IMG/VR virus record: IMGVR_UViG_3300032294_003095 | Length of the DNA stretch: 20,000 bases | Strand: one strand, 5' to 3' | DNA from: an uncultured virus (IMG/VR IMGVR_UViG_3300032294_003095) | Taxonomy: Duplodnaviria; Heunggongvirae; Uroviricota; Caudoviricetes | In this document: piece after piece, positions 1 to 20,000 of the stretch | Layout of the letters: each line of letters begins with the position of its first letter | Numbering within the stretch: the stretch's first letter is position 1 | Made by a program: the position numbers and the translations under genes | Notes under the pieces: generated by a model | The model's database searches: none | Told to the model about the DNA's origin: nothing | What the model saw: the letters and a program-made list of their open reading frames with translations, nothing else

Positions 1-2
1 AA

Positions 3-968
3 CTAAATAAAGTTATAAGAGAATTTTTTGATAGCAGTGACGCTTCTAGTGACTCATCATTATCTGCAGAGGAACAACAGAAACAGGCAGAGGAAAGAGC
101 TAAACAAGAAAAACAGGAAAGAGAGAATACTATTAATGAGGCAACAGCCGGTGTATCAAACTTATTAAAAAGTTTCGCAGACACTATAATAAAAAAATAT
201 AGAGTAGCAGCTCTTGGTGTGGTAACAAGTCTTACAGGTATACCATCAACACCTTGGCATGTTACACTTGGAAATCCATTAAGACCAATTTTTTCAAGTG
301 GTGATATGTTATGTGAAGAAGTAACAATTAATTTGGGACCACAGTTGGGATTCAATGATTTACCTTCTTCCATAGAGGCAGAATTTAAATTAACAAGTGC
401 TAGAAATCTTGGTATAGATGAGATAATGGAGAAATTAAGTTGCGGAGCTATTAGAATAACTGTCGAACAACCAACATTTTGGAATAAAGTTGAGGGAGAT
501 GCCAGTCCTAATTCAGACTCTGGTACTGGTGGAAATACAACACAACTAAGTGGTCCAACCGCTTCACCACCTCCTAATAACGAGGTTAAAGAAGAAGATG
601 CACCAGTTGTTGCAACACAATCAAGTGCTGAACAATCAAAAGTAGGTAACGAACCATCTACTGATACTACATCTACAAATGGACAGACTATAAATCCAGA
701 TGCTAATAGTAGTGAGCCTATTTTAGGAAAAACAGAGTTACCAACATCAAGTGATGAAGAATATACTGTTAAAAGTGGTGATACAATTTGGGGAATAGCT
801 AAAAAGAGTTTAGGACCTGATGCAACAAATGCTGAAGTTAATGCAAAAATGAAGGAAATTATTGCTAAGAATAAGAATAAAAATCCATCTGAGGCAGATG
901 GAATAGTAAAAGCTGGTCAAAATAGTGATCCAGACTTTATTGTACCTGGTGAAAAATTAATTATTTAA
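3..968 (+). CDS. Tail/baseplate-associated protein with C-terminal LysM domain (5'-truncated by window edge)
   Basis: The frame is open from position 3, upstream of the listed GTG at 219. C-terminal LysM signature YTVKSGDTIWGIAK...PDFIVPGEKLII follows a long S/T/P/N-rich linker. The gene lies directly before gp53-like and hub genes. Confidence 0.65.
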   Translation, partial: LNKVIREFFDSSDASSDSSLSAEEQQKQAEERAKQEKQERENTINEATAGVSNLLKSFADTIIKKYRVAALGVVTSLTGIPSTPWHVTLGNPLRPIFSSGDMLCEEVTINLGPQLGFNDLPSSIEAEFKLTSARNLGIDEIMEKLSCGAIRITVEQPTFWNKVEGDASPNSDSGTGGNTTQLSGPTASPPPNNEVKEEDAPVVATQSSAEQSKVGNEPSTDTTSTNGQTINPDANSSEPILGKTELPTSSDEEYTVKSGDTIWGIAKKSLGPDATNAEVNAKMKEIIAKNKNKNPSEADGIVKAGQNSDPDFIVPGEKLII

Positions 969-969
969 A

Positions 970-1446
970 ATGAATATAAGTGATATCAATGTTCTTAGAA
1001 GAACTGTAGTTAATGAAAATCTCTATGATTTAACAAAACTGACTTTTAAAACCACTTATCAAGGTGTTAAATATAATACCTATAAAGTTCAAAAAGGTGA
1101 AGAGATGAGAATTGATTTAATTTGTAATTCAATATATGGTAATATTGACCAGATAGATACACTTTTGAATTTTAATGACATCAGCAATCCACTTAATATT
1201 AAAGAAGGAACTGTTATTTATTATCCAGAACCAATAAGTTTAAATAGCTTTAAAATTAATGAAACTACAACTGAAAATGTTCAAGCTAAAATATCTACAG
1301 CTGGTAAAGCGACAACAATAGATCAAAATAGAAAAGATTATATTGAGCAAAACTACACACTTCCACCAACTGTATTGGATAGACCAACTGAACAAGTTGT
1401 GTTAACTGGCAATACTGTCAAAGTTGATAATTTATTTAACAAATAA
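970..1446 (+). CDS. Baseplate wedge protein, T4 gp53-like (LysM-like fold)
   Basis: Motif YKVQKGEEMRIDLICNSIYGN...LLNFNDISNPLNIKEGTVIYYP resembles gp53/tail-X proteins; baseplate gene context. Confidence 0.7.
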   Translation: MNISDINVLRRTVVNENLYDLTKLTFKTTYQGVKYNTYKVQKGEEMRIDLICNSIYGNIDQIDTLLNFNDISNPLNIKEGTVIYYPEPISLNSFKINETTTENVQAKISTAGKATTIDQNRKDYIEQNYTLPPTVLDRPTEQVVLTGNTVKVDNLFNK

Positions 1447-1454
1447 TCTTAATT

Positions 1455-4400
1455 ATGGCTTATCAAATTAAAAATGGAAATATTGTTGCTAAAGATACTG
1501 AAGGAACCAATAGAAAGTTTCCACAGGCAAATGTCGATGTTGTTATATCAGAATGTCGAAGATTAGGTATAAATAACAAGTATATTATAGCTGGTATATT
1601 AGCAGTAATATCTAAAGAATCGGCATTTGTTCCGCAAAATGAAAATTTAAAGTATAGTGAAAAGGGACTAAAATCTACATTTGGAGATTATTTTAATCCA
1701 AGTAGAGCAAATGCTGCAGAATATGTCAAAAATCCTGAAAAAACTGCGAACTATGTTTATGGTGGAACCTGGGAGAATGGTAAATATAAATTGGGAAGAT
1801 ACGGTAATACCTCACCGGGCGATGGATTTAAATATAGAGGAAGAGGATTTAATCAAATTACATTCAAAGGATTATATGAGACATACAAGAAATTAATACC
1901 GTCAATTGTAACAAACCCAGATTTATTAAATAATCCAAAAGAGGCTGCAACTATCAATGCACAATTCTTTTTAAATAATTTTAAAAATTATGATAAAACA
2001 ATAAGAGCAAATTATGGTAGATCAGCACTTGATATTTCTGACTGGGATCAAGCTCTTAAACTGTGTGCTAATGCAAATGCTGGTCTGGGTAAAAGTCCAA
2101 ATAATCAAAAAGTTATCTGGGCATATGACAATTCAAAAAAATGTCACGGGTTCCTAATTGAATATTTGGAAAAAAATCCACAAGGTCAAGACTTTCCACC
2201 TAGTAATCCATCTAATGTGAATAATCAAACAGGCAGCGATCAACCAGTGGATAATACACAACCAACACCTGCTGAACAAGAAAATGCGGCACAAGGTGCA
2301 AATGAACAAGGTAATGATCCAAACAACAATAACACAAATTTAAATAACGGTCAACCTGTTACTATTTTAACACAGTTTTCAAAACCAACAATTGCACCTA
2401 CTAAAATTGAATTCAATCTTGAAGGATATACAAAAAAGGATAAAGAAAAACTATATAAACAACTTGGATACACACCATTTGTTTATTACAACGGAATTCC
2501 AATAGGGTATAAGGATGTAAAGAAGGTAAATCTTTTCCATAAAGGAATTCTACCAGCAATAGAATTATCTTTTGTTGATACTTGGGGTATTTTTAGAGAG
2601 GACGCATTTCCTACAGATGATGCTGTAATTACAATCTATATAAATTCGAGATCTAAAAATCTCAGAAGCATTCATATGGATTTTAAAATTATAGATTTTA
2701 AAGATAATAATGACAACTCATATTACATTGTGGGAATTTGTAACATTCCACAAATTTATCTAAGAAAGTTTAATAGCTATTCTGGAAAAACATCTGTCGA
2801 GGCATTACAAGAAGTTGCTAAACAATGTGAGATAGGATTTTGTTCAAATATTCAAAATAGTGATGATAAAATGACATGGATAAATACTGGATTCATGGTG
2901 AAAGATTTCATTGAGAATATAATTAATAACTCTTATGTATCAGAAACATCATATCAATATGTGTATATCGACTTCTATTATAATCTTTGTTATGTTGATA
3001 TTGGAAAAGAAATGGAGAGAGATGTCACTGGTGATAAAATGGTCGCCTCTTATGGATATAAATTCTTAGCCTCCGCTGAGGATGAGGAGAATCAAGAAAT
3101 TGACGAACAAGTGGTTGATATGGTTCTGCTAAATGATAAATCTATTAAAGACTCACCAGGATATATTGAAAATTTTGAATTGATTAATAAGTCAACAAAG
3201 GTATCTATCAATAAGGCTTATAGAACAAGAACTAAATATTATGATGTTATGAATAAAGAGTTATTGATATTTGATGTTGAATCACAGACATCAGATGGAA
3301 GTAAGTCAATAATTCTTAAATCTAAACCAGGTGATGATAAATTTTTCAAAGAAAATACAAATAATGTATATGTTGGAAAACAGGATATATTTAATGAAGG
3401 TGAGGGTAATGTTCATAAAAATTACAACTACTCTGTTTCTCAAAACAGACAAAATTTAGATGACATAACTAAGCTTTCAGCTAAAATGTATTTACCAAAT
3501 ACAAATTTTAATATCTATATCTATCAAAAGATTCAAATATTTTTCACACCACAAAAGCAAACTCCTTCTATACAAAATGCTTTTTATAAAAGAATATCTG
3601 GAGACTGGTTAATAACAAATTTAGAATTTGAGTATGAGAACGGTGCTTACTACCAAGTTGTTACAGCAATCAAGAGGGAATTGAGTCTTCTTCCTGATGA
3701 AATTGATAAATCAAGCCAATCAAGTAATAGAAGAAATGATGGTAACTCTGCTAACAATGTTAACCAATTATCACCAAATGACACAGCACCTAATGATCCA
3801 GCCGCTTTACAACAACCAAGTAATGTGGCAAATACTGCAAATCCAGATAGAGGAACTTCACCAGAATCTACCGATTCTCCAGCAAATGAGTTAAAAAATC
3901 CACCGGGTACTAATAATAAACTATTATACATAAGTAATAAAGGACTTAAATATATTATTAATCCATCAACCGGTGTAGGTGGTAAGAGACTTAAAAGACT
4001 CACCAGTGATTTACAAGCACATTTAAGAGCAAACGGGTATCCACAAGCTGAGATATCATCCAATGGTATAGTGAGAGATTTACAGGCTGCTGCATATCCA
4101 GGTTCCCCTAAAAGAGTAGCCGGATCACTTCATGGGTCTGGTTTAGCCATAGATGTTAAATTTACCATACCTGGTAAAAAATGGGACAGTATTGATGATA
4201 ATGTGAATTTATCGACTGATGCACAATTAACGAAAACAATTTGGAATTTTGTTGTTTCTCAAAAAGATATAAAATGGGGAGCTGAATTTGGTAAAAGCAG
4301 TCCCGCTAATGGAAATGTTAAAGCCAGAGGTATAACAGAATATCATCACTTCGAATTGAAAAAAGAATACATAAAACAATATTGGGATGAGTATTCAACA

Positions 4401-4484
4401 GAACTTTCTAAACTTGGATATGATCCAGCTAAGTTAAATAATAGTGATGATTTGCAAAAACTATATCTTAAATTATTAGCATAA
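1455..4484 (+). CDS. Virion-associated lysin/baseplate hub fusion: N-terminal GH19 lysozyme, central hub-like region, C-terminal M15-type Zn peptidase
   Basis: GH19 motifs KESAF..ENLKYS and GDGFKYRGRGFNQITFK. M15 motifs GSLHGSGLAIDV (SxHxxGxAxD) and EYHHFE. The domains are separated by N/Q/P-rich linkers. The hub assignment of the central region is inferred from context. Confidence 0.75.
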   Translation: MAYQIKNGNIVAKDTEGTNRKFPQANVDVVISECRRLGINNKYIIAGILAVISKESAFVPQNENLKYSEKGLKSTFGDYFNPSRANAAEYVKNPEKTANYVYGGTWENGKYKLGRYGNTSPGDGFKYRGRGFNQITFKGLYETYKKLIPSIVTNPDLLNNPKEAATINAQFFLNNFKNYDKTIRANYGRSALDISDWDQALKLCANANAGLGKSPNNQKVIWAYDNSKKCHGFLIEYLEKNPQGQDFPPSNPSNVNNQTGSDQPVDNTQPTPAEQENAAQGANEQGNDPNNNNTNLNNGQPVTILTQFSKPTIAPTKIEFNLEGYTKKDKEKLYKQLGYTPFVYYNGIPIGYKDVKKVNLFHKGILPAIELSFVDTWGIFREDAFPTDDAVITIYINSRSKNLRSIHMDFKIIDFKDNNDNSYYIVGICNIPQIYLRKFNSYSGKTSVEALQEVAKQCEIGFCSNIQNSDDKMTWINTGFMVKDFIENIINNSYVSETSYQYVYIDFYYNLCYVDIGKEMERDVTGDKMVASYGYKFLASAEDEENQEIDEQVVDMVLLNDKSIKDSPGYIENFELINKSTKVSINKAYRTRTKYYDVMNKELLIFDVESQTSDGSKSIILKSKPGDDKFFKENTNNVYVGKQDIFNEGEGNVHKNYNYSVSQNRQNLDDITKLSAKMYLPNTNFNIYIYQKIQIFFTPQKQTPSIQNAFYKRISGDWLITNLEFEYENGAYYQVVTAIKRELSLLPDEIDKSSQSSNRRNDGNSANNVNQLSPNDTAPNDPAALQQPSNVANTANPDRGTSPESTDSPANELKNPPGTNNKLLYISNKGLKYIINPSTGVGGKRLKRLTSDLQAHLRANGYPQAEISSNGIVRDLQAAAYPGSPKRVAGSLHGSGLAIDVKFTIPGKKWDSIDDNVNLSTDAQLTKTIWNFVVSQKDIKWGAEFGKSSPANGNVKARGITEYHHFELKKEYIKQYWDEYSTELSKLGYDPAKLNNSDDLQKLYLKLLA

Positions 4485-4499
4485 TTTTATATATACTCT

Positions 4500-5141
4500 A
4501 TGAAATGGATTAAAAAATTCTCAAAGTTTAAAGAGTCTTTAAACATAAATTTAGATGTAAAGATTAATTTGATGGAGTCTCTTTTAAAGGCGGATGAAAA
4601 CCTATTGAATTCAATTTCAGCAGAAGAGGTGGACATTTTTAAAACACTCTTTCTAGATCCAGAGAAATATTCAAATAAGCTACAGTTAGATTTAATAAAT
4701 TCAGACTCAGAAATAGGCATCGATTTTATCAATTCACTTTCATCTATAGGGTTAAAAAAATCACAGATAAACAACTCCGATGACTTTGAGAATTTTGTAA
4801 ATAAGCCTTGTAAATTTATGATGATTTTTACTATCGAGTCAAATGAGTTAGAAAATCCAAAATATATTTTATTTCAAAATTGGAATGAAACATTGAAGAA
4901 ATGGGATGACTTAAAAATGTACTCAATAAATGATGACATTAAAAAGTTTTATGATAAACTTACAAGTAGAACCATCGAGATAACAGAGGACGGAAATAAT
5001 TACATATATTCGACATCTAATGGAAATGATTGGATCCTACAAAATACATCCAATGAGACTGATATCTATAAAAGAAATCTTAGAAAAGAAGAAGTTCAGA
5101 AAATATTAGATGATAGAAAAATAGAATATAAAGTTATTTAA
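4500..5141 (+). CDS. Hypothetical protein with N-terminal capsid-targeting-like motif (MKWIKKFSKFKES)
   Basis: 213-aa ORF preceded by TTATATATA; N-terminal motif shared with other ORFs in the window. Confidence 0.7.
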   Translation: MKWIKKFSKFKESLNINLDVKINLMESLLKADENLLNSISAEEVDIFKTLFLDPEKYSNKLQLDLINSDSEIGIDFINSLSSIGLKKSQINNSDDFENFVNKPCKFMMIFTIESNELENPKYILFQNWNETLKKWDDLKMYSINDDIKKFYDKLTSRTIEITEDGNNYIYSTSNGNDWILQNTSNETDIYKRNLRKEEVQKILDDRKIEYKVI

Positions 5142-5706
5142 TTTTATTTTCAATAAAACTTAGAATAACATTAACCTTTTCATTTTCATCAGACTTTAAC
5201 CACTTGAATGTATATGTGGATTCTAAGAAAATTATTTGGTTTTTATATTCCTCTATTTTATTTTTAATTTTTAATAATAGTTCTTCGTCATAATCAAAAT
5301 TGATCATTAAGTCAGTACAGACTTTGTAAATTGTTACAAAATCTTTAGATTCCATTGCTGTAGTTGCCTCAATGTAGAGATCATTTAACTTTTTATTCTT
5401 GATCTTATCAGGATGTGTCATTTTTACAATATCTCTATAGAGTTTTTTTAGTGGTGGTTCTTCTATTAAAACCTCTTCAATCATTTCTTCACCTTTTATA
5501 TCACTTTCTATGTACCTGATTTTTTTATCAGAATTGGCATACCAAATTTCTCTTAAATTTGGAAATTTGTATAATATTTCCTCAACCGACTCTAAAAAAA
5601 ATTTATCACTTTGCTTTATTATCTCTGAACGATATAGATAATCTGACTCTACAAATTGTAATTCTTTTATTAATCTTTGTAATTCTAAATATTTAAGACT
5701 TGCCAT
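5134..5706 (-). CDS. J-domain (DnaJ-like) co-chaperone protein
   Basis: LKKLYRDIVKMTHPDK matches J-domain helix II plus the HPD motif, followed by a helix (LNDLYIEATTAME). Confidence 0.65.
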   Translation of the reverse strand: MASLKYLELQRLIKELQFVESDYLYRSEIIKQSDKFFLESVEEILYKFPNLREIWYANSDKKIRYIESDIKGEEMIEEVLIEEPPLKKLYRDIVKMTHPDKIKNKKLNDLYIEATTAMESKDFVTIYKVCTDLMINFDYDEELLLKIKNKIEEYKNQIIFLESTYTFKWLKSDENEKVNVILSFIENKIK

Positions 5707-5739
5707 TTAATATAATATTAAAATAATATCTTGTTGTTT

Positions 5740-5748
5740 TAATATATA
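5740..5748 (+). promoter_or_regulatory. Putative phage late promoter TAATATATA (representative copy)
   Basis: The same T(A/T)ATATATA motif lies just upstream of genes at 4487, 8796 and 11905 (+) and 8659, 17351, 18506 and 19841 (-). Confidence 0.6.
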
Positions 5749-5772
5749 CTAAATAATAAAAACTCTGTATTT

Positions 5773-6597
5773 ATGGATATATCACTTTATAAACTATATC
5801 AAATTCTTGAGAATTTGAAAAATGGAGAATCTTTCGACTTTGAAATCGAATTCGTAAAAAAACTCATAGAAAAAAAAGAACTTCTTCTTGAAAATACATC
5901 TGCCACTGGTGGTCCCGCTGGATCAGCTGGTGCATCAAGTGTGGGAGTTGGAAGCTCAGGTGTTGCTCTTGCTAACACTTCAGTTTCCGGAATGGGCCCA
6001 GTTCAATCATCACAACCATCTTCAATACCAGGTGCGTTAAATGGTCAAGCTTGGATATCTGGAGGTGGTCAGGCAGGCAGTGGTGATATATCTGTTCCCT
6101 ACAATCCAAGTGGTGCAAATAGAATGTTTCAAAAATTTCCAGCATTTTCGAAAAAGAAACAAAGCGATCCAAATGTGATTACAAAAAAATCAAGACATAA
6201 ACAATTAGATATGAAAACATTAAAGGATATGATGTCAAGTAAAAAAGCATCTGGTAAAATTATGAACTTCAATGACTTTGAGAAAAAAGACATTACTACA
6301 AAAGTAACAAAGGTTAAAGAAGGTAGAGCATATGATGTTGCTAAAAAAGGAACAAAAGAAACTCATGATATATCTAAATTCCAAGATATGATTGAGTCTC
6401 ATATAAAATCATTAGGTGCTAAAGTTAAAAAAGTTGGAAATGACTTTGAGATACACAGTAAAGATGAGCATGTTGGTCAAGTAATGTTTAGAAAAGATTA
6501 CATAGGTGTTCAAAAGACAGGTAATAAATTTCCACAAGAGTTTGAGTATACTCAATTGAAAAAAGTTAAGGATAAAATTACCGAGTTACTAAAATGA
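5773..6597 (+). CDS. Hypothetical protein, possible processed internal head protein (Gly/Ser-rich segment after LLE)
   Basis: 274-aa ORF with TAATATATA upstream; LLLE-NTSATGG possible protease site; internal KIMNFNDFE motif. Confidence 0.6.
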   Translation: MDISLYKLYQILENLKNGESFDFEIEFVKKLIEKKELLLENTSATGGPAGSAGASSVGVGSSGVALANTSVSGMGPVQSSQPSSIPGALNGQAWISGGGQAGSGDISVPYNPSGANRMFQKFPAFSKKKQSDPNVITKKSRHKQLDMKTLKDMMSSKKASGKIMNFNDFEKKDITTKVTKVKEGRAYDVAKKGTKETHDISKFQDMIESHIKSLGAKVKKVGNDFEIHSKDEHVGQVMFRKDYIGVQKTGNKFPQEFEYTQLKKVKDKITELLK

Positions 6598-7334
6598 GAA
6601 TAAAACTATTTGAAAACTTTAAAAATGAAGAGTTACTTCAAATTGTAAAAGATTGTTTTCAAGATTTGTTAGATGAAGGATTCGCTGAAATTGCTGACTC
6701 TGAAGAATTTATTGAAGAATATAAATCTTCTGTGATTATCTGTTGCACTGTTCCTAAAGATGAGACAGATTCAAGCTCATTTGATAGTTTTTATAATCAA
6801 AAGAAAAAACATTTTGATGTGATTTCTCAAATAAAAAATTGTTTAGATAGAGTAAGACAGGCACACACTGAAGATATTGATATTAACTTCGAATATGGTA
6901 CAGATGGTAATGGAGATCTTCAAATAGACATTTATATTAATGAGGGTTCACCAGAATCTGGAGAATTTTGGAAAATAGGAAAAGATGGAATGTTGAGGCT
7001 AGATTTTGAGAATCTTAAAGAATACTTAAAATTACCTAAAGATTGTAAAATATCTATATCATCCACTGGTAGAAATAAACTAATATCAATTTATTTTAAA
7101 TCGGCAGAAGAGCTAGAATCATATCAAAAGAAAGTGATTGATGAACTTGAAAATATTAAAATACATGATAAAGATTTAGTAGTACCAGAGGTCACTCATA
7201 AGCGAGACAAAGAAAAATATAGAATTCATAAAAACTATAATAGACATAGAAGCACGGGATATTATGATAATAGAGAAGATATAGTTCACTATATTGAATT
7301 CGCTTTAAATCCTGAACTCAATCCAAGTTGGTAA
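6594..7334 (+). CDS. Hypothetical protein with N-terminal capsid-targeting-like motif (MRIKLFENFKNE)
   Basis: 246-aa ORF coupled to the previous gene by an ATGA overlap. Confidence 0.7.
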   Translation: MRIKLFENFKNEELLQIVKDCFQDLLDEGFAEIADSEEFIEEYKSSVIICCTVPKDETDSSSFDSFYNQKKKHFDVISQIKNCLDRVRQAHTEDIDINFEYGTDGNGDLQIDIYINEGSPESGEFWKIGKDGMLRLDFENLKEYLKLPKDCKISISSTGRNKLISIYFKSAEELESYQKKVIDELENIKIHDKDLVVPEVTHKRDKEKYRIHKNYNRHRSTGYYDNREDIVHYIEFALNPELNPSW

Positions 7335-7385
7335 TTTAAACATTTTAGCTTATTTAACATATCATATAAAAAATAATTTATTATT

Positions 7386-7931
7386 TTGCTAAATAAATCT
7401 GAAAAACTAATAATTTTAGGAAAATCTGGATCGGGTAAAGACTACCTAATGAGGAAACTTATAGAAGAAGGTCTTAAAGGATGTCTAAAAATGACTACTC
7501 GACCAATGAGAGTAAATGAAACTCAAAATGTGACTTATAATTTTGTCGATTTTGAAACTTTTAGTGAAAAAATAAACAATGATGAATTAATCTGTTATCA
7601 AAGATTCTCAGTCACTCCCATAGATAAATCTCCAGAAATTTGGTATTATGGAATAACTAAAGAAGAATTTAACAATTCACAAGTTTTCATAATGACACCA
7701 GGCGATCTATCACAAATAGATCCAGAAACAAGGAAAAAATGTTTTGTTGTTTACCTTGATATCGATAGGAGTATAAGAGAAAGTAGAATTCTTAAAAGAA
7801 ATGATAATAATGATTCAGTTCTTAGAAGATTAGACGCTGATGAAATAGATTTTCAAAATTTTAGAGATTATGATTTGAAGTTGACAGATCCTGAATTTTT
7901 AGCATCAGATGTTTTAAGCCTAATGGATTAA
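7386..7931 (+). CDS. gmk: Guanylate kinase
   Basis: P-loop GKSGSGKD, TTRPMRVNE...YNFV and WYYG motifs typical of Gmk; TTG start. Confidence 0.88.
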   Translation: MLNKSEKLIILGKSGSGKDYLMRKLIEEGLKGCLKMTTRPMRVNETQNVTYNFVDFETFSEKINNDELICYQRFSVTPIDKSPEIWYYGITKEEFNNSQVFIMTPGDLSQIDPETRKKCFVVYLDIDRSIRESRILKRNDNNDSVLRRLDADEIDFQNFRDYDLKLTDPEFLASDVLSLMD

Positions 7932-8659
7932 GGTTCTATATAGGTTCTACCGTTCTCAACAATACGCAAACCCTTTAATTGACCATTTATTGAATTACAA
8001 ATAGTTTGAGAATTTGAAATAGTGTTTTCAAGTATTGAAAGTAATATGTTCAATATAGAATACATCTTTAAAAGGTTCTTCTCACTTTCATAGAACTGTG
8101 AATTAGAAATACTCTCAATTAAATCTATCGTAAGTGTTATTGTATCATTATTTTTAGACTTCATTTTCATTGATACTATTTTTGGTATTCCTTGATCCTC
8201 ACACTCCCTCTCATATTCATAAACAATTTTATTTATCAAGTTCAGTAGGCTTTTCCAAAGTTGTGATTGGTCCATGTTTTGATACTCTTTACTTTGTACA
8301 AATTCAGAAAGTGATTTTTTGTAGGCTTTTAAAAATATTGTTAAGTATTTTTTAAATACAACTGTTCTGTAATCAGTTGAAAATTGAAATGTCGGTACTT
8401 TTGAGTATGTCCAGAAGTCAATATAGTTAAATATATCGTGATTTAAAATATCAGATTCTGATATTTCATTACTTGGCATTTCTTTTACTTTTCTTTTCAT
8501 AAAAAATTCAATAAACTTGTCAGTAAATTTTGACCACCAATCTCCAAACCATTGACTTTTTATAAAAGATGTTAATATAAAAATAATAATTGCAAAAATG
8601 AAACCGGCAACTCCGTGCTCCTGAAACATTTTAAAAACATCTTCCATTCCCATACTCAT
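7928..8659 (-). CDS. Membrane-anchored protein with one N-terminal transmembrane helix and a large soluble domain (holin-like topology possible)
   Basis: Hydrophobic stretch GVAGFIFAIIIFILTSFI. TAATATATA overlaps the first ATG, so the real start may be 8653 or 8647. Confidence 0.6.
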   Translation of the reverse strand: MSMGMEDVFKMFQEHGVAGFIFAIIIFILTSFIKSQWFGDWWSKFTDKFIEFFMKRKVKEMPSNEISESDILNHDIFNYIDFWTYSKVPTFQFSTDYRTVVFKKYLTIFLKAYKKSLSEFVQSKEYQNMDQSQLWKSLLNLINKIVYEYERECEDQGIPKIVSMKMKSKNNDTITLTIDLIESISNSQFYESEKNLLKMYSILNILLSILENTISNSQTICNSINGQLKGLRIVENGRTYIEP

Positions 8660-8673
8660 ATATATTAATTAAT

Positions 8674-8714
8674 AAAAAAAGAAAATCCAGGAAGGAGCGA
8701 ATTTCCTGGATTTT
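8674..8714 (-). terminator. Intrinsic terminator (potentially bidirectional)
   Basis: 12-bp stem AAAATCCAGGAA/TTCCTGGATTTT followed by CTTTTTTT on the minus strand; a T run also follows on the plus strand. Confidence 0.75.
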
Positions 8715-8756
8715 TAACCCGTTGCGGAGCAACTTTGACGGTCCTAAGCCGTCTAA
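8674..8756 (-). ncRNA. Candidate small structured RNA (two hairpins plus terminator)
   Basis: GACGG-CTTAGGA-CCGTC and GTTGC-TCC-GCAAC hairpins precede the terminator. The island is GC-rich relative to its surroundings and follows an AAATATATA motif (8768-8776). Confidence 0.5.
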
Positions 8757-8823
8757 AATATATAAAGTATATATTTAAAAGGTCTGGTCCTAAATTAATA
8801 TATAAATAAAATTAAACATAGAA

Positions 8824-9141
8824 ATGGATATTCGTTTTAATATTAACAGAATTGATACACTTCTTAAAGAGAAATTTCAAAATGTGGAAATCAAAGAGAG
8901 TTCTTCAAAAGAATTCGGAAACTATTTTGAAGTATCTGTAAAAGAGTCAAAAGAAGTTAAATTCATTTTACCATATAAAAACATAGACAATAAAATAAAT
9001 TTTGAGTTTTATTACTTTTCAAATCCAATGAATGAGTGTTCATATCTAATACCAAGACATTCAGATGTAGAAAGTATTGGATTAGTTATTTCCGACATTT
9101 TGGAAAATAATAGATTCTCAGAAGAATATTTAAAAAACTAA
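8824..9141 (+). CDS. Hypothetical protein
   Basis: 105-aa ORF with TAATATATA upstream (8796-8804), 7 nt before the gp6-like gene. Confidence 0.7.
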   Translation: MDIRFNINRIDTLLKEKFQNVEIKESSSKEFGNYFEVSVKESKEVKFILPYKNIDNKINFEFYYFSNPMNECSYLIPRHSDVESIGLVISDILENNRFSEEYLKN

Positions 9142-9148
9142 TTAGATT

Positions 9149-10915
9149 ATGAAATTTGTTGAGATTTCATTTAGCAATATAAAATCAGAAATTGAGAGGT
9201 TTCTAAGAACTGAGCATAGTAAAGCTGGAATATTATATTCACCAGCTTCACCGTATGGTCAGATATTAAATGTATTAGAAAATTTACATCAATTGTCATT
9301 TTTATATCTTAAAAACTCTATTAAACAATTTGATTTAAGTGAGCCAAATTCGGTAAATGAATCCATAATAAAAAATGCCGCAATTTTCGCAGGCCATATT
9401 CCTGGTAGAAATATATCAGCAACTGGTAATTTAAAATTAACTGTCAAATCCGGCGTCGAGCTTGAGAGTGAATTAAAAGGCGGAAGAGTTACCTTTATGA
9501 ATAAAAAGGCATTAAAAAATAAAACCAATTCACTTGAATATGCATTGAATTTAGGACAGGATAAAATAACATATAATGTCAATAAAAATACTCAAATATT
9601 TTTACCTATTATTCAAGGAAAATTTAAAACTACAAATTTTACTGGAACCGGAAATCTCAATCAGACATTTCAAGTAGCACTTACAGGTAGACAAGATGTT
9701 GAGAATTTTAATGTGGAGGTTTTAGTAAATGGAAGTTATTGGACTATTAAAAGACATATCTATGATCTAAAGCCAAATGAAGAAGCATGTGTTGTTAGAA
9801 CAGGATTTAATGGTGGAATAGATGTTATTTTCGGAAACGGTGGATTTGGATCTATACCACCAATTGGTGCTAGTATAGCTGTAACATACCTTATATCAGA
9901 TGGAACAGATGGGAATATCTTTAGAAGAACATTTAACGATTGGAAGTTTTTAGATGACGCCACTGATGGATTTGGATCACCTATTGATCCTACAAAAATA
10001 TTTGATGTATCAATATTTAATGATATAAATTTTGGGGCAAACAAAGAGAATGTGACATTTACAAAGAATATTTTACCAATCGTTTCAAATAATTTTGTAC
10101 TAGGATTACCACAACAATATGCATATGAAATAAAAAAATTAGGAGTATTCTCACATGTAAACGCATATGAAGACTTGGGTATAGTTTATATTGTAGCAAC
10201 TCCTAATATCAGATTGTTTAAAAATCAAAATGCTGACTACTTTACTGTAGGAACAAGGGCGTTTGAATTAGATAGATATGAGAAGTCTAAAATAGATAAA
10301 TATCTAAGAACTAATGGTAATATTCAAATTACTAAAAAGTATAGAATAGATTCACCTGTTTTATCATATTATATAATGAATATCTTTGTAATAAGATATT
10401 CAGATTCAACTGATGATTCTGTCCAATCTCAAATAATAGATAAGGTTTCTGAATATTTTCTTAACTTTAGTAGAATTGATAGAATACCTAAGTCTGATTT
10501 AATAAAAGAGATATCTGGATTAAATGATGTTCACTCAGTTGATGTTCAATTTATATGCAAAAAAAATGAAGAATATCATAGAGAAGAAATTAGAAGAAAG
10601 GAAAATCAAAAGCTATCGGACTCAAAATTTGAAGTAAACATATCAGCAAATAAAAATAAAGATATACCCGTTCCAAATTCTGGTTTAGAAGTCACAAAGA
10701 CAAGCTTAGATTATAATCCTAACGCTACTATTGGATTAGATCCGGTTTTAGGAGATATAATTTTTGAACCTAAAGAGATACCAATTATTAGAGGTGGTTG
10801 GTATGATAGAAATGGTATTTACTTCTCGGATGAGATGGGTAGTTCGGGATTAAAATCAATTAACATAATTAAAAAAGGTGTTGTTGACTCAAAACTTAGA
10901 AACAATGTTGTATGA
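9149..10915 (+). CDS. Baseplate wedge protein, T4 gp6-like
   Basis: N-terminal FSNIKSEIERFL and AIFAGHIPGRNISATG, and VIFGNGGFGSIPPIGASIAVTYLISDGTDGN, are typical of gp6/baseplate J-like wedge proteins. Confidence 0.8.
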   Translation: MKFVEISFSNIKSEIERFLRTEHSKAGILYSPASPYGQILNVLENLHQLSFLYLKNSIKQFDLSEPNSVNESIIKNAAIFAGHIPGRNISATGNLKLTVKSGVELESELKGGRVTFMNKKALKNKTNSLEYALNLGQDKITYNVNKNTQIFLPIIQGKFKTTNFTGTGNLNQTFQVALTGRQDVENFNVEVLVNGSYWTIKRHIYDLKPNEEACVVRTGFNGGIDVIFGNGGFGSIPPIGASIAVTYLISDGTDGNIFRRTFNDWKFLDDATDGFGSPIDPTKIFDVSIFNDINFGANKENVTFTKNILPIVSNNFVLGLPQQYAYEIKKLGVFSHVNAYEDLGIVYIVATPNIRLFKNQNADYFTVGTRAFELDRYEKSKIDKYLRTNGNIQITKKYRIDSPVLSYYIMNIFVIRYSDSTDDSVQSQIIDKVSEYFLNFSRIDRIPKSDLIKEISGLNDVHSVDVQFICKKNEEYHREEIRRKENQKLSDSKFEVNISANKNKDIPVPNSGLEVTKTSLDYNPNATIGLDPVLGDIIFEPKEIPIIRGGWYDRNGIYFSDEMGSSGLKSINIIKKGVVDSKLRNNVV

Positions 10916-11625
10916 GATATTTGAAAAAAATATTTGAAAATAAAGAAGATATAAATTTCATTGATGAGGAAAAACAAACTCTCACTGAACTTCTCTATGA
11001 AATTAGCGATTTGGGATATAGAATAATAGATATTTCCTATGCGGTTTGCTTAACAAAAGAATTTGATTGGGAATCTTCGTTTAAACTTAATGAAACTGAT
11101 CTAGGTAATAGTTATTATAAGTGTGGATATATCATAGATGTGGATGAAAGACAAGATAGTATAATATCAAATGCATTAGATATAAATAGACTAAATAATT
11201 TCTATGAATTGATAAAGTCAATCACTGAATCTCTAAAGAATATAAATTCCCATTTGGATGCTACATCACATTTTGTTATACGCGGTGGTTCCTGGAAAGA
11301 CATGTCGGATGATGGCGGTTATACACTTTTTATCTTTAAAAATAATCCAACTGATGATGACTACTACTATTTATTAAGAAATGATTTGAACGGATATATA
11401 GATCAGGCTGAAAATTTTTCAGGATTTGAATTATATAAGACAGGATCGGATTATTATTTAGAATTTCAATTACTAGAAGAAGAACCAGTTGCGATAAAAC
11501 AAATTAAACAACTAAAAGAATTCTGCTCAGATGTTTTCGAAACAATAAAGTATGAATCATTTGAGAAGATTAATAATAGGTCATTCAAGATTAAAAATCC
11601 AAAAATAGAATCAATTAAAATTTAA
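10912..11625 (+). CDS. Hypothetical acidic protein with N-terminal capsid-targeting-like motif (MRYLKKIFENKE)
   Basis: 237-aa ORF with an ATGA overlap to the gp6-like gene. Confidence 0.7.
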   Translation: MRYLKKIFENKEDINFIDEEKQTLTELLYEISDLGYRIIDISYAVCLTKEFDWESSFKLNETDLGNSYYKCGYIIDVDERQDSIISNALDINRLNNFYELIKSITESLKNINSHLDATSHFVIRGGSWKDMSDDGGYTLFIFKNNPTDDDYYYLLRNDLNGYIDQAENFSGFELYKTGSDYYLEFQLLEEEPVAIKQIKQLKEFCSDVFETIKYESFEKINNRSFKIKNPKIESIKI

Positions 11626-11626
11626 T

Positions 11627-11881
11627 ATGTTATTCGAAAGAAAAGAAATACCAGAACTTCATTTTATGAAGCACCGTCATGATAATAATGATCAATATGT
11701 TGATTATGAAAAACAAATATTGAACTCATCACTATCACCATATATGTATGAGAATAATCTTATGAATTCATGGTTGAATAAAATGCAACCACTAACTTCA
11801 ATTTTATTTGATCAAATGAATGTAGTGAAAAATTTTAAAAACTATATGGTGGATAAATACTATTATAAACATAATAGATAA
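11627..11881 (+). CDS. Small hypothetical protein (possibly baseplate-associated)
   Basis: 84-aa ORF tightly packed in the operon; function inferred from context only. Confidence 0.55.
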   Translation: MLFERKEIPELHFMKHRHDNNDQYVDYEKQILNSSLSPYMYENNLMNSWLNKMQPLTSILFDQMNVVKNFKNYMVDKYYYKHNR

Positions 11882-11936
11882 TAAAAAAAACCATTATTTA
11901 TTTATAATATATAATAGACAACAAATTTTAAAAAAG

Positions 11937-12568
11937 ATGGCTAATAATAATAAGAAAATATCAGGATTTAAAAAATTCACTGAAATGAAAAGTGAAAAAA
12001 ACGAATTAGAAGAGGTTAATCTTAGCGCTCAACCTGTTACTGATTCTGATAGACCAGGAAATCCAAACCTACCTAAAGATTCAAAAAAAATAGAAAAAAT
12101 GCCATCAAGAAAGGGTGTAATACCTCAAGATCAAAATGTCGATCTAAACACACCAATAAATAAAGACGAAAAAACAAATGAAGATAACGAGGTTAAGCTT
12201 TATGGTAAAGTTGCTAAATTTCCTAAAAAGACTAAAGCATCTAAAGCCTATAATTTTTTAGAAAATGTTAAAATATCAAAAAACTCTATTTGGTACATTC
12301 TAATAGAAAAACAAGATAATGAGCTTCAGATGGTTAAGTATAACAATAAGAAGGGATTTGATATGTCTAAATTTGTACAAGAGTTAAAAACATTTTATTT
12401 GAATCAATATTCAAATGATCCAAAAATGGTAAAACTTATAGAGTCTATTGAAGTTGGTGGAGCTGAAGAGTTTTCTGCAATAAAGAATATACCAAATGTT
12501 GAGATAAGTAAAGGTAAAAAACTTATTTCTAAAATAACTGAAGATTTAATTAAACTTTTAAGTAAGTA

Positions 12569-12569
<1 letters not shown>
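11937..12569 (+). CDS. Hypothetical protein with near-N-terminal KKISGFKKFTE motif
   Basis: 210-aa ORF with TAATATATA at 11905-11913. Confidence 0.7.
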
Positions 12570-14163
<1,594 letters not shown>

Positions 14164-14164
14164 T

Positions 14165-14521
14165 ATGAATTATTTTCCAAATATTGATAAAGTTAAATCA
14201 ATTGCTGAAATTTTACAATTTGATAGTGCAAATTCAAAAACTAAATTAGAATACATTATCTATACATATCTATTGGAAGATTATAAAGTTTTTGATAATA
14301 GTAAAGATTATTGGCTAACATCAACAATGATAGCCAATAATCTTTTAAATAAAGATTTTATAAAATCAATAAAAAAACAAAGTCAGAATTTTATCTATTC
14401 AAAAATTGACCAAGTAGTAGTTGCAGTACTTTTACAGAGATCATCTGAAACTCCTAAAAAGAGATCAGCAATAGATACAATAAATCCAGACCTGCAAGAA
14501 GACGAACCATTTAGAAAATAA
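14165..14521 (+). CDS. Hypothetical protein
   Basis: 118-aa ORF starting 1 nt after the purA stop. Confidence 0.6.
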   Translation: MNYFPNIDKVKSIAEILQFDSANSKTKLEYIIYTYLLEDYKVFDNSKDYWLTSTMIANNLLNKDFIKSIKKQSQNFIYSKIDQVVVAVLLQRSSETPKKRSAIDTINPDLQEDEPFRK

Positions 14522-15203
14522 TTTTATTCTTAATTAATATTTCGTTAAAGTCTTGTCTTCTCTCAAATTGACTATTAACAACTTTAAAACACTTATCTAC
14601 AAATCTACCATTTGAAGTTTTAATAACAATCCCTTCTCTAATACCATCTCTATAATCAGATTGAAGTTCAGACAAAGAAATAACTTCTTTAATAGAATTA
14701 AGTATCATCCTTTTTGGTTTGATATACGAGATTGAATTTTTATCAAGTAATCCACTAACGACATCTGGTGATAAAAAATTCTGATCTTCAACTGACCAAA
14801 TATCGTAAGCCAGAAATAAATCTGGAAGTTTATCATAATAAATCGAGTGTTTAGCAAGCATCCACTCACCATAAATTGTAATTGGTGAATAACATAAATC
14901 ACTAATCATTTTTATTTCTTCTTCATGTTTGTGCAACCAATTCCAAGCTGGTCTAAACTGTAGTTTAGCCGGTGTATTCTTTTCGATATATCCCTTTTTA
15001 AGTATATGATTTCTATTTCTTAAAATAGGACCATCTTGCCAGGATATACCCATATTTGCACCATCAACTTTCTCTTGAACAAAACATTCAAGTGGAAAAT
15101 CAATCGGAGACTCCAACTCAATATCATCATGTGTCATATTTGAAATCTCTTTATTAAGATGTGGTATTCTCCAATAGTCTGGAGCAATATTTCGTGTTTT
15201 CAT
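14511..15203 (-). CDS. ATP-dependent RNA ligase family protein (Rnl2-like nucleotidyltransferase domain)
   Basis: Motifs I QEKVDGAN, III IYGEW, IIIa FLAYDI, IV REGIVIK and V FKVV. Confidence 0.85.
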   Translation of the reverse strand: MKTRNIAPDYWRIPHLNKEISNMTHDDIELESPIDFPLECFVQEKVDGANMGISWQDGPILRNRNHILKKGYIEKNTPAKLQFRPAWNWLHKHEEEIKMISDLCYSPITIYGEWMLAKHSIYYDKLPDLFLAYDIWSVEDQNFLSPDVVSGLLDKNSISYIKPKRMILNSIKEVISLSELQSDYRDGIREGIVIKTSNGRFVDKCFKVVNSQFERRQDFNEILIKNKIIF

Positions 15204-15367
15204 TTCTCTGGATTTTTATACTTATCATAAAGGTGCCATATTGAAATAGCACTTAACTCCAACAGGAAAAAGAATACTTTATCCGTTGGCTGATCATTTG
15301 TCGCAAATGTGTAAACCACAAATATGATTATCACAAGTACTTCTAATATTGATATTAATCTTTTCAT
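15200..15367 (-). CDS. 55-aa small membrane protein (absent from ORF track)
   Basis: MKRLISILEVLVIIIFVVYTFATNDQPTDKVFFFLLELSAISIWHLYDKYKNPEK. It fills the gap exactly, has ATGA overlaps at both ends, and contains two hydrophobic segments. Confidence 0.75.
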   Translation of the reverse strand: MKRLISILEVLVIIIFVVYTFATNDQPTDKVFFFLLELSAISIWHLYDKYKNPEK

Positions 15368-15642
15368 TGTAAAATATTTTCTATTAATTTGTCTAAATTG
15401 TATTCACGTAAATTCGTTAATTCGAGTTTTACATAAATCTTATTTTGTTTAATTTTTATAACCCTAACTATTCTATAACAACTACCGTTGTAATATACTA
15501 AATCATCTTTAGAATTTAAAAAGTTAATAACTTCTTTATTATTTTTAAATTCCAAAATAGATTCATCTAACTTATCTTGTTCTATATAAGAAGACCAATT
15601 TCCCCATCTATTTTTAGTCTGTACCTTAGCGTGCCTAATCAT
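15364..15642 (-). CDS. Hypothetical protein
   Basis: 92-aa ORF with ATGA overlaps at both ends. Confidence 0.65.
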   Translation of the reverse strand: MIRHAKVQTKNRWGNWSSYIEQDKLDESILEFKNNKEVINFLNSKDDLVYYNGSCYRIVRVIKIKQNKIYVKLELTNLREYNLDKLIENILQ

Positions 15643-16286
15643 ATCTCTAATAGTTTTTTATCTCCATTAAGTTCTTCAAGTAAAGCTCTCTCACCGTGTA
15701 GTTCTTTGACTTTTTGAAGCCATTCTTTTGTTTTAACTTTTACCATCCAGACTTCATCTTTTTGATTTTTTGTTTTCAAAACACCCTTAACAATAACACC
15801 TTCTTTTAGATTGTATTGATTGTCACGGATTGTTTGAACAAAATCCATTGTATAAGGACCCTTGTAAATAACATCAGGAATGTGTAGATGTCCAAAATCT
15901 TCAACAAATTCATAAGGTGAAATTATACCTCTTTTATATTGGTGTATATCAAAAATTACAACGTCTTTTTCTTCATTTGTATGCCTTCCTGAAAATGAAT
16001 TTTCACCAAAAAACTCACCAAATACAACAAAAGTATCCACACTTCTATATTTTTTTCGGAAAACTCTTTCAATATCATCAGAATACTTGTTAAGAAATAT
16101 ATCTATTGAGTGACCAAATATTTCGTCATTTTGGTCTATGAGGTTATTTCTAGTTCCAAATTTATAGAACCCTCTATTACTATTCCACTGAAACCTCACA
16201 TTAGAACCGTCTATTTTGTCGAAGGCTATGCAATATCTGCCAAATTCTATTTTGTTATAGTAGTCTATTTTATTATATCTTTCCAT
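15639..16286 (-). CDS. Second RNA ligase family protein (nucleotidyltransferase domain only)
   Basis: Motifs I FDKIDGSN, III VFGEF, IIIa VIFDI, IV KEGVIVK and V VKVKT. Confidence 0.82.
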   Translation of the reverse strand: MERYNKIDYYNKIEFGRYCIAFDKIDGSNVRFQWNSNRGFYKFGTRNNLIDQNDEIFGHSIDIFLNKYSDDIERVFRKKYRSVDTFVVFGEFFGENSFSGRHTNEEKDVVIFDIHQYKRGIISPYEFVEDFGHLHIPDVIYKGPYTMDFVQTIRDNQYNLKEGVIVKGVLKTKNQKDEVWMVKVKTKEWLQKVKELHGERALLEELNGDKKLLEI

Positions 16287-17338
16287 AGTTTGTGCCTTTT
16301 TGATGAATTTATACTTCTCTTAGTTATACAAAGATTATCAATATGACATATTTCATCTACTGAAATGTCATTTATGAATCCATAATAAATAGATATTTTA
16401 TGGTCAATAGTCGGATAATTTTTATCAGTATTTTTAAGACTTAAATATGTCTTAATGAACTCACCATCATAATAGTCATGTCCATCCCATTTCTCAAATA
16501 ATCTATTTTTAATTTTACTCGTCAGTCTTCTACATTCTCTTTTATACAAGTCAAATGGTAGTAGCAAGTTATCGGGAACTACAAGTCCCTTTTCTATTAA
16601 AGATTTTCTAGATTTTTCCTTTATTTGTAAGTTGTTTTTAAAAAAGTCACTTTGGAACAAATAATCACATCCATACTTTTCATTATTTTTCTTAATAATT
16701 TTATCTTTAATTTCTTCATTTTTTAAAGGATGTCCACCGTAATTTTCATACCAAGTCTCATTCCTCTTTTTATTACATTTATCTAAAAATACTTCTCTCT
16801 CTTCTTTACTCATTTTTTTCCACATAATTTTTGAATTTAAGGAAAAAAGATCACTCTTTGTTAAACCATACTTGTCTAAGTAATAGTTGTCATTATTTAT
16901 TTTATCTATAACCTGTTTTATTTGAAAAACATTATCTACTCCATATTTTTCTTTCACTGTACTATTTTTTTTATCATATTTAATAGTGCCTTTTGATAAA
17001 ACATTTTTAGCTCCATATTTTTTAAAATTGGTCTTCTCTCTTTTATCCATAGAAGATATGGCAGCTGCTGAATACCCTCTCTTGGATATATTATATTGTT
17101 CTAACATAAACAATGTTAAATTATAAGAGACTCCGTATTTTTCCTTTATATCAGGTAATGACATTTTTTTATTAACATAGACATCTAACAAGTTATCATA
17201 TGTAAATATGTTTGGAAAATTATATTCTAAGTACATCCTTTTTAGTTCATTTAAAGGTATGTTATTTTTATTTTCTTTGCAATATTTCAAATGGTTCTGG
17301 CTAGAATCTTTATCACACAAAGGACATTTTTTATTCAT
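16265..17338 (-). CDS. Putative free-standing HNH homing endonuclease with KYG repeats
   Basis: N-terminal CPLC, repeated T/N-x-x-K/E-KYG-x-x-N units, and C-terminal TIDHKISI...NLCITKRSINSSK (HNH-type). It has its own TTATATATA motif at 17351-17359. Confidence 0.7.
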   Translation of the reverse strand: MNKKCPLCDKDSSQNHLKYCKENKNNIPLNELKRMYLEYNFPNIFTYDNLLDVYVNKKMSLPDIKEKYGVSYNLTLFMLEQYNISKRGYSAAAISSMDKREKTNFKKYGAKNVLSKGTIKYDKKNSTVKEKYGVDNVFQIKQVIDKINNDNYYLDKYGLTKSDLFSLNSKIMWKKMSKEEREVFLDKCNKKRNETWYENYGGHPLKNEEIKDKIIKKNNEKYGCDYLFQSDFFKNNLQIKEKSRKSLIEKGLVVPDNLLLPFDLYKRECRRLTSKIKNRLFEKWDGHDYYDGEFIKTYLSLKNTDKNYPTIDHKISIYYGFINDISVDEICHIDNLCITKRSINSSKRHKLWKDIIK

Positions 17339-17376
17339 GATTTTTATATTTATATATAAAATTAACGACCTTCCGT

Positions 17377-17595
17377 CTAACTTTCAAAATCTTTATTTAA
17401 TTCATTTTTAATCCACTCTTTAAGCTGATGCTTTTCAGAGCGTTTTACACTTCTTTTCTCTCTTTCAAGATCTTTTTTGATTTTCTTAACCATATTCGGA
17501 TCTTGTATAAAACGGAGAGCTCGTTTTCTTTTCTTTATATCTTGGACTTTTTCTTCATATGTGTTTTCAAAGTCCTCATTATCAATTGTTTTCAT
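17377..17595 (-). CDS. Small highly charged (K/R/E-rich) protein; first gene after the attenuator
   Basis: 72-aa ORF starting ~28 nt after the second terminator, with an A-rich leader. Confidence 0.65.
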   Translation of the reverse strand: MKTIDNEDFENTYEEKVQDIKKRKRALRFIQDPNMVKKIKKDLEREKRSVKRSEKHQLKEWIKNELNKDFES

Positions 17596-17623
17596 ATCTG
17601 TTTAATTTTTTTGATTTGTGCAT

Positions 17624-17653
17624 AAAAAACCCAGTTGTTCGAACTAACTGGGT
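17624..17653 (-). terminator. Intrinsic terminator T2 of tandem pair
   Basis: ACCCAGTT-A-GTTCGAAC-AACTGGGT followed by TTTTT. Confidence 0.85.
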
Positions 17654-17686
17654 AAAAAAACCCAGTCAACTTGTGATTGACTGGGT
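17654..17686 (-). terminator. Intrinsic terminator T1 of tandem pair
   Basis: ACCCAGTCAA-TCACAAG-TTGACTGGGT followed by TTTTTT. Confidence 0.88.
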
Positions 17687-17715
17687 AGATATGGTTATAG
17701 CACTACTGACCTCGG

Positions 17716-17751
17716 TCAATCATTTCTGAATATGTAGTACATTACTTTCAT
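17716..17751 (-). CDS. Putative 11-aa attenuator leader peptide MKVMYYIFRND
   Basis: ATG AAA GTA ATG TAC TAC ATA TTC AGA AAT GAT TGA lies between the promoter and the terminators. The stop codon sits inside a segment complementary to the 5' arm of T1. Confidence 0.65.
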   Translation of the reverse strand: MKVMYYIFRND

Positions 17752-17786
17752 TTTTCTGTGTCTTTATTTATTATTTATTTATAATA

Positions 17787-17817
17787 CAAATATACAAAAA
17801 GTTTTAAAACTTCCAAA
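17787..17817 (-). promoter_or_regulatory. Bacteroidota-type primary sigma promoter (-33 TTTG, -7 TAnnTTTG)
   Basis: TTTG (17817-17814), 19-nt spacer, TATATTTG (17794-17787); this matches the known Bacteroides/Flavobacterium consensus and spacing. Confidence 0.75.
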
Positions 17818-17823
17818 TTATTT

Positions 17824-18483
17824 TTACCATCCAATGTTTTTACTCAAGTTGGCGTTAAATCCACCAAAGTGTTTAAATAGTCTATCTTTCATATACTCGC
17901 CTGCCGCGCCATGAAATAGTTTATTGTCAGAACTACCATGTCTCCATAGATATGCCAATTCTCTATGAGACATTGAATCTATTTTTTCTTTATCTTCTGT
18001 AGATAATTCTTCTATATTTTCATTAATAAATCTATTAAACTCTTTAACATGAGTCAATTTTTGATCTTTTGCCAAAAATTCTTCACTTGATAACTTCTTA
18101 CTTGAAGGTTCTCTATATTGACCCTTCTTAGGAGTTTCAGCCAAGTGATCTTCACTTGATAGATTTGAATTATTAGGCTTTTTAGAAGAAACATGGTCTT
18201 GCTTCTTCATATCTTTTGATAGTTTTTGATCTTTGTGATTTATCTCTTTGTGAGCTTCATTGAAAGAGTCAAAAGTCATTACATTACTTTCTTTAACCTT
18301 TTCTGGAAGATTTTTATGCTTAGTTTTTGCAAAATCTCTTAATTGTTTTTCAGTCATTGATTTAGCTAATTTTTTTATCTCATCAGCATAATCTGGATTC
18401 AAGTCTTTAGCCTTTACTTCACCTCTTTTATAAGCAAGTGCTTGACCCATTAATCTTTGTTGTGTTTTTGAAACAGATGGCAT
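17824..18483 (-). CDS. DUF3008-like domain protein with C-terminal extension
   Basis: N-terminus MPSVSKTQQRLMGQALAYKRGE...SMTEKQLRDFAKTKHKNLPEKV resembles DUF3008. Internal short repeats (KDQKL, LSSE); TAATATATA at 18506-18514. Confidence 0.7.
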   Translation of the reverse strand: MPSVSKTQQRLMGQALAYKRGEVKAKDLNPDYADEIKKLAKSMTEKQLRDFAKTKHKNLPEKVKESNVMTFDSFNEAHKEINHKDQKLSKDMKKQDHVSSKKPNNSNLSSEDHLAETPKKGQYREPSSKKLSSEEFLAKDQKLTHVKEFNRFINENIEELSTEDKEKIDSMSHRELAYLWRHGSSDNKLFHGAAGEYMKDRLFKHFGGFNANLSKNIGW

Positions 18484-18536
18484 ATATAGATAGTTAATTT
18501 TCTATTATATATTAACTTCTATAAGTTAGATTTTAG

Positions 18537-18626
18537 CAGAGGAGATGGGACTCGAACCCACACACCAGGTTACCCCGATGACCGACTTTCCAGGCCGGAC
18601 CGATACCAGTTTCGGATGACTCCTCT
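18537..18626 (-). tRNA. tRNA-Ser(GGA)
   Basis: Acceptor AGAGGAG/CTCCTCT with G73, anticodon arm CCGGC-CTGGAAA-GTCGG, long variable arm, T arm GTGGG-TTCGAGT-CCCAT; no encoded CCA. Confidence 0.92.
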
Positions 18627-18633
18627 AAATTTG

Positions 18634-18706
18634 TAGTTCCAGTGAGATTCGAACTCACATTATATCTTTCGCAAAGATACGCCCTATCCAGTTGGACGAT
18701 GGAACC
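18634..18706 (-). tRNA. tRNA-Arg(GCG)
   Basis: Acceptor GGTTCCA/TGGAACT, D arm GTCC/GGGC, anticodon arm TATCT-TTGCGAA-AGATA, T arm GTGAG-TTCGAAT-CTCAC; 73 nt. Confidence 0.9.
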
Positions 18707-18711
18707 ATTTG

Positions 18712-18944
18712 TATTCAGAATGGGGCTCGAACCCACATAGATTTAATAAATTGACCTTGGAGAACGCGCTTCCTGAGTGTATCTCAGTGCATCCGCAACC
18801 GTGTGGTCAGAACCTCACACCCTTTGGTCTTATGTCAGTTGAATACACAACCATATCTTTGACAGCCTCCAGTAGCAAGTTAAAATCCCTCAAAAGAGAA
18901 TCCTTTCGTTTTAGGATTGTTTTTCCGATTTAAACTATCTGAAT
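18712..18944 (-). ncRNA. 233-nt tRNA-like RNA with ~163-nt structured variable region
   Basis: Acceptor ATTCAGA/TCTGAAT, D arm GTTT-AAATCGGAA-AAAC, anticodon-position arm ATCCT-AAAACGAA-AGGAT, T arm GTGGG-TTCGAGC-CCCAT; the insert contains several internal helices. Confidence 0.75.
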
Positions 18945-18951
18945 ATTTTAG

Positions 18952-19028
18952 GTAATGATAGATGGAATTGGCCATCTTAAAAGCATTGTCTTAACAGGGA
19001 CTATTTTTAATTTTCGTTATATCATTAC
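18952..19028 (-). ncRNA. 77-nt degenerate tRNA-like element
   Basis: 9-bp terminal stem GTAATGATA/TATCATTAC, T-arm-position hairpin GATGG-CCAATT-CCATC, and a central irregular hairpin whose loop contains CTGTTAA; no D arm. Confidence 0.4.
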
Positions 19029-19116
19029 TGGCGGAGAGCAGTGAACTCGAATCACACTCGTTTACCGAGCCGCTCGCTTAGCAGGCGGCGGTAGCACCCT
19101 GGCTACTTTACTCTCC
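19029..19116 (-). tRNA. tRNA-Ser(GCT), 8/4-type fold, encoded CCA
   Basis: Acceptor GGAGAGTA/TGCTCTCC + GCCA, D stem GTAGC/GCTAC, anticodon loop CTGCTAA, variable arm GCTCG-GTAAA-CGAGT, T arm GTGA-TTCGAGT-TCAC. Confidence 0.88.
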
Positions 19117-19821
19117 CTTTATTTTATACTTTTTAAAAATGTCACTTATTGTTCCCTTTGATGCTTTGAAATGTTTAGCAATTTCAATCTGCTTATATCC
19201 ATTTTTATACATCTCTATAATTTCTGATACATTTAATTTTCTTTGTTTTTCTTTATAATTTTCTAACTTTTCTAATATTTCTTTCTTATGAGTCTCAAAA
19301 AAATCAATATCTGAGTGTTTCAAAACATGGCAATTTTGACAAAGTAAATCACATTTATCTATTTCATTTTTAATTTTCACATCTAATTCAAATATTGAGT
19401 TAATTCTCTCACTTAGTCCTCCAATCCAAAATTCTTTTTCACTTGGATCTCTATGATGAAATCCTAAAGATGCTGGACATTTATTATATCCACATTCTAC
19501 ACAACATCCACCAGAATATTCCAAATATATTAATTTATCTGTTCTCCTTGAATCATTATACTTTGCTTCATTTTTATAATGCAATTCTCTATGGCAATTT
19601 TGACATAGCAAATCACATTTTTTTAATTCTGATTCTAATTTATTCCAACCTGACCATTGGTATTCATTAAATTCAAATTCTTTATCATCTATATTAATAT
19701 GATGAAATGTTAACTTAAAGATGTTTCTTTCACCACACGATTTACAACTTCCACCTAAATAGTTTATCGCCTTTAATTTTTTTGCATATTTTAATATTTT
19801 TGTAATTTTTAATTTATCCAT
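19108..19821 (-). CDS. Tandem-domain HNH endonuclease with C-terminal HTH, inside the tRNA cluster
   Basis: Two copies of GGxCxxCG...LxFHH...KEF...KCDLLCQNCH, then HTH-like YKQIEIAKHFKASKGTISDI; own TAATATATA at 19841-19849. Confidence 0.85.
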   Translation of the reverse strand: MDKLKITKILKYAKKLKAINYLGGSCKSCGERNIFKLTFHHINIDDKEFEFNEYQWSGWNKLESELKKCDLLCQNCHRELHYKNEAKYNDSRRTDKLIYLEYSGGCCVECGYNKCPASLGFHHRDPSEKEFWIGGLSERINSIFELDVKIKNEIDKCDLLCQNCHVLKHSDIDFFETHKKEILEKLENYKEKQRKLNVSEIIEMYKNGYKQIEIAKHFKASKGTISDIFKKYKIKGE

Positions 19822-19870
19822 AGTTCGATTTTATTTTTATTATATATTAAATTTAAAAACGAACTTTTAG

Positions 19871-19954
19871 CGGAGAAGTGAGGTATCGATCCCCATACCC
19901 GAAGGTACGACTAGTTTTCAAGACTAGCTTTAGCGCCAGCTAAATTACCTCTCC
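19871..19954 (-). tRNA. tRNA-Ser(TGA), atypical (6-bp D stem, ATCGATA T loop)
   Basis: Acceptor GGAGAGG(T)/(A)CTTCTCC with G73, D arm TTTAGC-TGGC-GCTAAA, anticodon arm CTAGT-CTTGAAA-ACTAG, variable arm GTACC-TTCG-GGTAT. Confidence 0.88.
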
Positions 19955-20000
19955 ATATTTTCGGTGTCATTCTCCTATTATGATACTACGTGTAGCTATC

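Follow-up and report, generated by a model that had tools for sequence, protein, structure and literature searches.

A candidate leader-peptide attenuator with two chained terminators upstream of an RNA-ligase operon in an uncultured phage

The window is a 20,000-nt stretch of DNA from an uncultured virus of the Caudoviricetes (IMG/VR record IMGVR_UViG_3300032294_003095). On its minus strand, which carries all features described here, a promoter box, a short leader ORF, a strand spanning the leader stop codon and two terminators, T1 and T2, precede an operon with genes for a small basic protein and two RNA ligases. A first-pass annotation had listed these five leader elements, and each was recovered where it had placed them. 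The whole-window Rfam scan at gathering scores identified two tRNAs and nothing else.

The first regulated gene (17377..17595) encodes a 72-aa Lys/Arg-rich protein, and its ATG lies 28 nt past T2. The 28-nt gap between T2 and the gene has no space for a promoter, and transcripts must therefore pass T1 and T2 to reach the operon. The 72-aa protein belongs to no known family in Pfam, NCBIfam or the protein atlas. As a single query it had no match in viral contigs, and as an alignment it had none in genome contigs. The next gene (16265..17338) encodes a 357-aa DUF7487/homing-endonuclease-like protein (PF24308, 1.6e-8; PHROG homing endonuclease, 4.6e-12) and is probably an insertion within the operon; a search with it produced 3 distant loci. 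The RNA ligase block (14511..16286) contains ligases of 215 aa (16286-15639) and 230 aa (15203-14511), with two small ORFs of 92 aa and 55 aa between them. The ligases match PF09414 (1.7e-11 and 1.7e-26; 45 and 93.8 bits with a cut-off of 27) and PHROG 548 RNA ligase. A ligase match to TIGR02307 (Rnl2) was weak, 23.7 bits against a cut-off of 197, and solved-structure searches found no sequence relative for either ligase. With Pfam, PHROG and NCBIfam, none of the operon's genes was recognised as a polynucleotide kinase/phosphatase, and Pfam scans of the 26 window ORFs revealed no sigma-54 activator with a CARF-like sensor.

The putative host-type (Bacteroidetes-like) promoter (17787..17817) consists of TTTG (17817-17814), a 19-nt spacer and TATATTTG (17794-17787). 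We take TAnnTTTG / TTTG to be the consensus of Bacteroidetes-like promoters. TAnnTTTG is not enriched within the window (33 observed, 33.3 expected). Since the window counts equal expectation, the weight of the motif rests on its invariance across relatives: TA.ATTTGT was unchanged in 14/14 aligned relatives, with variable flanking bases. The first ATG downstream of the promoter box, at a distance of 35 nt, opens an ORF of 11 codons plus a stop (17716..17751; ATG at 17751, TGA at 17718-17716). Its codons are ATG AAA GTA ATG TAC TAC ATA TTC AGA AAT GAT TGA, which encode MKVMYYIFRND* and include only two repeated sense codons. A Shine-Dalgarno sequence is absent. Conservation of the leader ORF had been named in the first-pass annotation as a check on its reading, and a short ORF with the homologous ATG was found in 14/14 aligned cassettes, its stop 25-36 nt upstream of T1 despite frame changes and indels.

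Terminator T1 (17654..17686) is formed by ACCCAGTCAAT / CACAA / GTTGACTGGGT (17686-17660) followed by a 7-T run, and its 11 bp have an energy of -16.0 kcal/mol. Terminator T2 (17624..17653) is formed by ACCCAGTT...AACTGGGT (17653-17629) and a T run, has an energy of -10.7 kcal/mol, and is confined to the window-like A subfamily. The two terminators had been described as interlocked, and folding bears this out. The T1 3' arm (17668-17660) and the T2 5' arm (17653-17645) form a 9-bp hairpin, termed the 4:5 hairpin, of -13.5 kcal/mol, which is stronger than T2. When the antiterminator described below was forced in folding, the 4:5 hairpin formed and T2 was lost. The hairpin pair ACCCAGT...ACTGGGT occurs 2 times in the window against 0.01 expected, and each of two ~640-kb genomes contains the exact terminator pattern once. 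Rfam 15 gave no family at gathering score over 17000-18500; the best match was anti-hemB (21.9 vs 49.5 bits), which reflects terminator likeness. T1 stem invariance was considered as a sign of a three-way pairing constraint and dropped; the same stem type is found at ordinary gene ends.

The antiterminator 5' strand, TGATTGACCGAGGT (17709..17722), spans the leader stop codon. Its core, TGATTGAC (17722-17715), is the exact complement of GTCAATCA (17681-17674) in the T1 5' arm and loop. The pairing of the stop-codon segment with the T1 5' arm, claimed previously from the same sequence, thus has an exact 8-bp core. The best leader/T1-5'-arm duplex (17722-17709 with 17686-17674) has an energy of -13.3 kcal/mol, compared with -7.0 +/- 2.0 kcal/mol for 1000 dinucleotide shuffles of the leader (P=0.010). 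While the terminator 3' arm is still unmade, the antiterminator is the MFE fold in 12/14 cassettes. The motif GATTGAC is retained in relatives and is read in three different frames.

The same strand is engaged by a leader hairpin, P1 (17700..17740), a predicted anti-antiterminator. GUACUAC (17740-17734), which corresponds to the Tyr-Tyr codons of the leader ORF, pairs with GUAGUGC (17706-17700), enclosing an inner hairpin of UGAC (17718-17715) with GUCA (17710-17707). The computed energy of P1 is -10.3 to -11.5 kcal/mol. P1-like hairpins with other sequences are present in B-, C- and D-type relatives, and the B-type helices had P=0.002-0.08 each. RNAalifold on the MAFFT alignment A3 did not recover the leader hairpin and returned 3 pairs only, because the variable-length 3' strands were misaligned in A3. 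Per-sequence folds and duplex tests were used in its place for this hairpin.

Refolding barriers were estimated by a heuristic path search. In 8/8 representatives the barrier from P1 to the antiterminator was 10-17 kcal/mol and that from the antiterminator to the terminator was 12-16 kcal/mol; the fold would therefore be chosen kinetically. For the window the first of these barriers was 13.1 kcal/mol. The first-pass annotation had proposed that a ribosome that never loads allows read-through, and this is contradicted by the folds. P1 forms first and sequesters the antiterminator strand behind a barrier of ~13 kcal/mol, so the untranslated state should terminate.

Leader codons were then placed relative to these structures with a footprint rule in which the ribosome covers to +12 nt from the A-site codon. 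This rule was set before the paralogous cassettes described below were examined. In the window the model leaves the full 8-bp core possible with the A site at codons 2-6, reduces it at codons 7-8 and loses it from codon 9. The pattern was alike in 6/6 representatives, with a full antiterminator at A-site codons 2-5 or 2-6, a weaker one over the next 1-2 codons, and none before the stop. The tandem Tyr codons TAC TAC (codons 5-6; 17734..17739) are the last modelled A-site positions that leave the antiterminator strand free, and we propose Tyr5-Tyr6 as the codons at the regulatory position. The first-pass annotation had listed Lys, Tyr, Asn, Asp and Arg codons as those whose tRNAs are nuclease targets. 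The Tyr codons stand well placed in the model, and Lys2 is a permissive stall site but far from the boundary. Arg9, Asn10 and Asp11 drop out, because the core is lost from codon 9 and stalls there would mask the antiterminator.

The cassette was found in 19 full-length distinct relatives, upstream of the small basic protein and the RNA-ligase operon, and the cassettes were sorted into types A to F. In all types the 72-aa homologue comes next, either directly or past one inserted gene; the insertion encodes an HNH or homing endonuclease, except in L147, where the ORF has no recognised identity. Ligases were annotated in types A to E: both genes occur in A, B, C and E, the types whose DNA extends far enough, and the short D contig has one ligase. 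Significant antiterminator complementarity was obtained for 6/9 representatives tested. Using 1000 shuffles, each of two B-type representatives was reached by 0/1000, the C type gave P=0.006 and 0.058, and the D type gave P=0.003 with a register-shifted 10-bp pairing that uses terminator-loop bases. Complementarity was weak in the F type (P=0.07-0.11), whose ORF stops well upstream of the candidate strand. The E type (L125) showed none (P=0.998), with an ATG 4 nt past the promoter box. L144 retains the AATC bases complementary to the antiterminator strand, despite a diverged terminator 3' arm. L153 has the promoter immediately upstream of the small-protein gene, without the cassette.

Several contigs were left out of the alignments. 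Alignments A2 and A5 omit partial cassettes (L131, L132 and L137), duplicate contigs (L124, equal to L089; L128, equal to L111; L140, equal to L122) and the F-type L147 and L150. A5 also omits the E-type L125 and L135, which is one base different from the window, and L152 was omitted from alignments as the same as L151 in the cassette stretch. Among 10 further CM matches, 6 (L242-L244, L246-L248) were plain gene-end terminators and were not counted as cassettes. An exact hairpin scan of viral contigs generated 38 loci, 3 of which are family members; the other 35, as listed, show no GATTGAC-plus-T-run context. The DUF3008 neighbour gene was located at 80 loci, none with shared synteny or the hairpin motif.

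Covariation had also been suggested as a check, and here the antiterminator pairing was non-significant. Although 83.8% and 85.5% of the cells were paired, 103/500 and 139/500 shuffles matched the covariation score. Covariation counts for the antiterminator and T1 in A2 and A5 were marginal at most. Across 15 relatives T1 had 98.5% of its cells paired, and 2 sequences share one compensatory change from A-U to U-A. The core pairs of the antiterminator are invariant across relatives and are thus uninformative on covariation.

The non-significant covariation tests would suit another arrangement, in which T1 and T2 are a constitutive promoter-proximal tandem terminator with leaky read-through downstream, or the end of a small RNA gene of ~100-130 nt, non-coding or specifying a micro-peptide. 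On that view AT-richness and a copied terminator arm would have produced both the ORF and the 8-bp complementarity as by-products. T1 and T2 are strong, the full transcript at equilibrium always favours the terminators, CCCAGTCA...TGACTGGG stems often serve as terminators at gene ends in these phages, and the antiterminator strand looks like a copy of the terminator 3' arm. The weak Rfam sRNA-like matches that might speak for a small-RNA gene are mere terminator likeness. However, a copied arm does not account for complementarity that extends to loop bases unpaired by the 3' arm, as in the window, L134 and L144, and 4/6 types either preserve the complementarity or re-create it in a different register. 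The 28-nt gap, moreover, leaves the operon reliant on passing both terminators. The paralogous cassettes described next, in which unrelated sequences are complementary in 10/10 cases, also speak against it. We consider a constitutive terminator or small-RNA gene very improbable.

Ten paralogous cassettes were identified in two ~640-kb relatives, LR745206.1 and LR756502.1. Their geometry is shared and their sequences differ. Leader/terminator-arm complementarity had P=0.000-0.046 in 10/10, and the stop-to-terminator spacing is 22-35 nt. The genes that follow are tRNA and aminoacyl-tRNA synthetase genes, and in 10/10 cases the leader codons are clearly cognate to them. Two Gln-rich leaders, MTTTQQIQQQQINQTD and MTTSFQQQQQQQINRTD, precede tRNA-Gln arrays, a VVV leader precedes a ValRS-like gene, and the leader ..INNRNR.. 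precedes AsnRS and ArgRS-like genes. Other downstream genes are tRNA-Glu/Tyr, tRNA-Pro/Asp, tRNA-Ile(tat)/Gly and AspRS. In 10/10 paralogous cassettes the cognate-codon cluster ends at the computed last permissive codon or no more than 2 codons away. Two AspRS orthologue cassettes differ by a three-way compensatory change in the antiterminator strand, the terminator 5' arm and the terminator 3' arm. By analogy, we regard these cassettes as the strongest support for reading the window element as an attenuator, and as a decisive parallel.

The alternative hairpins could also be an RNA switch set by a trans-acting factor, with the short ORF incidental. Candidate factors are the 72-aa Lys/Arg-rich protein (autoregulation), a tRNA, or a late-infection phage antiterminator protein. 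The small basic protein is without a known family and its gene accompanies the cassette in every type. Retention of GATTGAC in three frames indicates that the peptide sequence is not under selection, and an ORF by itself is no rarity, since 8-50% of shuffled leaders contain a closed ATG-ORF of 9 or more codons. A binding pocket is nevertheless difficult to place, as each type has its own apical loops, neither loops nor junctions are conserved, and no Rfam family, T-box included, matches the cassette at E up to 10. L126 and L129, like L153, have the small protein without the cassette, which counts against this reading. ORF start, length and stop-to-terminator spacing are preserved across indels, and the cognate codons that ten sister leaders put at the footprint boundary are explained by a translating ribosome only. 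A trans-acting switch is therefore improbable in our judgement.

We conclude that the window element is quite probably a ribosome-mediated (leader-peptide) transcription attenuator that gates the small basic protein and two RNA ligases. The first-pass annotation had recognised this anatomy, which proves to be conserved before the RNA-ligase operon in relatives and is joined by the cognate-codon leaders of the sister cassettes. The elements, the competing pairings with their energies, their conservation and the geometry come directly from sequence and computation; translation of the leader, its coupling to transcription and the nature of the signal are what we infer from the arrangement. In the proposed mechanism the host-type promoter would start the transcript, and how far the ribosome has moved along the 11-codon leader would select the RNA fold. 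With no ribosome, P1 would form first and lock the antiterminator strand, T1 and T2 would form, and transcription would stop. With a ribosome at the stop codon the antiterminator strand would be covered, and both terminators would again form and end transcription. An early stall, at the latest with Tyr5 or Tyr6 in the A site, would hold P1 open and leave the strand beginning with TGATTGAC free. This strand would pair with the T1 5' arm, and the released T1 3' arm would pair with the T2 5' arm. One decision would thus disable both terminators and let RNA polymerase enter the operon.

The signal is most likely slow decoding of the Tyr codons, that is, low functional Tyr-tRNA. A real attenuator could instead be a general translation-health sensor without Tyr-codon or tRNA-damage specificity, which would be triggered by any slowing of early elongation, such as starvation, toxins or ribosome-targeting agents. 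A precedent is the bmrCD translation-stress attenuator (PMC4191407). The window leader has only two Tyr codons, and Pfam and PHROG recognised no Tyr-specific gene in the window operon; no cognate relation of these codons to the operon is evident. Boundary codons also vary by cassette type, being Tyr-Tyr, His-Thr or Thr-rich. Weighing on the other side, the tandem UAC UAC lies exactly at the boundary, and the 10 sister cassettes show clear specificity in their boundary codons. In the B type, moreover, a His codon occupies the boundary and the operon includes a HisRS-like gene at 10/10 loci, all of a single lineage. L125 has two His codons and the HisRS-like gene is absent, and the link between leader His codon and HisRS-like gene is a hint only. 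We view an unspecific sensor as rather unlikely. Sensing of nuclease-cut tRNA by the leader, as the first-pass annotation suggested, is speculative.

Leader-peptide attenuation is textbook knowledge for bacterial amino-acid operons, and its classical examples are the enterobacterial amino-acid and synthetase operons trpL, hisL, pheL and pheM-pheST. Classical attenuation has been treated in a modelling paper (PMC1183508) and in a pheL paper (PMC3082878). The window element shares with these attenuators a promoter-proximal short ORF, an antiterminator-sequestering hairpin, a mutually exclusive antiterminator/terminator pair, and proposed regulatory codons at a position where ribosome stalling would free the antiterminator. 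Termination with both a fully translated and an untranslated leader is likewise predicted for the window, and like trpL it has two tandem codons in the proposed regulatory role. Unlike the classical systems, it is phage-encoded, has a putative Bacteroidetes-type promoter and is without a Shine-Dalgarno sequence. Its output is RNA ligases rather than the pathway of the sensed amino acid, its antiterminator strand overlaps the stop codon, and its two terminators are chained via the 4:5 hairpin. The window element is unrelated to the classical attenuators in sequence and by Rfam.

PA5471.1-armZ of Pseudomonas aeruginosa is a translation-stress-sensing attenuator. The bmrB-bmrCD system of Bacillus subtilis is of the same kind (PMC4191407). 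In both, as proposed for the window, stalling in the leader ORF rather than amino-acid supply induces genes that cope with damaged translation. These two systems respond to ribosome-targeting antibiotics and control bacterial efflux or ribosome-rescue genes, whereas the window element lies in a phage and an RNA-repair context, and its sister cassettes are codon-specific. The RtcR-controlled rtcBA RNA-repair operon (PMC7790460 and PMC10159003) is also an RNA-ligase operon, and damaged tRNA has been proposed as the trigger of its expression. Its regulator RtcR, a sigma-54 activator, binds tRNA fragments through a CARF-like sensor domain and acts on initiation. In the window, by contrast, control would be by termination and read-through, and no RtcR-like regulator is found among the window ORFs.

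Phage T4 Pnkp and Rnl1 repair tRNA against the PrrC anticodon nuclease. As in T4, the window has phage ATP-dependent RNA ligases beside tRNA genes, which plausibly counter host tRNA cleavage. It differs in that no Pnkp-type enzyme was recognised in its operon. PrrC is the subject of PMC1484252 and PMC1950546. Jumbo phages often carry several Rnl-type ligases, as stated in the jumbo-phage RNA-repair survey PMC7824862, which describes no attenuator and contains 'attenuat' 0 times. The main text of the huge-phage paper PMC7162821 contains 'attenuat', 'leader' and 'terminator' 0 times. A full-text literature search did not find leader-peptide attenuation in phages, before RNA-repair genes or before tRNA genes.

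If the attenuator reading is true, huge phages regulate parts of the translation apparatus via ribosome speed at chosen codons, beyond carrying spares. The long-standing question of why phages carry tRNAs, synthetases and RNA ligases, and when these are used, would become directly testable, since the leaders name the responsive codons. The chained two-terminator design would be a compact, portable switch for Bacteroidetes-type hosts. If the leader senses tRNA status, a ribosome deprived of decodable tRNA-Tyr would stall at UAC UAC, which would turn on the RNA-ligase repair operon, and relatives would sense tRNA-His/Thr or tRNA-Thr. The tRNA loss could stem from cleavage by a host anticodon nuclease. 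It is possible, and we suggest it tentatively, that the leader is a tRNA-status sensor and the cassette a member of a phage-wide regulon of cognate-codon attenuators for tRNA arrays, synthetases and RNA repair. The phage would then gauge the failing decoding parts of its host codon by codon, and replace or repair exactly those.

The minus strand of the window carries, in order, an HNH gene (19821-19108), tRNA-Arg(gcg) and tRNA-Ser(gga) genes (18706-18536), a DUF3008 gene (18483-17824), a 230-nt intergenic stretch with the flagged element, a 72-aa Lys/Arg-rich ORF (17595-17377), a 357-aa homing-endonuclease-like ORF (17338-16265), a first RNA ligase (16286-15639), two small ORFs and a second RNA ligase (15203-14511). 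Each of the parts named in the first-pass annotation was found in the intergenic stretch. These are a putative promoter (TTTG at 17817-14, TATATTTG at 17794-87), a leader ORF encoding MKVMYYIFRND (ATG at 17751, TGA at 17718-16), the antiterminator strand TGATTGACCGAGGT (17722-09), and the tandem terminators T1 (17686-17660) and T2 (17653-17629), whose stems are both followed by a T run. Only 28 nt lie between T2 and the next start codon, therefore transcription of the operon must cross both terminators. The element is probably best read as a leader-peptide attenuator.

Two class-II tRNA-like sequences were seen by eye on the minus strand at about 19117-19029 and about 19954-19868. Both have the acceptor stem GGAGAG...CTCTCC, a T-arm of GATTCGAG or GATCGATAC and a long variable arm, and their anticodon loops, CU-GCU-AA and CU-UGA-AA, are Ser-like. 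ARAGORN and the Rfam tRNA model both pass over them; the first shares bases with the stop codon of the HNH ORF. On the plus strand the window encodes an adenylosuccinate synthetase (12946-14163; PF00709, 2.8e-139), an Fe-S cluster assembly protein (12569-12895) and a guanylate-kinase-like protein (7386-7931). Such metabolic genes are typical huge-phage cargo.

Relative to shuffles, folding of the flagged region was better by 4.4 SD. The leader pairs with the T1 5' arm plus loop in a best duplex of -13.3 kcal/mol, compared with -7.0 ± 2.0 kcal/mol for shuffled leaders (P=0.010). ACCCAGT/ACTGGGT is common to T1 and T2 (2 matches vs 0.01 expected). The T1 3' arm and T2 5' arm form a 9-bp hairpin (4:5) of -13.5 kcal/mol; T2 is weaker (-10.7 kcal/mol). 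When the antiterminator helix (AT) was forced, the optimal fold contained 4:5 and lacked T2, which bears out the description of the terminators as interlocked. Taken alone, TAnnTTTG was not enriched in the window (33 found vs 33.3 expected), and an ATG-initiated ORF of at least 9 codons also occurred in 8-50% of shuffled leaders.

A DNA search with the ligase genes identified two uncultured huge phages, LR745206.1 (634,780 bp) and LR756502.1 (642,428 bp), both with a homologous intergenic cassette (promoter box, short leader ORF, antiterminator strand and terminator) upstream of a homologue of the 72-aa protein. Further relatives were added by pattern scans and protein-anchored scans, for 19 distinct full-length and 3 partial cassettes of six types. 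Type A (window, L135, L130, L133) has two terminators and the leader MK[VT]MYYIFRND. Type B (nine sequences) has one terminator and the leader MKxLHTYKIxIDWG. Type C, comprising L151 (L152 is identical in this stretch) and L154, has the leaders MKVTKTTLRIIMIDLTSQ and MKVTKYTTNYDLIDFMSQ. Types D, E and F are represented by L134, by L125, and by L147 and L150, respectively. The gene for the small basic protein (the 72-aa product and its homologues) lies downstream of the cassette in every type, in some loci separated from it by one inserted gene, of HNH or homing-endonuclease type or, for L147, another ORF. A PF09414 RNA-ligase pair follows in types A, B, C and E wherever the sequence extends far enough, and one ligase is seen on the short type D contig. 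An attenuator gating an RNA-ligase operon had been proposed from the window alone; the leader ORF and cassette do recur before this operon in relatives (types A, B, C and E). The promoter box TA.ATTTGT does not vary among the 14/14 aligned sequences, and its consensus, which we take to be of the Bacteroidetes type, fits the host predicted for the largest of these phages: the main text of PMC7162821 gives Bacteroidetes as predicted hosts of its genomes of >634 kb.

All ten B-type loci (L084:5075-5707 and 9 others) carry a truncated HisRS-like gene between the two RNA ligases. Its product of about 210 aa covers the catalytic core's N-terminal half (hisS model, E=3e-45, below cut-off), and neither the window nor the other types carry the gene within the sequence covered. 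The regulatory boundary of B-type leaders falls on a His codon. Several phage tRNA-Lys genes of 82-89 nt, unusually long for tRNA-Lys, occur in arrays immediately upstream of the B-type cassette (L084:2943-3208, L085:1416-1685). HNH/homing-endonuclease-like genes lie between the terminator and the small-protein gene in L122/L140, L130/L132, L134 and L154, with further insertions at L133:2321-2983 and window 17338-16265. Repeated insertion just downstream of the attenuator or within the operon places the inserted genes under the same control, and the site looks like a hot spot. In L153 (about 3200-3270) the same TATATTTGTA promoter immediately precedes the small-protein gene without leader or terminator, and in L126 and L129/L148 this gene lies within a longer operon. 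Because of these arrangements the attenuator is considered an optional module.

In two alignments of cassettes, A2 and A5, AT was paired in 83.8% and 85.5% of cells, with 10-40% in slid controls. Its covariation score was matched by 103/500 and 139/500 shuffles and is not distinctive because the core is invariant. T1 was paired in 97.4% and 98.5% of cells, 10/500 shuffles reached its covariation score, and one A-U to U-A compensation was found in the two C-type sequences. RNAalifold on the MAFFT alignment did not find the leader hairpin, P1. Individual sequences offer better, qualitative support than column-wise counts. In L134 a 10-bp AT is rebuilt in another register with loop bases (P=0.003). 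L144 has partly lost the T1 3' arm and retains the AATC bases complementary to the AT strand, L136 has A-U in place of the G-C seen in others, and an insertion in L138 lengthens P1 by 7 bp. AT complementarity was significant in types A to D, weak in type F (P=0.07-0.11) and not found in type E (P=0.998). The reading frame of GATTGAC differs: GAT TGA for the window, ATT GAC for most B-type leaders, TTG ACT for L122. Its retention across these frames indicates that the constraint acts on RNA. The frame is open from the same ATG in 14/14 sequences, with the stop 25-36 nt upstream of T1.

Per-sequence folds revealed three competing helices, P1, AT and T1. The 5' strand of P1 lies within codons 4-9 and the hairpin encloses the AT strand; in the window, GUACUAC of the Tyr-Tyr codons pairs with GUAGUGC (17740-17700, -10.3 to -11.5 kcal/mol). 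AT joins a strand across the leader 3' end to bases of the terminator 5' arm and loop. Until the T1 3' arm is made, AT is the minimum-energy fold in 12/14 cassettes; with this arm present, P1 plus T1 is always the more stable combination. A heuristic path search estimated barriers of 10-17 kcal/mol from P1 to AT and 12-16 kcal/mol from AT to T in 8/8 representatives. With barriers this high the first-formed helix should still be in place as the polymerase passes the T run, and the element is modeled as a kinetic switch.

Ribosome position was examined with a footprint from -15 to +12 nt, counted from the first A-site base and set before the paralogous cassettes were examined. In this model the full 8-bp AT core of the window can form for A-site codons 2-6, is shortened for codons 7-8 and disappears from codon 9 through the stop. 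The same pattern was obtained in 6/6 representatives. An untranslated leader would form P1 and terminate, a ribosome at the stop codon would mask the AT strand and terminate, and read-through would occur only upon an early stall. In the model, the attenuation logic first proposed holds for the stop-codon ribosome and the early stall. Its third part, read-through when no ribosome loads, is contradicted, since P1 forms on the untranslated leader and predicts termination. Arg9, Asn10 and Asp11 were removed from the proposed sensing codons because the AT core is lost from codon 9 on.

R1, a covariance model of the cassette, recovered the known copy in each of five records and gave weaker matches in LR745206.1 and LR756502.1, the two 640-kb genomes. 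Sixteen weaker matches were examined; ten were cassettes of the same design with unrelated sequence and six were ordinary gene-end terminators. Some cassettes lie before tRNA arrays (L226:1490-1607, L245, L239, L240, L235, L227). Three tRNA-Gln(ttg) genes follow the leader MTTTQQIQQQQINQTD and four tRNA-Gln genes follow MTTSFQQQQQQQINRTD; ..SYESYYEEG.. precedes a tRNA-Glu/Tyr array, ..PVNPQPQDQDP.. precedes tRNA-Pro and four tRNA-Asp genes, and two leaders in which Ile(AUA), Gly and Ala are abundant precede tRNA-Ile(tat) and tRNA-Gly. The others lie before aminoacyl-tRNA synthetase genes (L232/L236, L241, L233/L237, L234/L238). Here MKNIRLNDDRFLLTNCKADW and its orthologue precede a non-discriminating AspRS (NF003483, 473.8 bits, cut-off 353), a ValRS-like gene follows MKTINLNNLVVVNVSV, and MKTMTINNRNRLTDII is followed by an AsnRS (at or above two NCBIfam cut-offs) and then an ArgRS-like gene. 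In 10/10 a stretch of the leader can pair with the 5' arm of its own terminator (P=0.000-0.046), and the stop-to-terminator spacing is 22-35 nt. A three-way compensatory change separates the two AspRS orthologue cassettes.

By the footprint rule, the last six permissive codons are QIQQQQ and QQQQQQ (tRNA-Gln), YESYYE (Glu/Tyr), QPQDQD (Pro/Asp), AVIGNG and IAIGAG (Ile/Gly), IRLNDD and KLKDDR (AspRS), NNLVVV (ValRS-like) and INNRNR (AsnRS plus ArgRS-like). Cognate codons end at the footprint boundary or at most 2 codons from it in these ten cassettes, a placement explicable only by a translating, stalling ribosome. Elsewhere the rule gives MKVM-YY in the window, ..LHT in type B and Thr-rich strings in types C and D.

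The gene-end terminators L243, L244, L246, L247 and L248 reuse near-identical stems, CCCAGTCA...TGACTGGG or CCCAATCA...TGATTGGG, and the terminator sequence seems stereotyped throughout the genomes of LR745206.1 and LR756502.1. ARAGORN also called a tRNA with a four-base anticodon (gtag) in the Asp/Pro array of LR745206.1 (L226:1216-1289, L240:865-938), either a possible frameshift-type tRNA or a miscall.

The regulatory codons of the window attenuator are best read as the tandem UAC UAC, and its cassette as a member of an attenuator set controlling translation-related phage genes. The most economical reading is that slow decoding at Tyr codons is the signal. Slow decoding may result from tRNA-Tyr cleavage by a host nuclease, which narrows the first-pass proposal of tRNA-cleavage sensing to Tyr, from amino-acid supply or from general translation stress. 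No Rfam family matches the element, the literature searched described neither leader-peptide attenuators in phages nor attenuators upstream of RNA-repair or tRNA genes, and the main texts of PMC7162821 (huge phages) and PMC7824862 (jumbo-phage RNA repair) do not mention attenuation. The mechanism class is already known. What is new is its occurrence in a phage, the RNA ligases as output, the chaining of the terminators and the connection with cognate-codon control of tRNA arrays. Attenuators that gate tRNA genes via their own codons appear to be undescribed and merit separate study.

What the first reader, a model, noticed from the sequence alone, without database searches (positions are those of the whole stretch)
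18712..18944. 233-nt tRNA-shaped RNA carrying a ~163-nt structured domain in place of the variable arm
Seen: a full acceptor stem, U8-A9, a D arm with GG and a canonical TTCGA T loop. The anticodon-position arm has an 8-nt loop AAAACGAA that lacks U33, so it is unlikely to decode. The insert is GC-rich and helical: an irregular closing helix GATTTTAA..TTG..TGGAG/CTCCA..CAA..TTAAATC, plus TGTCA/TGACA, GTTG/CAAC, GTGTG/CACAC, GGATGC/GCGTTC and CTGAG/CTCAG. It is spaced in the tRNA array like a normal tRNA. There is no G3-U70 pair, so it is not a standard tmRNA, and I see no correctly ordered group I intron core. Inference: a possibly new ncRNA class that uses a tRNA scaffold for processing and stability, acting as a nuclease decoy, ribozyme, tmRNA analogue, or substrate for the neighbouring RNA ligases.
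Basis: partly seen in the sequence, partly recalled or inferred. Interest (0 to 1): 0.85.

Follow-up and report, generated by a model that had tools for sequence, protein, structure and literature searches.

The report
Phage tRNA-shaped gene with big insert
A large uncultured phage carries, inside its tRNA gene row, a 233-base gene that has the ends and elbow of a tRNA but cannot read codons and holds a 162-base extra segment; such unexplained insert-bearing tRNA look-alikes are already known from giant phages, so this is a new example rather than a new kind.

Summary
On the minus strand of 18712-18944 lies a 233-nt tRNA-shaped gene: a 7-bp acceptor stem, U8-A9, a D arm with GG, a T arm, a closed 5-bp hairpin with the 8-nt loop AAAACGAA (no U33), and 162 nt where the variable region should be.

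It sits in a tRNA array and recurs at 97.9-100% identity in 5 other contigs, always in the same array position. No Rfam family, tmRNA or group I intron matches.

The claimed helices are complementary, but they are not supported statistically. The insert folds no better than shuffles (z = +0.65), and 0 of 63 pairs show compensatory change. The RNA-ligase neighbourhood is absent from the one other contig that could be searched.

The phage is a relative of the >600-kb "Mahaphage" genomes. Related megaphages (Lak) are already reported to carry "enigmatic" tRNA introns of 23-141 nt, T4 has stable RNAs in its tRNA cluster, and this scan has noted at least 11 similar cases.

Best reading (0.45): a non-decoding, tRNA-framed stable RNA. 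Rivals are a spliced tRNA (0.2) and a hitch-hiking insertion-disrupted pseudogene (0.25). I class it as a new variant of a known but unexplained kind.

The parts
18712..18944 (-). Whole 233-nt tRNA-shaped gene ('el'); RNA position p = 18945 - coordinate
   Evidence: Sequence. ARAGORN calls it only with the intron option. 97.9-100% identical copies lie in L081, L084, L086, L092 and L093.
18938..18944 (-). Acceptor stem 5' strand AUUCAGA (p1-7)
   Evidence: 7 Watson-Crick pairs with p226-232; invariant in 6 copies.
18919..18935 (-). D arm GUUU-AAAUCGGAA-AAAC (p10-26), with the GG of the elbow
18900..18917 (-). Hairpin at the anticodon-arm position: AUCCU / AAAACGAA / AGGAU (p28-45). The loop has 8 nt and no U33.
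   Evidence: U32-A41 becomes U-G in L084.
18737..18898 (-). 162-nt insert (p47-208) at the variable-region position, with a GC-rich core
   Evidence: GC 43.2% against 29.4% for the window. 8 variable sites among 6 copies. No Rfam match at E<=10. Fold z = +0.65.
18720..18736 (-). T arm GUGGG-UUCGAGC-CCCAU (p209-225)
   Evidence: 16/17 identical by my count to the T arm of the neighbouring tRNA-Ser(GGA), read.
18712..18719 (-). Acceptor 3' strand UCUGAAU plus discriminator A (G in L084). No CCA is encoded.
18633..18706 (-). tRNA-Arg(GCG), next gene in the array, 5 nt after el
   Evidence: ARAGORN; Rfam tRNA 57 bits.
18536..18626 (-). tRNA-Ser(GGA), last gene of the array
   Evidence: ARAGORN; Rfam tRNA 29.4 bits.
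19029..19116 (-). Unusual tRNA-Ser(GCU)-like gene upstream of el, with a 6-bp anticodon stem and a bulged A
   Evidence: Found only with ARAGORN -ps. Compensatory G-C to A-U changes appear in the copies of L086, L093 and L095.
18949..19030 (.). ~82-nt presence/absence insertion between the Ser(GCU)-like gene and el, with inverted ends GTAATGATA / TATCATTAC. Not part of el.
   Evidence: Present in the window and L081, absent from L084, L086, L092 and L093. Inverted repeat I1.

Best explanation
This is a non-decoding, tRNA-framed stable RNA of a megaphage-related phage.

Shown:
- The gene keeps every part of a tRNA that the processing and elbow-recognising enzymes use: a 7-bp acceptor stem, U8, a D loop with GG, and a UUCGA T loop.
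- It sits head-to-tail in a tRNA array.
- Its hairpin at the anticodon position has an 8-nt loop without U33.
- It carries 162 GC-rich nucleotides at the variable-region position. That is the one place where class II tRNAs already tolerate an extra arm.

Inferred:
- It is transcribed with the array on the minus strand.
- It is cut out by RNase P and the 3' processing enzymes like its neighbours.
- It accumulates as a ~233-nt L-shaped RNA that cannot read codons.
- The tRNA frame serves for processing and stability, and the insert is the working part.
- The most plausible job is as a tRNA look-alike that engages a tRNA-binding or tRNA-cutting factor during infection. The partner is unknown.
- By its T arm and array position it probably descends from a class II (Ser-type) tRNA.
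For: The frame is intact and invariant in 6 copies.

ARAGORN at default settings called a tRNA in 462 of 3,430 deletion constructs, 387 of them with the 8-nt loop.

The array position is the same (Ser(GCU)-like | el | Arg | Ser(GGA)) in all four copies that have the upstream gene, and in L081 without it.

The insert is as conserved as the flanking true tRNAs:
- 0-5 differences in 162 nt, against 3/74 for tRNA-Arg in three of the five copies (0/74 in L086; 20/74 in L081, where it is an Arg(ACG) gene) and 2-4/91 for tRNA-Ser(GGA).
- The sequence beyond the array is 9% diverged in L086 or unalignable in the others.

Insert GC is 43-50% in a 29% GC genome, like the tRNAs.

The three one-sided changes keep pairing: U-A to U-G twice and G-C to G-U once.

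No intron model gives a sound tRNA.

Precedents:
- T4's tRNA-cluster transcript is also the precursor of species I and II RNAs (PMC2330249, passage read).
- T4 rnaC is annotated as a 'small, stable RNA' and carries a T arm near its 3' end.
- Related arrays hold other conserved insert-bearing tRNA-shaped genes.
Against:
- The insert's predicted fold is no better than shuffles.
- There is no compensatory change (0 of 63 pairs), and 3 pairs break in some copies.
- All 6 copies are at least 97.9% identical. The window and L086 share a 313-nt block (el plus tRNA-Arg) with 0 differences amid 4-9% diverged flanks. This looks like recent exchange of a cassette, so conservation need not mean selection.
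- Homing endonuclease genes flank the array, which could drive such exchange.
- No distant homologue was found.
Confidence: 0.45

Rival explanations
1. It is an intron-containing tRNA gene of the 'enigmatic megaphage tRNA intron' kind. In this reading the ~148-156-nt insert is removed, either by itself or by proteins (an endonuclease plus an RNA ligase), and a working tRNA results.
For: - Lak megaphages, which are in the same Mahaphage clade (PMC7162821, passages), are reported to have tRNAs with highly conserved introns. Table S6 lists inserts of 23-141 nt (PMC6784885).
- ARAGORN with its intron option calls el as a tRNA with an intron.
- In its first model the 5' exon ends in U and the insert ends in G. 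By my reading of the sequence, the loop bases G38-A40 could pair with the first three bases after the insert.
- A related array holds a tRNA-Leu(UAA)-like gene whose anticodon stem closes across a 50-nt insert, with one compensatory and one wobble-to-Watson-Crick change.
- Two RNA ligase genes lie downstream in the window.
Against: - ARAGORN gives three different models for near-identical copies: Glu-CUC with a 148-nt insert, Leu-CAA with 155 nt, and Ser-CGA with 156 nt.
- Every model has a poor anticodon stem (3-4 of 5 pairs) and a pyrimidine at position 37.
- In two of the models the A193G polymorphism would switch the anticodon from Leu to Ser.
- The perfect hairpin 28-45 is left unexplained.
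- There is no group I match at E<=10 on 246 nt.
- The U-1 pairs with A, not G, in 5 of 6 copies.
- From recall, 148-162 nt is smaller than known self-splicing group I introns.
- Unlike the Lak cases, no intact anticodon stem flanks the insert.
- The ligase neighbourhood is not conserved.
Confidence: 0.2
2. It is a dead tRNA gene. A class II tRNA was hit by a small insertion element and its anticodon loop decayed. It is carried along in a mobile tRNA cassette that homing endonucleases spread between phages.
For: - The insert ends form an imperfect inverted repeat, GAUUUUAA..UUAAAUC.
- An unrelated ~82-nt inverted-repeat insertion sits right next to el, as a presence/absence polymorphism.
- HNH and other homing endonuclease genes lie on both sides, and there is a GIY-YIG-like ORF in the related array L095 (my reading).
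- There are 0 differences over el plus tRNA-Arg between the window and L086, amid diverged flanks.
- The fold is no better than chance.
- The loop is not decodable.
Against: - No second copy of the insert was found anywhere. All 5 other occurrences are in the same tRNA frame, and there are none in two >630-kb relatives and three IMG/VR contigs.
- I could see no target-site duplication.
- The GC-rich composition is kept in a 29% GC genome.
- The insert is no more variable than the true tRNAs beside it.
- The frame is fully intact, with no broken pair in the acceptor, D or T stems in any copy.
Confidence: 0.25
3. It is a tmRNA analogue: the tRNA-like ends are charged and the insert supplies a tag-encoding frame.
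For: - The topology resembles tmRNA (tRNA-like ends with a large internal domain).
- Huge phages are reported to encode tmRNAs and SmpB (PMC7162821).
- By my reading, a 19-codon frame starts at GCU (p79) and ends at UGA. The U81A polymorphism is synonymous in that frame.
Against: - ARAGORN tmRNA mode finds nothing, even at lowered thresholds.
- No Rfam tmRNA family matches at E<=10.
- The pair is U3-A70, not G3-U70.
- A complete D arm and an extra hairpin are present, which tmRNAs lack.
- The frame does not end in a typical hydrophobic tag (from recall).
Confidence: 0.03

Closest known systems
'Enigmatic' tRNA introns of Lak megaphages (Devoto et al. 2019, PMC6784885; main text passages and Table S6 read)
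   Same: - Both are oversized tRNA genes in the tRNA clusters of Mahaphage-clade phages.
- The inserts match no known intron class.
- The sequence is almost unchanged between samples.
- Sizes overlap (23-141 nt there, 148-162 nt here).
- Some inserts there contain tRNA-like pieces. Here hairpin p125-144 weakly resembles a T arm, but not above chance.
   Different: - In the Lak cases the insert follows position 37 inside an otherwise normal anticodon loop, flanked by an intact anticodon stem, so removal gives a normal tRNA. Here no such reading exists, and the insert follows a closed 8-nt-loop hairpin.
- By my reading of Table S6, most of the longer Lak inserts that recur across cohorts (Tyr, Thr, Gly) begin UACA or ACAGG, Phe begins UAACAG, and they end in (G/A)CA or GCUA; el's does not.
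- No sequence similarity was detected: blastn of the el region against the phage collection found nothing.
Phage T4 species 1 and 2 RNAs (rnaC, rnaD)
   Same: - They are small stable RNAs encoded inside a phage tRNA cluster, next to a homing endonuclease gene, and made from the same precursor as the tRNAs (PMC2330249; annotation).
- rnaC has a canonical T arm near its 3' end.
- Their function is unknown (from recall).
   Different: - rnaC (139 nt) and rnaD (119 nt) lack a 7-bp acceptor stem and a D arm, whereas el keeps the whole frame.
- I saw no sequence similarity.
- T4's RNAs are proven to be expressed; el's expression is unknown.
Class II tRNAs (Ser, Leu, bacterial Tyr, Sec) with long variable arms
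   Same: - The extra arm emerges at the same place.
- The T arm is 16/17 identical to that of the neighbouring tRNA-Ser(GGA).
- El lies in the Arg/Ser section of the array.
   Different: - Class II arms are longer than 10 nt, but only tens of nucleotides (PMC7609411, passage); here the region is 162 nt.
- The anticodon loop has 8 nt and lacks U33.
- The discriminator is A in 5 of 6 copies, whereas SerRS uses G73 (PMC7609411).
tmRNA
   Same: tRNA-like ends enclose a large internal domain.
   Different: It fails G3-U70, ARAGORN tmRNA mode and the Rfam tmRNA families, and it has complete D and anticodon-position arms.

Membership tests
Canonical decoding tRNA | 7-bp acceptor stem, D arm with G18G19, and T arm with a UUCRA loop | tested here: met
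Canonical decoding tRNA | 7-nt anticodon loop with U33 and a purine at position 37 | tested here: not met
   The loop is AAAACGAA (8 nt, no U33) in all 6 copies.
Canonical decoding tRNA | Variable region of 4-5 nt (class I) or more than 10 nt but only tens of nt (class II); Rfam RF00005 at or above 29 bits | tested here: not met
   The region is 162 nt. The best RF00005 match is a partial one of 13.8 bits, and default ARAGORN is silent.
tmRNA | G3-U70 alanine identity pair | tested here: not met
   The pair is U3-A230.
tmRNA | Detection by ARAGORN tmRNA mode or by the Rfam tmRNA families | tested here: not met
Group I intron in a tRNA gene | Catalytic core recognisable by a covariance model (Rfam Intron_gpI) | tested here: not met
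   No match at E<=10 on 801 nt or on 246 nt. The bacterial-tRNA-specific model of Williams (10.1101/2020.01.27.920355, read) was not available.
Group I intron in a tRNA gene | U-1 in a U-G wobble in P1, a G at the intron's 3' end, and exons that join into a sound tRNA | tested here: not met
   U32 pairs with A41 in 5 of 6 copies and with G only in L084. ARAGORN's first model does end in G. The joined exons give only 3-4 of 5 stem pairs.
Lak-type 'enigmatic' megaphage tRNA intron | An oversized tRNA gene in a Mahaphage-clade phage, with an insert nearly identical across samples and matching no Rfam family | tested here: met
   Baseplate wedge protein 65-69% identical to LR756502.1 and LR745206.1, with Lak (Prevotella) phages also among the hits; synteny; 6 copies at 97.9% identity or more; Rfam.
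Lak-type 'enigmatic' megaphage tRNA intron | Insert after position 37, flanked by an intact anticodon stem, so that excision gives a normal tRNA | tested here: not met
   Deletion scan and ARAGORN intron models, compared with Table S6.
T4-type stable RNA of a tRNA cluster | Encoded within and co-oriented with a phage tRNA array, with tRNA-like 3' features | tested here: met
T4-type stable RNA of a tRNA cluster | Accumulates as a stable processed RNA | not testable with these tools
Miniature inverted-repeat insertion element | Terminal inverted repeats, a target-site duplication, and several copies in different contexts | tested here: not met
   The ends are only imperfect inverted repeats. I saw no duplication. 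There are 0 copies outside the same tRNA frame.

The most novel reading that the evidence does not exclude
Megaphage-type phages may use the tRNA frame as a general delivery and processing cassette for functional RNA modules. On this reading, el's 162-nt GC-rich module is a working RNA presented on an L-shaped tRNA body. It could be a binding site, a nested mini-tRNA, or a catalytic or protein-assisted self-excising unit. El would then belong, with the other insert-bearing tRNA-shaped genes in related arrays, to an undescribed functional class that acts in the conflict over host tRNA-targeting defences.
Probability: 0.15. Interest if true: 0.8.

Novelty: new variant of a known kind. Interest (0 to 1): 0.5.

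Why it matters
Large phages carry dozens of tRNA genes, and oversized tRNA-shaped genes keep turning up among them with no known role or mechanism. Examples are the Lak 'enigmatic introns', the T4 species 1 and 2 RNAs, and many notes in this scan.

This case adds a well-delimited family:
- 6 copies;
- the largest insert of those compared here;
- the insert lies in the variable region, not the anticodon loop;
- every intron model I could build fails.

That pushes the balance towards tRNA mimicry rather than splicing. If such RNAs prove functional, they would be a new layer of phage control over translation or over tRNA-directed host defence. They would also be a natural counterpart of the engineered tRNA scaffolds used to express RNAs.

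Tried and rejected
**Intron models.** ARAGORN's intron option gave three mutually inconsistent models. A deletion scan of 3,430 constructs found no excision that gives a sound 7-nt-loop tRNA.

**Group I fit by hand.** I found no P7, and no P3/P8 arrangement in the right order. A P1/P10-like alignment of the first hairpin is probably chance.

**Search for distant homologues.**
- blastn against INPHARED phages: none.
- Three exact patterns in IMG/VR found only one contig.
- One metagenome scan gave 10 loci, of which 4 are true and all near-identical.
- The GTDB genome scan gave 2 chance hits.
- BLAST against two >630-kb relatives and three IMG/VR contigs gave only T-arm-level matches and one chance hit in an RNase H gene.

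**'Empty-site' tRNA.** Searching with the frame's 5' and 3' halves found none. Neighbour-anchored scans found arrays with tRNA-Arg(GCG) or (ACG) but without el.

**Is the insert built from degenerate tRNA pieces?** The best local score against 113 tRNAs was 22, against a null maximum of 21.4 +/- 2.2, so this is not significant.

**Similarity to other long tRNA-like genes.** Scores were 34-35 against 24 +/- 4.4, with 2-10 of 200 shuffles as high, which is marginal. I treat the shared short motifs (AGGAUUCUCU, UCUCUUUUGA) only as a lead.

**Antisense ORF of 74 codons (18709-18933, plus strand).**
- No PHROG match.
- By my count, 4 of 9 substitutions are synonymous.
- A 1-nt indel in 2 copies shifts its end.
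- I reject it as a gene, without a wide protein search.

**Promoter and terminator scan.** Nothing above chance.

**Not pursued.** I did not build a covariance model of el, because six near-identical seeds add nothing over BLAST. One script timed out; I redid it in simpler form.

Full report
**What is there**

The feature lies on the minus strand. Default ARAGORN and Rfam find only two tRNAs there: tRNA-Ser(GGA) at 18536-18626 and tRNA-Arg(GCG) at 18633-18706.

I read 18944 to 18712 as RNA, numbering positions 1-233. The gene has these parts:
- a 7-bp Watson-Crick acceptor stem (1-7 with 226-232);
- U8-A9;
- a D arm GUUU/AAAC with the loop AAAUCGGAA;
- a 5-bp hairpin AUCCU/AGGAU with the 8-nt loop AAAACGAA;
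- 162 nt (47-208);
- a T arm GUGGG-UUCGAGC-CCCAU;
- discriminator A.

It is followed after 5 nt by tRNA-Arg.

A deletion scan supports the frame. I made 3,430 internal-deletion constructs. ARAGORN at default settings called a tRNA in 462 of them, and in 387 of those it reported an 8-nt loop with a four-base 'anticodon'.

**Known families**

- Rfam at gathering thresholds and at E<=10 on 801 nt and on 246 nt gives no family for the element. There is no group I intron, tmRNA or ribozyme match; the only tRNA match is a partial one of 13.8 bits.
- ARAGORN's tmRNA mode finds nothing, even at lowered thresholds.
- Position 3 pairs as U-A, not G-U.

**Is the insert structured?**

This is not more than chance would give.
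- The minimum free energy of the whole RNA is -55.6 kcal/mol against -54.8 +/- 4.5 for dinucleotide shuffles (z = -0.18).
- For the insert alone (58-205) it is -31.9 against -34.3 +/- 3.6 (z = +0.65; 149 of 200 shuffles fold at least as well).

What does stand out is composition. The insert has 43.2% GC and its core 49.6%, in a window of 29.4%. Only 2.2% of 992 160-nt windows reach the insert's value, and most of those are the tRNAs themselves.

**Relatives**

| Search | Result |
|---|---|
| blastn against the phage collection | nothing |
| Three exact patterns in IMG/VR | one contig (L081, 97.9% identical) |
| One metagenome scan | 10 loci, 4 true copies: L086 100%, L092 and L084 98.3%, L093 97.9% |
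| Scan of 185,579 species genomes | two chance 18-mers |

The six copies differ at 10 sites: 41 A/G, a 1-nt deletion in the U run 50-53, 57 G/U, 81 U/A, 144 C/U, 179 C/A, 193 A/G, 200 U/G, 219 G/U and 233 A/G.

- 0 pairs change on both sides;
- 3 change on one side and stay paired (32-41, 68-193, 125-144);
- 3 lose pairing in some copies (63-200, 81-112, 155-179).

So the family is too shallow to test the fold.

**Conservation**

In all copies that retain the upstream gene, the order is Ser(GCU)-like | el | Arg | Ser(GGA).

Differences relative to the window:

| Segment | L086 | Other four contigs |
|---|---|---|
| Insert (162 nt) | 0 | 2-5 |
| tRNA-Arg (74 nt) | 0 | 3 in three of them; 20 in L081 |
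| tRNA-Ser(GGA) (91 nt) | 4 | 2-4 in three of them; not alignable in L081 |
| Downstream spacer | 5 of 62 | not alignable |
| Downstream coding sequence | 21 of 214 | not alignable |

The insert is thus no more variable than true tRNAs. However, the 313-nt block (el plus Arg) with zero differences, set amid 4-9% diverged flanks, looks like recent exchange of a cassette. Homing-endonuclease genes lie on both sides: an HNH-HTH gene at 19108-19821 and a DUF7487/homing-endonuclease gene at 16265-17338. Conservation therefore does not by itself prove selection.

**Intron readings**

With its intron option, ARAGORN calls the window copy tRNA-Glu(CUC) with a 148-nt intron. It calls L081 tRNA-Leu(CAA) with 155 nt, and L092/L093 tRNA-Ser(CGA) with 155-156 nt. 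That is three models for near-identical sequences.

All three models have weaknesses:
- only 3-4 of 5 anticodon-stem pairs;
- a pyrimidine at position 37;
- in two of them, the A193G polymorphism would change the amino-acid identity.

I also tried to fit a group I core by hand and failed. The perfect hairpin 28-45 has no role in any of these models. I therefore regard splicing as possible but not favoured.

**Context**

The baseplate wedge protein of the window is 65-69% identical to those of two uncultured phages of 642 and 635 kb (LR756502.1 and LR745206.1). It is more distantly related to 15 Prevotella phage records. Window positions 4.7-12.6 kb are syntenic with the two large genomes.

Genomes above 634 kb belong to the 'Mahaphage' clade, which also holds the Lak megaphages and is predicted to infect Bacteroidetes (PMC7162821, passages). 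BLAST of el against both large genomes and three IMG/VR contigs gave no homologue.

The two RNA ligases (PF09414, 14511-15203 and 15639-16286) lie downstream on the same strand. The 25.6-kb contig of L081 extends about 24 kb on that side and has no PF09414 match. The other four records could not be searched. The link to the ligases is therefore not conserved where it could be tested.

**What is already known**

Devoto et al. (PMC6784885; abstract, results passages and Table S6 read) reported that Lak megaphage tRNAs carry 'enigmatic', highly conserved introns.
- The inserts are 23-141 nt.
- They were placed after position 37 by tRNAscan-SE in eukaryotic mode.
- They are identical across cohorts.
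- One possibly contains a tRNA.
- They also list oversized unclassifiable tRNA-like genes in another huge phage.

T4's tRNA cluster encodes the stable RNAs rnaC and rnaD (annotation). These come from the same precursor as the tRNAs (PMC2330249). rnaC has a canonical T arm near its 3' end but no 7-bp acceptor stem.

This scan's own notes list at least 11 insert-bearing tRNA-shaped genes in large phages. I used these notes as leads only; one of them pointed me to the Devoto paper. The scan has thus found this kind before on other DNA.

**Related oddities seen here**

Arrays of the relatives hold other long tRNA-like genes.
- A 142-nt tRNA-Leu(UAA)-like gene has its anticodon stem closing across a 50-nt insert. 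Comparison of its two copies shows U-A to A-U and U-G to C-G changes in that stem, and compensatory changes in two insert hairpins.
- A 127-129-nt family occurs in five contigs, with compensatory T-stem changes.
- Further long genes of 105-123 nt are present.
- These inserts share short motifs with el positions 39-55. That is a lead, not a proof of homology.

**Verdict**

The element is real and tRNA-derived, and it is unlikely to decode. The most likely reading (0.45) is a tRNA-framed stable RNA: cut out of the array transcript like a tRNA, with the insert as its functional or at least tolerated cargo. Its origin from a class II (Ser-type) tRNA is suggested by the T arm, which is 16 of 17 identical to the neighbouring tRNA-Ser(GGA), and by its place in the Arg/Ser part of the array.

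The rivals are:
- a spliced 'enigmatic intron' tRNA (0.2);
- an insertion-disrupted pseudogene carried in a mobile cassette (0.25);
- a tmRNA analogue (0.03).

It is not a new class. It is a new sequence family and a positional variant (insert in the variable region, 8-nt closed loop) of a known, unexplained phenomenon of large phages. RNA data would settle it.

Noticed in passing
window 19029-19116 (-): A tRNA-Ser(GCU)-like gene that default ARAGORN and Rfam miss. Its anticodon stem has 6 bp with a bulged A, which can also be read as an 11-nt loop. Copies in L086, L093 and L095 show compensatory G-C to A-U changes in that stem and U-A to A-U in the variable arm, so the odd stem is real.
   Followed up: partly
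window 18949-19030: An ~82-nt insertion with inverted ends GTAATGATA/TATCATTAC lies between the Ser(GCU)-like gene and el. It is present only in the window and L081 (about 91% identical) and absent from the four metagenome copies, so it looks like a miniature mobile element. Its GC is 29%, like the genome's.
   Followed up: partly
L107:330-473 (= L112:8263-8404) and L115/L122: A 142-nt tRNA-Leu(UAA)-like gene with a 50-nt insert between positions 32 and 33. The anticodon stem closes across the insert, and two insert hairpins covary between the two copies. 50 nt is too short for a group I intron.
   Followed up: partly
L107:1143-1271, L093:1917-2047 (-), L114, L115, L116: A family of 127-129-nt tRNA-like genes in five large-phage contigs. 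They have canonical acceptor, D and T arms, and about 75 nt in place of the 17-nt anticodon arm. Rfam scores the L093 copy at 43.7 bits by skipping that arm.
   Followed up: partly
L108-L113 (arrays of LR745206.1, LR756502.1 and a 476-kb IMG/VR contig): Many class I isoacceptors (Asn, Arg, Lys, Thr, Ile, Met, Glu) occur both as a normal 72-76-nt gene and as an 81-92-nt gene with a long variable arm. There are also array gaps of 75-330 nt that hold further tRNA-like genes missed by ARAGORN, and one tRNA with an 8-nt loop (acat).
   Followed up: no
window 16265-17338 (-), 19108-19821 (-); L095:1880-2460: Homing-endonuclease-type genes (DUF7487 with an HNH-like C-terminus, HNH+HTH, and a GIY-YIG-like ORF in L095) are interleaved with the tRNA arrays, as segB is in T4. 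They may explain the cassette-like exchange of el plus tRNA-Arg.
   Followed up: no
window 12946-14163 (+), 12569-12895 (+), 7386-7931 (+): The phage encodes an adenylosuccinate synthetase (PurA family, E = 2.8e-139), an Fe-S cluster assembly protein and a guanylate-kinase-like protein.
   Followed up: no
window 18709-18933 (+): A 74-codon open frame runs antisense across almost the whole element. It has no PHROG match, and a 1-nt indel in two copies shifts its end. It is probably a by-product of the GC-rich composition.
   Followed up: partly
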